Below are positions 1 to 64,000 of a DNA stretch of 64,000 nucleotides, in pieces. Numbering within the stretch: position 1 is the first letter of the stretch; each line of letters begins with the position of its first letter. The notes under the pieces were generated by a model. That model was not told where the DNA came from. It saw nothing but the letters and a program-made list of their open reading frames with translations, and did no database searches. The stretch is from an uncultured bacterium (GTDB lineage Bacteria; Chloroflexota; UBA5177; JANWHV01). The position numbers and the translations under genes are program-made. The stretch is taken from positions 64,001-128,000 of the forward strand of contig CAWHAE010000016.1 in NCBI GenBank assembly GCA_963827235.1. Direction: 5' to 3'.

Positions 1-246
1 GGTCCGATCGTCGAGCAGCTTGCAGGCGAGTATGCGGACCGCCTTCGCACCGTCAAGGTCAACGTCGACGATAGCCCCCAGGTCGCCATGCAGTATGGCA
101 TCCAGGGCATCCCGACAATCGCGGTGTTCCAGAAGGGCAAGGAAGTCAAGCGACTGGTCGGCGCGCGGCCGCGCGCCGAGCTGGTGCGCGTGGTAGACCA
201 GGTGCTGGCTGCCGAGGCGCCCAGCGCGGTTCGTGCTGAATCGTAG
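1..246 (+). CDS. trxA: Thioredoxin, 5'-truncated by the window edge
   Basis: Frame +1 reads GPIVEQLAGEYADRLRTVKVNVDDSPQVAMQYGIQGIPTIAVFQKGKEVKRLVGARPR...*, the typical Trx segment after WCGPC (KVNVD, GIPT, VGA). Confidence 0.85.
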   Translation, partial: GPIVEQLAGEYADRLRTVKVNVDDSPQVAMQYGIQGIPTIAVFQKGKEVKRLVGARPRAELVRVVDQVLAAEAPSAVRAES

Positions 247-266
247 ACGGGTACTGCACGTCCCAT

Positions 267-310
267 GCAGTGCCGTCCGGCGTGTATGCCGGACGGCACT
301 GCTGCTTTTC
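267..310 (+). terminator. Intrinsic terminator, possibly bidirectional
   Basis: 15-bp perfect stem GCAGTGCCGTCCGGC / GCCGGACGGCACTGC followed by TGCTTTTC, between convergent trxA and HDOD genes. Confidence 0.8.
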
Positions 311-341
311 TGCTGGCCTCGCCTGGAGAGTAACTAGCCTC

Positions 342-1193
342 CTACGCCGAGCCCTGCTTCGCCATTTCCATCACCTGCTCGGGCGGTATCACCGGGTCGT
401 CCGGTAGAGCGACCCGCTGCGATACCGGGTAGAGCCCGTCGACCTGGCCCGCGACGGCGTTGGCAAGATCGATGATTGCCGGCAGCATGGCCGAAGCCGG
501 CGCCGGGCGGGAGTGGTGCAGCGTTATGGCATCGGCAAGATCGCGCGGCAGCGCCCAGAGCGCCGCCAGGTCGCGGCCAACCGCCGCGTGGTCGGTGCCC
601 ACACCACGTTGCTCGAGGATCACGATAGGCGCTTCCAGTTGCTCAGCGAGCTCCGTAAACGGTCGTGTCGTGGGCGCGCCCGGGCTGCTCTGCTGCGTCA
701 CCGCATTGATGATCACCTTGCCGATATCGTGGAGCAGGCCAGCGCTGTATGCCATAGCTGCGTCCGCGTAGCGCACCTCTTTTGCGATGGACATCGAGAG
801 CGTTGCTACCAGCTCGCTGTGGCGCATAAACGCGCCGGAGGCCAGGCCATAGAGGCGCAGCTCTTTCTGGCCCGCACTTGCTACTCCCCAGGTCAGCACG
901 ATCAGGCGGGCCTGCGCAGTACCGATCAGACGCAGGGCTTCGCCAATGTTGCCGACCCGCCCCCGTACGCCGAAAACTGGTGAGTTGGCCATGCGCAGGA
1001 TGGCGGCTGCAATACCTACGTCACGCGCGGCAACATCCGCGATCTTGCGTAGCGATGCGTCCGCGTCATCGAGCAGTGCCAACAGCTGGACGGCCGTCGC
1101 CGGCAGGGGCGCCAGAGATTGCAGCATCTTCTTGGTAATCTGAAACGGCACCGCGGCGTCCGGCTGCCCTTCGGGGGCTGTTCGGTGTGTCAT
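342..1193 (-). CDS. HDOD-domain signal transduction protein
   Basis: LAPLPATA, ILRMANSP, AGLLHDIGK, HAAVG...WALP...AI.LHH motifs; start set at ATG 1193 after GGAG. Confidence 0.9.
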   Translation of the reverse strand: MTHRTAPEGQPDAAVPFQITKKMLQSLAPLPATAVQLLALLDDADASLRKIADVAARDVGIAAAILRMANSPVFGVRGRVGNIGEALRLIGTAQARLIVLTWGVASAGQKELRLYGLASGAFMRHSELVATLSMSIAKEVRYADAAMAYSAGLLHDIGKVIINAVTQQSSPGAPTTRPFTELAEQLEAPIVILEQRGVGTDHAAVGRDLAALWALPRDLADAITLHHSRPAPASAMLPAIIDLANAVAGQVDGLYPVSQRVALPDDPVIPPEQVMEMAKQGSA

Positions 1194-1231
1194 CAGGGCC
1201 CTCCATGTAGTCCATAGTAGTCCTGCAATAC

Positions 1232-1258
1232 ATATCGGCATATTCCCCGAAAAGTGGA
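1232..1258 (-). promoter_or_regulatory. Putative sigma28 (FliA/SigD) promoter for the HDOD gene
   Basis: Minus strand TCCA-N15-GCCGATAT versus consensus TAAA-N15-GCCGATAA. Confidence 0.5.
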
Positions 1259-1342
1259 GCGCCGAGGTCTGGTGATTTTCCCGATTCTGCCGATTAGACT
1301 TAGAGAGCGCATGAGCGCATGAGCGCGGGAGGAGTTACACCT

Positions 1343-1987
1343 ATGGAAGAAGCTGCTGGAGGGCCAATTCCCGTCCTTCCTCCATCGTTAGCCGCGGTGT
1401 TCATGGAGGCTCTCGCCTACGCAGGCGCTCAGCTCGCCGGACTCGTCGAGCGAGATATCCAGTTCCGTGGCTCGCACGCGGCATACGTGCGCCTCGAAGA
1501 GCTAGTGGAAAGCTACGACTCGGGATCGGACGACCCGGTCACGGCGGCGTACATAGCATTTGCGGGCGGCATAGACGGGCACGTTCTCCTCTGCATGACG
1601 CCCGAGGCGTCGGAATCGCTCTCACGAAGCTTGCTCATGTGCGACGACCTGGACGCGCCGCAGATGCGGTATCTTGCCGACTCCATGATTGGCGAGATCG
1701 CAAACGTGGCTGCATCGGCCTTCCTCAACGCCGTCGCCGACAGCGCTGGGCTGATGGTTCTTCCCACCGCGCCGTGCGTGATGCACGACATGCTGGGCGC
1801 CGTGTTGCAGACCATCGTCGTCGAGATCGCTCAGACGCAGTTATTCGGAATCACCATCGAGACGCAGATCCTGGTAGACGGCGACGTGCTGGGCGGTACG
1901 CTGGTCCTCCTTCCCAGTGTAGACTCGTGCAGCCGGCTCGAGCAGATACTCTCGACACGTCCCACAGCGCCGCACGCTTCCGGCTAG
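1343..1987 (+). CDS. cheC: CheC/CheX-family chemotaxis phosphatase
   Basis: SMIGEIANV (ExxN) motif, FLNAV..P..P....DMLGAVL, LVLLP C-terminus; GGAGG RBS before ATG 1343. Confidence 0.8.
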   Translation: MEEAAGGPIPVLPPSLAAVFMEALAYAGAQLAGLVERDIQFRGSHAAYVRLEELVESYDSGSDDPVTAAYIAFAGGIDGHVLLCMTPEASESLSRSLLMCDDLDAPQMRYLADSMIGEIANVAASAFLNAVADSAGLMVLPTAPCVMHDMLGAVLQTIVVEIAQTQLFGITIETQILVDGDVLGGTLVLLPSVDSCSRLEQILSTRPTAPHASG

Positions 1988-2410
1988 CCGGCCGGTTCTC
2001 ATGCCGGCGTCCAGCCTCCATGGGGGCTGGCGATAGCTGCCGCGCCTCTCCCGCGGTCCCGGCGGGGAGGGGTGCCGCTTGGACGTAGCTCATCGCGGCT
2101 AACACCCGGCGCGGTGGGGCTGTGCCCTGCGCTCCTGCCGCGATGGCGGCGAGCGCTCTTCCAGGGCTGCAAGGGCGTTCCGGCAGCCGGAGCGGCTTCC
2201 CGGGTTGCCGCGGTGGACGGGCTGCCGGTTCAGCACCGGCGAGTACGGTCCGCGGCCTGCGGTCCTACTGCTCGCAGAAGGCCGATCTGCAGACGAAGCG
2301 CGCTAAGGCGTACTACACTGATAGAATTGCAGTCATCGAATTCGACATGTGCCGGCACATTGCCGGCGCGAACGTCGACGGGACGGTCATGGTTGACGGG
2401 AGTATTCCAC

Positions 2411-3337
2411 GTGACGCCACGAGGATGGGCGTTGTTTGCCGCGCTGTCCGTATTCTGGGGGATCCCCTACTTCTTCATCAAGATCGCGGTGAAGGACATC
2501 GATCCGTCGGTCGTCGTCTTCTCAAGAGTCGGCATCGCTGCCTTGGTCCTTCTGCCGCTGGCCTGGCGCCGCGGCGCACTGCAGGCGGTGGCGGGCCGCG
2601 CCGGTCCGGTCGGCCTGCTTGCCCTCGTCCAGATAGCGGTGCCCTTCTTATTGATCAGTTATGGCGAACAGCACGTCGCATCGTCCATGACGAGCCTAAT
2701 CGTCGCCTCGGAGCCACTGGTCGTGGCCCTGCTCGCCCTTCGCTTCGACCACAATGAGCGCGTCGACGGACCCCGCTTCGCCGGGCTTGTCGTGGGCGCG
2801 GCGGGCGTAGCAGTGCTCGTCGGACTGGACACTAGCGGAGACGGGCTGCGCCTGGTAGGAGCGCTTTGCGTGCTGGTCGCAACCACCTGCTACGCGGCAA
2901 GCGCGCTGATGATGCGGTCGCCGGCCTACTCACGCCTCCCCAGCCTCGGCGTGGTCGCCATCGAATGCGGCATGACGACCGTCCTGTTCGCGCCGCTTGT
3001 CGCGGCACGCTTGCCGTCACATCTGCCCGGCTGGAACGTCTTTGCCAGCCTGATCGCCCTTGGCCTGGTTTGCACCGCCCTGGCAGAGCTCACCTACTTT
3101 GCTCTGGTCGCCGAGGTAGGAGCAAGCCGTGGCATCGTGTTCACCTACGTCAACCCGGTGGTATCCGTGCTGCTGGGAGTGGCGTTTCTCGCCGAGCCTC
3201 TCACGATCTCGATCCTCTGCGGCTTCGTACTGATACTCGCAGGATCCTATTTCTCCACCGGCGGCAGGCTGCCCCGCCTGCTCCAGCGCAAGGACACGAT
3301 AGCGGCGGCCTCGGAATGGCGCGACGGGTGCGCATGA
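2411..3337 (+). CDS. EamA/DMT family transporter
   Basis: About 10 hydrophobic segments; WGIPYFFIKIAV and TYVNPVVSVLLG motifs; GTG start after GGGAG. The ORF-track N-terminal extension looks spurious. Confidence 0.9.
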   Translation: MTPRGWALFAALSVFWGIPYFFIKIAVKDIDPSVVVFSRVGIAALVLLPLAWRRGALQAVAGRAGPVGLLALVQIAVPFLLISYGEQHVASSMTSLIVASEPLVVALLALRFDHNERVDGPRFAGLVVGAAGVAVLVGLDTSGDGLRLVGALCVLVATTCYAASALMMRSPAYSRLPSLGVVAIECGMTTVLFAPLVAARLPSHLPGWNVFASLIALGLVCTALAELTYFALVAEVGASRGIVFTYVNPVVSVLLGVAFLAEPLTISILCGFVLILAGSYFSTGGRLPRLLQRKDTIAAASEWRDGCA

Positions 3338-3409
3338 GCGGCAAGCCTGGGCGCGGCGCCGCGAGTCCGAAGCATACCGTGTGCCCTACGAGCCATCGCA
3401 GGCCTCTGC

Positions 3410-4750
3410 TCACCGATCGCGGTAGAGATCGTCTCGGGTCGGCGGCAGCTCGCACCTACCTCGGGCGCCGGAGCTAGACAGTAGGAGCTGTACGAGACCG
3501 AGATCGCCGGCGCTGAAGCCGTGCGCCGCCCCCGACATGTAAAGACGCCACACCCGATAGGTCGGCTCGCCTACCAACCGCGCTGCTTCGACGTGCCGCT
3601 CCTCCAGGCGCTTCACCCAGTGCCTGAGCGTACGCTCATAGTGCTCGCGCAGGTTCTCGAGATCGCGAACCTCCCAACCCGCACCGGCAGCGGCTCGCGC
3701 GAGCTCCCACGAATGCAGTAGCTCGCCGTCCGGAAACACGTAGCGCTGGATAAACCGGCCTTCTCCGCGCGCGGACGACGCGACCCGGCTGAGCGGGTTT
3801 CCGCTCCCCGCGGCACCTTGCTCCACGATGCCATGAGCCAGAAAGAGGCCGCCTGCCCGGACGGCCCGGCGAGCGACGGCGAAGTAGCGGTGCATGTTCG
3901 CGCGTCCAACGTGTTCGAGCATGCCGATGCTGACAACCTTGTCGAACACCGCCCCCTTGGCGAGGTCCCGGTAGTCGCGCACCTCGATCGTCGCCCTGTC
4001 AGAAAGTCCGGCAGCGGCCACGCGTTCGCGCGCCAGGCCGGCCTGCTCCCGGCTAAGGGTGATACCGGTGGCTCGCACGCCATACCGCTCCGCGGCATAC
4101 AGCACGAGTCCGCCCCAGCCGCAGCCGATGTCGAGCAGGGTCTCGCCCGGCTTCAAGCGCAGCTTCCTGCAGATATAGTCCAGCTTCGCCTCCTGAGCCT
4201 CGTCGACGTCCTCGTTCCCTGTCGGAAAGTAGGCACAGGAGTAGACAAGTCGCTGGTCCAGCCATAGCGCGTAGAAGTCGTTGCCCACGTCGTAGTGCGA
4301 GCGCACGCTCGTGGCATCCCGTTTGCGCGAATGGCGGCGTGCTAAGCCACGGCGGGCCTGCGACGTTCTCCCGTCCATCGACTCGCGCACCGGGCCTTGC
4401 GGCAGCTGCCTGGCCAGTGACAGGATTCGTGCCAGACGCAGTGGCGAGCGAATGGACCCTGAAAGCGACTGCGCGAGAGCCATGACCGCCTCCATGTCGC
4501 CTTCGACGTCGAAGTCGTCGCGCAGATACGCTTCAGCGGCGGCGATCTCGGTCGGAGGCAGGAGCATGCTCCGCAGGGCCCACGGCCCTTGCAGCACAAT
4601 CACGCACGATGGCGCGGGCGAAGGATCCTGGGGCTCGACGGAGCCATCCCAGTAGCGGACCTGGAAGCCGCGGTCCGCCGGGGCCCCGAACAGCATCGTC
4701 ATGATCTGCCTCGACCGTTCGATATCCATCGGGTCTCGACCAGGTTCCAT
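3410..4750 (-). CDS. cfa: Cyclopropane-fatty-acyl-phospholipid synthase family SAM methyltransferase
   Basis: HYDVGNDFY, YSCAYF, LDIGCGWGG, SIGMLEHVG, YVFPDGEL, HYERTLRHW motifs. Confidence 0.92.
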   Translation of the reverse strand: MEPGRDPMDIERSRQIMTMLFGAPADRGFQVRYWDGSVEPQDPSPAPSCVIVLQGPWALRSMLLPPTEIAAAEAYLRDDFDVEGDMEAVMALAQSLSGSIRSPLRLARILSLARQLPQGPVRESMDGRTSQARRGLARRHSRKRDATSVRSHYDVGNDFYALWLDQRLVYSCAYFPTGNEDVDEAQEAKLDYICRKLRLKPGETLLDIGCGWGGLVLYAAERYGVRATGITLSREQAGLARERVAAAGLSDRATIEVRDYRDLAKGAVFDKVVSIGMLEHVGRANMHRYFAVARRAVRAGGLFLAHGIVEQGAAGSGNPLSRVASSARGEGRFIQRYVFPDGELLHSWELARAAAGAGWEVRDLENLREHYERTLRHWVKRLEERHVEAARLVGEPTYRVWRLYMSGAAHGFSAGDLGLVQLLLSSSGARGRCELPPTRDDLYRDR

Positions 4751-4898
4751 CTCTCCCTCCCAATCCTGCCGCGACCATTGCCACGCTCACCATAGCAACC
4801 GCCCGACGAGCCAGATACCGCGGGCAACGTCGATACGGCCACGGATCAGCCGGCGCACCGGCCGGCAACCAGGCTTCAGGGCAGCCGCGGCAGCCGGG

Positions 4899-6563
4899 TT
4901 AGCCCTGAAGCTCCACGTCGCGAAATTCCATAGTCACGAACCAGTCGTCGATATCCTGGAGCATAACCGCTGAGGCCTGGCGGGCCACCGCGTGCATAGT
5001 CGGCAGGTCGGGAGCGCTATCCATCCGCTGCTGGAGGCTCCTCAAGTAGCGGGCCATTCTCCCGCTACGTTGCGCGTTTCTGCGGTGCTCGCGCTGGGCG
5101 CCAATGGCACCCAGTGCGCTCGCCGTGGCCGGCAGGGCGACCGACATGTAGACGACCACCGTCGTCCAGGGCGGCGGCTCACCCGTGGTATCGGCCGTGA
5201 TGCCAAAGGCATTCAAGCCGGCAATAACCAGCGTTGAGAAGAAGATGATCACCGACGTGTTTGAGATGAGCCTGTTGTTCCACTCGTGGCGCCGGCTCTT
5301 CTTGAGCTGGTAGGACGCCTGATCGCCGATCCAAGCCCCGGCCAGGATGTGCCGCAGGCGGTCGAGCGGCATCGACGGATCGGGCGCCGGCCGGTGGCTC
5401 CAGATCTCGTCGTACGCTCGCTCGAGCCAGGTTTCCGATGACTGGTGAAGGTCCACGTGCTCGGTCTCGCGCTCGCCCTGCCGGTCGAGGCTGACCAGGG
5501 CAAGAAACATGGCCGAGCGCAGCCGCTCGGCCAGAATGCGGTGGTAGATCCAGCCGCGGTGATACGAATGCCGCCTGACCAGGTAGAGAACGATCAACAC
5601 GAGCAGCATGGCAGCGGACTCAATGAGGGGAAGCGGCCTCAGACGGTCGAACAGGCGCACGTTCACGAGCCAGGGCACACTGTGCGCGAGCTCCGCGCCG
5701 GCGGAGGCGATGACGGCCAGGGCGGTGAGGATCACTATGCCGTCGCTGAGCCTGAAGAACCGCCGTTGGTAGCGCACCGCGAGCATGTCGGCACGCACGA
5801 AATGCGGGGCCAGCCAGTCGCAGAACGGCGCTACCAGGCGGCCGGGTATGCCACTCTCGGCGGCCTGTCGCAGGACCAGAGCCGAGTAGTCGGCGACGCT
5901 CTGACGAAACCTCTCCGCGGGCAGGGCCGCGCCGTTGTACCGATCGAGATCCTGGAATGCCGCGGCGTCCAGGCCGTCGCCAAGCTCTTCGGTCAGCTCG
6001 AGCGGCGGCGCGGTGTGCACCCAGAGCAGAGGAACGCGCCGGTCACGCGCCCAGTCGACGACGTCTGCCGTGCCTCCCTGTCCGCGCGCCGGCTGCCCGT
6101 CCCATAGCGCAACCAGGATGTCGCAGCGCTCGACCACGAAACGCCCGGCCTGTTCGTACGACTCGTCGCGCGTCTCTGCGGCAGGCAGCTCGACCACACG
6201 GATGGCGCGGGCCAGGAGAGCGTCGAACTGGTCGCGCGAGGAGGCGGTGCCGAAATCGGTCCTGTAGTCGTCCGCCGGTAAGGGCAGTATCGCCTCGAGC
6301 TGCGCGGCAGGATCCTCGAGCACGGCCTCGGCAAGCAGGCGGTCGGCGCCCTCGGCGAGGCTCGAAACGATGGAGAAGCAGATCGGCGAGCTGCTGATCG
6401 CCGCTGCCAACTCTCGGGCTCGGTGCAGCGAAGCCGACACCAGGTCGGAGACAGCCCGATCATCGGCAAGATTGCGGTGGCCGGTAACGCCTATGCGCAG
6501 CCTGAACGGCACGATCCCGCTGTCGTCCTGCACCACTTCTCCCGACTTCTGGTCGAGTGCCAT
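4899..6563 (-). CDS. YpsA-like SLOG domain fused to two SLATT-like 2TM domains; putative nucleotide-gated membrane effector
   Basis: N-terminal IGVTGHR, SSLAEGAD, ILPLP, LVALWDG...GGT (SLOG); ADMLAVRYQRR-2TM-W..HR.LAERLRS (SLATT/DUF4231-like); WIGDQASY-2TM-REHRRNAQRS (second SLATT-like). Confidence 0.8.
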   Translation of the reverse strand: MALDQKSGEVVQDDSGIVPFRLRIGVTGHRNLADDRAVSDLVSASLHRARELAAAISSSPICFSIVSSLAEGADRLLAEAVLEDPAAQLEAILPLPADDYRTDFGTASSRDQFDALLARAIRVVELPAAETRDESYEQAGRFVVERCDILVALWDGQPARGQGGTADVVDWARDRRVPLLWVHTAPPLELTEELGDGLDAAAFQDLDRYNGAALPAERFRQSVADYSALVLRQAAESGIPGRLVAPFCDWLAPHFVRADMLAVRYQRRFFRLSDGIVILTALAVIASAGAELAHSVPWLVNVRLFDRLRPLPLIESAAMLLVLIVLYLVRRHSYHRGWIYHRILAERLRSAMFLALVSLDRQGERETEHVDLHQSSETWLERAYDEIWSHRPAPDPSMPLDRLRHILAGAWIGDQASYQLKKSRRHEWNNRLISNTSVIIFFSTLVIAGLNAFGITADTTGEPPPWTTVVVYMSVALPATASALGAIGAQREHRRNAQRSGRMARYLRSLQQRMDSAPDLPTMHAVARQASAVMLQDIDDWFVTMEFRDVELQG

Positions 6564-6603
6564 GATCCGGCACCTGGTCTGCTTCCGGCGCGAACGCGGC
6601 CGG

Positions 6604-9600
6604 CTACTCGTGCAGATACGTTGTTCGCTCAGCCGGCGTCAGGGTCCGAGTCTCCTGTTGGGCCGCAAGAGCCAGCAGCTGACTTTGCGATCCGCAGATT
6701 CCGCACGTGTGCACGCGGATCTCGCCGTCCAGGCCGGACGAGAGCACCGAGCGGCCGTCGGGGCCGAACGACGCCGTGAACACGCTGGCGCCGTGCCCTA
6801 CCAGGACGGCATCTTGCGTCCAGTCGCCGACCGACCACAGGCGCACGGTGTCGTCGACACCGGACGTAACGATCCACCTGCTGTCGGGGCTGAACTCCGC
6901 GTCGGACACGAAGCCGGTGTGCGCCTTCAGCACGGCGATACCCTCTTCCGTCCCGGCATCCCACACTCTGGCCGTGCTGTCGTCGCTCGACGTGACCAGG
7001 TATTTACCGTCCGGACTGTAGGCGACGGTCCACACCAGCGAGCTGGAGATCGATGCTTGGCGCAGCTTATGCCAGTTGTCCACAGAGTAGAGAATCAGCA
7101 GGTGGCTGGTCACGGCGCCGTTGGCAATCACGGCCAAGGTGCGGCTGTCGGGACTGAATGCCACCGAGGCAGCGGTGAAGAGCTCGCCCTTGGCGAGTCC
7201 CTGGAAGCCTCGCAAGGTCGTCACCACTTTCCAGGCAGGCACGCTCCACACGACCACCGTGCCGTCGGCGCCGGCGGTGGCAAGCAACCGGCCGTCGGGG
7301 CTGAAGGCCACCTGGTTCACCCCGCCCGAGTGCCGGCCGAGATTCTGTAGACGCTGCCACGTTCGCGTGCTCCAGATCCACGTCGATCCGTCGTCGCTGG
7401 CCGTGGCCAGCATCGAGCCGTCCGGGCTGTAGATCGCTTGCTTGACCTGACCACCCTGACCGGTCATGGTCGTGATCGGCCTGCCGGTGCGGCCGTCAAA
7501 GACTCGCGCCGTGGCGTCCTTCGTGACGGCAACAATCTGGGAGCCGCTCGGACTGTAGGCAGCCTCGAGAAGCGCGGCGCCGGCCGGTACCGCGGCAAGG
7601 ATGCTGCCGGCATGGAAATCCCAGATGCGGGCCGCGCCGTCCCGATTGCCGGTCAACACCGAGTTGCCGTCCGGGCTGAACATGGCGCTGTAGACGTCAC
7701 CGCCGGTCGAGCGCAGCGCCGCCAGCGGATAGCCGCCTTGCGCGGCCCATACCCGGCTCGTGCCATCGCCGGCCGCGGTCACTATGAGTCGCCCGTCCCG
7801 GCTGTACGTTGCGCTCCAGAGTATGATGGTCTGGCCGGCGAAGAGATAGGCGCTCATCTCGCCCGTGTCGACGCTCGAGACCAGTGCAGCCCCTTCCGAG
7901 CCGGCGGTGAGCACATAGTGACCGTCGGGGCTGAAGGTGAGCGAGTTGATGTGATTGCCGGAATGCCCGGTGATCACCGAGAGCAGCTTGCCGTCCGGCA
8001 CGGTCCACACCCGTGCCGTGCCGTCCCAGCTCGCGGTGGCGACGTAGCGGGAATCCGGGCTGAATGCGACCAGATCGACGATATCTTTGTGACCGCTCAG
8101 CACTCGGAGGCTCCGGCCAGTTCCCGCATCCCAGAGGCGGGCCGTGTAGTCCGCGCTCGCAGTCGCCACATAGCGTCCATCCGGGCTGTACACCGCATCC
8201 CATACCGGGTAGGTGTGACCGGTCAGCACGAGCAGCTGGCGGCCGGTGCGCGCGTCCCAGATACGGGCCGTGTCGTCGTAGCTGCCGGTCAGAATCCGGC
8301 TGTCGTCAGGACTGAACGAGGCCGCGATCACCGGGCCCTTGTGGCCCCGAAGGATGTTCACCAGGCGCCCTCCCGGCACCTCCCAGACGCGGGCGGTGTC
8401 GTCGACGCTCGTGGTCACGAGGTATCGGCCGTCGTGACTGAACGCCGCAACCAGGACGTAGCCCGTGTGGCCGGTGAGCACGGCCAGGGTCCTGCCGGTG
8501 CGCGCGTCGAAGATGCGCGCAGTGTGGTCGTATCCCGCCGTGGCTACATAGCGGCCGTCCGGACTATACGCGGCCCCAAACAGCAGTCCCTTGTTGCCTC
8601 GCAACACCTCGCGAGGATAGGGTTGGCTCAACGCCTGCCTCAGCGCCTCGGTCGCCTCGCTGGTGCCGGCCCTGCGCACCGCCGAGTCCGCCAGCAGCAG
8701 GCTGAGCTGAGGATCGCTGTCGAGCTTCGCCAGCGAATTCGCCGCCAGCTCCCTGGAGATAGCGAGGTTGCTGGCCGTCACGGCCTCACTTCGGCGCTGC
8801 TCGGCCAGAGCCTGGGAGGCCCTGGCCGCCTTCTCCGCGGACTGCGCCTGATTGGTCCGCTGAATGGCGACGATCGTAGCGATGACCATGCACACGGCCA
8901 GCACGCCGAGACCCAGCGAGAACAGGCGTGCGACCCGCGCGCGCCTGCGCTCTGCCTCCGCCTGCCGGCGTTCCGACTCGGCCAGGCGCTTGGCCGCCTC
9001 GAGCTCTCGTCGCTGCCGTTCCTGCTCCTGCTCCTCCTCGCGCCGCTGCGCGAGCGCGCTCTCGTCGAGAAAAGCGCTTTCCAGCTCGTTCAAGCTGTCG
9101 GCATGCTGCGATTGCCACTCCAGCGCCGTTGCCAGTCGCGCCCCACGATAGAGCGTGCTCTCGTCGCGATCGAGACGCTGCCATTCCAGGGCTGCCTCGG
9201 TGAGACGCCGCTGCACGCGCAGGCCGCTCCGATCCTCGTCGATCCAGGACCGGAGCTGCGGCCATCCGCGGATCAGCGCTTCGTGCGAGACCTCGACCAT
9301 GTGTCCGTGCGTCGCTTCGTCCTCGCTGGTGGTCAGCAGCCTGGCCGCCACGAGGGCATGTACTACCGCGTCGACCGACCCCGCCTGAGCCGCGCCGGTG
9401 GTCAGCTCGCTGAGCGAAGCCCTTCGCCTCGTGTCCTCAGTGCCTTCGCCAGGCTGCGTCAGGCGAAGGAGCGCCCGGCGCGCGATGCGCTGCTCGTCGT
9501 CGCTGAATTGGCTGAAGATCGTATCCGCGCGCTTGGCAATCGCACCCTGGACGCCGCCACTTTCCCTGTACGCTTCCAGCGTCAGCATATGGCCGCGCCT

Positions 9601-10827
9601 GCGCTCCCACAGCTCAAGCAGCGCGTGCTCGAGCAGCGGCAGCGCGCCCGGCTGGCTCGCCACGTCGTCCAGTACTGTATCGACCAGGCCCTGCTCGAAC
9701 TCGAGGCTCACGTGCCAGGCCGGCTCCTCGATGGCGCGACGCAAGCCCACATGATCGAGCGGACTTACCAGAAACTGCTGTGCCGCAATGCGCGCCGACA
9801 GGTCCGGATAGGCGGCGCACTTTGGGTAGAAATCAGCGCGGAGTGTGAGCAGCACGATGCAGCGGCCGTCGGCCACCGAGGCAGCGTACAGGAGGTTAGC
9901 CAAGAACTCGGACCGCTCATGCTCGTCCGTACACAGCGTGAAGATCTCCTCGAACTGGTCGACCACCCATACCACCCGGTCTGGGCCCGGACGGTCGGCG
10001 AGTGCCAGCGATACCGACAGGTGAAGCGTGCGCGCGTCCGTCCCCATGTCGTCGAGCGTGCGGTGCATCGAGCTGTGCTCGTAGAGCCTGGAAACCTGCG
10101 CGGCGAGAGTAGTGAGTGGATGGGCACCCGGCGCGAAGACGCAGGTGGTCCAGTCGTGGCTGCCTGGAAGCGCGCCTTTGCGCAGCGCCGGCACCAGGCC
10201 TGCCCTCACCAGAGACGACTTGCCGCTGCCCGAGGGGCCGAGCACGGCGAGGAAGTGCGACGTCTTCAGCTTCTCCACCAGGCGCTGTACGTCGCCGTCG
10301 CGGCCGAAAAAGAACTCGGCGTGGTCTTCGTCGAAGGTTTGCAGGCCGCGATAGGGGCACACGTCGGTGCGCGATTCCGGCTCCACCTGCTGGCCGAACG
10401 GCACGCCCTTAATTGCGTTCACCAGATGCTGGAAGGCGCGCGAATCCTCGATGCCCGGGCGAAGGTCGACCCAGGTTCGTGTGCTCAGGAAGGGCGGCAG
10501 CACAGTGGAGTCAAAAGGCTCCTGGATGCCGGGCAGCAGGACGAGAAACAGGCGGAACTTCCGGTCCTTGGCCGCCCGGTCGAGCGCGACACCCAACTCC
10601 TCGTGTACCCAGTCGCCGAGGCCATGGGGACCCACGAACACCGCGCAAGCCGAACATGCGCGAAGTCCGGCCACGAGCTCTTCCTGCCAGCGGCCGCCCG
10701 GCGTCAGGCACCACTTGTCCAGCCAGGGCTCCAGGCCGGCCGATTTCAGCTTAACGGCAAGGCGTTCGACCGCGGGTTTATCGCGGCTGTTGTGCGACAG
10801 AAAGACGTCGAAGCGCTGTTCATCCAT
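6604..10827 (-). CDS. TIR + nSTAND1-type NTPase + single TM helix + 15 WD40 repeats (NLR-like receptor)
   Basis: FDVFLSHNSRDK...WLD...WVHEE (TIR with Glu); CPYRGL..F......FFGR, GPSGSGKSS (Walker A), VVDQFEEIF (Walker B), LPLLEHAL, EVSHEALIR.W; TM LFSLGLGVLAVCMVIATIVAI; 15 GH...SPDG...WD-type repeats counted by eye. Confidence 0.93.
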   Translation of the reverse strand: MDEQRFDVFLSHNSRDKPAVERLAVKLKSAGLEPWLDKWCLTPGGRWQEELVAGLRACSACAVFVGPHGLGDWVHEELGVALDRAAKDRKFRLFLVLLPGIQEPFDSTVLPPFLSTRTWVDLRPGIEDSRAFQHLVNAIKGVPFGQQVEPESRTDVCPYRGLQTFDEDHAEFFFGRDGDVQRLVEKLKTSHFLAVLGPSGSGKSSLVRAGLVPALRKGALPGSHDWTTCVFAPGAHPLTTLAAQVSRLYEHSSMHRTLDDMGTDARTLHLSVSLALADRPGPDRVVWVVDQFEEIFTLCTDEHERSEFLANLLYAASVADGRCIVLLTLRADFYPKCAAYPDLSARIAAQQFLVSPLDHVGLRRAIEEPAWHVSLEFEQGLVDTVLDDVASQPGALPLLEHALLELWERRRGHMLTLEAYRESGGVQGAIAKRADTIFSQFSDDEQRIARRALLRLTQPGEGTEDTRRRASLSELTTGAAQAGSVDAVVHALVAARLLTTSEDEATHGHMVEVSHEALIRGWPQLRSWIDEDRSGLRVQRRLTEAALEWQRLDRDESTLYRGARLATALEWQSQHADSLNELESAFLDESALAQRREEEQEQERQRRELEAAKRLAESERRQAEAERRRARVARLFSLGLGVLAVCMVIATIVAIQRTNQAQSAEKAARASQALAEQRRSEAVTASNLAISRELAANSLAKLDSDPQLSLLLADSAVRRAGTSEATEALRQALSQPYPREVLRGNKGLLFGAAYSPDGRYVATAGYDHTARIFDARTGRTLAVLTGHTGYVLVAAFSHDGRYLVTTSVDDTARVWEVPGGRLVNILRGHKGPVIAASFSPDDSRILTGSYDDTARIWDARTGRQLLVLTGHTYPVWDAVYSPDGRYVATASADYTARLWDAGTGRSLRVLSGHKDIVDLVAFSPDSRYVATASWDGTARVWTVPDGKLLSVITGHSGNHINSLTFSPDGHYVLTAGSEGAALVSSVDTGEMSAYLFAGQTIILWSATYSRDGRLIVTAAGDGTSRVWAAQGGYPLAALRSTGGDVYSAMFSPDGNSVLTGNRDGAARIWDFHAGSILAAVPAGAALLEAAYSPSGSQIVAVTKDATARVFDGRTGRPITTMTGQGGQVKQAIYSPDGSMLATASDDGSTWIWSTRTWQRLQNLGRHSGGVNQVAFSPDGRLLATAGADGTVVVWSVPAWKVVTTLRGFQGLAKGELFTAASVAFSPDSRTLAVIANGAVTSHLLILYSVDNWHKLRQASISSSLVWTVAYSPDGKYLVTSSDDSTARVWDAGTEEGIAVLKAHTGFVSDAEFSPDSRWIVTSGVDDTVRLWSVGDWTQDAVLVGHGASVFTASFGPDGRSVLSSGLDGEIRVHTCGICGSQSQLLALAAQQETRTLTPAERTTYLHE

Positions 10828-10973
10828 GTGCGGTTGCAGCAGCCTCCCGAACGCGTTGGCCTGGCACGAACCCGCGGCTCATGGCCCACCGTACCTGAGC
10901 CGGTCGGACATACTGACGTGTTCAACTGTAGCAGCAGGTTGTTGCCTCTGCAACGGATTCTACACGTCAGGGC

Positions 10974-13900
10974 TCAGGAGCCCGTAACCTGCCGCTCGTC
11001 GACCAGGAGCAGGGGGTCGAAGGCCACGTTGTTTACCCGCATCTCAAAATGGACGTGGGGACCGGTCGCCCAGCCGGTTTGACCCTCGTAGCCGATGACC
11101 TGTCCCTGGCTCACCACCTCGCCCACGCGGACCTGCAGGTCATGGGCCCCGATCTGCATGTGGCCGTAGATGGTAACGGTGTGCGCGTTGTGCATGATCA
11201 CCACGCTGTTGCCGTAGCTCTCGGAGGGCTCGCCGGGCACGGTGAGGCCCGCGTGGATCACGATGCCGCCGGCCGCGGCGTGGACCGGCGTGCCGTCCGC
11301 AGCCGCGATATCCAGCCCGGTGTGGAAGGACTGGAAGGGCGTGGACCCGCCGAAGAGCGTGGTGATCACGCCGGTCACCGGCGGCAGGTAACCGGTCACA
11401 TTCTCCATCACGCCGGCCTTGATGAGCTGCTGCTGCGTGAACTGGCTATACCCGTTGGAGGCAAGCTGGTTATCCAACATATAGGTCGCAGAGGCTGTTG
11501 AGAACGAGATCGGCAGCGTGACCCAGCCCGGCAACGGTGCAAGCGGCGCGGGCAGCGGCTCGAGCGCAGGCGAGGGGCCGGGTTGCGCGACGGCCTTGGG
11601 GCCCGGCCCGGGAGTGGGCACCGGAGGCGTTGCCGTCGGGCGCCTGGACGTAGCGGTCGGGCGCGGCGTAGGCGACGCAGTCCGCGTGGGGGTTTTCGTC
11701 GGCGTGCGCGGGCGGGTCGCACTGGCAGAAGGCATCGCCGTGGGCGTGCCGGTCAAGCTTGCAGCAGGCGATCGGCTAGCCGAGCCGGTAGCCGCGGATC
11801 GTGAGGACAGACTCTCGGCAGCAGTTGGACTAGGGGTCGGAGTCCGGCTGGACGTTGGCGTCGCAGTGGGGACTCGGCTGGCGGTGGACGACGGCGTGGA
11901 CGTGCCGGTGGCAGTGGGACGCTCCGTCGAGGTACTTGTGGCTGTGCGACGCGGCGTGACCGTGCTGCTCGGCGTCGAGGTCGGCGCGGGAGTGGCAGTG
12001 GACGTGGACTCGGGCGTCGGAGTGCGCACCCGCACAGTCGGGCTCGGCGTGACCGTGCGGGTAGGCCGCGGAGTGGACGTCGGTGAGCCGGTAGGAGAGG
12101 GCGCCAAGACGACCGCTGTCTGTGTGGCAGAGGGAGCCGCCTGCAGCGCAGGAGAGGGAGTCTCAGCGGACGCGCCCGCAGCCGGGCTTCCTGCTGGAGT
12201 GACAGTCGAGGTCGAAGAGGGCGCGGTCGACTCAGTCGCCGTCGCACTTACCGGCGACGAGGCCGCTAGTGCCAGGGCGGTACCGGTCGGCGTCGCGCTC
12301 GGCGTGACTGCCGCCGCAGTGGGCGTCGGGGTTACGGAGTGGACGGATTCGGTCGCACTCGCGGTGCTCGAAGGCACACGCAGTACCGGCGTGCCGTCGT
12401 CGATTACGGGCCCGGCGGCGGGGAGGCCGATCGCGGCCGCCGCTCCATGCATGGGCATGCCGCCGCCGCCCACGGCCGGGCGCGAGGCACGAACCGTGGA
12501 GGGCGCTTCGCCGTCTGCCGCTGCTGGAGCTAGCTGAGTTGAGCCGGTCGAGAACGGCCGGCCAGACGTGCGGGTAGGAACGGCGCGTCCCGGTCTCGCC
12601 AGTCGAATCGGGCCCATGGTCGCCGTCAACCGCGCATGCAGCCTGCCAAAGGTTGGCGTCGCCGCCGGGGTGGCGGTCCGAGAAGTCTCGCCCGGTCGCG
12701 CAGACGGACTTGGCGCCGGCGTACGGCTCGGAGTTCGCGTGGGACTGGGCACCACGGTACCCCTTGGCGTGCCGGTAGGCGGCGCCGCTTTGTACTTCAG
12801 ATAGTAGTTCCAGGCGGACTTGCGCGTCTGCCAGGCAGCAAGCCGAGTCTGGTAAGCGTTCCAGGCATTGGTCCTGTCCCAAAACGCCTGCTGTAGTATC
12901 GAATTGTGGCTGACGGCGGCAGAGAGCGCGGCATTGAAGGTGGCCAGCCGGGCATCGTACAGCGGTTTGATCGCCTCGTACGCCGCGTCGCCGTTCTGCA
13001 GGATCGACGACAGACTCGTGAGCAGAGCGCTCTCCTTCCGCAGCCCGTCTCGGATGGACTTGTCAGAGAGCAGATCCGAGACCCTCGCCGATGCCGAAAG
13101 GGTCATCGTCGTGGAGACCGGCACCACTGCTTGCAGGAGCCCGTCGCCGTTGGCCGCCAGCGACAGCGTCACGGAGGATCCGGAAGGCGCGGACGGTGCC
13201 TCCGCCGCCACGACGTACGAGCTGACCTGACCGCTTTCCAGCCGGCCGGAGGCAGAGGCAAGCGTGCCCAACGTGAGCAAGGTAGAGCTGCCGGTCAATG
13301 GCGCCGTCTCGGTGTAGGCCCAGGTCACGGCGACCGGAAGCGGCAACTCCGGCACCACCGACTCCGTGTGCCGGGCGGAATCCTGGGAGGGGAAGATCGA
13401 ATACCGGCCCAGCACGGACGTGATCTGGCTCATCCGCGTGATCGGCTCGGATGCCTGCACGGCGACGCTGGACAACCGATCGGGCAGAGAGAGCGCGTCG
13501 ACCAGATCGGGAAGGACCTGGGAGGACCGCATGACCGCGGTCAGCGCCGCGGCACCATGAGTGGGGATCTGCGCGGGCGGAACCGTCGTGGTTATGGCAA
13601 CGTCGGCAGCAGGTGTGAGAACGACTTGCGGCGCGACGCCGGCGACCGGCTCCATCTTGCCCTCGACCTCGAGCTGTCGAGGGAGGCCCAGGTCCACTGC
13701 CGCACCGAGCCGGGCGTAGACGGGCGCACTGGCGGCCGAGCCAGCCACGAGCTGCGGGCTGCCGGTTGGCGCCTTCTCCGTTGCAGTCGAGCGGTTGGAC
13801 GGCGGATCCGACAGGGAGGAGAAGAGCTGCACGGCGGAGGAGTCGAGCAGAGCAGAGCGCCAGGCACTGCTGCCCGGCATGTCGCCGACCGCGGGAGACA

Positions 13901-14312
13901 CGACCGGGGTAGCGGCCGGCACGGAGAGGTGGGCGCCCAGCATGACGCCGGGCGCAATGCTGCGGTCGCTTTCGGCAGTGGGAGTGGACGACGGAGTCGG
14001 GGAAGGCGTCAGGAGTCTGGCAGACTGGGCAAACAGCGTGGCCTGGGCGGCCAGGGAAGGCCGCAGCGCATGAACCAAGTCGCGGGCGATGGCGGCGCCC
14101 ACCACGCCGTCCACGGCGTCAAGCTCGGCCAGCGTAGACGTACGGGCGGCCACGAACGAGCTGAGCCTCGCGGCGAGTACATCGTAGCTAGTAGTCTTCG
14201 CTTGCGCCCGGTACGGAGCGAGCGACTGCCCGATCACGGAGAGGCAAACAAGCAGTATCAGTGCCCCGCGGCAACGCGCGCGAATGGACACGGCACCGCC
14301 GTAAGCTACCAT
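10974..14312 (-). CDS. Large secreted M23 family metallopeptidase with Thr/Ser/Pro-rich linker
   Basis: Signal peptide ending in AQA; long TP/ST low-complexity region; C-terminal HTGLD and GPHVHFE zinc motifs plus YGN..YGH. Confidence 0.85.
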   Translation of the reverse strand: MVAYGGAVSIRARCRGALILLVCLSVIGQSLAPYRAQAKTTSYDVLAARLSSFVAARTSTLAELDAVDGVVGAAIARDLVHALRPSLAAQATLFAQSARLLTPSPTPSSTPTAESDRSIAPGVMLGAHLSVPAATPVVSPAVGDMPGSSAWRSALLDSSAVQLFSSLSDPPSNRSTATEKAPTGSPQLVAGSAASAPVYARLGAAVDLGLPRQLEVEGKMEPVAGVAPQVVLTPAADVAITTTVPPAQIPTHGAAALTAVMRSSQVLPDLVDALSLPDRLSSVAVQASEPITRMSQITSVLGRYSIFPSQDSARHTESVVPELPLPVAVTWAYTETAPLTGSSTLLTLGTLASASGRLESGQVSSYVVAAEAPSAPSGSSVTLSLAANGDGLLQAVVPVSTTMTLSASARVSDLLSDKSIRDGLRKESALLTSLSSILQNGDAAYEAIKPLYDARLATFNAALSAAVSHNSILQQAFWDRTNAWNAYQTRLAAWQTRKSAWNYYLKYKAAPPTGTPRGTVVPSPTRTPSRTPAPSPSARPGETSRTATPAATPTFGRLHARLTATMGPIRLARPGRAVPTRTSGRPFSTGSTQLAPAAADGEAPSTVRASRPAVGGGGMPMHGAAAAIGLPAAGPVIDDGTPVLRVPSSTASATESVHSVTPTPTAAAVTPSATPTGTALALAASSPVSATATESTAPSSTSTVTPAGSPAAGASAETPSPALQAAPSATQTAVVLAPSPTGSPTSTPRPTRTVTPSPTVRVRTPTPESTSTATPAPTSTPSSTVTPRRTATSTSTERPTATGTSTPSSTASRVPTATPTSSRTPTPSPTAAESLSSRSAATGSASRSPAASLTGTPTAMPSASATRPRTPTKTPTRTASPTPRPTATSRRPTATPPVPTPGPGPKAVAQPGPSPALEPLPAPLAPLPGWVTLPISFSTASATYMLDNQLASNGYSQFTQQQLIKAGVMENVTGYLPPVTGVITTLFGGSTPFQSFHTGLDIAAADGTPVHAAAGGIVIHAGLTVPGEPSESYGNSVVIMHNAHTVTIYGHMQIGAHDLQVRVGEVVSQGQVIGYEGQTGWATGPHVHFEMRVNNVAFDPLLLVDERQVTGS

Positions 14313-14392
14313 TGACGCTGAACCTGGTTCCGGCCATAGCTCGAGGTAATTACCATGGAAGCAAGCCGCCGAACAGCAGTGTGCGAGACAAT

Positions 14393-15250
14393 CTAGCCTA
14401 CGCGGAACGCAGTCTGGCCCAGCAGAAGGCCATTCTTATAGAATAGCAGCCTGTAGCTACCAGAAGGCAACGGCTTTGCGCCGTGGTCGTAGTCGGCCCA
14501 CACTTTGAATGACTGTACCGCCAGGAACGCGTGTTTGCCCATGGTACGGCCGGCGACCACCGTGATATCGTCGCGCGGCAGCGTCTGACCGTCTCGCTGG
14601 AATACGAAGCGCAGCACGTCGGTAGATCGGACGTTCGTCAGAGTAGCCACGGCCCAGAGACGGTAGGCCGGCGAGACAAACCTGCTCGCCTTCTCTACTG
14701 GAACCTCACCGACCACGTTACGGGCGATCACGAGCTTCACCGCGGCGCCCGTGGCAGCCTGGGGGGTCGCCGAGCCCTTGACGATCGGCTGAAGAACGGG
14801 CGTCGACGATATCGCAGGGCTCGGGGTCGGCTGCTCGGAGCCTACCGCCATCATGGAGCCGATCTCGACCACGGTTGCCGATGGCGACGACAGCAGGACC
14901 ACGGTGGCCGATCGTACGACGCTGCTGGCAGCGTGCGCGGGCGTGGGCGATACGACAGCCACTGCCGGCAACTTCGGCGCCGGAGAGGCCGAGCTGCTAT
15001 GGACGGCCAGCGCGATGAGGTGCACCACCAACCAGACGATAGCGGCCAATATGACGATGCAGCCCGTGACAAATACGAAGAACGGGATATAGGACTTCAG
15101 CGGAGGCCGCCGGCGTGGTCGCCGAGCGGGCTGTGCCAACGCACCATCCACCAATCGTGAGGCCCTCCATCTAACTCGCGCTTCGCGTTGCCATCGCGTA
15201 GGTCGCAGCCGCACTCGCGAGCCCGTCCGGGCTCGCGAGTGCTGCCTCAC
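14393..15250 (-). CDS. Single-pass membrane protein with C-terminal Ig-like beta domain; start uncertain
   Basis: Arg-rich N-terminus, TM YIPFFVFVTGCIVILAAIVWLVVHLIALAV, S/P/T linker, beta-rich C-terminus ending LPSGSYRLLFYKNGLLLGQTAFRV. Confidence 0.65.
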   Translation of the reverse strand: MRQHSRARTGSRVRLRPTRWQREARVRWRASRLVDGALAQPARRPRRRPPLKSYIPFFVFVTGCIVILAAIVWLVVHLIALAVHSSSASPAPKLPAVAVVSPTPAHAASSVVRSATVVLLSSPSATVVEIGSMMAVGSEQPTPSPAISSTPVLQPIVKGSATPQAATGAAVKLVIARNVVGEVPVEKASRFVSPAYRLWAVATLTNVRSTDVLRFVFQRDGQTLPRDDITVVAGRTMGKHAFLAVQSFKVWADYDHGAKPLPSGSYRLLFYKNGLLLGQTAFRVG

Positions 15251-15491
15251 CGCGGACTCGCTCGTCCGATTCCTGCCTCGCGCCGCCCTCGGACGGGGCG
15301 CCAGTGACCAGGGACAGCAGACCGCACCCGACCGGAAGGGCGCCAATCGGGCACACTGCACACCTGGGCAAGGGAGCCCGTACTGCCCGAGTTTACAGCA
15401 TCTTTGCCCACCGGCCACGTCCAAGGTGGATAACATGCACAAGAGCCGTGCGCGGTGCCGGCCCCATTTTGCTCTGGAGACGAAACGACCG

Positions 15492-16397
15492 ATGGACATA
15501 AGCGTTCCGGCCGTGAAGCGGAACACGCGGCTGGTAGCAGGGTTGCTCGTTTTCGTTGCCGCCATAGTGAGCCTGCATTACCTGGCTCGCTGGAAGGATC
15601 CGGCGTGGCAACCGTGGCCGACCGCGGCGGCCGCCATTGCCTGCATCGTGGTCGGAATCACCCTGATTCGATCGCTGATGGCCGCCATGGCAAGACGGTC
15701 GGTCGACTACCTGGGGGTTACCCGCGTGCAGTCCGCGCGAGCGGTGGTGAGCGGCGTGCTCTATCTGCTCCTGGTGCTGGTCGTGGCAGGCCAGACCGAG
15801 ATCGACCTCAGCGGCATAGCGCTGAGCGGGGCGGTGACCGGAGTGATTGTCGGCATCGCCGCACAAGCGTCGATAGCCAACGTGGTCGCCGGGCTGGTGA
15901 TCCTGTTCGCTCGGCCCTTCCGGCCGGGCCAGTATGTCACGGTGCGCGCGGCCGCGTTTGCCGGCAACGAATACAGCGGCGTGGTCGGCGAGATCACCCT
16001 GTTCTATACGACCGTCCTGTCGGCAGCTCAAGAGATTCGGGTACCGAACAGCTCCATGGTGACGAGCGTGGTGATCCTTCGGCAACAGCTCTTCGAGATC
16101 TATCTGCCGGTCCTGGTGCCCGTTGCGGAATTCAACACCTTGTCGCTGACGAGCGTAGCAAGCTCCCTGGAAGCGAGCCTCCCCGCGGGCCGTACCGTGA
16201 GCGTCCAGGTCGAGAAGGTGGAGGCGGGCAGCGCGCAGGTGGCAATCCGCGCCTCGCTGGCCACGCTCGAGGAGCGTGCGACGCTGGAACAGGCAGTGGT
16301 TATGACGCTCGGCGGTCGTGAGACGGCGACAACGCCAGCGCCGGCGCACTATGACGATACCGCCCCAGCCGCCGTTGAAGCCGAGGGGCGGCGGTAG
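15492..16397 (+). CDS. mscS: MscS family small-conductance mechanosensitive channel
   Basis: GAVTGVIVGIAAQASIANVVAGLVILFARPFRPGQYV, G.VGEITLFYT, VPNS; GGAGA RBS. Confidence 0.9.
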   Translation: MDISVPAVKRNTRLVAGLLVFVAAIVSLHYLARWKDPAWQPWPTAAAAIACIVVGITLIRSLMAAMARRSVDYLGVTRVQSARAVVSGVLYLLLVLVVAGQTEIDLSGIALSGAVTGVIVGIAAQASIANVVAGLVILFARPFRPGQYVTVRAAAFAGNEYSGVVGEITLFYTTVLSAAQEIRVPNSSMVTSVVILRQQLFEIYLPVLVPVAEFNTLSLTSVASSLEASLPAGRTVSVQVEKVEAGSAQVAIRASLATLEERATLEQAVVMTLGGRETATTPAPAHYDDTAPAAVEAEGRR

Positions 16398-16670
16398 AGC
16401 GCAGGTCCTTCGCACTAACCGGCCGGCGGATCCTCAGGAGGTTGCCGGTGGCGCTCGCATACTCCGGTAGCACACGAGTGGAAGGGCCCGCGCAGCCGGC
16501 CACGTGCATGAGCTGAAGCACGTGTCTCGGCGGATGGAACTGCACTTTACCGAAGCCACGGTCAATCCCGCAAGCTTTGCTCGAGCGCGCCCGTGGACTG
16601 ACGGAGGCGGGCAAGATGCCCGCGGCCCCGGGTTGGAGGCCACATCCGCGGATGCCGGCGTGGCCTGTCT

Positions 16671-17585
16671 TCAGGCGCCCTGGCCCTGTGAGGGTGGCCG
16701 CCGCAAAGCCGGCAGCCGCGCCGGATCGTGGCCCTCCTTCGCGGCGGCCGGCGCAGCGCCGGTCGCATCCGCCGACGCCGGATCCGGTCGATCAAGAAAC
16801 GACTGGATCAGCGCATTCACCGTGCGCGCCTGGTTGAAGAACAGGTCGTGACCGCCCGGCACGACGCGCACCTCGGCGCCTGGAATGGCGGCCGCGATGG
16901 CAGCGGCGTTGCGCGGCGGTAGCAGACGGTCCTTGACGCCCCAGACGATCAGGGTGGGCGCGCGCAGTCGCGGCAGATCGGGGCGGATGTCGGAGGTCCG
17001 AATCTGGCGAAAAGCATGCCAGAGGAGGCGCGGCCCTGCCCGCAGTGCACCGCCTGCGACGATCGGCGTAAAGCGAGGGTCGGCCTCCAGCCGGGAGCGG
17101 AGGGCGCGCGTCATCAGCCCCAGCGCACGCGTGTCGAACGGCAGACCGGCTGGGGCCAGCAACACCAGACGCCGGACGAGGTCCGGATGGCGCGCCGCGA
17201 GCATCACAGCCAACTCACCGCCCATGGAGTGGCCCACCAGATCGGCCGGCGCCAGCCCGTTCAGCTCAATCCAGCGTGCCAGCACGGCGATTGATCGCTC
17301 GAAGCTATATGAGTGGGTAAGGCGGCTGCCGCCGAATCCCGGCAGATCGAGCGCGTAGACCGATCGCGACTGGGCGAGCGCCGCGAGGTTGCGTTGCCAC
17401 CAGCCCGCGTCGCCGGCGTAGCCATGAAAGAGAATGAGCGGGAGGCCCGACCCGGCCTGCAGCCAGGCCAGTCGTTCGCCGTCAACCAGCTGCTCGTGGC
17501 GCGACGCTCCCGGCCCGGCCCAGGACGGGGCCGGCCACTGCCTCGTGACAGGTTGAGTAGTGCCCTTCATCTTGCCCTTGCTCAT
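16671..17585 (-). CDS. Alpha/beta fold hydrolase; start uncertain
   Basis: HGYAG, DLPGFGGS, GHSMGG nucleophile elbow, WGVKD, GGHD. Confidence 0.88.
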   Translation of the reverse strand: MSKGKMKGTTQPVTRQWPAPSWAGPGASRHEQLVDGERLAWLQAGSGLPLILFHGYAGDAGWWQRNLAALAQSRSVYALDLPGFGGSRLTHSYSFERSIAVLARWIELNGLAPADLVGHSMGGELAVMLAARHPDLVRRLVLLAPAGLPFDTRALGLMTRALRSRLEADPRFTPIVAGGALRAGPRLLWHAFRQIRTSDIRPDLPRLRAPTLIVWGVKDRLLPPRNAAAIAAAIPGAEVRVVPGGHDLFFNQARTVNALIQSFLDRPDPASADATGAAPAAAKEGHDPARLPALRRPPSQGQGA

Positions 17586-17834
17586 CGCCGGCCTGCTCTT
17601 CGACGAAGCGCATCCGGGGCAGGCTGCCTGTGCCATCATGATACCGATACCGTCATATTCCCGACCGTCGCCGCCCGGCCTGCTGCCGGCACAGCATTCC
17701 TTGACGCCGCTCGGACCGGCGGAAGCCGGGCTCGGCCGGACCGCCGCGGCTCGATCTCGATGCAGTACGCCTGCCTCGCGGGTACCTCGTCCAGAGGCAA
17801 GCGCCAGCGGCAAGCGGCAGGCGGCTCGGGTTGG

Positions 17835-17864
17835 TTGCAGCGGTTTCAGCGCCGATGATATACT
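17835..17864 (+). promoter_or_regulatory. Sigma70-type promoter of the tRNA pair
   Basis: TTGCAG-N18-TATACT with extended -10 (TGnTATACT), 11 nt before tRNA-Arg. Confidence 0.6.
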
Positions 17865-17875
17865 CCGGTAGGCAG

Positions 17876-17949
17876 GCGCTCGTAGCTCATCAGGATAGAG
17901 CAGGGACCTTCTAAGTCCAAGGTTGTGGGTTCGAATCCCACCGAGCGCA
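17876..17949 (+). tRNA. tRNA-Arg(TCT)
   Basis: Acceptor stem GCGCTCG/CGAGCGC, D arm TAGCTC..GGATAGAGC, anticodon loop CTTCTAA, T loop GGTTCGAATCC; CCA not encoded. Confidence 0.95.
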
Positions 17950-17961
17950 CAGGGCATTCAT

Positions 17962-18035
17962 GGTGACCGTAGCTCAATTGGCAGAGCACTGGATTGTGGC
18001 TCCAGTGGTTGTGGGTTCAAGCCCCATCGGTCACC
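17962..18035 (+). tRNA. tRNA-His(GTG)
   Basis: G-1 plus GTGACCG/CGGTCAC acceptor stem, C discriminator, anticodon arm CTGGA-TTGTGGC-TCCAG, GGTTCAAGCC T arm. Confidence 0.95.
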
Positions 18036-18308
18036 CAGCTATTTCAGGCAGGCAGATAGAGCCTGGCCCAGAGACGCGCCGCTCTCAGATGGCGCTCGTA
18101 CTATCGGTCTCTGCTCAGGACGTGCTGCTCCAAGACGGCCGACGCGGCATCCGGTTGGTCGCTGGTCGGTCGCTGCCGGCAGTGCCGGTCTGACCGAGGA
18201 GGATCCTGCTCGGCATCAGGGCGGCACCGCCGAGCACCACACGTTCTGCCGGCTGTGTGAGCGCGCTATTGTGACTGCCGGCGATCGGCGTGGTCTGTGT
18301 GGACACCT

Positions 18309-19624
18309 TCAGGACGGCGCTATCGGGCGCGGCGGCTGCCGGACAGAGGCGAGCGACCCCCCATGTGCCAAGGATGGCAGCAGGATGCCCGCTGCGCCTG
18401 GGCCCGGCGCCCGTAGTCCCGGGCAGCCTGCAGGACGGGCAGGGGGAACAGGCCGACCGACTTGGGGATCAGTGGAGGCGGCACGCTCAGGCGGCACAGT
18501 CTGAGGGTCCGAGGCCTCCTGCCGCTGCAGGACAGCAGGGCGGCCCGCAGACTGGTATCCGCACCGGCTGCCGCCGGATGGAACGCCGCCGGCGGTACCG
18601 GAGGCCGCGTGGCTCTGTGCCGCGGGCTGAGAGGAATTCGTTTCGCAATTTTCGTCTCGCTCGGCGGCACGGCGCTGGGTCTGCAGTCGGTCGGGATCGT
18701 GCGTGGCACGAGCCAGCTCGCGCGAGAGGTGCGCTTCGTAGCGGGCCAGGCGCTCGAGGGCTGCCAGGTTGGGAGGTTGTGCACGGCCGCTGCTACGGCG
18801 ATCTCCTCGTCCGACCAGGAGCGATCGAGCTCGGCGCAAGCGTCGTTCGCATAGTTGAGCGCGGCGGCGCAGAGCGCGGCGAATGTTTCGTGCGTCTCAG
18901 CAAGCAGGGGCGCGAGGGCGTCCTGCAGCGAAGCGGCGGTCCACTGCCGCCGGACGCAGTAGGCGGCCAGGTCCTCGTCGGGCAGGGCATCGCGAAGCAG
19001 GGTGACGAGGCGCTCGGGGTCCTCGTAGGGGGCGAGGAGAGCCTGAAGCAGGTCGTGCGCATCCTCATCGACGAGATCGGCGTCGCCGTCGAGCTTGGCG
19101 AGCTGCGAGAGGCGTGCCCGCTGGGCGGCGCGGTGGCTGCGCTCGGCCTCCAACTCGGCCGCGGTTGAGGGCCGGCAGTCCGGGCCGGTGTGCCGCCGCT
19201 CGGCGCTCTCGCAGGCGAGCCGGAACTGGTCGCGGGCGATGAGGGCAGCTTCATGCCGAGCCACGCGTGCGAGCCGCCAGTGCAGGAGGGCGAGGCGCTC
19301 GGCGAGCACGGTCTCCAGGTAGCCGGAGGGGACGAGGGTGGCGAGCACGGCCTGACGGTGGGCGTGCCAGGCCGCGGGCTGCTCGTAGGGGGTGGCGATA
19401 GGGTCGTCGCTGAGCAGGCCGTGGGTGCGGGTGTTGCGGCTGGCGGCGGCCTTGCCGGCGGCGGTACGGGGGCCGGTCTGGCAGCGGGCGGTCACAACGG
19501 TCTCCGGCCGCGCCAGGCCGGAACGATGCGACAAGCCTGGCGCGGCCGGAGAGGCGGCGTTCGACCCGCGAGCCGGTATCGCGGCGACGGTGGTTCGCGG
19601 CGTGTGCACACGTGGGCTAGCCAT
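18309..19624 (-). pseudogene. Conserved hypothetical protein (TGPRT..GK...S.N...HGL family) split by a 1-nt frameshift near 18770; possibly an assembly error
   Basis: First frame has QTGPRTAAGKAAASRNTRTHGL and LETVLAERLALLHWRLARVARHE; the family-type C-terminal motif LERLARYEAHLSRELARA...RLQ continues in the frame of ORF 18309..18839. Confidence 0.7.
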
Positions 19625-19651
19625 GCGGCGACCTCACTTCCAGCCATACTG

Positions 19652-19701
19652 GTACATATGTTCTACTACGCGTATCGTAGCACGGAAATGTTCGAAGTCA
19701 A
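19652..19701 (-). promoter_or_regulatory. Sigma70-like promoter with downstream LexA (SOS) box
   Basis: Minus strand TTGACT-N16-TACGAT (TGn extended), then GAAC-ATAT-GTAC at 19652-19663, about 28 nt before the ATG. Confidence 0.6.
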
Positions 19702-19987
19702 GGAAAACAGACCCGCGATGCGGGCGAGCAGCCGCGGGTCAGCACCTGTCTCCGGGGTCTGCACGAGATACGGGCCAATGGGTGCTCTACTACCGGCACA
19801 CTGGCAGGGCGCGATGGCAGGCCAGCCGACGGTGCAAGGCACGCGGACTACCGGCGTTTGATGGGCGACGAATTGCTGTACTCGTACCTACCTGTCACAC
19901 CAGGCCTCCGGTCGGGTCATTCGCACGGCGTGTCCTCACGCCTATACTGGCTCCAGATCGGCGACTCACTGGCGACGGAGGCCTGGT

Positions 19988-20995
19988 GTGATTGTCAAAG
20001 AACTGGACCCGGCCTATCCGCGCGACCGCCTAGAGAAGGCCGGCCGAGCCGCTGAAGAGCAGATGGCTTTCTATCTGCGCCGCGCTTTCAAGGACGATCC
20101 CAAGGTCCATGTCTTCAACGGGCTGCGAATGATTCGGGAGGGCGAGGTAGCCCAGATTGACCATCTCGTGCTGCACAAGTACGGCTTCGTGATCGTCGAC
20201 AGCAAGAGCGTGACGACGGAGGTGCGGGTCGATGCGCACGGAGCATGGGCACGCGTCTTTCACGGTGCCGAGCACGGCATGCGATCGCCGGTCAATCAAG
20301 CACGCCTGCAGGCTGAACTGCTGTACTCCGTGCTCGACGATCACAAGAGTGAAGTACTCGGAAAGGTATTGGGTCTGCAGAGACGATTTGACAGATTCCC
20401 GATGGACGTCTTGGTGGCGATCTCAGACGAGGGGGTGCTCAAGCGCAAGCCCGACGTGGCACCGGAAGCTTGCAAGGCTGACCAAATCGTGGACCGCATC
20501 GACCAACTCATAGGGCATTACCGCAGGTTGGCAAGCCCGTTCGCTCCGACTCTCAAGGTAGCCATAAGCTTTGCTGAAAGCCACATTGACCGAATCACGT
20601 CCCTCCTGATTGCGCTTCACACTCCACTGCAGCTTCAGCCCGAGCACGCGGCGCCAAGTCCGATCAATCGTCAACGTGCAGGCGCCCTGGCAGGCGCCAC
20701 GACGACGGACGCAGTTGACAGTGCAGCGCAGACATGGAGCGCCTCGGTGTGCCGGCGGTGTGGCGGTGCCAAGCTCAAGCTAGAATACAGGTTCAACTTC
20801 TTCCTTCGCTGTCTGGACTGCGACGGATCGACGCCGCTAGTGCTGAGCTGTCCTTCCTGCCGGACACTCCACAAGTCTGTCCAGAAGGGCAGTGCCGCTC
20901 GCAGCGCGGACGGATGGTTGATCAGGTGCCGTTGCTGTCACACAGAGATTCCGATTCGAGCTACACATTGTTCTCCGGCAATTGCCACGACATGA
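19988..20995 (+). CDS. NERD-domain (PD-D/ExK-like) nuclease with C-terminal Cys4 zinc ribbons
   Basis: G..AE.QMAFYL, QIDHLVLHKYGFVIVDSKS, SPVNQARLQ; four CxxC pairs (CRRC, CLDC, CPSC, CRCC); GGAGG RBS before GTG. Confidence 0.85.
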   Translation: MIVKELDPAYPRDRLEKAGRAAEEQMAFYLRRAFKDDPKVHVFNGLRMIREGEVAQIDHLVLHKYGFVIVDSKSVTTEVRVDAHGAWARVFHGAEHGMRSPVNQARLQAELLYSVLDDHKSEVLGKVLGLQRRFDRFPMDVLVAISDEGVLKRKPDVAPEACKADQIVDRIDQLIGHYRRLASPFAPTLKVAISFAESHIDRITSLLIALHTPLQLQPEHAAPSPINRQRAGALAGATTTDAVDSAAQTWSASVCRRCGGAKLKLEYRFNFFLRCLDCDGSTPLVLSCPSCRTLHKSVQKGSAARSADGWLIRCRCCHTEIPIRATHCSPAIATT

Positions 20996-21410
20996 GAACG
21001 TGATGCCGGAGCCGCCACCTGAGTCCGCGACTGCCAGCGAAGGCAAGATGGATTGGAAGGCGACGCCTGACGCTGCGTCTGACCGCTAATGCTAAGTTCG
21101 ACCAGCTGGTCCAGCTTCATCAGGCTGGTGTGGCCGCTTTGGTCAAACCAGGGTGGCTGAGCTCGTCTCAGGCAGGCTTGCTGGAGGGAGTCTCGAAGGG
21201 ACTCTAGCCTCAGGGCCTCTTGCCGTTATTGAGCGGCGGAGGTACAGACGTCACCGCCTCAGGCATTGCGCTTGGGGCGGTGGTGTTGTGCTTGTATCGA
21301 CACGAAGGTGGGACTGACGATCCAGTTCTGCTGCCGAAGGCGACTGATCTCCTGCCTGACTCGCCCCAGGGTCCGGCACCGGCAGGCGGTGCAGCGAGGC
21401 CCTGAGGCGG

Positions 21411-21636
21411 TCACCAGGAAGATGCTGCTCGGCGGCGAATCGTCAGATGGTACGTGACTTCTCCAGCCACTGAGCCTGAATAGCTCAGGTCGATCGTGTG
21501 CCGACCCGCCGCCAGCGGAGCCAGCATGACGACGATGACGTCAACCACTGCCTTGCTGGTACCGGGCCCAGGCTGGGGCGCACTCCCCAATAGGTAGTCT
21601 GCAGCGGCGAGTCGTCAGATGGTAGGTGGCTTCTCC
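21411..21636 (-). pseudogene. C-terminal remnant of a secreted protein, containing a 33-bp imperfect direct repeat
   Basis: Startless frame ADYLLGSAPQPGPGTSKAVVDVIVVMLAPLAAGRHTIDLSYSGSVAGEVTYHLTIRRRAASSW*; repeat copies 21432-21464 and 21604-21636 differ at 3 positions. Confidence 0.55.
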
Positions 21637-21653
21637 GCTGCGTCGGTCTGCTG

Positions 21654-22634
21654 TCAGGGCGTGTAGAGGAAGGCGTGCTTGCCCCCATAGCCGCCGACAA
21701 TGTCCCCCTGTGCATCGGTTTTGGAGGGGATGGTTGGAGCCCCCTTGGGATCCATCACATCGCTGTAGACACCTTTATGCAGCAAGAACCCGTGGTAGAC
21801 GGCGTTGCTGTCCTCGCAAGAGCCGACGATGTCGCCCTGGGGATTGATGCCGTTGGCCCAGGTACCCTGCTGGGATCCCGACCCGGCCTTTGGGTCGTCG
21901 AGCGTGGTATAAACGCCCTTGTGCAGCAGAAACCCGTGGCTGACACCATCGCTGTCGACGTATTGCCCAACGATGTCGCCTCCTGCGTTGAGCCCATTTG
22001 CCCAGGTCCCCTCATAATTCGCGGGGGCAGATCCAGCCTTCGGGTCGTCTAGCGTCGTGTACACACCCCCGTGCAGCAAGAACCCGTGGTTGACGCCGTT
22101 GCTGTCCGAGTAATCGCCGACGATATCGCCCGGGGAGCTGATGTCGTTTAGCTCCGAACCGTGGCCTTTTGCTCTTGGATCGTCGCGTGTCGTATACACG
22201 CCGTGACGCAGGACAAATGCGTGCTCAACCTGCGCACTGTCGAGATACCCTCCCACGATCGTGCCATCCCGACCAAGCGATGCCGCCCAACTACCCTCCC
22301 CCTGTACAGACCCAGCTTGGGGGTCGTCGAGCGTCGTGTACACGCCGTTGTGTAGCAAGAACCCGTGCTCGACGCCGTTGCTGTCGGCGTACGAGCCCAC
22401 GATTTCCTTGCGCGCGCCGACCTGGGCGATGTCTGCAGCGTAGTTGCCCGACGTGCCGTGAGGGTCGTCGATGGTGGTAAACGTGCCATGCAGCGCCAAA
22501 TTGCTGGCGACGCTGCTTCCCGCTGCCAGGGCGCGCGGCGAGGCGCCGAACTCCCTTGGCGAGCGCAGCGGTGAGAGCGTGAGCAGGGTCACTAGAAGAA
22601 CGGTGAGGACGCGGGTAATGCGTGCAGCGGTCAT
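21654..22634 (-). CDS. Secreted repeat protein (HAF-like extracellular repeat, probable beta-propeller)
   Basis: Signal peptide; about 6 repeats of TTLDDP...A.GIN..GDIVG.Y.DSNGV.HGFLL; GAAGGAGGGG RBS before ATG 22634. Confidence 0.8.
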   Translation of the reverse strand: MTAARITRVLTVLLVTLLTLSPLRSPREFGASPRALAAGSSVASNLALHGTFTTIDDPHGTSGNYAADIAQVGARKEIVGSYADSNGVEHGFLLHNGVYTTLDDPQAGSVQGEGSWAASLGRDGTIVGGYLDSAQVEHAFVLRHGVYTTRDDPRAKGHGSELNDISSPGDIVGDYSDSNGVNHGFLLHGGVYTTLDDPKAGSAPANYEGTWANGLNAGGDIVGQYVDSDGVSHGFLLHKGVYTTLDDPKAGSGSQQGTWANGINPQGDIVGSCEDSNAVYHGFLLHKGVYSDVMDPKGAPTIPSKTDAQGDIVGGYGGKHAFLYTP

Positions 22635-22836
22635 CGTGACTACCCCTCCTTCGGGCTCGCTGCTCCAATCCAGAGCCTGGTGTAGGCGCCCGTGTTTGTA
22701 CAAATACCGCTCGCAACGGAACGAGCAGCGTGTAGCTTCATGCGTGGCGCGGACCTGGCACGGCCTCCTCCCTTCTCGCCGATCTGCGACTGCCCGTCCG
22801 TGTGGGCGATCGATCTCGGGCCGGTTCCGTCGAAGA

Positions 22837-23307
22837 CTATAGGTGAATGGGCGTAACCGTGTCGTCGTCATGATCGGCCGCGTAGGCGGTCTTGCCGTTC
22901 GGCGTAACGGCGAAGCCCTGAGGGTTGTTGCCAACCCTGATCGCCGGGCCAGCCGTGTTGGTGGCCGTTCTGATGGGGATAACCGTGCCCGGGTTCCAGT
23001 TGCCCACGTAGGCGGTCTTGCCGTCCGGCGTGATGGCGATGCGGCAAGGAGTGAGGCCAACGTTGATCGCCGGGCCGGCCCTGTTGGGGGTCACATCGGC
23101 CACGCGACCGCTCGGCGCAGCGTACGCCACCGTCGCCGGCCCGACCAGCAATGTCGCGACGAACACGCCCGCCCTGGCGTATGGATGGGCCTGTGGCGGG
23201 AGAACGCGGGGATTGTCGTTGTGCACCCGAGCGAGAGGCGCGGGTCCCAGTGCGAGGATGGCGAGGACGACCACCAGCAAGGCTGCCAGGTTCCTCTTGC
23301 CTTGCAT
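22837..23307 (-). pseudogene. Chimeric or truncated secreted protein with about 2 YVTN-like beta-propeller blades
   Basis: Signal peptide plus NPRVLPPQAHPY, then a second signal-like segment (GVFVATLLVGPATVAYAA), then two AITPDGKTAYV / AVTPNGKTAYA repeats; too short for a full propeller. Confidence 0.6.
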
Positions 23308-23606
23308 TTCCTTGTCCTCCTCTCCTGCCGAGCGCCAGGCACAAGAAACCCGGCGCACGATTATGCCGTCGTGGCCGGATTCGCCAGTTGCTCGCTGCAG
23401 TCCAGGGGTGGCCAGACAAGAGCAAGCGTCGGCAGGAGGGGAGCGGTCGTGCCGCTCACGGTTCTTGAGGCGTCGGACCCTTTCTAGGACCGCAGGTCAT
23501 TGCATCCACTACACCTCGATAATAGACCTGGTGTCAAGGCACGCCTATGCCGGCCTATCCGCTCTGTCCCGCCCGACGCTGGCTGTCGCCGACGGCATCA
23601 ACCACG

Positions 23607-23674
23607 GCTCGCCGCCGCTGGCACCAGCTCGCCGCCGCTGGCACCCGCTCGCCGCCGCTGGCACCCGCTCGCCG
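23607..23674. repeat. 20-bp tandem repeat, about 3.4 copies
   Basis: GCTCGCCGCCGCTGGCACC(A/C) at 23607, 23627, 23647 and partial at 23667; no spacers. Confidence 0.9.
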
Positions 23675-23781
23675 AGCCAGTTGTCGTCCGTTGTTACTGG
23701 CAACTCTGCCGACCAGTCGGGTGGCGATGCCTTGGGCGGCTCGCTGCCGTCCGGCAACCGACTCTCAGGTTGCTGCCACGC

Positions 23782-24369
23782 CTATTGACGCTCCCACGGG
23801 AATGTGCTGTCAGGAGAGCCTGGTGTAGGCTGCAGGGCTCGTTCGTTCGTCGTATCGACGCCCAAACTCTGGCAGACACTCAGTACAGGCAGAACGAGCA
23901 TACGAGCAAGGGCCACTGCTGCCAGTGTCACAATTGCCAGCATCGCGCCACCGACGACGTCGCTAGCCAGCGTCTGATACCAGGGCGGATCGTCAACCAT
24001 GTATGTAAGGCCGAACAACACGATGAACAAAGCACCTTCCAGTGCTGCCAAGCCGATAGCGCTCAGCAGTGAGGCCAGCGCACTGAGCATGTAGTGCTCC
24101 GGGTGCAGGTAGGACTCCCAGAAGATCCTGTTCCACGACGCATACGAGACTGTAGCCAGCAGCAGCACGCCGTCAACAACGGCCCCGACCATAATCTCAT
24201 CGCCCGACGCGCCAGGAGCCACCAACGGACCCACGATGGGCAGTAGCGCCGTTACTGCAAGCAGTAGAACGGCAATCCAGATTAGCGCCTCCCGTCTGAT
24301 CTTGAGTTCGTCCAGCATCTCCATCTCCAGATTCTGCAGACCAAGGCTATGGTCGCTACGGTTCTGCAT
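23782..24369 (-). CDS. Hypothetical 4-TM membrane protein
   Basis: 195-aa ORF with four hydrophobic segments; no recognised motif. Confidence 0.6.
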   Translation of the reverse strand: MQNRSDHSLGLQNLEMEMLDELKIRREALIWIAVLLLAVTALLPIVGPLVAPGASGDEIMVGAVVDGVLLLATVSYASWNRIFWESYLHPEHYMLSALASLLSAIGLAALEGALFIVLFGLTYMVDDPPWYQTLASDVVGGAMLAIVTLAAVALARMLVLPVLSVCQSLGVDTTNERALQPTPGSPDSTFPWERQ

Positions 24370-24896
24370 ACCAACCGCAGACTCATCCTAGCGGTCGAGC
24401 CGCTCTCTACTACATGCCAAACACTCTACGAAAGTCTCACCCGGGCCTGCAGAGCCAGCTAACGGGCATCGAGACCACGTATGCTTTGCCGACTCGTGGC
24501 TGGAAGTCTGAACGCACCGGCGTAGCCCTGGGGCTTGAGCGGTCTGGCTCGGACGGCGATCAATTGGGCCCTGCGGTCACTCCGGCGCCAGTTGGTGACC
24601 GGCAAATAGAGAACCCCCAACCATGACTGTTGGCTCGTGGTTGAGGGATACGGGTTGGTCAGCAGGGGACGACGGATAGCTGTTCTTAGGCAGCTACATA
24701 CGGCTGCTGGGCGACAGTTCCGCCAGGGTCTATGGGTGAGTAGGCAATGCCGGTAAAGCAAGGTCCAGCGTCAGTGCAGCGGTGGGATCCTGCGCGCGGT
24801 CGTGGAGGCGTGAAGTAATCCGCATCCGGAATCAAACGTGCGCCGGTCCATCCCCGTTCCTCGACACTGCAAATCACGGAACAGTCATGGTAAGCC

Positions 24897-25310
24897 TTAT
24901 CTTGGCACCAGCATCGTGGCGCGTTCGCGGACGCGCTCAAAGTGCAGCTGCTTTGCTTTGTCGAGCACACCTGGATCCGCCGCGTCTAGCACCGCCTTAA
25001 GTTGTCTATCCGCGCTTGCTGCCTGCTGCTGGCTGGCGGCAGCGGCCAGTTGTCCGCTCGCCGCACCGGCGGCGTGACCCGCGACCGCGGCAGCAAGCGT
25101 GGTGATCGCCGTGATGGCCGGCGCAAGTACCGTGACTATCGTTTGTGCTGTGTCTTGGGCATCGTGGAACACCTGCACGAGAAAGACGAACAAGGCCACC
25201 ACGGCGATGATGCCGACAACGGTGATCCCGGCCTGCAGACTCGGTTCAACAATCGTTGCGAGCTACGATCGCTGCGGGCTATTGGCAGGTTGGGGATTGG
25301 CTTGAGCCAT
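24897..25310 (-). pseudogene. 2-TM membrane protein interrupted by an in-frame TAG at codon 16
   Basis: GAAGGGGAGG RBS, ATG 25310, MAQANPQPANSPQRS*LATIVEPSLQAGITVVGIIAVVALFVFLVQVF...; TAG at 25263-25265 is in frame with ORF 24897..25202. Confidence 0.65.
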
Positions 25311-25621
25311 GGCCAGCGTCCTCCCCTTCGCTCACGGATGCACTTGGCAGTGATTTGTTCAGCCTTTTGGACCAGAAAGCCGACGCCGCTACCGCTGAGA
25401 CGTGGTATCACACCCTCGGTGGTCGTCGATGTACTGAGACACACTCCCTGACCAGATCGAGCTGGGCTCGGCGCAGCGCGCGGTAAGCCGTTGACAACAT
25501 GTTCAGCACCGTGGCAAAGCACTATTGCTCACCTGGGGATCCCGGCGAGGCGCTGTCGAGCCGCATAACTGAGCCACGTACCGCATCGCCAGTCGCAGGC
25601 CCTGGCTGGAAGACGACTTGC

Positions 25622-25876
25622 CTACGGACGAATTGGCCCAAGAGGCTGAATCGGAAGCGCACAAGCATGATCGCGTGCTGCCAAGAGGCCTGGAAGCTCG
25701 TTCTGCAGGCGCTCCAGCTCGAGCTCTAGGAGAGTCTTCTCTGGTCCCGTAGCGGTCTTCAGCTCTAGCTCAATCTTGGCTATTGTGCGCAATGCTTCAT
25801 TAACGGTGCTTGTAAGCACTTGACAGAGGGAGGGGAACTTCACGGAGGCTGTGGGGTCCGGTGCGGCGCTTGACAC
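25622..25876 (-). CDS. Small hypothetical helical (coiled-coil-like) protein
   Basis: Strong RBS AAGGAGAGGA before GTG; heptad-like LRTIAKIELELK...LLELELERLQNEL flanked by two Cys. Confidence 0.55.
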   Translation of the reverse strand: MSSAAPDPTASVKFPSLCQVLTSTVNEALRTIAKIELELKTATGPEKTLLELELERLQNELPGLLAARDHACALPIQPLGPIRP

Positions 25877-26389
25877 GATTCCTCTCCTTGCAGACTGCGC
25901 TCGGTGGTGAGCATCTCCATCACGAGACTATAATATGCAACCTCTATTGTCTAGTGCGACTACCACTAGCGCCAGGGCTTATGCGTGGGTGGGTGATGGC
26001 GGTGGCTGCCCGCTTCCTCTGACTGTCAGGGTGGAACTCACGCTGGGAGTCTACGCCTGCCAGTCCACGTCCCACCATTTCAGGCCGGTAGCGGACCTCG
26101 CGGTAGTCCCGTGTACAGGGCCACAAGGCACAGTGCGCCGTGAGTGCCCGACAGGACATGGCTGCGTGAGTGAACTTTGAGCATTCCTCGTCGTTCAAGG
26201 CGCTAAGCTGGGGCGGCTTGTATCGACGCACATAGCTCGAGTACTCACGGGATGCAACATTGAAACCAATCGGTCTGTGCCGGACTGCCCGTTTCATCGC
26301 AGTGGCAAGGGCCATAATACTACAGCGACGTTTTCGGCCGGCAAGATCTGCCAGACCGCGACTGGTCGATCATGGGTGCCTTGAAATCG

Positions 26390-26416
26390 TCAAGATTTCG
26401 TGAGATGTGCCGATAC
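26390..26416 (+). promoter_or_regulatory. Putative sigma28 promoter upstream of the GGDEF-EAL gene
   Basis: TCAA-N15-GCCGATAC. Confidence 0.55.
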
Positions 26417-26627
26417 AGTTTCTAGAAGCTGTATATCCATGCCTGGTGCGAGCGATTGGACTGTGCGGTCGGCGTTTCGGAGGCAGCCGACGGAGGCGCT
26501 TAAGGAGGCGGGTAGGCGAGTGCGCCACACCGGGAACGCGGCCAGCCGGGCGGCGGAAAACGTACTAGCCGTGCCACACCGGCGCGCCTATGACGCGTGC
26601 GAGTACCGGGAGCCGGACGGGGTGGAC

Positions 26628-28994
26628 ATGCAGGCCGCCCGGCGCGCGTTATGCTACGGCGGCGGGCTGACTGCGCTGGTGAGCGGCGCATTCCTCCTGT
26701 TCCTGATCGCCAGGCCCGGGGACGCCACTGCTCTCACGGCGGGCGATGACTGGGGTACCGTCGCCTGTGATTTGGTGAGCCTAGTCTTCTGCGTTTTCGG
26801 ACTGTGGAGCATCGCCCATCCGCCCGGCGCCGGCGAAGGACCTGCGCGGCGATGCTCCCGCCTGTGGGTGTCGGGCCTGATCAGCGCAGCGGTGCTGAGC
26901 GCCACTGCCGGCGACGGCATCGCAGCCATCTATCAGGTGAACCTCGGCCACGCGCTGCCCTCGCCATCCTGGGTGGATGGATTCTATATCATTATGGGTC
27001 CGCTCCTGTTCGCGGGCATTGCCCAGCAGGCACGGCAGCGCGGATCGCCGTTTACGAAGCCTCGCGCGCTGGTGGATGCCTGTATGGTCATCGCCACCGC
27101 GGCGTGCTTCAGCTGGTATTTCGTGGTAGGACCGACGATAGTCGAGAGCAAAACCGCGCTGTTGGCCAATCTCGTGGACGCGGCGTATCCGGCCGGCGAC
27201 CTCTTCCTGATACTGTGTCTGGTTCTGCTGGCAGTCGGACAGGAAGGGGCGGCCACGCGACTCGCGAGTCTGGCGCTCGGGCTTGGGCTCGGCGTGGAGC
27301 TGGCAACGAACCGCGCATACGTCTATCTGTCCCTGCACGGTGGTTACACCGCGGGCCACGTGCTGGATGCGGGCTGGCCGCTCGGCTATCTGCTTATTGG
27401 GCTCAGCGTGTGGCTCGGCGCTGTCTCGCCGGAGCGCCCGCCACAAGGGGAGCGCACTGGCATCGCGGCGGTGCGCGGCGGACTGCTGCCGTCCTTGCTG
27501 GTCTACGCGCAACTCCCGGCCGTGGTAGTGCTGCTGGCGGCAGTCGGGCGCACCCGGCCGGCGCCCGGTATCGAAACCGGCGTCGACGTAGGTGCCATCC
27601 TGGTGGTGTGCTTGGCGGTGGCGCGCCACGTGCTCACGTGGTTCGAGGCCAGAGACGGCGCACACTGGATCGAGACTGCGGCGACGACGGATGCCCTCAC
27701 CGGTTTGCCCAACCGGGCGCGGCTGGGCGAGCAGCTCACCAGGGCGTTGCACGCGGGCAGCATCGCGGGTACACCCGTGGCACTGTTGCTACTCGACCTC
27801 GACCGCTTCAAAGAGATCAACGATTCGCTCGGCCATCACTACGGCGATCTGCTGCTGCAGCAGGTGGGAACCCGGCTGCGCGAGACATTGCGCGCCGACG
27901 ACTTCATCGGCCGGCTGGGCGGCGACGAGTTTGCCGCGATCCTCCCGCGGACCGCGGCGGCTGGGGCGGTCACGGTCTGCCGGTCGCTCGTACGGGCGCT
28001 GCAGGCGCCCTTCGTGGTCGAGGGCAAGACCGTAGGGTTGGGCGTCAGCATCGGCGCGGCCCTTGCGCCGGAGCATGGCACCGGCGCCGTGGAGCTGCTC
28101 AAGCACGCCGATGCGGCGATGTACCTCGCCAAGCGCGGGAATAGCGGACACGCTGTCTACGATCCGCTGCGCGACGAGCGCAGCGCGCCGTGCCTGACGA
28201 TGGTGGCTGAGCTGCGCCGGGGCATCGCGGAGGGAGAGCTGGAGCTCCACTATCAGCCCCAGGCCGACCTGCGCGATCGGCACGTCTATGGCGTGGAAGC
28301 GCTCGTGCACTGGAACCACCCGACGCGCGGACTGCTGCCGCCGGATGCCTTCATTCCGCTGGCGGAGCGCACCGGCGTCATCCTGCCGCTGACGACCTGG
28401 GTCCTGGACCAGGCGCTGGCGCAATGCCGCCGCTGGCTGGATAGAGGCCGCGACCTTGAGATTTCGGTCAATGTGTCGCTGCGCAATCTGCGGGATCCGA
28501 GCCTGTGCCAGACGGTGGAGACACTGCTGGCCCGCTATCGCGTGCCGGCTGAGCGCCTCTGCCTGGAGTTGACCGAAAGCACGGTCATGGCGGACATCGA
28601 GCTCTCCCAGGCCACGCTGCAGCAGTTGTGCGCCCTGGGCGTCCGCATCAGCATCGACGCTTTCGGCACCGGCTATTCGAGCCTCTCGCACCTCGCCCGT
28701 CTGCCGGTCAGCGAACTGAAGATCGATCGCTCGTTTGCGCAACGGGTGGCGGCAGACGAGAGCAACGCCACGATCATCGCCTCGACCATTGGACTCGGGC
28801 GCTCTCTCGGATTACGCATTGTGACCAAAGGCGTGGAGACGCGAGACGCGTGGGATCTGCTGGGCACGCTGGATTGCGACGCTGCGCAGGGGGTGTTCTT
28901 CGCGAACGCGCTCTCGGCAGAAGATCTGGAGGCATGGATGGATGGACAGGGGCAGGAGGGGACCCTGGCGGAAGAGCTGGGCGCCAGGCTATAG
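26628..28994 (+). CDS. Multi-TM sensor + GGDEF + degenerate EAL protein; start uncertain
   Basis: About 9-10 TM helices (YPAGD, DAGW motifs); DALTGLPNR, DLDRFKEINDSLGH, RADD I-site, RLGGDEF; EAL domain with VEAL and ELTE but DAFGTG and TKGVE. Confidence 0.9.
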   Translation: MQAARRALCYGGGLTALVSGAFLLFLIARPGDATALTAGDDWGTVACDLVSLVFCVFGLWSIAHPPGAGEGPARRCSRLWVSGLISAAVLSATAGDGIAAIYQVNLGHALPSPSWVDGFYIIMGPLLFAGIAQQARQRGSPFTKPRALVDACMVIATAACFSWYFVVGPTIVESKTALLANLVDAAYPAGDLFLILCLVLLAVGQEGAATRLASLALGLGLGVELATNRAYVYLSLHGGYTAGHVLDAGWPLGYLLIGLSVWLGAVSPERPPQGERTGIAAVRGGLLPSLLVYAQLPAVVVLLAAVGRTRPAPGIETGVDVGAILVVCLAVARHVLTWFEARDGAHWIETAATTDALTGLPNRARLGEQLTRALHAGSIAGTPVALLLLDLDRFKEINDSLGHHYGDLLLQQVGTRLRETLRADDFIGRLGGDEFAAILPRTAAAGAVTVCRSLVRALQAPFVVEGKTVGLGVSIGAALAPEHGTGAVELLKHADAAMYLAKRGNSGHAVYDPLRDERSAPCLTMVAELRRGIAEGELELHYQPQADLRDRHVYGVEALVHWNHPTRGLLPPDAFIPLAERTGVILPLTTWVLDQALAQCRRWLDRGRDLEISVNVSLRNLRDPSLCQTVETLLARYRVPAERLCLELTESTVMADIELSQATLQQLCALGVRISIDAFGTGYSSLSHLARLPVSELKIDRSFAQRVAADESNATIIASTIGLGRSLGLRIVTKGVETRDAWDLLGTLDCDAAQGVFFANALSAEDLEAWMDGQGQEGTLAEELGARL

Positions 28995-29124
28995 TGCTTG
29001 TGGGCAGGTTCCCGAGGACGCCAGCGCTCGCGAGTGAAGGGAGAGCAGCCATGTTTGCCGTTCCAGGCAGGTCGATCGACCTGCTCGACTTGTTCGCGCA
29101 CAACCCGCCGCTGGTCGCGCTGGC

Positions 29125-29636
29125 CTATCTACTCGCATACGTCATGAGTATGCAGCCGTAAGTGGGCCGCTCCTGCACAGGATACGGCCGTCTCCAGCCG
29201 AGATTCCGGAGATGGTGCTCGGGCTGCACGCCTCCCGGGTAGGGCGCCGATATCGCCAGGGCTCCGGCGCGCAGCATCAGCGTTCGGGCGACGCGGAACG
29301 CGGTGGCGCCCGGCTCGATCCGTCCCGGCGGAGGATGCCGCAAGGGAGTTTGCCCCCGGCAGGGCACGAAGCGCCGACCTGCTTCGCCGCTCCGGCACGA
29401 TCGCGGCCGGCACGATCGCAGGCGCGGAAGATCGTGCTCATCGCAGACCGGTGCGCGACCCGCTCAACCTCGTAGCGTCCGACGAGCAGCCTACCGGGAG
29501 CCAGCTCATCGCCGGCACCGCGACAGGCGCACTGTATGCCGACCGGACACGGGGTTTCGGGCATAAGGTGCAGACCGCAGATGCTGCAGGGTGTGGCTAT
29601 CGCACGCACGCCGGTCGTGTTTGGCGTCGTCATCAC
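29125..29636 (-). pseudogene. Probable remnant of a zinc-ribbon + Ser/Thr protein kinase gene
   Basis: CSICG...CP, then LAPGRLLVGRYEVERVAHRSAMSTIFRACDR...AAKQ resembling Hanks kinase subdomains I-II with a broken Gly loop; no HRD or DFG follows. Confidence 0.5.
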
Positions 29637-29854
29637 CGACCACTCTGGTACATCCGTCGCCGCGACGGCACTGGAGCGGGATGCGCCCGTCGAACTGCGA
29701 CCAGAGGCGGATGCCCAGCAGGGCTCGAACGGGAACCTGCCAATGGGCCGAGGCGTAGAAGGCTCCTACAGACTACTCATTGCGGGCGGCGCAGTCTAGA
29801 CGCACAATAGTGCCATATGGCCAGATTATTAGCGCTCCGAATGGGAGGCCACCC

Positions 29855-32074
29855 GTGAAAATCGTGCCTGAGCGACGCTTACGCATCCGCAGATCTCTCT
29901 CGCTGCTCGCCGCGGCGCTCCTAGCAGTATCGTGGCCGGCGCCGGCCGCGGTGACCGGCGTCCATGCCGGTCCCGCGCACATACAGTACGTCGACGGCGA
30001 GATCCTGATCGTCAACTACACCGGGCCAGCCTACGTCTACTTTGGCGGTCAGCGACACCTGATCGAGGACAAGGCCGACTGGGTACCGCTGGGCTATCTG
30101 AGCAAGAACTTCGCGTACGTGAACGATACGGACGTCAGCGGGATCGTGTCCGGTGCACCGGTGCAACTGCAGACAGTGGGCAGTGGGCTGGTCTATCCCC
30201 TGGCACCCATTGCGTGCTCGCCAATCACGTTCACACTGGGCCAAGCAAGCATTTCTACAGGACAGGATCTCGCGCTGTCGGGCAGAGGGTTCTCGGCCGG
30301 TGAGACCGTCAATCTCGAGTTCGGCGGCACTACACAACCCGTGGGCGCCGATGCAAACGGCGCGTTCTCGGCACTGATCTCTGTACCCAGCACCATGGCC
30401 CAGGGTCTGCAGCCGGTCTTCGCCCAAGGTGCTACCAGTCACTCGTTCGGCATGGAGTTCGTACACGTCACTCCGGCGATGTCGACCCTGGTGACCGCCG
30501 TACCCGCACAGGCCGCGCCGGGTAGCACGATCGCCGTGAGCGGCTCCGGATTCGCGGCCAACGAGACTGTAGACGTCTTCCTCTCTACCTCGGCAGCCGC
30601 CGAGACGACAGCAGGGGCCCAAGGCACGTTCGGCCCGGTCAGCCTACCGGTCTCGTCCAGCCTGGCCACGGGAACCTATCCTCTGGTAGCCTACGGAAAG
30701 TCCAGTACCGGCTCCGCAGTGACGCAAGTTGTCGTCTCGCCGGCCGTCCCCACTCCCTTGCCGGTAACGGTCGCGGTAGTCCCGGGCACGGTTCAGGCCG
30801 GCAACAGCATCGTGCTCAGTGGCTCCGGCTTCTCGCCGAACGAGAAGCTGACTATTCAGCTCGGCACGACCACCATCTTCACCACGGCCGCGGACTTGAG
30901 CGGGAACTTCAGCGGACTCTCATACGCCATCCCAGTGACCATGGCCGCCGGCACGTACCCGGTGACCGTCTACGGCGCGACCTCCAGCCGAATGGCCAGC
31001 GCGAGCCTGACCGTGACCACCGGCGCGATCGCCGCCATCGCGGCCGTTCCGCAGAGCGCGCGACCCGGCGATTCGGTTGTGATTACCGGCACGGGGTTCC
31101 TGGCAAACGAGAACGTGGCAGTGAGTCTGGGAAGCTCGGTCGTCGCGCACGCCACGGCAGATGCCGGCGGCACATTCAGAAGCGGGCCGTTTGCCGTTCC
31201 CGAGCTTGCAGCGGGCGACTACACGCTGAAGGCAACCGGCGCGGGCAGCGGGCGAACGGCAACCGCTACCCTGATCGTGCTCACCGCTCCACACGCCACG
31301 GTGCAACCCAACAGTGTGGAGCAGGGAAAGGACGCCACTCTGGCGGGAGTCGGATTCGACGCCGGGGAAACGATACAGGTGAAGGAAGGCAGCGTCGTGC
31401 TGACCACGGTCACAGCCGATGCCAACGGCGGCTTCTCCGTCAGCATCGGTGCCAAGCTGAAGGTCGGCCGACACGTGTTGACGGTTGCCGGCACTGCCAG
31501 CGGGCGCAGTGCGCAGGCCGCGCTCACCGTATCGGCCACTGTGGCGGCGAAGCTTACGCTCAGCAGCGCTACGTCACCTTCGGGCGGCACGATCACGGCC
31601 TCCGGCGACCATTTTCAGGCGGGTGAAGCCGTGAGCATTCGCCTGGCCGGCAGCCTGCTGCTGACCACCCGCGCAAACGCCAAGGGCCAGTTCAGCCGCG
31701 TCGCGGTGCATCTGCCACGCGCTCTCCGCGCCGGTCGCTATTATATCGGAGCAACCGGGAATACCAGCAAGCGGTCTGCCACTGCCGCGATACAGATCGA
31801 GTCGGCCCAGGCAACGGGAATCGCGTTGTCGACGGGCCGGGTACGAGCAGGGCAAACCGTGGTCGTGTCCGGGCGTGGTTTCGGCACATCGGAGATCGTG
31901 CTGGTCAGCCTGCGCGGCGCGGTGCTGACCGCGGTGATGTCCAGCGCGCAAGGTAGCTTCCAGGAGACCATCACCGTGCCGGCGCACGCTCCGCTCGGTT
32001 CGACGGCCATCGTCTGCACCGGCGTCAAGAGCAAGAAGCACGCGCAGGCAACGATAGTGATCGTAGCCGGCTGA
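29855..32074 (+). CDS. Secreted surface protein with about 7 tandem Ig/IPT-like beta-sandwich repeats
   Basis: Signal peptide; repeats of G.GF.AGE.V...A...G.F...P...G.Y...A.G..S...A; GGGAGG RBS before GTG. Confidence 0.8.
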   Translation: MKIVPERRLRIRRSLSLLAAALLAVSWPAPAAVTGVHAGPAHIQYVDGEILIVNYTGPAYVYFGGQRHLIEDKADWVPLGYLSKNFAYVNDTDVSGIVSGAPVQLQTVGSGLVYPLAPIACSPITFTLGQASISTGQDLALSGRGFSAGETVNLEFGGTTQPVGADANGAFSALISVPSTMAQGLQPVFAQGATSHSFGMEFVHVTPAMSTLVTAVPAQAAPGSTIAVSGSGFAANETVDVFLSTSAAAETTAGAQGTFGPVSLPVSSSLATGTYPLVAYGKSSTGSAVTQVVVSPAVPTPLPVTVAVVPGTVQAGNSIVLSGSGFSPNEKLTIQLGTTTIFTTAADLSGNFSGLSYAIPVTMAAGTYPVTVYGATSSRMASASLTVTTGAIAAIAAVPQSARPGDSVVITGTGFLANENVAVSLGSSVVAHATADAGGTFRSGPFAVPELAAGDYTLKATGAGSGRTATATLIVLTAPHATVQPNSVEQGKDATLAGVGFDAGETIQVKEGSVVLTTVTADANGGFSVSIGAKLKVGRHVLTVAGTASGRSAQAALTVSATVAAKLTLSSATSPSGGTITASGDHFQAGEAVSIRLAGSLLLTTRANAKGQFSRVAVHLPRALRAGRYYIGATGNTSKRSATAAIQIESAQATGIALSTGRVRAGQTVVVSGRGFGTSEIVLVSLRGAVLTAVMSSAQGSFQETITVPAHAPLGSTAIVCTGVKSKKHAQATIVIVAG

Positions 32075-32094
32075 AGCCCACGACCGTCCGGTCT

Positions 32095-32142
32095 GGGAGG
32101 TTCCGGAGCTGAAGGCCGTGCTCGGCAGCTCCGGAACCTCCC
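32095..32142. terminator. Stem-loop between convergent genes
   Basis: 17-bp perfect inverted repeat GGGAGGTTCCGGAGCTG / CAGCTCCGGAACCTCCC. Confidence 0.7.
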
Positions 32143-32411
32143 GCAGCCAAGAAGGGAGCACCGGCGAGTGCCGGAGGACGTCCCTGCCTGGCTGCTCGAC
32201 TCGTCGCGCAGCCAAGCGGTGCGCTCGAGACGCTCGCCGTTCGGCCGCGGAGCCGCCGTGGCCTGCGAGCCGTGCGTCCACGCTCGATTGCTATCTATGG
32301 GGGACGCGAGGGCTGGGTTCACCTCCGCCACGCCGGGCGGCGGGCAGGTCCCACCTACGTGCGAAAGCAGGCCGGAACGAGCCCGCGCGGGCCGATCATC
32401 GAGACGCGCCG

Positions 32412-32843
32412 CTACTGCTCGCTTCGAAGTAGGGCATAGGCGTCGTCCAGCGCCTCCAGCTGATCGGCAGTGTCTTCGAGCAGAGCCAGACGTGTATGCA
32501 ACGACTCGTAGCGTTCAGCGATCTCGTCGTTCGGCGTGCCGACCGAGAGACCAAGCAGCCTGAGTGCGCTCAGACGCGAGTTATAGCGCGCTATCCATTC
32601 GTTGCGCACCCGGTCGAGGTCTTGCTCCGAACGCGTTCGCGGCCTGCGGCGGCGTTCACCGCGTTCGCCGAGCGCCTGATCCGGCTGCCCGCGGCGTGGC
32701 TTGCGCCAGAATGGTATGTACCAGCCCGTGTTGCGCCCGCCGGACGCCTGGCGACGCCGAGACGGCCGCCTGGCGCCGGACTCCGTCGAGGTTTCGTCGT
32801 CAGCCAGGTTCGTGCTCCATCCACCTGCTAGCGGGACATCCAT
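32412..32843 (-). CDS. Hypothetical protein with C-terminal J-domain-like helical region lacking HPD
   Basis: LRLLGLSVGTPNDEIAERYESL...LEALDDAYALL resembles DnaJ helices; start uncertain. Confidence 0.5.
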   Translation of the reverse strand: MDVPLAGGWSTNLADDETSTESGARRPSRRRQASGGRNTGWYIPFWRKPRRGQPDQALGERGERRRRPRTRSEQDLDRVRNEWIARYNSRLSALRLLGLSVGTPNDEIAERYESLHTRLALLEDTADQLEALDDAYALLRSEQ

Positions 32844-33032
32844 GGACAAGCCCGTTTCGCGGCATCGGACTCATCCATCCTTCGGCTTAAGGTAACACAC
32901 CATGGTAGGCATGTACCTCCAGGATATCGACCACTACCTTCGGGCGCCGCATGGCCGTCCGGTGTGCCCCACGCGGGTGGTGCCGGCTCTACGACGAGCC
33001 ATGCCGGTTCCGACAGCGGCCAATCGCTTCCG

Positions 33033-33344
33033 TTATCCGGAACGCGGCAGATCCCCGCCAGCGGACCGGCAAGCGTATGGTATATCGTGCTCGACGCTCA
33101 AGGCGCCGGAACCCTCGCAACGGAGCGCGGCAACGCCATGGCAGTGCAGGCAGTGGGCACTCACCGTACCGTCGACGTCATAGAGCCATTCGCCCAGCCG
33201 ATGCCCGAACTGGCGAGCAGAGCACCGCAGCGCCATGCGCATGGCAGATGTCACGAGCTCGACGGGCGAGGCAGGTGCGGCGGCGCTGCCCGTCTCCGCT
33301 TCCAGGTCAATGCTGAGGAGACGGCCCGAAGACGGCAAATACAT
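33033..33344 (-). CDS. Small hypothetical protein, possible metal-binding site
   Basis: GHRLGEW...AHCLHC...C pattern in a 103-aa ORF. Confidence 0.4.
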   Translation of the reverse strand: MYLPSSGRLLSIDLEAETGSAAAPASPVELVTSAMRMALRCSARQFGHRLGEWLYDVDGTVSAHCLHCHGVAALRCEGSGALSVEHDIPYACRSAGGDLPRSG

Positions 33345-33831
33345 GGCATACTCTCAGCACGGCCGCTACGGCCCATCAGGTGCCAACCGTGCTCGCTCCC
33401 GGCTCCCATCGTCTCACGGGTCTAGAGCACGCCCTATACCCGATGGAGTAAGAGCCATGGGACTGCATCCGAAACGTCGGACGCGGCCATTGCCGTGGGT
33501 GCTGCCGGCAAAGTGCGTCGATTGGGCGCGCTCGCAGGCGCGGTGGACGGCGCCGCCGTACGGCCTGCCGAGGCGCCGGGTGCCAACGGTATCGCCCAGG
33601 AACCGGGCCGGTAATGTGCCGAGAGAGTGGCCGCACCCGGCATCGGCGATCCGGCCGACAACCGGCGCGGCGTGGTACGTTTCACTTGAAGGTCCTGCCC
33701 TGTCACGCCCGGGGGTTCGCGGGCGACTGAAACGGCAGACGTCCAGGCAGCGGGACGTGGGGACGCGGCAGTCGAGTATCTGGAGCCGGAGGATCTGGCC
33801 GGCACGGTGAGCATGAGCCGGTCACGGAGCA

Positions 33832-34353
33832 ATGCAGCCTCTTTTCGCGCCAGGTGAGCCATCCGAGGCGGCCCAGCCCACGTTCCTCGTGGACGAGAAC
33901 GTGGCCTCCCTGGCACGCCGGCTTCGCTGGCTCGGCTTCGACGCGATTACCGATCCGGCCCTCGACGACGGCGGCCTGGTAGCGCTGTCGGAAGCCGACC
34001 GCAGAGTGTTGCTTACTCGCGACCGCGGCATACTGCTCCGGCGGCCGATCGCGCTGGGCCGCGTTCAGGCGCTGTGGATCGCGAGCGACAAGCCGTGGCT
34101 GCAGCTGGCCCAGGTCGTGCGGGACCTCGGCCTCGACCCGATGCGCCAGGCTTGCACGCGCTGTGTGCGCTGCAACGTGCCGCTTCAACCCGTGTCTCGC
34201 GAGGCGGCGGCCGCGGACGTGCCCCCGTATATCTCCACCACGCATACGCACTTCACTCGTTGTCCCCGCTGCCGGCGCTACTTCTGGCGCGGCTCGCACT
34301 GGGAACGCGTGCGCACCTACCTCAACCGGCACCTCAATCCGGCTGAGGACTGA
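33832..34353 (+). CDS. Mut7-C RNase domain (PIN-like + zinc ribbon) protein
   Basis: FLVDENV..LARRLRWLGFD, RVLLTRDR, TRCVRCN, CPRC..YFW.GSHW. Confidence 0.9.
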   Translation: MQPLFAPGEPSEAAQPTFLVDENVASLARRLRWLGFDAITDPALDDGGLVALSEADRRVLLTRDRGILLRRPIALGRVQALWIASDKPWLQLAQVVRDLGLDPMRQACTRCVRCNVPLQPVSREAAAADVPPYISTTHTHFTRCPRCRRYFWRGSHWERVRTYLNRHLNPAED

Positions 34354-34401
34354 CGCATAGGCATGGATGCCGGGCGGCCGCCCGTATCGGCATCGAGCCG
34401 G

Positions 34402-35431
34402 TCAGCGCCGCGCCACCTGAAGGTCTCGCTCGCGCGGCAGTCTGAACCAGAATCTCTTCGCAGGCGGAGCGCACCTCGTCGTCCAGGGCCGTTTCCACGC
34501 CCGCCAGGCTCTGCTCGAGCTGCTCGGGCCGGCTGGCACCCACGATGGCGCACGTCACGCCCGCCCGAGCGAGGACCCAGGCTAGGGCGACGTGCACGAG
34601 CTTCAAGCTGCGCGCTTCCACGAACGCGTCGAGCTCGTCCACGAGGTCGAACACGTCTTCCTTCCAGTAGCGGCGCCGGTACAGTTCGCCGGCGCCGGTG
34701 AGAGCAAACCGCGTGCCCTCCGCGAGGTCGCGCGCGCGCCGGTAGCGGCCGGTCAGCATACCTCCGGCCAGCGGGTTGTACACGATGAGGCCCACGCCAT
34801 GCTGCAGGCACAGCGGCATGATCTCGTCCTCGATCATCCTGAACAGCATGTTGTAGCGCGGCTGATCGCAGTCGAAGCGGGCCAAGCCATGCAAGGCGCT
34901 CGTCCAGAGCGCGTCGGCTAGCCGCCACGCGGGATAGTTCGAGCAGCCGATGTAGCGCACCTTGCCGCTCTGCACCAGCGAGTCCAGCGCCCTTAGCGTC
35001 TCCTCGATCGGCGTATTCGGATCCGGTGAGTGAACCTGGTAGAGGTCGATATAGTCGGTGCCGAGCCTGCGCAGGCTTGCCTCGCAGGCAGCAATGACGT
35101 GCTTCCGCGAAAGGCCTTCGTCGTTCGGCAAGGAGCCCATGCGGCCACAGCACTTGGTGGCCAGCACGACGCGCTCTCGAGCCTGCCTGTCTTTCAGCCA
35201 ATTACCGACGATCTCTTCTGTCCGCCCCACGGTGGTCAGCGTGCCGCCAAGCGGATACACGTCGGCCGTATCGAAGAAGTTCACGCCCGATCTGTCGGCC
35301 ACGTCCATAATGGCGAACGCCGCCGGCTGATCTGCCTGATTGCCGAAGGTCATCGTGCCCAGGCAAACCTCGCTCACCTTCAGCCCGGTACGGCCGAGTT
35401 GCTTGATCTTCACGTCGTGTCCTCCGCTCAT
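34402..35431 (-). CDS. Aldo/keto reductase; 1-nt insertion near 34451 alters the C-terminus (literal ORF runs to 34334)
   Basis: LGTMTFG, FDTADVY, LATK, IDLYQVH, IGCSN, YNPLAGGMLTG; shifted frame gives EIWFRLPRERDLQVARR* ending 34402. Confidence 0.9.
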
Positions 35432-35810
35432 CTCTCCTGCACCACCGGCCTGGCATCGGACAGCACAGCCGGACGATGGCTACTTCCAGTAGCATGCTAG
35501 ATACGCGTCTCGCGAATGCGCAAGGGGGCGACGTGCTCGCTTCCATACTCGAGCCACGCTGAACAGCGCACGGGCGGACTGAATTCCGCACTGGGCGGGC
35601 CGTGAGCAACCCGGGGACGAATCCCGGGGCATTGCCGCGGTGTCTCACTCGAGTCATGGAATCACTACGTTCGGCGCTATCCAGGCCAAGGAGGAACCCG
35701 CAGGGAAGCAGTGAACTCCGCGCTTGACGCCTGATGACGCGCATCGGCACAGGTGTGCTGGGGCATCGAAGCATCTTCGCCGGCACTCTGGGTCCCGACG
35801 TGGTCCGAAT

Positions 35811-36953
35811 TCAGGCGACGAGATTGTCGACGATCAGTCTTGCCGCCGCCGTGCAGCCGCGCACGAAGCCGAACAGCGGCCCCAGGTCTCGCGTTGCGGC
35901 AAGGCCCGTGAAGTAGAGGCCGGGAACGGTCGACTGCATGGCGTCGTCGAGCACGGGAAAGCCGTCGACAATCCGCAGGCGCGCCGCGACAGATTTGCTG
36001 CTGACCAGCGCCAACCTCGAGACGTCGACCACGTAGCCGGTGGCAAACAGCACGAAGTCGACACGCAGACGCGACTGGTTGTCCAGGACCACGTCGATCT
36101 GACCGTTCGGCGCCATGCCGTAGCCCGTGATGCTGCGATGCGGCCACGACAGAATACCGCCTCGACCGAGCCGATCCCACAGCCACGGCTCCAGCTTGAG
36201 CCTGGCCTCCTCCCAGAACTGCCTCTCCACCGCCTGGCGGTCGCGGTCGGACAGCTTGCGATACCATCCGGGCTCGGAGAGCATCTCGGCGACGTGACTG
36301 TCTATCCACGACCAGTCCGAGGGCGCAAAGCGGGGCATATCGTGCCGGTACACGACGTGCACCTCGGCACCGCACTCCTCGTTGATCAGTGCCGCCCACT
36401 CGAATGCACTCTGCCTGCCACCCACTATAAGGCACCTCTTGTCCCGCAGCGCCGTGAAATCCACCAGGTCGCAGGTGTGGGCATACCGGTCCGCGGGAAG
36501 GCTCGCCACGAGTTCCTGGGGAACATGCTTGTAGTCCTTGTATCCTGTGGCCATCACCACGTTGCGGGCGACTACATGATCCCCTGACACCAGGTCGGCC
36601 GTGAAACCCGAGTCCGTGGCAGTTAGTGAGGCCGCGAAGTCCGGTACCACGTCAAGCGTGTTCTGGGTTAGAAACCACTCGGCATAGTCGAGGAACAGCC
36701 TCACGGGAATGGGCAGCACGCTCGAAGGTTGCAGCGCCCGTTCGTGCAGAAACGCTTCGAGGGTATAGATCTCGTTCGGATCGAGGTGCCAGTCGAGGCC
36801 GGAGCGAAGCAGCATACGAGGCGGCATGTTGTGCTTCCAGAAACCCATGGGCTCACCGAGGATCCGGCAGCTACATCCTCGGGATCGCGCGTAAGCCGCA
36901 ATGGCCAACCCGTTGGGCCCAGCGCCGATAACCAGCAGGTCGACGCTCTTCAT
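35811..36953 (-). CDS. FAD/NAD(P)-dependent oxidoreductase (flavoprotein monooxygenase-like)
   Basis: VIGAGPNG, MATG, IVGGRQSAFE, FATGY, PGLYFTG motifs. Confidence 0.85.
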   Translation of the reverse strand: MKSVDLLVIGAGPNGLAIAAYARSRGCSCRILGEPMGFWKHNMPPRMLLRSGLDWHLDPNEIYTLEAFLHERALQPSSVLPIPVRLFLDYAEWFLTQNTLDVVPDFAASLTATDSGFTADLVSGDHVVARNVVMATGYKDYKHVPQELVASLPADRYAHTCDLVDFTALRDKRCLIVGGRQSAFEWAALINEECGAEVHVVYRHDMPRFAPSDWSWIDSHVAEMLSEPGWYRKLSDRDRQAVERQFWEEARLKLEPWLWDRLGRGGILSWPHRSITGYGMAPNGQIDVVLDNQSRLRVDFVLFATGYVVDVSRLALVSSKSVAARLRIVDGFPVLDDAMQSTVPGLYFTGLAATRDLGPLFGFVRGCTAAARLIVDNLVA

Positions 36954-37121
36954 CGCGCATCCGTCCTCTCGAGCATGTCAGGCATGTGGTTGTGCCGGCG
37001 GCCCAACGCCTGAACGCCGAACCGGCTCGGCGTTGTTCCACCGCGGGCACGGCTGGTCACAACCTAGCACGCCGGGCCGCCGGCGATCAACAGGATGTTG
37101 GTGCCGTCTCGCGCCGCTCAC

Positions 37122-37913
37122 CTACATGGAGCCGAGAAGGACGCGCTCGAGCGTTGCCGCGAACAGCACCGGGTCGCTGCGAAACGCGTTATGTCCCTGG
37201 CCCGTCAGGCTGATGAGCTCGCCGTGTGTCAGTGATCCAGCCACCCACTCGGCGGCATCCCGCATCTCAGGAGAGCTCGAGGTACCGGCCAGCACTGTCG
37301 TGTGCACATGGACCCGCGAAAGGCTCAGATCGAACAGATCTCGACCGGCAACCATCTGCGCATCGTAGGCGACGGTGTGGGCCATGGCGAGGATGGCGGG
37401 CCAGGCGCCCGAAAGGCGAAAGCGCGAAATCTCCTCTTCGGTGAGGCAGGGACCCTCCCGCATGAACGTCTGTACGGCCGCCTCGCCATTCCCGGTCTCC
37501 AGCAGGTCCAAAAGGCGAGCGGCAAGGTCGACGTCGTGTTTCATCCAGCCGCGCCTCACCGGTGGCTCGTAGAGCACCAGGTGCGAGACGCTGTTCCCCA
37601 GCCGTGCGGCGGCGATAAGGGAGCAGACGGCGCCAGAGGAGTGCCCGAGCAGGTGCACCGGGCAGTCCAGCGACCGGACCACAGCCTCGACGTCCTCGAC
37701 CTCGCGCAGCGGCGAATAGGGAGTGGCATCACCGCTACCGCCTCGCCCGCGTCGATCGAGGCAGTACAGCGTGAATCGTCGCCGCAGGATCGGCGCCACG
37801 TCGTGCCAACAACGGCGGTCGGTCAGCGCGCCATGCACGAGCACCAGTGCTGGACCGCCACCCGACTGCTCGACGGCGATCGACGTGCCGTCGGCCGACT
37901 TTACGGTTTTCAA
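37122..37913 (-). CDS. Alpha/beta fold hydrolase
   Basis: LVHG, DRRGRGGSGD, GHSSGA, YEPP, GQGH. Confidence 0.9.
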   Translation of the reverse strand: MKTVKSADGTSIAVEQSGGGPALVLVHGALTDRRCWHDVAPILRRRFTLYCLDRRGRGGSGDATPYSPLREVEDVEAVVRSLDCPVHLLGHSSGAVCSLIAAARLGNSVSHLVLYEPPVRRGWMKHDVDLAARLLDLLETGNGEAAVQTFMREGPCLTEEEISRFRLSGAWPAILAMAHTVAYDAQMVAGRDLFDLSLSRVHVHTTVLAGTSSSPEMRDAAEWVAGSLTHGELISLTGQGHNAFRSDPVLFAATLERVLLGSM

Positions 37914-38141
37914 GCTCGTTCAGACCTCTTTGCAGGCGACACACACAAAGCTACCGGCGCAGTGCGCCTGCTGTGGGAATCATACAGACATGGCGATCAG
38001 CGCGGGTCACAGGCGAGTGCGCGAGCGTTCGGGCGCGGGCGTTTCGTCCGGTACCCCAACTGGTGAGGGACAAAGAGCTAGGAAAATCGCGTGCGCAGCG
38101 CATCATTGCACTGTATAATTGGGGCGATTTGGAGGTACGCG

Positions 38142-38774
38142 ATGTCGACGATCGAAGAGTTGAGGGAAGCAGTCGGCGAAGGCCAGGCGAAAGTCGCGGC
38201 GGCCAAGGTGACGCAAGGGCTGGCCGAGGGTGTGGGCGCCGGTACGCTACTGCAAGAAGGACTGATCGCCGCCATGGCATCGGTCGGCAAACTCTACGAA
38301 GAGGGCGAGATATTCGTCCCTGAGATGCTCGTCGCCGCAAGGGCGATGAGCGCCGCACTCGCCGTACTGAAGCCGCACCTGATCGAGCAAGGCGTGAAGT
38401 CGGCTGGCAAGGTCGCGGTCGGCACCGTACAGGGAGATCTGCACGACATCGGCAAGAATCTCGTCGCCATGATGCTGGAGGGTTCGGGATTCGAGATCGT
38501 CGACCTGGGTGTCGACGTGCCCCCGGAGAAGTTCGTCGAAGCAATTCGGAATGGGGCGAGAGTCGTGGCGATGTCAGCGCTGCTCACGACCACGATGACC
38601 AACATGAAGCGCATTATCGAGGCCATCGAGGCGGCCGGCTTGCGAAAGCAGACTGTGATCATCGTGGGCGGCGCGCCGATCACCCAAGCCTACGCCGACC
38701 AGATTGGAGCGGACGGCTATGCGTCGGATGCGTCGAGCGCCGTGCGCATGCTTCGCGAGGTGCTGGCTGCATGA
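38142..38774 (+). CDS. Corrinoid (B12-binding) protein of the MtaC/MtbC/MetH-cap type
   Basis: G.IFVPEML.AA.AM cap helix, GDLHDIGKN (DxHxxG), DLGVDV, SALLTTT, VGGAP, IGADGY; GGAGG RBS. Confidence 0.93.
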   Translation: MSTIEELREAVGEGQAKVAAAKVTQGLAEGVGAGTLLQEGLIAAMASVGKLYEEGEIFVPEMLVAARAMSAALAVLKPHLIEQGVKSAGKVAVGTVQGDLHDIGKNLVAMMLEGSGFEIVDLGVDVPPEKFVEAIRNGARVVAMSALLTTTMTNMKRIIEAIEAAGLRKQTVIIVGGAPITQAYADQIGADGYASDASSAVRMLREVLAA

Positions 38775-38880
38775 GCGGACTCGCTCCCGCATGGCACGGC
38801 GTGGGCACGAGAGATGGTGCGCACGCACTGTCGTATTGCGCACGTCAAAATCGGTGTCGCGTAATCCGCTTGTCATCGGT

Positions 38881-38905
38881 TTGACGGAATGTACCGGTGT
38901 ATACT
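38881..38905 (+). promoter_or_regulatory. Possible -10 element overlapped by a LacI-like quasi-palindrome upstream of ABC operon 1
   Basis: TGTACCGGTGTA (38890-38901) overlaps TATACT (38900-38905); TTGACG lies only 13 nt upstream, which is a non-canonical spacing. Confidence 0.3.
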
Positions 38906-39222
38906 TGGCAAAGCGTCGGGGCAGCCGCCGAGATTCCGGATCTGCGCGGTGAAGTCCAACGGGACGGAATCGTGAGCAAATCATGAAAGTGACGCAGTTT
39001 CTTCGACGGCCGAATGAAAAAGGTGTATTCTAGACTCACCCGGGACGGCTTGCGGCAGATCTCGGGAAGCATGGCCCGATGACGGGGTCCCGTCCATCGA
39101 CTTCCTGAAGGGAGGTGGACCACTCAAGCACTCTGGAGTCCTTATCCCTTTGACGTCGAGTACACTGCTTTAGGCAGCCGAGTGCCGTGGAAACGCGGTT
39201 GTTCTGGCATAAGGAGACTGTA

Positions 39223-40293
39223 GTGAGCAGAGACATTGACCTGGAACTTCATGGCAAGCACCTTCGCGATGTGAGCCGGCGTGATGTGTTGGCGACGATG
39301 GCCAAGCTCGGGGTCGGTAGTGCCCTCGGTGCCGCCGCGTTGACCGGCGACCCCATGCGGGCACTGGCAGCGGCTGCCAGCGAGCATTCGTACGCACATC
39401 CCGCTTGGAAGTTCGTCTTCGTCAACCACGTCACGACGAATCCATTCTTCACGCCGACGATCAGCGGCGCCACCGACGCCTGCAAGCTCTTCGGGTGCAC
39501 GTTCCAATGGACCGGCTCTGCGACATCAAGCGTTGCACAGATGGTCAGCTCGATCAGCACTGCCGTGGCCGGTAAGGCCGACGGTATTGCCACGACGGTC
39601 ATCGATAAGGTGGCCTTCGACAAGCCGATCGCCGACGCCACCGCCGCGGGCATTCCCGTGGTGTCCTACAACGCCGACAACAATCCGCTGAACGATCGTC
39701 TGGCCTACATCGGGCAGGATCTCTTTGCGTCCGGCCAGGCCATGGGCCAGAAGATTCTGTCGCTGGTCAAGCCCGGCGGGAAGGTCGTCATCTTCATCGC
39801 CACTCCCGGCTCCGGCAACATCCAGCCGCGGGTCGACGGCGCGAAGGCCGTGATCGGCACCAAACTGTCAGTCGACGTCGTGGCCAGTGGCGCCGCCATC
39901 GCCCAGGAAGCCGCGACGATCGAGTCCTATTACCTCGGCCACAAGAGCATCAACGGCATGTTCGCAGTCGACGGCGGCAGCACCTGGTATACCGGTGTGG
40001 TCTCCAAGAAGTATGGCCTGCATGCCAAGGGCGTTGCCAGCGGCGGATTCGACCTGCAGCCGGGGACGCTCGACGCGCTCGCGTCCGGCGACATGGACTT
40101 CACCATCGACCAGCAGCCGTACCAGCAGGGCTTCCTGCCGGTCTTCTACCTGTGGCTGTACCATCTGTCGGGTGGTCTGCAGTCGCCCTCGACGACCAAC
40201 ACCGGCCTGAAGTTCGTCACCAAGGCCAACATTGCCGGCTACCGCACCGCGAACTATTTCGAAGGCGGAGCCAAGACCGTCAGCCCAGTCTGA
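39223..40293 (+). CDS. Sugar ABC transporter substrate-binding protein (CUT2/RbsB-like), Tat-type signal
   Basis: SRRDVL twin-arginine signal; VNHVTTNPFF, GIPVVSYNAD, YIGQD, FTIDQQPYQQG; AAGGAG RBS before GTG. Confidence 0.92.
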   Translation: MSRDIDLELHGKHLRDVSRRDVLATMAKLGVGSALGAAALTGDPMRALAAAASEHSYAHPAWKFVFVNHVTTNPFFTPTISGATDACKLFGCTFQWTGSATSSVAQMVSSISTAVAGKADGIATTVIDKVAFDKPIADATAAGIPVVSYNADNNPLNDRLAYIGQDLFASGQAMGQKILSLVKPGGKVVIFIATPGSGNIQPRVDGAKAVIGTKLSVDVVASGAAIAQEAATIESYYLGHKSINGMFAVDGGSTWYTGVVSKKYGLHAKGVASGGFDLQPGTLDALASGDMDFTIDQQPYQQGFLPVFYLWLYHLSGGLQSPSTTNTGLKFVTKANIAGYRTANYFEGGAKTVSPV

Positions 40294-40310
40294 CCATAGG
40301 GTTACCGGCG

Positions 40311-40351
40311 GCCGGCTCGCGGGCAGCGTCACTAGCTATCCGCGAGCCGGC
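40311..40351 (+). terminator. Stem-loop after SBP gene (mRNA stabiliser or partial terminator)
   Basis: GCCGGCTCGCGG / CCGCGAGCCGGC 12-bp stem. Confidence 0.6.
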
Positions 40352-40573
40352 GCCCTGGGAAAGTCCCAGACCGTGGCCGGTGGTCGGCCAACAGGGATGT
40401 GTTCCAGACTCAATCCGGCGTGTGATTTCGGGCGCAAAGGCGAACACAGTCTCCCTGTCACCGGGATCGGGTTGCAGTCGGGAGCTGGCCAGGTGGTAGG
40501 TGTTCGGGAGCCGGTAGCGCTCCTCTACTCGGTAGATACGTTCGACCGCTGGTGATAAGGATGACATGATCAT

Positions 40574-41647
40574 ATGGCCGCTCAAGTTGCTACCGCGAAC
40601 AAGCCCGACCTGATGCACACGATCGCCGCGCTGCCTCTAAAGTATCGCGAGATCAGCGTCGGCGTCGTGGCGGTGATTGTATGCGTGGTCTTCCAGGCCA
40701 TCAACTCGAATTTCTTCAGCCTCAACGAGATGGCCAACATCCTGCGGCTGACCGGCCAGTATGGCATACTCGCCCTGGCCGAAGTACTGGTCATGATTAC
40801 CGGGGAGATCGACCTGTCCGCCGCGAAGGTGTATGGCATTGCGCCGTTCGTGATGTACTTCTTCTACAATGGCTTTTCTCTACCCTTGATCTTCTTCACT
40901 GTCAGTATTCCTGCCACTCCTCTGGTGATTGCGTTCGCTCTGGCTGTTCTCGCCGGCGTGCTAATCGGCTTTGTGAACGGCTTCGTGACCGTGCAGTTCG
41001 GCGTGCCCTCGCTGATCACGACCCTGGGCACGTTCTTCTTCCTGGACGGCTTTACGAACTACATGGCGAACAGCCAGCAGCTTCCTCAGGCGTATCCGGA
41101 TCCGTTCAATCGCTTCTTTGGCTATAACCTCTATACGCCCGATACCGGATTCCAGCTTGCCTATCTCACCAGTATTTCCATATTCATCTGGGCTGTACTA
41201 GGAGCTCTGGCCATCACCTACATGCTCAAGAAGACGGTGTTTGGCCTGCACACGATCTCGGTCGGCAGCAACCTGGAAGGTGCCAAGGAGATCGGTGTCC
41301 GCGTGCAAAGAACCAAGATTTGGAACTTCATGCTTGCCGGCGGGCTCGCCGCGTTCGCGGGTATCCTCTTCGCGGTGCTCAATACTGAGACCGACCCCAG
41401 CGCCGGAGATCCGAGTCTGAACCTCTACGCGATTGCCGGGGCCGTGATTGGAGGCACCTCGCTGTTTGGCGGCTCGGGAACAGCGATCGGCGCCATCCTC
41501 GGCGCTTTCGTGATCGCATCACTCAGCCAGGGCCTGCCCCTGATCGGTGTCTCCGCAAACGTCTCCAACATGATTGTCGGTATCGCGATCCTGCTCGCGA
41601 TGATATTGAACATCTACCTCGATCACTTCAGGGCGCGGAGGGGATGA
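40574..41647 (+). CDS. Sugar ABC transporter permease (RbsC family)
   Basis: ITGEIDLS, GVPSLITTLG, GSN.EGA...GV, AIAGAVIGGTSLFGGSG. Confidence 0.93.
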   Translation: MAAQVATANKPDLMHTIAALPLKYREISVGVVAVIVCVVFQAINSNFFSLNEMANILRLTGQYGILALAEVLVMITGEIDLSAAKVYGIAPFVMYFFYNGFSLPLIFFTVSIPATPLVIAFALAVLAGVLIGFVNGFVTVQFGVPSLITTLGTFFFLDGFTNYMANSQQLPQAYPDPFNRFFGYNLYTPDTGFQLAYLTSISIFIWAVLGALAITYMLKKTVFGLHTISVGSNLEGAKEIGVRVQRTKIWNFMLAGGLAAFAGILFAVLNTETDPSAGDPSLNLYAIAGAVIGGTSLFGGSGTAIGAILGAFVIASLSQGLPLIGVSANVSNMIVGIAILLAMILNIYLDHFRARRG

Positions 41648-42459
41648 TGGCGACCCAAGATACGACGCTCCAGTCGAGCATCGACCAGGGGCAGGTAATC
41701 TACGAGGCCCAGCACGTCAGCAAGAGCTTCGGCGCCGTAACGGCCCTCCGCGACGTGAACATGAAGCTGCACCAGGGCGAGGTGCTGGGGTTGGTCGGCG
41801 ATAACGGAGCCGGCAAATCCACGTTTATCAAGATCCTTACCGGCTTCCACGCGCCCGACTCCGGTCACCTGATTTTCGAGGGTCACCCGATCAAGCTCGG
41901 TTCTCCCACCGACGCACGACGAATCGGCATTCAGACGGTGTACCAGGATCTGGCGCTGATCAAGGATTTGAGCGTCTATCACAACATGTTTCTGGGGCGC
42001 GAGCTCCGGCACTGGTGGGGCCTCGACAATCGCGGCATGCGCCGCCAGACAGTCGAGGCGTTGGGCAGGCTCGGCATCAAGCTCACCTCGGTGGAGAGCA
42101 CGGTCGAGCGCCTATCAGGCGGCCAGCGCCAGTCGATCGCCGTGGCGCGCTCGGTGTTCTCGAATCCAAAGGTGCTGTTCCTGGATGAGCCTCTGGCCGC
42201 GTTGGGCGTGCGTGAGGGCCGGCTGGTGCTGGATCTCGTTCTGGAACTCAAAGCACGGCGCGACGTGTCCATCATCCTTATCGCGCACAATTACAGCCAG
42301 GTCTTTGAAGTGTGCGATCGAATCAACTTCTTGAGCGGCGGCCGGATCGTCTACGACACGTATACGAAGGACACGAGCGTCGCCGAACTGGTCGACCTGG
42401 TCTCGGCGGGCTACCGCCGTGGCGCATCGTCAGGCGCCGCTGCGGAGGGCACGGCCTGA
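41644..42459 (+). CDS. Sugar ABC transporter ATP-binding protein (single domain)
   Basis: GDNGAGKST, VYQDLAL, LSGGQRQ, LFLDEP, IAHN; ATGA overlap with permease. Confidence 0.93.
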   Translation: MMATQDTTLQSSIDQGQVIYEAQHVSKSFGAVTALRDVNMKLHQGEVLGLVGDNGAGKSTFIKILTGFHAPDSGHLIFEGHPIKLGSPTDARRIGIQTVYQDLALIKDLSVYHNMFLGRELRHWWGLDNRGMRRQTVEALGRLGIKLTSVESTVERLSGGQRQSIAVARSVFSNPKVLFLDEPLAALGVREGRLVLDLVLELKARRDVSIILIAHNYSQVFEVCDRINFLSGGRIVYDTYTKDTSVAELVDLVSAGYRRGASSGAAAEGTA

Positions 42460-42509
42460 GCACCGGCCGGGACGAGGCCAGCGGCATAGGTGCGGGCTAT
42501 CGTTGCCAG

Positions 42510-42549
42510 CTGCCGCCGGTGTGCTCCTGAAGGAGCACACCGGCGGCAG
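42510..42549. terminator. Stem-loop terminator after ABC operon 1
   Basis: 18-bp perfect stem CTGCCGCCGGTGTGCTCC-TGAA-GGAGCACACCGGCGGCAG. Confidence 0.75.
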
Positions 42550-42603
42550 TAGCATTTCGGGCCCGGGCCGGCCTGCTGCGCTGACTGCCTCCGGCAGAAC
42601 AGG

Positions 42604-43050
42604 GTGGTGCATGCGGTGGATAGCGATACCCGGGCGGCACGCGTTCGAAGCGCCTCACCGGGCCGCCAGGCCGGCGACGCACTCTCGAGCTTCTTGGGGG
42701 TGGTCGAGGAAGCGAACATACAAGCCGCTGCCATCACCGTCGCCGTAACTACCATGACCGCCAGCGTCGCCGCGTTGACTGCCGTGTCCGATCGCGTGGC
42801 GAAGATCGAAGGCGAGACTGCCGTAACCGCCGAGCAGATGTGATCCGTGGCGGAGCGTATGCAAGACGCCGTCGACAGTATCGCGACGATCAGCGAGCAG
42901 AGCGCGGCCGGCGCGGAAGGCGTGAGCGGATCAACGCTAGAGCAGACTGCCAGCGTCGAGCAGGTCAGCGTGGGAGCCGGCGAGCTGTCGCAGTGGGCCG
43001 AGCAGGTGCAGGAGCCGATGCCTCACTTCAAGCTCGTGAGCACAAGCTAG
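42604..43050 (+). pseudogene. C-terminal remnant of a methyl-accepting chemotaxis protein
   Basis: AVDSIATISEQSAAGAEGVSGSTLEQTASVEQV...AGEL...F methylation-helix pattern; in-frame TGA at 42841-42843 separates ORFs 42604..42843 and 42847..43050; no 5' part. Confidence 0.75.
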
Positions 43051-44090
43051 CGCTGAACGCGTCCCGACGCGTTACCTTCCATGAGCGCTCTGACCTCGGC
43101 GACGGTGACCAGGTTGAGGTCGCCCGGAATCGAATGCTTGAGCGCCGAGGCAGCCGCGGCAAAGTTGAGCGCGTCGACAGCCTCCATGTTCGTGGCCAGC
43201 CCGAAGATGAAGGCACCGGCGAACGCATCGCCCGATCCGACCCGGTCGACAATATGCGTGATATCGTAGTGAGCGCTGGTAAAGAACCCGGCGCCGTCGA
43301 ACAGACAAGCCGACCATCCGTTGTGGCTGGCATTGTGGCTCTCGCGCAGCGTAATGGCCTGGTACCTCAGATTAGGAAATGCCGCGCATACCTTTCGGCA
43401 CAGTGCCTCGTAGCGGGCCGAGCTCACTTCACCGGTGTGAACAGCCCGCTGCCAGTCACCCTCGTCGACGGTGATGCCCAGGCATTGCTGGCAGTCCTCC
43501 TCGTTGGCGATGCCGACGTCCACGTAGCGCACGATCTCGGACATCACTTCGGGTGCCGCCTTGCCGTACTTCCACAGCTTGCCGCGATAGTTGTAGTCAC
43601 ACGAGACCGTGAGACCCTTGTCCTTCGCCGCCCGCACGGCGGCCAGCGAGATGTCGGCCGCCCCGGCACTGATCGAGGGCGTGATGCCCGTGATATGGAA
43701 CCAGCTTGCTCCCTCGAAGATCTTGTCCCAGTCGAAGTCGCTCGTCTTCGCGGCAGCTATGGCCGAGTGGGCGCGATCATACAAGACCACCGAGGCGCGT
43801 TGGTTGGCACCCGCCTCCACGAAGTAGATGCCGACGCGCTGGCCGCCTCGAATGATTCGCGAGGTATCGATGCCCGCTTTGCGAAGCTCACCGATGCAGG
43901 CTTCCCCTACGGCATTGTTCGGCAGCACGGTCACGAACGCCGAATCCAGCCCGAATCGGGCGAGCGAGGTCGCGACATTGGATTCGCCTCCCCCGAAGGT
44001 TGCCTCGAGAGCAGGCGACTGCAGCAAGCGCTCGAACTGGGGAGCCTTCAAGCGCAGCATGATCTCGCCGAGCGTCACCACGCGCGTCAT
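43047..44090 (-). CDS. kdgK: 2-keto-3-deoxygluconate kinase (PfkB family)
   Basis: [58 protein letters not shown]-terminus. Confidence 0.9.
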
Positions 44091-44744
44091 CGGGAAGCCT
44101 CGCCTCCGGCACGAACCGACACTACGATCCGGCACGCCTCAGCCGCTGCCTGTTTGATCTCCGTCGAACCGGCCGGCGGCGATCAGCGCCGCGGACGCCA
44201 TCCAGCTTCCTCCGACGGCGAGCACATTCGGCAGCCGAAGATAATCGCCGGCGTTGGCGGCGCTGATGCCGCCCGTGGGAACGAACTTGAGGCCTCCAAA
44301 CGGTCCGGAGAACGCCTTGAGCATGCGAACGCCGCCCAGTTCTTCCGCCGGGAAGAACTTGAGCACCTTCAGGCCCTTGGCCCTGGCCATCATGACCTCG
44401 GTCGGCGTGGCCGCTCCCGGCGTAACGGCGATGTCGCGCGCCAGGCACCAGTCGACGATGGCAGGGTCAAATCCTGGTGAGACGACAAACCGCGCGCCTG
44501 CGTCTACTGCCTGCTCGGCCTGCTCGAGCGTCATAACCGTTCCAGCACCGACCAGCATGTTCGGCAGCCGCGTCGCGATATCGCGAATGGCGTCCCTGGC
44601 CGCCGCGGTGCGGAAGGTGATCTCCGCCACCGGCAGCCCTCCGCCGGCAAGTGCCTCCGCGAGCGGCACGGCATCTTCGACTCTGTCGATCTTGATCACC
44701 GGCACCAGTCCGACCTGGCCTATAGCTCCGAGCACGTCAGTCAT
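44087..44744 (-). CDS. eda: KDPG/KHG aldolase; 1-nt insertion near 44161 alters the C-terminus (literal ORF ends 44139)
   Basis: AEITFRT, GAGTV, VSPG, KFFPA, PTGGI, GGSW; shifted frame gives [24 protein letters not shown], whose TGA overlaps the kdgK ATG. Confidence 0.9.
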
Positions 44745-45009
44745 ATATAACTCCACATTCCTTAGATCTTCGCAAGAATCCGGCATGCACAAGTCTACCG
44801 CTATTGCGGTCGGTCAGGAGACCGCAAAAGGGCGTTGCCGCCGGTCCGAGCACGATGCCGGAGTTGCCCCGGGGCATATCACCGATCTGATGAGGCGCCG
44901 AGTCCCATCCGCCAGCCCGAGCGCATGGCGGGAAGCTTCAGCAGAGACCGGCCGCAGACATGACGTGCGTCTGACGTGTCATGGCCTTGAGTGCCAAGAG
45001 CGAAGCATA

Positions 45010-45813
45010 CTACTGCGACAGATGGTCGTTGGCAGGCTCCTGGTTCTCCGGCTCGTCCAGCCTGTAGCCCGAGGTAACGAGCTCCATGAGCTCGTTGACC
45101 GTGGTGTCCTTGGTCCGCTGATCGTACGTGATCTTGCCGCCACTGACGAAGTTGATGCGGTCTGAGATCTCGAAGATCTGCGCGTAGTTGTGGGCAATCA
45201 GGATGATGGACACATCGCCGCGCCGCTTCAGCTCCCGCACCAGATTGAGCACGAGGCGACCCTCGCGCACGCCCAAGGCAGCCAAGGGCTCGTCGAGAAT
45301 CAGCAGGGTCGGGTTGGCGTAGATCGAGCGCGCAACCGCGATCGATTGGCGTTGCCCGCCGGAGAGCTGCGCCACGGTGCTCTCGATGCTGGGAAGACGA
45401 ATGCCCAGGCTATCCAGATAGGTGCGCGTCTGGCGGCGCATGAGCTTGTGATCCAGAAGGGGCACGCCCAACACGCGCCGGAGCGGCTCACGACCCAGGA
45501 ACATGTTGTGGTAGACGGTCAGGTCGTTCACCAGGGCCAGATCCTGATAGACGGTCTGGATGCCCAGTGCGCGCGCGTCAATAGGGGAGTTCAGATTCAG
45601 CGGCTTGCCCTGGAACGTGAGTGTGCCGCCGTCGGGCTTGTGGAATCCGGAGATGATCTTGATCAGGGTGGACTTGCCGGCGCCGTTGTCCCCGACCAGT
45701 CCCAGTACTTCGCCCCGGCGCAGATGCATGCTCACGTCGGTCAGGGCGGTGACCGCGCCAAATCGCTTGCTGATGTGCTCCGCCTGGAGAATGATCGGCG
45801 CTTCCTCGACCAT
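45010..45813 (-). CDS. Sugar ABC transporter ATP-binding protein
   Basis: GDNGAGKST, LSGGQRQ, LILDEP; TGATG coupling to permease; paralog of 41644..42459. Confidence 0.93.
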   Translation of the reverse strand: MVEEAPIILQAEHISKRFGAVTALTDVSMHLRRGEVLGLVGDNGAGKSTLIKIISGFHKPDGGTLTFQGKPLNLNSPIDARALGIQTVYQDLALVNDLTVYHNMFLGREPLRRVLGVPLLDHKLMRRQTRTYLDSLGIRLPSIESTVAQLSGGQRQSIAVARSIYANPTLLILDEPLAALGVREGRLVLNLVRELKRRGDVSIILIAHNYAQIFEISDRINFVSGGKITYDQRTKDTTVNELMELVTSGYRLDEPENQEPANDHLSQ

Positions 45814-46880
45814 CACGGCCTCCTGCGCTCGCGAGCGGTGTTCACCCAAACGTTGAGGATCATGGCACCGACGATGGCCGCGCCAAGATAGATATCGGAT
45901 TGTGTCGCCTGAGCGCCGAGGAGAACCAGTCCATCATTGAGCGAAGCGACTACAAAGGCACCGATCAGAGCACCAATCGCCGTGCCGACGCCGCCGAACA
46001 AGGACGTGCCGCCGATAACGGCCGCGCCGATAGCCTGCAGGGTGAGATTGGGGCCGCCAGCCAGAGGATCAGCCGATCCGTACTGTATACAGTTGATGAT
46101 CCCGGCCAGCGCCGCGGCAGCGCCGACGATCATGAAGTTGTAGACCTTGATGCGGTCGGCGCGCACGCCGATCTCCCTCGCGGCAAGCAGGTTGCTGCCG
46201 GTGGCCGTCGTGTGAAGGCCGAACTTCGTGTGCAGCAGCACCATCGTCAACACCACCACCACCCCGGCAGCCCAGAGAAATGGCGTATATGCAGTGATCG
46301 TGGGCCACGAGAAGAACGAGTTGAGCGGGCTGAAGAGGTTCTCGCCGAAGATCTTGTTGAATGGCTCTTGCATGGGGTCGTCGAGCGGGATGCTGTTTCC
46401 GATGCTGATCGTGATGCCGTTCAAGAGGAAGAAGGTGCCCAGCGTGGTGATGAGGGAAGGCACGCGGAACATAACGGTGATGAGCCCGTTGACAAGGCCG
46501 ATCACCACGCCGATCACGATGGCCACGAGCGCCGCCAGCCACAGGTTAAAGCCGTTCACGGTTGCCAACATGATCATGACGTACGGGGCCAGGCTGAACG
46601 TGCTGCCTACGGAGAGATCGATCTCCCCGGTTATCATCAACATCACCATGGCCGCCGAGATGAGACCGATCCGGCCCGTGTCTCGCAACACCACGCTGAT
46701 CTCGGAGTTGGTGAGGAACGTGGTATTGCGCGCCTGGAAGAAGACGGTCAGCACAATGGCGACGAGCAGGATACTGGTTTCTCGATAGCGGGACAGAAAG
46801 ACCAGAACGCTTTCGAATCTGCCCGGAGGAGCCTGGCCAGGACGCCCCGGGCTACTTGCTGATGTGCTCACCTGTGCCAT
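45813..46880 (-). CDS. Sugar ABC transporter permease
   Basis: ITGEIDLSVG, VPSLITTLG, AIGAAVIGGTSLFGG. Confidence 0.93.
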   Translation of the reverse strand: MAQVSTSASSPGRPGQAPPGRFESVLVFLSRYRETSILLVAIVLTVFFQARNTTFLTNSEISVVLRDTGRIGLISAAMVMLMITGEIDLSVGSTFSLAPYVMIMLATVNGFNLWLAALVAIVIGVVIGLVNGLITVMFRVPSLITTLGTFFLLNGITISIGNSIPLDDPMQEPFNKIFGENLFSPLNSFFSWPTITAYTPFLWAAGVVVVLTMVLLHTKFGLHTTATGSNLLAAREIGVRADRIKVYNFMIVGAAAALAGIINCIQYGSADPLAGGPNLTLQAIGAAVIGGTSLFGGVGTAIGALIGAFVVASLNDGLVLLGAQATQSDIYLGAAIVGAMILNVWVNTARERRRP

Positions 46881-47071
46881 TTTCGCTTCTTCTCTGCCTC
46901 AATCACTTGGGCCACACCGAACAAAGCCTTATCCAGGCGCCACCGGAGATCCTTCGACTTTGCGATAGATCCCGGCGGCGCCTGCTCAGGCCAGCTTATC
47001 TCGCAGCTAGTGTAACGACCCCTGAGACCGGGCGAGTTCCGTGACAAGCAGCGATCTCGGGTATCGTCGCA

Positions 47072-47097
47072 GATTAGACGAGCCGTGTCGCCTAATC
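47072..47097 (-). terminator. Stem-loop after second SBP gene
   Basis: Minus strand GATTAGGCGA-CACGGC-TCGTCTAATC with one G-U pair. Confidence 0.45.
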
Positions 47098-47112
47098 CAG
47101 CACACGCAGCTG

Positions 47113-48156
47113 CTACATAGGCTCGGCAGTTGTGCTGCCTTCAAACCGGCTCTTCGTGGCAGTGTAGATGTTCACGTTGGCCTTGGTTACATAGGCCAAG
47201 CTCGTGTCGACGTTGGCCGGCGAGACCGCGCCTCCCGAGAGCTTGTACATGTACATCTGCACAATAGGCAAGAAGCCTTGCAGATAGGGCTGCTGATCCG
47301 TGGTGAAGGTCATGTCCCCACTGGCAATCAGGGCAAGGGTCTGCGGCAGCAAGTCGTATCCGGCCGAGATCACGCCCTTTGCCGCCAGGCCGTACTTCTT
47401 GGAGATCAGGCCGCAGGCCAGTGTGTCGGTGGCGCCGGTGCCGAAAAGGCCCGCCACGGACTTGTGGCTGAGATAGTAGCTCTCGATGCGGGACAGCTCG
47501 TCCGAGGACTGAACGCCTGAGTTGACCACGTCGTAGGTCACCGGATTGCCGGCGTCCTTGATCGCCTGCATGTAGCCGTTGAGCCGAGGCTGGAGATTGA
47601 GCGATCCGGGCGTGGCAATGGACAGCATCACGTGGCTGCCCTTCTTGAGCATCGGCAGCCACTTGTTGGCGATATTGTAGCCGGATTGGTACAGGCTCTG
47701 GCCCACGTAGGAGAGGCGCCCGTTCCCGGTGGTGTCGGCATTGTAGCCGATGACCGGAATGCCGACGCTGAGAGCATCGAGAGTCGGCTTGTTGAAAGCC
47801 TTCGGGTCCACGAGAGATACGGCGATGCCGTCGACCTTGGCCGCGATGGCGGTCTGCATTGCCGCGACCATCTCGGAGACGACGCTGTTCTGTGAGCCCG
47901 TCCACTGGCTGGTGCTGCCCGTCCAGGCGCACGCGTCCTCGATGCCATACTGGGTAGGAGTGAAGAAGGGATTGGTCGTCACATGGTTCACGAAGACGAA
48001 TTTGTAGGATTTCTTGGGTAAACCCGTACCTGCCGCCAGAGCTTCCTGTACCGAGGCACCGCCCAGGCCCGCGGCAAGTGCCGCGCCGCCCAGACCCATC
48101 GCCGCCATGCCGAGAGCCTTTCGCCGGCTCAGCTCGAGTCTCGTATCTTCAGCCAT
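47113..48156 (-). CDS. Sugar ABC transporter substrate-binding protein, Tat-type signal
   Basis: SRRKAL signal; KFVFVNHVTTNPFFTPT identical to SBP 1; DQQPYLQGFLP; GAGGAGAG RBS. Confidence 0.92.
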   Translation of the reverse strand: MAEDTRLELSRRKALGMAAMGLGGAALAAGLGGASVQEALAAGTGLPKKSYKFVFVNHVTTNPFFTPTQYGIEDACAWTGSTSQWTGSQNSVVSEMVAAMQTAIAAKVDGIAVSLVDPKAFNKPTLDALSVGIPVIGYNADTTGNGRLSYVGQSLYQSGYNIANKWLPMLKKGSHVMLSIATPGSLNLQPRLNGYMQAIKDAGNPVTYDVVNSGVQSSDELSRIESYYLSHKSVAGLFGTGATDTLACGLISKKYGLAAKGVISAGYDLLPQTLALIASGDMTFTTDQQPYLQGFLPIVQMYMYKLSGGAVSPANVDTSLAYVTKANVNIYTATKSRFEGSTTAEPM

Positions 48157-48492
48157 AGTTACTCTCCTCGTCCTGTCTAGCCTGACCGAGTCAGGCTGTT
48201 CGGCGTCATCGCCAGGGATGCAGAAGGAACCAATGCCGAGACTAGTTCGGGCGGTACGCGCGAACCACACCTCCCTTCAAATCCGGTAGCCGACCTCGTC
48301 CGTAACGACGCACTCAGTGTACTACGATCTACGAACCGACGGCACGACTGTCAGCCAGCTCTCCTAAGCGACGTCCTGTCGCGCTTGCGCGAGACCCGCC
48401 GAGCTACTCCGGTGCGCCGGAGACCGGTCAGCCACGCAGGTGGCTCTGCCGCACTATAGCAGAGACGACTCTGAAGGTAAAGCGGTTGGCCC

Positions 48493-49131
48493 TCACTGAG
48501 ATCTGCCACGCTTCACCTCCTCGACGAAGCGCTGAGCCAGCGAGGTCAGGGTGGCGAGGTCACGGGCGTCGAGCAGCTTCTGGCTGACCAGGGCGCTGCC
48601 CACGGCTACCGCGTCGGCACCTGCGCGAATGAACGCCGCGGCAGTCTCCAGGTTGACGCCGCCGGTCGGTACCAATCTGAGCTGAGGTAGCGGCGCCTTG
48701 ACCGCGGCGATGTAGGGCGGCCCGCCGGCGTCGGCCGGGAACACTTTAACCAGGTCCGCCCCGGCCTCCCACGCCGTGAGCATCTCCGTGGGGGTGTAGG
48801 TTCCCGGTATGACCGGGACGGCGTATCGACGACACAGGGCCACGGTCTGCAGATTCAGCGTGGGAGAGACGACGAACTGAGCGCCGGCCAGTATTGCCGC
48901 CCGAGCCGTCTCAGGATCCAGTACGGAGCCCACGCCAAAGCTGACGTCGTGGCCGAACTTGACCACGGCGCTCTCTATCACTTCAAGTGCGTTCGGAGTT
49001 GTCATGGTCACTTCGATGGCCACTACTCCCCCCGCATGGATTGCCTCCGCCGCTGCCAGCAGCTGATCGGAGTTCTTGGCCCGCATGATGGCGATCACTC
49101 CGCTGTGCCGAATGCGATCCAACGTGGTCAT
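48493..49131 (-). CDS. eda: Second KDPG/KHG-family aldolase
   Basis: IAIMR, IEVTMTTP, GVGSVLD, VSP, TPTE, KVFPA, PTGGV. Confidence 0.88.
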   Translation of the reverse strand: MTTLDRIRHSGVIAIMRAKNSDQLLAAAEAIHAGGVVAIEVTMTTPNALEVIESAVVKFGHDVSFGVGSVLDPETARAAILAGAQFVVSPTLNLQTVALCRRYAVPVIPGTYTPTEMLTAWEAGADLVKVFPADAGGPPYIAAVKAPLPQLRLVPTGGVNLETAAAFIRAGADAVAVGSALVSQKLLDARDLATLTSLAQRFVEEVKRGRSQ

Positions 49132-49395
49132 GGCTACGCTTCCATCCTTCCTGCCTGTTGCTGAAGCAAGCACGCGGCTAAGCGATCTGCTCGTCGAGGG
49201 TCACGTCTCAACCGGTCGCTCATCGAATACTGTAGCGGCAGGGCGATGCGCCCTCAAGACGCATGGGGCTCGTCTGGCGGTCGGGCGGGGAGCATTGCGT
49301 TCTTCATATCTCCGGGACGCAACAGCAGGACGAGCAGCCCTACCGGCACGTGGTATCATTGCCGAGTCAGCGGTTGCGTGAGCTGGAGGCGGTCG

Positions 49396-50265
49396 GTGGC
49401 GGTGCAATTGCAGGAGCTTCTCGGATCGCGTGCGGTGGTCGGGGATGGGGCGTGGGGCACGCAGATGCAGGAGCGCGGACTGCCGGCCGGCATGTGCCCG
49501 GATAGCTGGAACCTGGAGCAGCCCGAACAGGTGGAGCAGGTAGCCAGAGCCTATGTAGACGCCGGCAGCCAAATCATCCTCACGAACACATTTCGATCCA
49601 ACCCGATCTCGCTGGCCGGCTACGGACTGGCTCTCCGCGCCGGCGAGATCAACAGAGCTGGAGCGGAGATCTCCCGCAGAGCGGCCGACGGTCGCGCACT
49701 CGTCGTCGGCTCGATGGGACCGAGCGGGCGTTTGATCAGCATGGGTGAGGTGAGCGAGCAAGACCTGCGCGAGGCGTTTCTCCTGCAAGCTCACGCTCTC
49801 GCCGAAGGCGGGGTACACGGTATTGTCGTCGAAACCGTAGCCGATCTGGAAGAGGCACTGATCGCCGTCCGCGCCTCGCGCGAGACCGGCCTGCCGGTGA
49901 TCGCGAGCATGGTCTTCGACTCGGGCAAGCAAAAGGACCGGACGATGATGGGCATCCGGCCTGAGCAGGCGGCTGAGGCACTCGAGCAGGCGGGAGCAGC
50001 TGCCATAGGCGCGAACTGCGGTCTCGGCATAGCCGGTCTCGTCCCGATATGCCGAAGACTGCGAGCCGCCTCAAGCCTGCCTATCTGGATTAAGCCCAAC
50101 GCCGGCATGCCTCTCCTGGAGAACGGCCGGCCGGTCTACTCCACCACGCCGGAGGAGTTTGCGGAGCACGCGCTGCAGCTGGTTGAAGCCGGCGCGAACG
50201 TCGTCGGGGGATGCTGCGGCACCACACCGGCGTTCGTCTCCGCACTCACGCGCAGCCTGGCCTGA
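49396..50265 (+). CDS. Stand-alone homocysteine S-methyltransferase family protein (MetH N-terminal domain)
   Basis: DGAWGT, AGSQIILTNTF, GSMGP, VET, GANC and GGCCGT zinc ligands, KPNAG.P; GGAGG RBS. Confidence 0.92.
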   Translation: MAVQLQELLGSRAVVGDGAWGTQMQERGLPAGMCPDSWNLEQPEQVEQVARAYVDAGSQIILTNTFRSNPISLAGYGLALRAGEINRAGAEISRRAADGRALVVGSMGPSGRLISMGEVSEQDLREAFLLQAHALAEGGVHGIVVETVADLEEALIAVRASRETGLPVIASMVFDSGKQKDRTMMGIRPEQAAEALEQAGAAAIGANCGLGIAGLVPICRRLRAASSLPIWIKPNAGMPLLENGRPVYSTTPEEFAEHALQLVEAGANVVGGCCGTTPAFVSALTRSLA

Positions 50266-50320
50266 TCCGGCCGAAGCGTGGCCATCGAGCCGGACACATT
50301 CGACGGCCGCCCAACCGAGA

Positions 50321-51664
50321 CTACTGCGCGCTGCGCCCTGCCGGGCCGGAATGGAACACGGTGCAGGTGCCGCCCGAGGCCTTCGCCGCGTACATGGCCC
50401 GGTCGGCACAGTCCAGGACCGTAGCAGCGTCGACGGCGTGCTCCGGATACAGGGCAATGCCGATGCTGACAGACAGCGCGCGCCGGCACTCGCCCAGATC
50501 AGCCGGCTCTACCAGCGCAGCGTGCATGCGTGCTGCCGCGCACTCAGCCCCTTCCGCGTTGGCGCCCGGCAACAGAACCGCGAACTCGTCTCCGCCGAGC
50601 CGTGCCATGGTGTCGCTCTGCCGCAACGTGGCGGACAGCCTTGTCGCCACTTCCTGCAGAGCGCGGTCGCCGACCCGATGTCCGAGCAGATCGTTAATGG
50701 CCTTGAAGTGGTCGAGGTCCAGGATGCAGACTGCATAGCTGGTAGCCTGGCGGCGGGCAGTCGCGAGATCCTGTTCGAGGCGGTCCAGCAGGAGCGCGCG
50801 GTTCGGCAGTCCGGTCAGCGGGTCGTGCAGCGCGCGGTGTGCGAAGTGTTCCTGGATGAGCTTCAGATCGGTAATATTGCGCGAAATCCCTACCAACCCC
50901 ACCACGTCGCCCTGTCGTGCCATGGGCACCTTGGTCGACTGCACCCACCACGGTTTGCCGAAGTGGTGCGACTGATCCTCGACCGCTCCAACCAGGGGCA
51001 CGCCGGTGCGCATGATTTCCTGCTCCTGCTGAAAGAGCAGCTGGGCTACCTGCGGATCGAAGAAGTCAAAATCGGTCTTACCGAGCAGGTCGCCAGGGTT
51101 CTGCAAGCCAAAGTACGCTGCCTGAGCCTTGTTGGCGAACGTGAACCGGGATTGCCGGTCTTTGATGTAGACCTGATCGGGAGCGGAATCTACCAGCGTC
51201 TGGAGCAGATCGCGCTCCAGGAGGAGCTCACCGGTATTGCCGCTGTTGGCCGGGGCTTCGATCAGCGTGGTGAGCGACCACTGGGTTGACTTCGTGCGAC
51301 CGGGCACCGGAGCGCAGCTCAGGCGAATGGCCAGGTGTTCGCCCGTGCCGCGTATGGCATACGCCGGCCCGTCGTAGGCGCCGAGCTGCGGTAACAGGGG
51401 CAATGTCTCTTCGCACATGGCAGTTGTGGGCGGGACCTCCAGCAGGTGGCTGGCCGGGAGCCCGCGGAGCTGTGCCAAGGGAATGGCCCACAATTGCTCG
51501 GCAACAGGATTGGCGTACCAGAGTAGGCTGTTCTGGTCCCAGATGACGACCGCCGCGGCAAGCGACCCGTACACGCCGGCGCAGCGCGTGAGCGACGAAA
51601 GCGTCGCGCGTTGCCACGTGTCAGTCCCGGTAAGCTGCGGGGTGGCATCAATTGCCACGGCCAT
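50321..51664 (-). CDS. PAS-PAS-GGDEF diguanylate cyclase; start uncertain (up to 51754)
   Basis: PAS (YIKD..SRF..AN, GKTDFDF); HDPLTGLPNR, DLDHFKAIND, RQSD I-site, RLGGDEF. Confidence 0.9.
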   Translation of the reverse strand: MAVAIDATPQLTGTDTWQRATLSSLTRCAGVYGSLAAAVVIWDQNSLLWYANPVAEQLWAIPLAQLRGLPASHLLEVPPTTAMCEETLPLLPQLGAYDGPAYAIRGTGEHLAIRLSCAPVPGRTKSTQWSLTTLIEAPANSGNTGELLLERDLLQTLVDSAPDQVYIKDRQSRFTFANKAQAAYFGLQNPGDLLGKTDFDFFDPQVAQLLFQQEQEIMRTGVPLVGAVEDQSHHFGKPWWVQSTKVPMARQGDVVGLVGISRNITDLKLIQEHFAHRALHDPLTGLPNRALLLDRLEQDLATARRQATSYAVCILDLDHFKAINDLLGHRVGDRALQEVATRLSATLRQSDTMARLGGDEFAVLLPGANAEGAECAAARMHAALVEPADLGECRRALSVSIGIALYPEHAVDAATVLDCADRAMYAAKASGGTCTVFHSGPAGRSAQ

Positions 51665-52060
51665 CGACCCCCAAGATGGGGCACTCGCGCCTATTGCTCC
51701 GATTGCATCGGCTGCGGTTCTCATTCGGTCCAAGTTTAGGGCCGGGATCAGCATCTGACAATAAGCATATTGGACAACTCAGCAGGCAGAGTACAAAGTT
51801 CGTGTCGCCGGTCACGCCTGCGACAGGTGAAGCATTTGTCCGGTTGGTGCGCCCGCGCTCGCGGCAGGCTAGACCGGCTCAAGGTGCGCCGAGCATAGCC
51901 TGGAGGACCGTCGGAGCCGGACGCAGCGGTACCATGGCCCTGAGAGTCGTCGCGACCCGGGTATACGGTCCGCCGTTTGCAACCGATGACAGGCCACGAC
52001 CTGCCTACAGAGCACGGCTTGCGCCGGGGCCGGCACGCGGCACAGGCGGCCGCGGCGCGT

Positions 52061-54331
52061 CTAGACTGTTGCCCGGCGAACGTCGAGCCGGCCGTAGACG
52101 AGATGCCCGCTGCCCGCGCCCTTCGCGCAGTACATTGCCCTGTCCGCGCAGTCCTGCAGCGACTCTGCGTCCTGCCCGTGCTCGGGGTACAAGGCTATGC
52201 CAACACTGGCGGTGACACGACTGGTAGCTTCGCCCACCTGTACCGGTCGCGCCAGCGAGGTGCATATCTCGCGGGCGACCCTTGCCGCCCCTGATTCAGT
52301 TGCCGCCGGTAGCACCGCGGCAAACTCGTCCCCGCCGAGCCTCGCCACGGTATCGCTCTGGCGTGCAGCCGCGCGAAGACGAGAGCCGACGGCACGCAGG
52401 ATGGCGTCGCCCGAGGCGTGACCCAGCGTATCGTTGATCGCCTTGAAACCATCCAGGTCGATCAGCAAGACCGCGAGCACCGACTTATCGCGGCGGCAGG
52501 CACGCAGAGCCTGCTCCAGCCGGTCCTCGAAGAGCCGTCGATTGGGCAAGCCGGTCAGCGGGTCATGGTGTGCGGCATGCGCCAACCGGCGTTGCGCTCC
52601 CTTTTGCGCGGTGATGTCGGTCACGAACGAGGCGCGCCGCAGCCGTCCGTCCGGCCCATCGAGCTGTATGCTGCCTACCAACACCGTTAGGCGTTTGCCG
52701 CTCTTTGCCACCATCTCGAATTCCCGTTGCGCCGTGGCTCCGGGAGTCTCTGCGGCCTCGCCCCAGCGGGCCAGGTCGAAATGCTCGGTACTCGGGAAGA
52801 GCATGCCAGCCCATTGGTTCGCTAGCTCGTCCCGACTATAGCCAAACAGGGCCGCGAATGCATCGTTGACGACCTCGAAGCATCCCTGGTCGTTCACCAC
52901 GCAGGTGCCCACAGGGGCGTTCTCGATGAGCATGCGGAATCTTGCTTCACTTGCTCGGAGTGCCGTCTCCGCCGCTTTGCGAGCGGCGATGTCGTGGGCG
53001 ATAGCGGCTCCGCCCACGATGGAGCCCTCGGCGTCGCGAATCGGGAATGCGGCTACCGAGACGTCGAGGTTGTGCCCGGATCGATGGCGATGCACCATCT
53101 CCAGCTGGCTAAAGTGTTCCCCGAGCAGAGCTCGCTCGAGCATCGCGGACATCTCTTGCTCACGCCCCGGCGGCGCCAATAGTCCTATCTGCTGCCCAAT
53201 TGCCTCATCGGGACCATAGCCATACAAGAGGAAAGCGCCGGCATTCCAGTTCTCTATCAGGCCGGATGGCGACATGCCGATAACCGCGTTAGGCGTCGAT
53301 TCCATGATGGCAGCGAATCGAGCGCGCGACTCCACGCTCTGCCGGCGCTCCGAGACGTCCTCCTTCACAGCCACGTAGTGCGTGATCGCGCCGGTCCGAT
53401 CACGAATCGGGCCGATCGACGCCTGCTCCCAGTACAACTCGCCGCTTAACTTCCGATTGACGAGCGTTCCGGTCCAGTTACTGCCACGGCTCACCGTCCG
53501 CCAGAGATCCTCGTACACTTCGGGCCGAGTTACTCCCGACTTGAGAATGCGAGGATTCTGGCCGGTCGCTTGCTCGCGGCTGTAGCCCGACACCTCACTG
53601 AACTTGGGATTCACGTACTCGATGGTGCCGGCGGCATCAGTAATGACCACCGACACCGGGCTCTGCTCGACAGCCTGCGAGAGGATGCGCACTCGTTCCG
53701 TTGCTCGAGCGAGCGCGACCTGGGTGTAGCGGTGCTCTGTAACGTCGTGGACGATGGACACGAGATACCGCCGGCCTCCGCCGGCGTCGATCGGGCTGGA
53801 GTACACGTCCACGTCCCGCACGTCGCCGGAAGCCAGCCGGTGCTGGAAGGAGAAGTGGCAGTGCTGCTGGTCGCTGGCACGCGCGATTTCACCGGCTACG
53901 GTGTCGTAGTCCAGGCAGTTGATCTCGGCGATGTGCATCGAGGTGAGCTTCTCGAACGAATAACCATAGAACCGGCACGCGGCGCCATTGGCATTGACAA
54001 TCATCCCGCTCACGGGGTCGAGCATCAGCACCACCGACATCGATTGGTCGAAGAACGTGCGATAGAGCGCAGCATCGCTCAGCGGCGCCGACGCAGCGAT
54101 GCCGGAACCGGCAACGAGAGCACGGCGCGACCCGAGTCTGCACCCGGCAAAGTTGTCCACGTCGGAAGCGAGAAAGCTCATGCCTCGAGTGGTGCGATCC
54201 GACAGCGGGCTCACCTCACCGCGCCGCACGGCTCGGAGTAGGGTGCTGCGCGAGACACCGCAGCGTCGCGCAGCCTCTCGCGTCGAGAGATGCGCACCCT
54301 CCGGCGGGATGCTAGTCGAGGATACCTCCAC
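52061..54331 (-). CDS. HTH (excisionase/MerR-like) + 4 PAS + GGDEF diguanylate cyclase
   Basis: LSTREAARRCGVSRSTLLRAVRRG HTH; four PAS/PAC units; HDPLTGLPNR, RQSD, RLGGDEF; GAGGAG RBS before GTG. Confidence 0.9.
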   Translation of the reverse strand: MEVSSTSIPPEGAHLSTREAARRCGVSRSTLLRAVRRGEVSPLSDRTTRGMSFLASDVDNFAGCRLGSRRALVAGSGIAASAPLSDAALYRTFFDQSMSVVLMLDPVSGMIVNANGAACRFYGYSFEKLTSMHIAEINCLDYDTVAGEIARASDQQHCHFSFQHRLASGDVRDVDVYSSPIDAGGGRRYLVSIVHDVTEHRYTQVALARATERVRILSQAVEQSPVSVVITDAAGTIEYVNPKFSEVSGYSREQATGQNPRILKSGVTRPEVYEDLWRTVSRGSNWTGTLVNRKLSGELYWEQASIGPIRDRTGAITHYVAVKEDVSERRQSVESRARFAAIMESTPNAVIGMSPSGLIENWNAGAFLLYGYGPDEAIGQQIGLLAPPGREQEMSAMLERALLGEHFSQLEMVHRHRSGHNLDVSVAAFPIRDAEGSIVGGAAIAHDIAARKAAETALRASEARFRMLIENAPVGTCVVNDQGCFEVVNDAFAALFGYSRDELANQWAGMLFPSTEHFDLARWGEAAETPGATAQREFEMVAKSGKRLTVLVGSIQLDGPDGRLRRASFVTDITAQKGAQRRLAHAAHHDPLTGLPNRRLFEDRLEQALRACRRDKSVLAVLLIDLDGFKAINDTLGHASGDAILRAVGSRLRAAARQSDTVARLGGDEFAAVLPAATESGAARVAREICTSLARPVQVGEATSRVTASVGIALYPEHGQDAESLQDCADRAMYCAKGAGSGHLVYGRLDVRRATV

Positions 54332-54842
54332 GCTTCACTCCTCGCGCTCGCGTACTCTGTCGTCGACGACAAGAGAACACTGGGCTCAAGATCAGCTGGG
54401 CACCCTGCACGCGTCCCGCCGTCGTGTCTGCAGGTGCAACCGATGCACAAGTTCTAATTGGTGGCAGCATAAGCCAGCCCGGCGATCCGACCAATAGCCT
54501 TATCAGTTCCCTCGGTCCCAGACTACCATATTGCGGCACGTACTCCGCAGGGTTCCACCGTTGCCGGCGGCGACCGTGCCCGTGAGTCCGGTGCGCAGGA
54601 TGATCACGACGCGCTGTTCGTCGATTCGACGAGCACAGGGACTATAATCTCTATCGCGAGCGCTTGGCGCGGTACGCCGTGCGAGATGATCGTCTGGCTA
54701 CCGCGCTGCGGCAAATTCGCGCACCGAGCGCGAGAGCATGGCCGGCGCCGGTAGCGATCGCCTCCGAGTTAGCGCTGCGCGCGATGCGACACGGAGGTCG
54801 CCTATCCGGCACAGATCGGGCGCCAGAGGAAGTGAGGAGATC

Positions 54843-55595
54843 ATGGACGGGTCCCTGGACGGGCGAATCGCAATCGTCACGGGAAGCGCTCGGGGAATCG
54901 GCTCGGCAATCGCCGACCGTCTAGCCCGTGCAGGCGCGGGCGTGGTCATTGCAGACCTGAGCGCTGACCTGGCCGAAAGGGAAGCCGGCCGGCTCGCAGC
55001 AGCAGGTCTGCGGGCAATGCCGGTAGCTGTAGACGTGGCCGACGAACACTCGGTAGCGGGCATGCTTGAAGCAGTGCGCCGTGCATGGGGGCGGGTAAGC
55101 ATCCTGGTCAACAACGCCGGCATCACCGGGGGCACTGCAGATGTGCAGGAGACCGACGTGTCTGCGTGGGACCGCACGATCGCGGTCAACCTTCGAGGAA
55201 CCTTCCTGTGCTGCCGCGCTGTGCTGCCTGACATGCTTGCCGCCGGCAGCGGGCGAATTGTCAACGTGGCCTCGATCGCGGGTAAGGAAGGCAATCCAGG
55301 GCTGGCGGCCTATTCGGCATCGAAAGCAGCCGTGATCGGATTCACGAAGTCGCTGGCCAAGGAAGTGGCGCAGAAAGGCATCATCGTGAACGCCATCTCA
55401 CCGGCCGTGATCCAGACAGAGATCCTGGGCCAGCTCCGGCAGGAGACGATCGACTACATGGTGTCGCGCATTCCCATGGGGCGCACGGGCGGGCCTGAGG
55501 AAGTAGCCGCCCTCGTGTATTGGCTTGCCGGCGACGAGTGTAGCTTCACGACGGGACAGTGCATCGACATCAGCGGAGGCCGGGCTACTTATTAG
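54843..55595 (+). CDS. SDR family oxidoreductase resembling 2-keto-3-deoxy-L-rhamnonate dehydrogenase (LRA5-like)
   Basis: TGSARGIG, NNAGI, ASIAGKEGNP, YSASK, IDYM.SRIPMGR, ECSF.TG...DISGGRATY C-terminus. Confidence 0.85.
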   Translation: MDGSLDGRIAIVTGSARGIGSAIADRLARAGAGVVIADLSADLAEREAGRLAAAGLRAMPVAVDVADEHSVAGMLEAVRRAWGRVSILVNNAGITGGTADVQETDVSAWDRTIAVNLRGTFLCCRAVLPDMLAAGSGRIVNVASIAGKEGNPGLAAYSASKAAVIGFTKSLAKEVAQKGIIVNAISPAVIQTEILGQLRQETIDYMVSRIPMGRTGGPEEVAALVYWLAGDECSFTTGQCIDISGGRATY

Positions 55596-56150
55596 CCAGC
55601 CGGCTGGCGCGGTGACGGCCCGTGATGTGACGCTCGGCCCCGCCCATTGCCGACGTTCGGCAGTACCTTGTCAGGAGAGACAGGCCTATTCTAGTACGGT
55701 AGACCGAGCGGCCAGAGTACTGCGGTTCAGCGCCCTCGGGGCTAGCCTACACGCCTGCCAAAGTTGCCGCTCGGTGCTTTGGAAGGGAGGGCAAGGTAGC
55801 AGCTTGTCCGGGCGACGCAATCGTGCCGTCGCTTTGCCGGCTTGCGTCTTGACGACGGCGATCGCCTCACGTGGTAACCCACGATACGGTTGGCTTCACC
55901 GGCGTTCAGGTACGTAAGGGTGGGCGGATGCAATTCGCCCCTTCATCACGATGCGTCCTCTATCCGTGCCGGATACCTGCTCGTCTGCCTGGAGCGCTCT
56001 TGCAGGCGGGAAGCAAGGCGCGCGCAGACGATTAATCGGCGGCGCACGTGGAATCTACTTTGCGTCCATCATTCGCGGTCCGCTATCGCGGACTGGCGCG
56101 AGGCGGGCTCAGCATGGCGGCAGAAATGCCGCCGAGTAGGAGGTTCTGCG

Positions 56151-56498
56151 ATGGCTATGGGCAACTGGCTGCATCAGGTAATTGGTAAAGGAAGTAAGGG
56201 CACCGCCGCGAAGCCGGAGGCCGGTATGCGCATGAAGACCGCCGACGACGTAGTGCTCGGTACGATCGACCGGATTTGGCACGGCACAGATGCCAGGGAC
56301 CATGCGCCGCACCCCGATACATTGGGCGTCCGCCAGTTGGAGGCCGATGCGCCCGACTTGCTGTACGTGCCCGCCGATCTCGTCGATCGCGTTTCAGCAG
56401 GCGAGGTGGTGCTTCGCGTGGATGCCACGCAGGTAAAGAACCGCGGGTGCCGCTTCCGCCCCGAGTGGCTGGCGCCGGATGCCGTGGCCGCGCACTAG
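56151..56498 (+). CDS. Small PRC-barrel/DUF2171-like protein
   Basis: GMRMKTADDVVLGTIDRI...LYVPADLVDRVSAGEVVL; AGGAGG RBS. Confidence 0.65.
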   Translation: MAMGNWLHQVIGKGSKGTAAKPEAGMRMKTADDVVLGTIDRIWHGTDARDHAPHPDTLGVRQLEADAPDLLYVPADLVDRVSAGEVVLRVDATQVKNRGCRFRPEWLAPDAVAAH

Positions 56499-56790
56499 CG
56501 GCTCACGTCACACGCCGATTTCCGTGATCGGGAGGCATTGGGCACTGCAACCGACTCCACAGCAGACGCAGGTGGCATTGCCGGGCGCGCGGCAACGCAG
56601 TTCCACGCCCGCCACTCTCGCGATGATGCCGTCGCAACCGGCATATGGCATCGCACACCGGACTCGCGGTGCCAATGGCGCGTGCCTGCCGCTCCAAGGC
56701 CTCGGAGCCGACCGACAAGCCCACCCCGGCTACCCGGCATGACGCACTTGCTCGTACTGCGGAGCATCCGTCCGCCGTGCCGGCGCGAGT

Positions 56791-59628
56791 CTATGCTGGC
56801 TCGGCGTCCTCGGCCAGCGGAAGCGTAAGGAGAAACACGCTGCCATCCGCGCCGGTAGACTCGAGATCCAAGTCCCCACCCATCGCCCGGGCTAAGCTGC
56901 GACCGAGGAACAGCCCCAGTCCTGTTCCGACCCGGCCGGCCCGCAGCCGGCTACCCGGCACGCAGCCAAATCGCGTGAACAGGCGGTCCCGTCCCTCTTC
57001 GGATATGCCGGAGCCGTGGTCTCGCACGCGTATGAATGCATGCGAGCCGTTCCGCGCCCAGCAAACACTGATCGGTGACAGCTCGGGTGAATACTTCGCA
57101 GCATTGTCGATGACGTTCGAGAGTATCTGCAACGTCTGATCCGGATCGGCAAGCACTGCCAGACCCGCCGGACCATCCACCGCGACCACCTGACCACGGT
57201 AGCTGGCTCGCACTTCCTCGGCAGCGCGGTCGATCAGCCTATCGATGCACACCGATATGGTAGCGGGCACGATGGCACCTATCTCCATTCGGCTCAAGAT
57301 CAGCAGCTCCTCAACCATGCGTTTCTGCCTGTTCGCCGCAGCAACGATGCGACGAATCCGGTCGAGCCGATCCTCATCCGGCATGTCGTCCCATCGAGCC
57401 TCGAGCAGCTCGGCATAACCGACAATAGCCGTCAGGGGCGTGCGGAGCTCGTGGCTCACCGAGGCCACAAAACCGCTACGCAGCCGCGCCAGCTCGTCGG
57501 CAGCCGCCGCCTGATGCTCGAGGAGCTCCTCGGCCAGCTTCAGCTCGGTGATATACCGCGATATGCCGACGAGCCCCACGACGTGACCGTGTTCGACGAT
57601 CGGCACTTTCGTCGACTGGACCCAGGTCGGCCGCCCCGTGAGCTCGGAGTGATCCTCTATGGAGCCGACGATGGGAACACCGGTAGCCATCATGCGCTGT
57701 TCGCTGTCATATAGGGGTTGGGCAAGACTGATGGGAAAGTAGTCAAAGTCCGTCTTGCCGAGGATCCCAGATGGGTCGTCCGCACCCTTGTGGCGCGCGT
57801 GCGCCAGGTTTGCGCGGGTGAAGCGCGAGTCTCGATCCTTGAAGTAGATCATGTCCGGCACGGAGTCCATCAGCGTGCGAAGCAGGCCACGTTCGACCTC
57901 TAGAGAGTGCAGCAGATCTTCACGTTCCAGCACGGGCGAGAGAAGATCGGCCAGGTCCGACACCACGTCGTCGTTGTCGTCGAACTGGTTCGGGAAGGGA
58001 CTCTCAAGGGAGTCGACCAACGCCAGGACGCCCCAATCGGAGGTTGCAGTGCGCAGAGGAACGAGGATTACCGGTTCGGCGCTGGTGCCGTCGGGCGCGA
58101 CATGAATGAACTCGGCAGGCGGGAAGGAATCTACCGTCCATCGGCTTCCAGCCTGGACCGGCATGGAGCCATACCGGCCGTAACTCGCTTGGATCTCGAG
58201 CAACGGGGGGCATCGATCATTGCCCCGCGCATCCCAGCGTGCGAGGCACGCACGAACAACCGAGGTACCTTGCAGCCACGACATGTTGCGCAGGGCGTCA
58301 CCCTTGGCGCTCAGCAGGCTGGAGCTGATCGCGAGATTGCGCCGGGCGGCTTGCTCCAGATGGTCGCACCGCAGCTCGCCGACAGCCTGGCAGGCGCGCA
58401 TGCACTCGAGGAGGTTCTGCTGCACGTACGCCTCGAGCCCCTTACGTGCCGCGGTATCGCCAACACGTTCCCACAGCGATCTTGCTACCTGTTCAAACAG
58501 CCTAAAGGCGGAGTACAGCGCCTCGATGTTTGAGGCAGCGATGCTGGCCGCGCTCCAAGCCTGCGCGAGCGAGCCGGGCGACAACTCAGGGGCACCTTGC
58601 GAAGCGCCGGCCAGACCTGCCACGATAGTGGAGACTCCCGGCCAGATCTGCTGCGGCTGCCGGCCCTTCGTCAACCGCGATGGAAAGATGAGCTGGGCGA
58701 CAAGGCGTTCCGCCACTGCTGCCGCCGAGTCGCTCCCGTCCGTGGCCAAGGAGGCGAGAGTATCCCTCAGGTAGGTGGCCGTCGGCTGGCAGCCACAGGA
58801 GTAGCGCTGAATGAGTGTAGTGGGCACATAGGTGCGTGTAGGCACCCTTACCCGGCCAGACATCAAGCCGAGCGCCAATTCTGCCGCAGTGGCACCAAGC
58901 TCGTTGAGATTCTGCCGCACGGTGGTAAGAGGCGGCTTGACTCGCTGTGCCGCGGGCATGTCGTCGACTCCGACCACGGCCAGGTCGTCCGGGATCCGGT
59001 AGCCGGCAGATTGCACCTCCTCAATCAGGGCTACCGCATTCACATCGGCTGCCGCAAATACCGCCGTGCAAGGAATCCCATCGCCGATCAGGCGTCGGGC
59101 CGCGGCCCCTGTGTCGCGACTGCCGTTGTCGGAAAGATAGAGCAATGCCGGATCGGGCTCGATGCCGTGTTCTCGAAGGGTACGTGTGTAGCCCTCGTAC
59201 CGTTCCCGTGCCTCGTACCTGTTCAGGCACCCGACGAAGGCGATGCGCCGATGACCATGTTCCATCAAGTGTTCCACGGCGGATTTCGCAATGCCCGCGT
59301 TATCCGAGATCACTTCCGGAATGTCCAGCCCCGGGTAGGCAGCGGCGACGCCGACGATCGGCTTACCGGACCGGAGCAGGGCGGCGGCGTCGGCCCTGGC
59401 GACGGCATCCTGAACGAAGACGTAGGCGTCGATACTGGCCGTCGCAAATGGAACAAGCGGCGCCGGCGCCGGCGCTGCCATGTAGTCAAGCATCGGGGGC
59501 GTGGTCTGCAGCACCACGAGTTGCGCACCTTGGCGGCGCGCCGCACGATCGATCCCTCGGAGCACCCTACGGAAGTAGCGACCGCTGGCCAGCGGTGTTA
59601 TCACTCCAATCGTATGGCGTTTATACAT
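56791..59628 (-). CDS. Cytoplasmic histidine kinase with LacI-type sugar-binding domain and PAS
   Basis: DN...AVEHL..HGHRRIAF, ERY.GY, D..A, PDDLAVVG.DD, PPLTTVRQ, RYSCGC (LacI core, no HTH); PAS; SHELRTPL, SNVIDNAAKYS, DHGSGI, GTGLGL. Confidence 0.9.
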   Translation of the reverse strand: MYKRHTIGVITPLASGRYFRRVLRGIDRAARRQGAQLVVLQTTPPMLDYMAAPAPAPLVPFATASIDAYVFVQDAVARADAAALLRSGKPIVGVAAAYPGLDIPEVISDNAGIAKSAVEHLMEHGHRRIAFVGCLNRYEARERYEGYTRTLREHGIEPDPALLYLSDNGSRDTGAAARRLIGDGIPCTAVFAAADVNAVALIEEVQSAGYRIPDDLAVVGVDDMPAAQRVKPPLTTVRQNLNELGATAAELALGLMSGRVRVPTRTYVPTTLIQRYSCGCQPTATYLRDTLASLATDGSDSAAAVAERLVAQLIFPSRLTKGRQPQQIWPGVSTIVAGLAGASQGAPELSPGSLAQAWSAASIAASNIEALYSAFRLFEQVARSLWERVGDTAARKGLEAYVQQNLLECMRACQAVGELRCDHLEQAARRNLAISSSLLSAKGDALRNMSWLQGTSVVRACLARWDARGNDRCPPLLEIQASYGRYGSMPVQAGSRWTVDSFPPAEFIHVAPDGTSAEPVILVPLRTATSDWGVLALVDSLESPFPNQFDDNDDVVSDLADLLSPVLEREDLLHSLEVERGLLRTLMDSVPDMIYFKDRDSRFTRANLAHARHKGADDPSGILGKTDFDYFPISLAQPLYDSEQRMMATGVPIVGSIEDHSELTGRPTWVQSTKVPIVEHGHVVGLVGISRYITELKLAEELLEHQAAAADELARLRSGFVASVSHELRTPLTAIVGYAELLEARWDDMPDEDRLDRIRRIVAAANRQKRMVEELLILSRMEIGAIVPATISVCIDRLIDRAAEEVRASYRGQVVAVDGPAGLAVLADPDQTLQILSNVIDNAAKYSPELSPISVCWARNGSHAFIRVRDHGSGISEEGRDRLFTRFGCVPGSRLRAGRVGTGLGLFLGRSLARAMGGDLDLESTGADGSVFLLTLPLAEDAEPA

Positions 59629-59896
59629 CTCTCCATGCTCTGTCAAGGAGTGGCTATGCCCAGGCATCACGCGCAGACCCATGCACCGAGCTCAGGCGTG
59701 CTCATCGTACGAGCAACGTGGCGCACCCGCAAGAGCCCGTTTGGCCAGGCGGAGTCAGGTACACTGTGCCGGTCGGCGCGCCGGGCAAGCGACATGTCGT
59801 GCTTTGCGAGACACACGCGTAAGGAACATGGCTCAGCGCGTGCACGAAGAGGAGTTCCGCTGTGTCCGCCCTTTTCGTTCCTACCGTGGCACAGCA

Positions 59897-59947
59897 TCAC
59901 GTCGATTGCACACGAAGTCACGTCGGAACAGCTGTTTTCTATAAGAT
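59897..59947 (+). promoter_or_regulatory. Putative activator-dependent promoter: 21-bp-period direct repeats plus -10
   Basis: TCACGTCG at 59897 and 59918; TAAGAT at 59942 would place the second repeat over the -35 position. Confidence 0.4.
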
Positions 59948-60384
59948 ATGACGAATGGACTGGGCAATGATGACGGACGGCTATTACGCATTGACCGGGA
60001 TGGGTGCATGCTAAGTGCCCGCTCGTGTGCGTGTGGCGTGCGCGGCGGGTCGTGCACGGTTCGCGTAAGGAGCCGGCAGCTCTAGGTGCGGCGCATCTTG
60101 GCCCTGCGGTAGGCGTTGGACACGCCATCAACCGCCGGCAGCGACCGGCACGGTGGGAGCAGTCGATGGGCAGGCGATTCCTGCTTATGCTACGGCTCAT
60201 CCTCCTGAGGCCGGCATTGGGCTTGGCGCACGTGCCTCGCGCAGAGGGACTCATGTCCGTCGCGATCGTGACCCAGAGCACCGCGGACTCCGCAGCCTCT
60301 TTCACCGCCGGGCAGGCGTCACCCTCATTAGCTGCTTGTCAAGCCAGAGAACATCCGTACTCGCGCAAAGGAGTGTATCCAACG

Positions 60385-63300
60385 ATGACTCTCCAACAGC
60401 ACGTGCGCGGTACCGTCGCCGCGCTGATCTCGGTCATGCTTGTGTTCCTGCCGCCGCTGGCCGGAGCGCCTCGCTCTGTGACACACGCAGCTGCTACGTC
60501 GATTTGCGAGCCTACCGGCATGTGCGCGACCGTGGACTCGAGCGGCGCATACAGCATCACGACCCAGACTCCGGCCTGGACGTTTGGCGGCACCGCCGGT
60601 CATACGCTGAGCGCGGTCACGGTCGCGAGCGGCACCGATGCTATCGGTAGCTATACCGAGATTACCTTTGGCTGGCAGGGAGGCGTGGCCCGCACGGGCG
60701 GCATCCGCATCTACGCAAGCAACATGAGCGTGCTCTTCACGACGCAGTATCTCGCAGCAGCCGCCAACGCCGAGCCATTCCCAACGTTGGCAACTTATCC
60801 TTACGATCCCTACCATCTTGACTACCAGCACGGAGCTTTCTCTACGTATGAGTTCCGGTGGGCTAGCGACCAAGGGCCCTGGCTCTCCTTCGATGGGAGC
60901 GACGAGGCCTTTCTGCTTTCGCCCGCAGCAAACTACATGACGTCGCAGATCGTCAAGAACGCCGACAGCTCTCTCTCCAGCCGGATCGACACCCGCATCG
61001 CCAATCTGCCGCAGGGTTTCACGCACCGCACCATACTGACCGTCGGCATCGGGATAAACCACGTCTACGATATGTGGGGCTCAGCGCTCACGGCGCTAGG
61101 CGGCAAGACACGCGCCGCCAACAACGCCGACGTCACATTGAGTAAGCTCGGCTACTGGACCGACAACGGTGCCACATACTACTACAACTATGACACTACC
61201 CTGGGTTACGAGGGCACGCTGCAGACTGTGCGCAGCGACTTCGCGGCCAAAGGCATTCAGCTCGGCTACCTGCAGATCGATAGCTGGTGGTATCCCAAGG
61301 GCGCTAGCGACACCTGGCAGGGGGACCCAACGGGCAACCGCGGTGGGGAATACGTCTACACCGCGGCACCTGACCTTCTTCCTGATGGACTGAGCCACTT
61401 CCAGCAGACGCTGGGTCTCCCACTCATCACCCATGCACGCTGGATCGATCCGGCGAGTCCGTACCGCACCCAGTACCAGATGTCCAACAATGTCTCGATC
61501 GATCCCAACTTCTGGAATACGATCTTCAGCTACATCCATGGAGGAGGCGTCCTGACCTACGAGCAGGACTGGCTCGACGGAGCGGCCACGACGAGCTTCA
61601 ACCTGAACGATCCTTACGCCTTCCTGGACAACATGGCCGCGGCGGCGCGAGCCAACGGAATGACGTTGCAGTACTGCATGGCCACGCCCGACTACTTCCT
61701 GCAGGGCACCAACTACACCAACTTGGTCAGCATGCGCGTCAGCTCCGATCGGTTCGGTAGCGACAAGTGGGATCGGTTCCTCTACGGCTCGCGGCTAGCT
61801 AAATCGATGGACATCTGGCCCTGGTCCGACGTCTTCATGAGCACTGAGACCACCAACTTGCTGCTCAGCACCCTCTCCGGCGGCATAGTTGGAGTGGGCG
61901 ATCCGATCGGCAGCGAAAACCCGGCCAATCTCCTCCAGGCGATTCTCCCCGATGGCACAATCGTGAAGCCTGACGACTCGCTCATCCCAACAGACGAGAC
62001 CTACATCAACGACGCCCAAGGCAACTCGGGTCCGATGGTGGGCTACACGTACACCGATCACACGGGCCTGCGGGACGCCAATGTCTTCGCCTACAGCCGG
62101 AGCACAACCGCCAACCAAACGGCAAGCTTTTCGCTGGCGGAGGTGGGTATCACCACGGCGGCCTATGTCTACAACTACTTCTCGCATGCAGGCACCGTGG
62201 TTCCGGCCGGCGGCACGTACAGCGATTCGGTGAGCCATAGCGGCACATACTATCTCGTCACACCAATCGGCCAGTCGGGTATCGCCTTGATCGGCGATGC
62301 GGGCAAGTTCGTCGCTGCAGGGCGCGCACGCGTCGGCCACCTGGACGACGACGGCGCCGTGCACGCGACCATCAGCTTTGCCGACAAGGAAGGTCCGGTC
62401 ACCCTGTTTGGCTATGCGCCGTATGTCCCAACTGTATCTGCGACCAACGGCGCGGTCGGCAACATGGTCTACGATGGGGCGACGAAGCGCTTCAGCTTTG
62501 TCGTGTCGCAAGGCTCCGGGCTGGCGGCAAGCATCACGCTCACGCCGTCCGCGCCGTCATGTCCCAGTGGTTGGAGCTGCGTCGATATCGGTGCGCCGAG
62601 CCCGGCGGGCAGCCAGTCTCTGAACGCCGGGGCCTGGACCATCTCGGGGGGCGGCGCCGACATCGGCAGCACCGTCGACCAGTTCCACCTGGTCTACCAG
62701 CCGGTGAACGGGGATAGCACGCTGGCCGCTCAAGTGCTCACGCAGACCAACACGAACCTGGCGGCCAAGACCGGCCTGATGCTGCGCGCGACGACCAATC
62801 CCGCTGCCCCCTTCTACGCCGTGTTCGTCACGGCCGGCAACGGCGTGGAGGCCATGTGGCGCACCACGCAGGGCGCCACGGCCGGTAAGACCAGCTATGT
62901 CGGCCAGCTCGTGCCGGTGTACCTGAAGCTCACCCGCACAGGAAACAGCTTCAGCGCCTACTACAGCAAGGACGGCGCCGCATACACCCTGGTACCGGGC
63001 TCGACGCAGAGCTTCGGCCTGGCAACCAGCCTCCTCGGAGGAGTGCCAATCACGTCGCACAACAACGGTACCCTCGGCACCGCCGCGTTCGGCATGGTGG
63101 CGATTACTGCCGCTTCGCCGTCTGCCACTTCCACGGTCACACTGACCGCCACGAGGACCACGACCGCCACGCCAATGCCGACCGGCACTTGGACTGCCAC
63201 GCCCACATCCACGGCGACGCTCACCGCCACACCGCTTCCTGCCAGCTCGAGCCCGACCCCGACTGCCACCGGCACGCTCGCACCATCATGTCCCAGTGGT

Positions 63301-63837
63301 TGGAGCTGCGTCGACATCGGTGCGCCGAGCCCGGCGGGCAGCCAGTCTCTGAACAACGGGGCCTGGACCATCTCGGGGGGCGGCGCCGACATCGGCAGCA
63401 CCGTCGACCAGTTCCACCTGGTCTACCAGCCGGTGAATGGGGATAGCACGCTGGTCGCTCAAGTGCTCACGCAGACCAATACGAACCTGGCGGCCAAGAC
63501 CGGTCTGATGCTGCGCGTGACGACCGATCCCGCTGCCCCCTTCTACGCCGTGTTCGTCACGGCCGGCAACGGCGTGGAGGCCATGTGGCGCACCACGCAA
63601 GGCGCCACGGCCGGCAAGACCAGCTATGTCGGCCAGCTCGTGCCGGTGTACCTGAAGCTCACCCGCACAGGAAACAGCTTCAGCGCCTACTACAGCAGGG
63701 ACGGCGCCGCATACACCCTGGTACCGGGCTCGACGCAGAGCTTCGGCCTGGCAACCAGCCTCCTCGGAGGAATGCCAATCACGTCGCACAACAACGGCAC
63801 GCCGGGCACTGCTACACTCGACGACGTGTCGCTCTAG
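60385..63837 (+). CDS. Secreted putative glycoside hydrolase (clan GH-D-like barrel) with two C-terminal beta-sandwich (DUF1349/ConA-like) modules
   Basis: AAGGAG RBS, signal peptide; GYWTDNG..YYY, YLQIDSWWY, YEQDW, QYCM, RVSSD; duplicated W...DIG....GS...GGG.DI....DQF module with a Thr/Pro linker. Confidence 0.75.
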   Translation: MTLQQHVRGTVAALISVMLVFLPPLAGAPRSVTHAAATSICEPTGMCATVDSSGAYSITTQTPAWTFGGTAGHTLSAVTVASGTDAIGSYTEITFGWQGGVARTGGIRIYASNMSVLFTTQYLAAAANAEPFPTLATYPYDPYHLDYQHGAFSTYEFRWASDQGPWLSFDGSDEAFLLSPAANYMTSQIVKNADSSLSSRIDTRIANLPQGFTHRTILTVGIGINHVYDMWGSALTALGGKTRAANNADVTLSKLGYWTDNGATYYYNYDTTLGYEGTLQTVRSDFAAKGIQLGYLQIDSWWYPKGASDTWQGDPTGNRGGEYVYTAAPDLLPDGLSHFQQTLGLPLITHARWIDPASPYRTQYQMSNNVSIDPNFWNTIFSYIHGGGVLTYEQDWLDGAATTSFNLNDPYAFLDNMAAAARANGMTLQYCMATPDYFLQGTNYTNLVSMRVSSDRFGSDKWDRFLYGSRLAKSMDIWPWSDVFMSTETTNLLLSTLSGGIVGVGDPIGSENPANLLQAILPDGTIVKPDDSLIPTDETYINDAQGNSGPMVGYTYTDHTGLRDANVFAYSRSTTANQTASFSLAEVGITTAAYVYNYFSHAGTVVPAGGTYSDSVSHSGTYYLVTPIGQSGIALIGDAGKFVAAGRARVGHLDDDGAVHATISFADKEGPVTLFGYAPYVPTVSATNGAVGNMVYDGATKRFSFVVSQGSGLAASITLTPSAPSCPSGWSCVDIGAPSPAGSQSLNAGAWTISGGGADIGSTVDQFHLVYQPVNGDSTLAAQVLTQTNTNLAAKTGLMLRATTNPAAPFYAVFVTAGNGVEAMWRTTQGATAGKTSYVGQLVPVYLKLTRTGNSFSAYYSKDGAAYTLVPGSTQSFGLATSLLGGVPITSHNNGTLGTAAFGMVAITAASPSATSTVTLTATRTTTATPMPTGTWTATPTSTATLTATPLPASSSPTPTATGTLAPSCPSGWSCVDIGAPSPAGSQSLNNGAWTISGGGADIGSTVDQFHLVYQPVNGDSTLVAQVLTQTNTNLAAKTGLMLRVTTDPAAPFYAVFVTAGNGVEAMWRTTQGATAGKTSYVGQLVPVYLKLTRTGNSFSAYYSRDGAAYTLVPGSTQSFGLATSLLGGMPITSHNNGTPGTATLDDVSL
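62557..63809 (+). repeat. Near-identical intragenic duplication of about 524 bp
   Basis: 62557-63080 and 63286-63809 (offset 729) match apart from scattered substitutions, mostly transitions. Confidence 0.95.
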
Positions 63838-64000
63838 CGAGAGAGCAGAAAGGAATCTCAGAACTCCTTCATCGGTGCCGGCAAGGCGAACCGTGGCTTC
63901 ACGGCCATTCCCCGATCGCACGAGCATACACGTCGCCGTCTGCTGCGTGGGCGGAAGACAGGCAACCGCGTTACGAAGTCAAGGAGCCTACCGCAGATGG

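Follow-up and report, generated by a model that had tools for sequence, protein, structure and literature searches.

Introduction

The closest described relatives of the protein analyzed here are listed in the Figure 2 source data of a survey of NTPase-based conflict systems (Kaur, Iyer, Burroughs and Aravind, 2021, eLife 10:e70394). In this table the architecture TIR+nSTAND1+TM+BetaPropeller occurs 6 times, the examples including a Cytophagales protein of 1414 aa and, from Chloroflexi, proteins with an extra SH3, and HTH and caspase versions are listed as well. The order nSTAND1+TM+BetaPropeller occurs 304 times, nSTAND1+BetaPropeller without a TM 459 times, and the helix segment is annotated as TM in 461 occurrences. 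The tables also place SLATT+SLATT directly downstream of nSTAND1+BetaPropeller in Burkholderiaceae, with the TIR fused or upstream; these SLATT+SLATT partners carry no SLOG call, and SLOG+SLATT occurs 0 times. In the accessible part of the main text, nSTAND1 is defined together with FGS sensors, and neither the TM helix nor an outside propeller is discussed.

Three further groups of systems are relevant. According to the available portion of a Thoeris survey, TIR proteins have been experimentally described with SLOG effectors (type I/III Thoeris) and with SLATT (type VII Thoeris, ThsH, cADPR signal), and the TIRs in Avs are set aside as NAD+-depleting effectors (bioRxiv 10.64898/2025.12.03.692087). 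For bacterial STAND/NLR-like sensors (Avs, bNACHT and relatives), the text at hand has every characterized one sensing phage proteins in the cytoplasm, and it mentions both an nSTAND clade and sensors of the WD40 "Apaf1-like" kind; the word transmembrane occurs in it once, in a figure legend (Nature 2026, PMC13581612). Finally, type-II single-TM proteins (PCTM and TIR-ParA) are proposed, in the part of the preprint available, to sense periplasmic or extracellular invasion signals (bioRxiv 10.64898/2026.10.19.760177).

The gene described here arranges TIR, NTPase, TM and propeller as the published TIR+nSTAND1+TM+BetaPropeller proteins do and shows no architectural difference from them; the receptor architecture is already published, and the present gene is another member. 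New here is the gene downstream, which combines a predicted SLOG fold with two SLATT-like 2TM modules.

Results

The window (the whole stretch of DNA that was analyzed, 64,000 nucleotides) contains the receptor and its downstream neighbor on the same strand, with the following features:

6604..10827, minus strand: whole receptor gene, 1407 aa, TIR-nSTAND1-coiled coil-TM-linker-15 WD40-tail (ORF)
10420..10806, minus strand: TIR domain, residues 8-136, W73 and E77 conserved (Pfam TIR_2, PDB sequence matches)
9160..10356, minus strand: nSTAND1 STAND NTPase, residues 158-556 (PF20703)
8932..9045, minus strand: charged coiled-coil-like helix running into an Arg-rich end, residues 595-632 (sequence, AF2)
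8860..8931, minus strand: single predicted TM helix, residues 633-656 (hydropathy, conservation)
8608..8859, minus strand: post-membrane helical linker, residues 657-740 (AF2, alignment A1)
7597..8607, minus strand: propeller 1, WD40 blades 1-8, residues 741-1077 (AF2 and superposition)
6700..7596, minus strand: propeller 2, WD40 blades 9-15, residues 1078-1376 (AF2 and superposition)
6607..6705, minus strand: conserved C-terminal tail with C1375-x2-C1378, two helices and a YLHE end (sequence, alignment A1, AF2)
4899..6563, minus strand: downstream gene, 554 aa, SLOG-fold N-domain and two SLATT-like 2TM modules (AF2, Foldseek, TM helices)

The TIR_2 profile (PF13676) matches residues 8-136 with E 3.1e-24 and 86.2 bits (cut-off 28), and AbTIR and PdTIR are matched by this domain in a PDB sequence search. 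In the alignment E77 falls on the Glu that both have in the W...EL motif (WTNYELDG in AbTIR, WPQKELDG in PdTIR), which we take to be the catalytic residue of TIR NADase domains, and the W and E of the motif are nearly invariant in alignment A1. Judged by this conserved Glu, the TIR domain is of the NAD-cleaving type. Screening with PADLOC recognized no known defense system and gave just weak matches on the TIR part, where the ThsB models reached E 0.006-0.007 without a qualifying stretch.

The NTPase matches nSTAND1 (PF20703) over profile positions 1-378 of 379 (E 3.7e-133, 445.3 bits, cut-off 27.1), and the isolated region scores 449.6 bits. Walker A (GPSGSGKS, residues 197-204) is intact, and in Walker B (VVWVVDQFEE, of the form hhhhDQFEE, around residues 286-294) the D, Q, E and E are nearly invariant in alignment A1; by these motifs the region is a STAND NTPase with an intact P-loop and an acidic Walker B. 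The preliminary description had likened the receptor to a hybrid with Apaf-1. On residues 140-600, NB-ARC gave no match at E<=0.1, which places the domain outside the AP-ATPase/Apaf-1 NTPases, and the NACHT HMM reached 19.2 bits, under its cut-off of 26.7, which places it outside NACHT. Both clades were rejected, as nSTAND1 alone exceeds its own cut-off on this region, and the name Apaf-1 applies by analogy only. Elsewhere in the protein, Pfam returned nothing over cut-off for the coiled-coil/TM/linker piece or for the tail, and NCBIfam offered no system name, its TolB/PQQ-propeller cross-matches lying far under the cut-offs.

A charged coiled coil and an Arg-rich stretch ahead of one hydrophobic helix had been noted earlier, and both are present at residues 595-656. 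The segment 595-632 contains RREEEQEQERQRRELEAAKR and the Arg-rich run RRRARVAR, with 7 K/R within the 15 residues ahead of the hydrophobic core; in the AF2 model it is helical (pLDDT 60-84, and below 50 at residues 628-641). Residues 633-656 form the sole strong hydrophobic helix, with a 19-residue Kyte-Doolittle mean of 2.61 (next-best segment of the protein 1.66) and a Wimley-White octanol sum of -7.47 kcal/mol. Of the helix first placed at about 8867-8930, the presence stands and the exact ends shift to 8860-8931. AF2 models a single helix over residues 640-701, which extends into the linker, and two short helices after it (pLDDT 79-98); the linker motif SRELAA...DSDPQLSLLLA is kept across alignment A1.

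The helix is kept in 117 of the 120 top matches (query counted) and in 124 of the 140 representatives of 50%-identity clusters that could be assessed, a further 4 having KD 1.82-1.88; these counts, like those that follow, come from related rather than independent sequences, and the topology is read from hydropathy and charge rules. In 118 homologues the 15 residues before the helix hold on average 5.97 K/R and the 15 after it 2.88, the N-side count being higher in 108, equal in 7 and lower in 3; among the cluster representatives it is higher in 116 of 124. N-terminal modules in the set of 120 are TIR-like (113) or HTH-like (6), kinase and cyclase N-termini also occur in homologues, and all modules seen are cytoplasmic types. 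On the same TIR-nSTAND1-TM chassis, homologue P0163 continues as TM592-CHASE2(618-875)-3 TM and P0178 as TM617-CHASE3(648-787)-TM797; P0162 bears an LppP/LprE lipoprotein domain. In these homologues the slot after the helix is thus occupied by extracytoplasmic sensors. Cysteines are distributed unevenly, the query having 8 over the 632 residues ahead of its helix and C1375 and C1378 only in the 751 after it; family-wide their density is 0.86% before and 0.38% after the helix (N > C in 108/118). The post-helix count is even in 83/118 (mode 2), compared with 70/118 before the helix, a modest signal. Omp85 and LpxC were not found in the 95.9%-complete genome, and the host appears to lack an outer membrane.

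The earlier claim that TIR and NTPase are cytoplasmic, with the propellers beyond the membrane, is thus backed by helix conservation, the positive-inside charge pattern, the nature of the N-terminal modules and the CHASE homologues, and as a computational reading it is well supported. The gene product is most likely a single-pass membrane protein with the TIR and the ATPase switch inside and two WD40 propellers outside. Two of the 120 relatives lose exactly the Arg-rich and helix segment and retain the linker and WD40 part; taken with the 459 TM-less table rows, they indicate that nothing intrinsic confines the WD40 module to the outside and that it also works in the cytoplasm.

Fifteen WD40 units with periods of 41-49 residues cover residues 741-1376, and AlphaFold2 models 60 strands, or 15 four-stranded blades, so that sequence and model agree on the blade number first given. 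The split of the blades is a different matter, as the AlphaFold model and structural alignment point to 8+7 instead of the 7+8 proposed initially. Residues 147-483 of the model (736-1072 of the protein) superpose on 8-bladed propellers with Z 45-50, best on ODA16 (Z 49.9, rmsd 1.4 A, 335 aligned) and further on Rsa4, TBLR1, Tako8 and Fbw7. For residues 483-788 of the model (1072-1377 of the protein) the superposition is on 7-bladed propellers with Z 41-45, best on PkwA (Z 44.8, rmsd 1.3 A, 288 aligned) and further on WRAP-T, WDR61 and WDR5.

As the preliminary description held, the blades have diverged from one another, with a mean pairwise protein identity of 32% (maximum 59.5%), a DNA identity of at most 65%, and 16 nt as the longest exact word common to two blades. 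Between proteins, blades 9-15 diverge fastest (42-63% identity in the four closest homologues, where the TIR is 89-92% and the NTPase 80-87% identical), and blades evolving so much faster than TIR and NTPase would fit a sensor. Synonymous sites are probably saturated, because protein identity to the nearest relatives at the DNA level is 64-78%. The CGIC...RTLTPAER..YL tail was found at the C-terminus, as ...HTCGICGS...RTLTPAERTTYLHE; its pattern CxxC...LTPxER..YL is conserved, and a regular expression for the motif finds it in 63 of 120 homologues. Two helices (1381-1391 and 1398-1405) are modeled in the tail by AF2, and R1394 and E1400 are conserved.

The downstream gene starts 40 bp past the receptor stop codon. 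The gap contains no terminator motif, a promoter scan returned 0 promoter-like sites, and inside the downstream gene there are 2 terminator-like sites for a shuffle expectation of 2.1. The AF2 model of the protein has a pLDDT of 88.6. With its N-domain, Foldseek retrieves YpsA (2nx2, E 1.3e-8, TM 0.62/0.69), the ThsA SLOG with 3'cADPR (7uxs, E 2e-4), and also DprA, LOG and TRPM2, and the ESM Atlas lead is likewise the YpsA SLOG (score 0.85). Pfam has no match to this domain at E<=1, and a profile search against PDB sequences stayed at chance level (E >=0.78). In the predicted structure the N-domain is a Rossmann-like SLOG fold, covering approximately residues 20-195. Four TM helices follow in two pairs, near residues 269, 311, 432 and 469. 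The SLATT profiles stay below their cut-offs on this protein (Pfam SLATT_3 21.2-21.6 bits, cut-off 26.3; NCBIfam SLATT_1 21.2, cut-off 41, and SLATT_3 20.6, cut-off 45), its orthologue in genome G067 exceeds that of DUF4231 (26.7, cut-off 24.7), and PADLOC gives 0 matches on the gene. The protein is probably a nucleotide-gated membrane effector or pore.

Full-length orthologues of the downstream gene were found in 6 genomes of 3 families. In 5 of these a TIR sensor protein is encoded within 10 kb (the contig of the sixth is too short for a verdict), with the architecture TIR-nSTAND1-TM-WD40, TIR-TM-WD40 or TIR-NB-ARC-TPR, and this proximity suggests a Thoeris-like TIR-to-pore pathway. Seen from the receptor, a gene of the downstream type lies within 6 kb in 1 of 34 related loci, a count that is partly an artefact of flank length, as one orthologue begins just past the fetched flank. 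In the same-genus genomes G001 and G003, genes for PrsW, a Zn-ribbon protein and an S53 peptidase occupy 6-8 kb between the two genes. The receptor and the SLOG-SLATT gene are not obligatorily coupled.

The 8 Mb genome contains 3 strong TIR ORFs only. One paralogue, P0007, is 64% identical and lies on another contig amid metabolic genes, without a SLOG-SLATT neighbor. Another 7 intact paralogues have an N-terminal HTH-like module in place of the TIR, all with TM and WD40, and 3 more of the HTH type are split or truncated. A search with the NTPase domain alone yields 53,806 cluster representatives at E<=1e-3, and in the sampled near relatives the sensor lies mostly beyond a membrane helix. The other neighbors in the window are housekeeping-like, including a cyclopropane-fatty-acid-synthase-type methyltransferase, an EamA transporter and an M23 peptidase.

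Discussion

On balance we lean slightly towards the view that the gene product is an nSTAND1 receptor of type II (N-in, C-out) with a single membrane pass, which would drive a Thoeris-like TIR-to-pore abortive response via the downstream gene. Canonical STAND autoinhibition requires contact between sensor and NTPase, and a membrane between them forbids such contact. With TIR and NTPase in the cytoplasm and the propellers outside the cytoplasmic membrane, binding of an extracytoplasmic ligand to the fast-evolving propellers may alter how the stalk and TM helices pack or oligomerize. This change would license NTP-dependent oligomerization of nSTAND1, gathering the TIR domains so that they begin to cleave NAD+. 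The SLOG domain of the downstream protein would most likely read the ADPR-derived, cADPR-type nucleotide made by the TIR, and the two SLATT-like 2TM modules of that protein could then open the membrane in a signal-to-pore abortive response. Direct NAD+ depletion may contribute as well.

That the whole arrangement serves outside-in Thoeris-like immunity is a tentative proposal, doubtful in its full extent. The 8+7 ectodomain would sense a cue from outside or at the envelope, for example damage to the wall, a phage adsorbing to the cell or a protein that a competitor injects or secretes, and signal through the TM and nSTAND1 by a cADPR-type nucleotide to the pore with its SLOG domain and SLATT pair, the HTH paralogues acting as membrane-tethered transcription switches. 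Naming phage, predator or neighboring cell as the trigger is pure conjecture.

Clearly less probable than the favored view is that the topology is as described and the TIR is a self-contained NAD+-depleting effector, in the style of TIR-bearing Avs/STAND proteins, with the SLOG-SLATT gene an independent island neighbor. The solitary paralogue P0007, the single locus of 34 with such a gene within 6 kb and the intervening genes in G001 and G003 all fit this, as does the NAD+-depleting class to which Avs TIRs are assigned in the available part of the Thoeris survey (bioRxiv 10.64898/2025.12.03.692087). Less easily reconciled with an independent neighbor are its proximity to TIR proteins of three architectures in 5 of 6 genomes, the small number of strong TIR ORFs (3 across the 8 Mb genome) and the tabulation of SLATT+SLATT downstream of nSTAND1+BetaPropeller in Burkholderiaceae (eLife 10:e70394).

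It is unlikely that a filamentous or multicellular bacterium uses the protein as a general, non-immune outside-in receptor that reports on development, on contact between cells or on the state of the envelope, with the TIR as one output among others. Such a role would agree with the 7 intact HTH-headed paralogues with TM and WD40, the kinase and cyclase outputs of homologues, the presence of CHASE2 and CHASE3, which are classical signaling sensors, and a window not recognizable as a defense island. The conserved-Glu TIR, the caspase versions and the SLATT partners are hallmarks of conflict systems, however; the propellers also evolve far more rapidly than TIR and NTPase, and the many paralogues in the genome resemble immune-receptor repertoires.

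Although the TM-less relatives with the same linker and WD40, the many nSTAND1+BetaPropeller proteins without a TM, the uncertainty of AF2 at the helix entry and the fit of a cytoplasmic sensor to the canonical STAND mechanism would suit a buried oligomerization helix or peripheral anchor with cytoplasmic propellers, as in Apaf-1 and Avs-like STANDs, this is very improbable in view of the membrane-grade hydrophobicity (KD 2.61 over 19 residues, WW -7.47 kcal/mol), the consistent Arg/Lys excess on the N side, the bracketing TM helices of the CHASE2/CHASE3 homologues and the 461 TM annotations of Kaur et al.

If both the topology and the link from TIR to SLOG/SLATT are true, bacteria possess receptors that join Toll-like logic (outside repeats, inside TIR) with the nucleotide-driven switch of NLRs, and threats could be sensed before or at the breach of the envelope. 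If the outside-in reading holds, these would be surface-sensing NLR/TLR-like receptors, a class without a tested example. With its two genes the module is small enough for topology, TIR product and effector gating to be tested directly.

Comparison with known systems

With Apaf-1 and the AP-ATPases, the protein shares an N-terminus that recruits effectors, an NTPase of the STAND class and a double WD40 propeller of 15 blades; full-length Apaf-1 is matched by Foldseek (E 5.6e-41) and phmmer (2.5e-57), and the C-terminal tandem propellers of the family are present (15 blades, 8+7). In contrast to Apaf-1, the NTPase belongs to another clade, the TIR replaces CARD and a TM helix lies between NTPase and propellers. 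The blade order of Apaf-1 is 7+8, whereas the present protein is modeled as 8+7.

Toll-like receptors likewise have an ectodomain built from repeats, a single TM helix and a TIR on the cytoplasmic side. The present protein is reversed with respect to these, with an N-terminal TIR and predicted type II orientation, it has WD40 instead of LRR and an inserted NTPase, and its TIR is of the enzyme type with a conserved Glu rather than an adaptor scaffold. No LRR is among the Pfam matches listed for the receptor, which sets it apart from Toll-like receptors proper, and homology with these is confined to the TIR. Of the hybrid of Toll-like receptor and Apaf-1 envisaged in the preliminary description, the predicted outside repeats and inside TIR remain; the orientation is reversed, the LRR are missing and the NTPase clade differs.

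As in Thoeris, a TIR gene lies beside an effector gene with a nucleotide-sensing domain (40-bp gap, SLOG fold), and this neighbor unites the SLOG nucleotide-sensor fold and the SLATT-like membrane modules; in contrast to the small ThsB of the systems covered in the available part of the survey, the TIR here forms part of a transmembrane STAND sensor of 1400 residues (bioRxiv 10.64898/2025.12.03.692087). The tripartite logic of effector, NTPase and repeat sensor is that of Avs/bNACHT as presented in the accessible text, but here a membrane is predicted to separate the sensor from the NTPase (PMC13581612). The receptor-like ParA systems, so far as the available part of the preprint describes them, share a cytoplasmic NTPase, one TM helix, a variable extracellular sensor and SLATT/TIR partners; theirs is a ParA/SIMIBI NTPase with peptidoglycan-binding or other small sensors, whereas the present protein combines a STAND NTPase with a double propeller (bioRxiv 10.64898/2026.10.19.760177).

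Domain organization and the predicted membrane helix

The preliminary description dealt with the C-terminal two thirds of the main gene product, for which the following features, all on the minus strand, were delimited:

6604..10827: main gene, 1407 aa
residues 8-136: TIR_2 (Pfam, E 3.1e-24)
residues 158-556: nSTAND1 (PF20703; Pfam, E 3.7e-133, 445 bits, cut-off 27.1)
residues 595-632: charged segment and Arg-rich run (sequence, as quoted in that description)
residues 633-656, window 8860-8931: hydrophobic stretch (hydropathy)
residues ~740 to 1370: WD40 repeats (PF00400; Pfam, E 1.2e-110)
residues 741-1376: fifteen WD40 units (repeat delimitation)
C-terminal to the WD40 units: tail, C1375-x2-C1378, then ...RTLTPAERTTYLHE (sequence)

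A charged segment and an Arg-rich run do precede one hydrophobic helix, and 15 WD40 blades with a Cys tail follow it, as had been described. The TIR domain can be aligned with the bacterial NADase TIRs AbTIR and PdTIR, which places E77 at the Glu position of their W...EL motif, presumably the catalytic residue of NADase TIRs. The NTPase has the Walker A motif GPSGSGKS (residues 197-204) and a Walker B motif, hhhhDQFEE, that sequence and alignment show to be kept in the family. On the isolated NTPase region nSTAND1 was the sole Pfam family above its cut-off; NACHT stayed below threshold (19.2 against 26.7) and NB-ARC was absent among the matches at E<=0.1. Residues 633-656 are the sole membrane-grade hydrophobic segment of the protein (Kyte-Doolittle (KD) 19-residue mean 2.61, against 1.66 for the runner-up; Wimley-White sum -7.47 kcal/mol).

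A homologue search with the main protein (8000 candidates scored, 6688 at E<=1e-3) was followed up in the best 120, query included. In 117 of these a helix with KD of at least 1.9 lies 400-460 residues past Walker A, and one more (P0070) has it in the same position with KD 1.76. The related, Thermoanaerobaculia-type homologues P0086 and P0095, also among the best 120 of 6688, are without exactly the Arg-rich and hydrophobic segments: the coiled coil is directly joined to the SRELAA...DSDPEL linker, and the tails are without CxxC. These two TIR-nSTAND1-WD40 proteins, with the TM segment cleanly missing and the flanking coiled coil and linker kept, would represent, as judged from sequence, a natural cytoplasmic version. 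Searching 1.84 billion cluster representatives with the NTPase domain gave 53,806 matches at E<=1e-3 and 22,046 at E<=1e-30. The helix was scored in the best 150, of which 10 were set aside (too short or without recognisable Walker A); a helix with KD of at least 1.9 directly follows the NTPase in 124 of the 140 assessable representatives, 4 have KD 1.82-1.88, and 12 are without it.

Predicted orientation of the protein in the membrane

On computation only, the best-supported reading is that the TIR and NTPase lie inside and the propellers outside, and to this extent the topology first proposed holds; it draws on charge, N-terminal modules, domain swaps and cysteines. The positively charged flank of a membrane helix is the cytoplasmic side (positive-inside rule). 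Among the 118 helix-bearing proteins, K+R per 15 flanking residues averages 5.97 on the N-side versus 2.88 on the C-side (N-side higher in 108, equal in 7, lower in 3), the same comparison of net charge gives 111, 4 and 3, and K/R in the 124 helix-bearing cluster representatives from the best 150 gives 116, 5 and 3. By that rule, the excess before the helix therefore places the N-terminal part in the cytoplasm. The N-terminal modules are TIR-like in 113 and HTH-like in 6 of the best 120 of 6688, kinase and adenylate cyclase modules also occur among homologues, and every output module seen is of a cytoplasmic kind.

The strongest comparative argument on orientation comes from domain swaps after the helix, scanned in 22 of 46 helix-bearing, WD40-poor representatives chosen for having 0-1 WD40 signatures. 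After the helix, 6 carry an FGE-sulfatase domain, 7 WD40 or another beta-propeller and 2 TPR; Sortilin-like, CHASE2, CHASE3 and LppP/LprE lipoprotein domains occur once each, and 3 have no recognised domain there. CHASE3 is an extracytoplasmic sensor domain, and the layouts of these homologues, TM617-CHASE3(648-787)-TM797 and TM592-CHASE2(618-875)-three TM helices, are those of classical extracytoplasmic sensors. CHASE2 is likewise given as an extracellular domain in the accessible part of the literature.

Exported proteins show cysteine exclusion and pairing. In the main protein, 8 Cys precede the helix and 1 lies within it, whereas the 751 residues that follow contain C1375 and C1378 only. 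Across the family, Cys density is 0.86% on the N-side of the helix versus 0.38% on the C-side, and is higher on the N-side in 108 of the 118 helix-bearing proteins; C-side counts are even in 83/118 (mode 2), N-side counts in 70/118. This pattern fits an exported post-helix domain; the parity signal, set against the N-side count, is modest. Searches for Omp85 and LpxC, which detected both in control genomes, gave nothing in the window's 95.9%-complete genome, and the nearest named relatives are MAGs of Chloroflexota; it would follow that the propellers face the wall or exterior, not a periplasm. Further homologues come from Acidobacteriota, Verrucomicrobiota, Proteobacteria, Frankia and Nonomuraea.

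Structure and divergence of the propellers

Residues 590-1407 were modelled with AlphaFold2 from an alignment combining the query piece with 66 of the 119 homologues listed, hand-picked as full length with a similar tail (mean pLDDT 93.0, pTM 0.84, 60 strands; pLDDT <50 solely at residues 628-641). A single helix spans residues 640 to 701, membrane segment included, and the tail forms two confidently modelled helices (1381-1391 and 1398-1405). In structural alignment, residues 736-1072 fit 8-bladed propellers (ODA16, Z 49.9, rmsd 1.4 A, 335 aligned; also Rsa4, TBLR1, Tako8 and Fbw7) and residues 1072-1377 fit 7-bladed ones (PkwA, Z 44.8, rmsd 1.3 A, 288 aligned; also WRAP-T, WDR61 and WDR5). 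The blade order is thus 8+7, in place of the 7+8 first given, and with this amendment the original observation is confirmed. With the whole model, the top Foldseek matches were a Nostoc repetitive propeller (2ymu, E 2.6e-50) and full-length Apaf-1 (3sfz, E 5.6e-41).

Pairwise, the blades are on average 32% identical in protein (maximum 59.5%) and at most 65% in DNA, where the longest exact word in common is 16 nt; since they are diverged at both levels, the earlier statement that there is no sign of ongoing repeat shuffling stands. Compared with its four closest homologues, the main protein is 89-92% identical over the TIR, 80-87% over the NTPase, 56-75% over blades 1-8 and just 42-63% over blades 9-15; with one homologue, identity is 91% in the TIR and 36-41% in the propellers. 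Such conservation of TIR and NTPase with diverged blades is the pattern expected if the propellers were a fast-evolving or exchanged recognition module.

Paralogues and genomic surroundings

The window's genome (7.98 Mb, 21 contigs) encodes a second TIR paralogue, 64% identical, on a different contig. It also holds HTH-like-nSTAND1-TM-WD40 paralogues on contigs C10, C12 and C1 (e.g. C12:983191-987609, C10:53608-58575, C10:1050324-1054919), 7 intact and 3 split or truncated, whose N-termini were assigned to XRE-type HTH by eye and by resemblance to PF01381-carrying homologues. Every intact one has the helix (KD 2.07-2.92) and WD40 repeats; the sequences of these paralogues suggest STAND transcription regulators tethered to the membrane. 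Most end in another conserved tail, C...NRNLT..EW..YL..PY..TC, whose two Cys are far apart. A third strong TIR ORF (C9:823273-826149, plus strand, 958 aa) matches the TIR profile at E 2.3e-59.

Around the main gene and its downstream neighbour, the window contains:

2072-3337, plus strand: EamA transporter
3410-4750, minus strand: cyclopropane-fatty-acyl-phospholipid-synthase-type methyltransferase (CMAS; E 1.3e-93)
4899-6563, minus strand: SLOG-SLATT gene, 554 aa, 40 bases downstream of the main gene, same strand
10974-14312, minus strand: M23 peptidase-domain protein, 1112 aa, directly upstream of the main gene (C-terminal M23, E 3.7e-26)

The M23 protein has an N-terminal hydrophobic segment followed by ~900 residues of Pro/Thr/Ser/Ala-rich low complexity, and is probably a secreted or wall-associated peptidoglycan hydrolase. 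With CMAS-type and EamA genes at its border, the TIR/SLOG-SLATT pair is flanked by ordinary membrane-lipid and transport genes, and no recognisable defence island surrounds it in the window.

Recurrent pairing with a SLOG/SLATT-like gene

The most useful new point is that TIR sensor proteins are repeatedly paired with a gene for a SLOG-fold domain and two SLATT-like modules. The terminator scan found no terminator motif in the gap between the two genes. In the neighbour, SLATT_3 and SLATT_1 matches were under their cut-offs (Pfam, NCBIfam), and the first 200 residues had no match in sequence libraries. An AlphaFold2 model of this N-domain (9-sequence alignment, pLDDT 88.6) gave Foldseek matches to YpsA (2nx2, E 1.3e-8, TM 0.62/0.69), DprA, ShosA, LOG, TRPM2 and the ThsA SLOG domain with bound 3'cADPR (7uxs, E 2e-4); the predicted fold thus matches the SLOG superfamily. 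Beyond the N-domain, the protein contains four TM helices arranged in two pairs, as two SLATT-like 2TM modules. The N-domain has the conserved motifs GVTGHR, S.LAEGAD and WDG....GGT, and across the phylum occurs alone or with other C-termini in proteins of 171-907 aa.

Among 41 relatives and 401 genomes of the phylum, full-length SLOG-SLATT orthologues were present in 6 genomes: 4 of the window's genus and 1 each of a second (G011) and third (G067) family. For five of the six, a TIR sensor protein is encoded no more than 10 kb away:

Window: TIR partner adjacent
G001 (same genus): 7.9 kb upstream; PrsW-like, Zn-ribbon and S53-peptidase genes intervene
G003 (same genus): 6.0 kb upstream; PrsW-like, Zn-ribbon and S53-peptidase genes intervene
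G011: 1.25 kb off, divergent; TIR-TM-WD40 without NTPase
G067: 113 bp off, divergent; TIR-NB-ARC-TPR

In the sixth, the same-genus G004, the contig stops 5.9 kb upstream of the orthologue. A SLOG-only relative lies 1.9 kb from another TIR-TM-WD40 protein in G217. Chance adjacency is unlikely, because the window's genome has just 3 strong TIR ORFs in 8 Mb. An obligatory link is counted against by the second TIR paralogue, which has no SLOG-SLATT neighbour, and by the presence of a SLOG-SLATT-like ORF inside the 6-kb flanks of only 1/34 related loci. The recurrent pairing suggests that the TIR may signal to a pore-forming effector instead of, or besides, depleting NAD+.

The cassette between the two genes in G001 (L044, 2498-10064) and G003 (L045, 3259-9300), missing from the window, encodes a pair of PrsW-like intramembrane proteases together with several zinc-ribbon proteins and one peptidase of the pro-kumamolisin/S8 type. 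In G003 the SLOG-SLATT gene is followed by one for a patatin-like phospholipase; in G011, too, such a phospholipase gene flanks it.

Comparison with known systems

A full-text literature search found no paper that discusses or tests such a topology for STAND proteins. The name nSTAND1 comes from Kaur et al. 2021 (PMC8195603), where this NTPase is paired with FGS-type sensors; the TM helix and an outside propeller go undiscussed in the accessible part of that text. Its Figure 2 source data list 'nSTAND1+TM' 461 times, 'nSTAND1+TM+BetaPropeller' 304 times, 'TIR+nSTAND1+TM+BetaPropeller' 6 times, 'HTH+nSTAND1+TM' 48 times and the TM-less 'nSTAND1+BetaPropeller' 459 times. The main protein is a member of this catalogued nSTAND1+TM+BetaPropeller group and has no NB-ARC match at E<=0.1, so that the 'TLR/Apaf-1 hybrid' of the preliminary description serves as an analogy and not as an identity. 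The same source data (PMC8195603) hold three Burkholderiaceae operons with SLATT+SLATT after an nSTAND1+BetaPropeller gene, the TIR being fused or upstream.

A 2026 Nature STAND survey (PMC13581612) records WD40 sensors described as 'Apaf1-like' as well as an nSTAND clade, and 'transmembrane' occurs once only, in a legend, in its accessible part. A 2025 preprint (bioRxiv 10.64898/2025.12.03.692087), as far as its available text goes, describes TIR-plus-SLATT as type VII Thoeris with cADPR, as well as SLOG-bearing effectors, and leaves aside the TIRs of Avs proteins. The available part of a 2026 preprint (bioRxiv 10.64898/2026.10.19.760177) presents analogous type-II 'receptor-like' ParA immune proteins, with periplasmic or extracellular sensing proposed.
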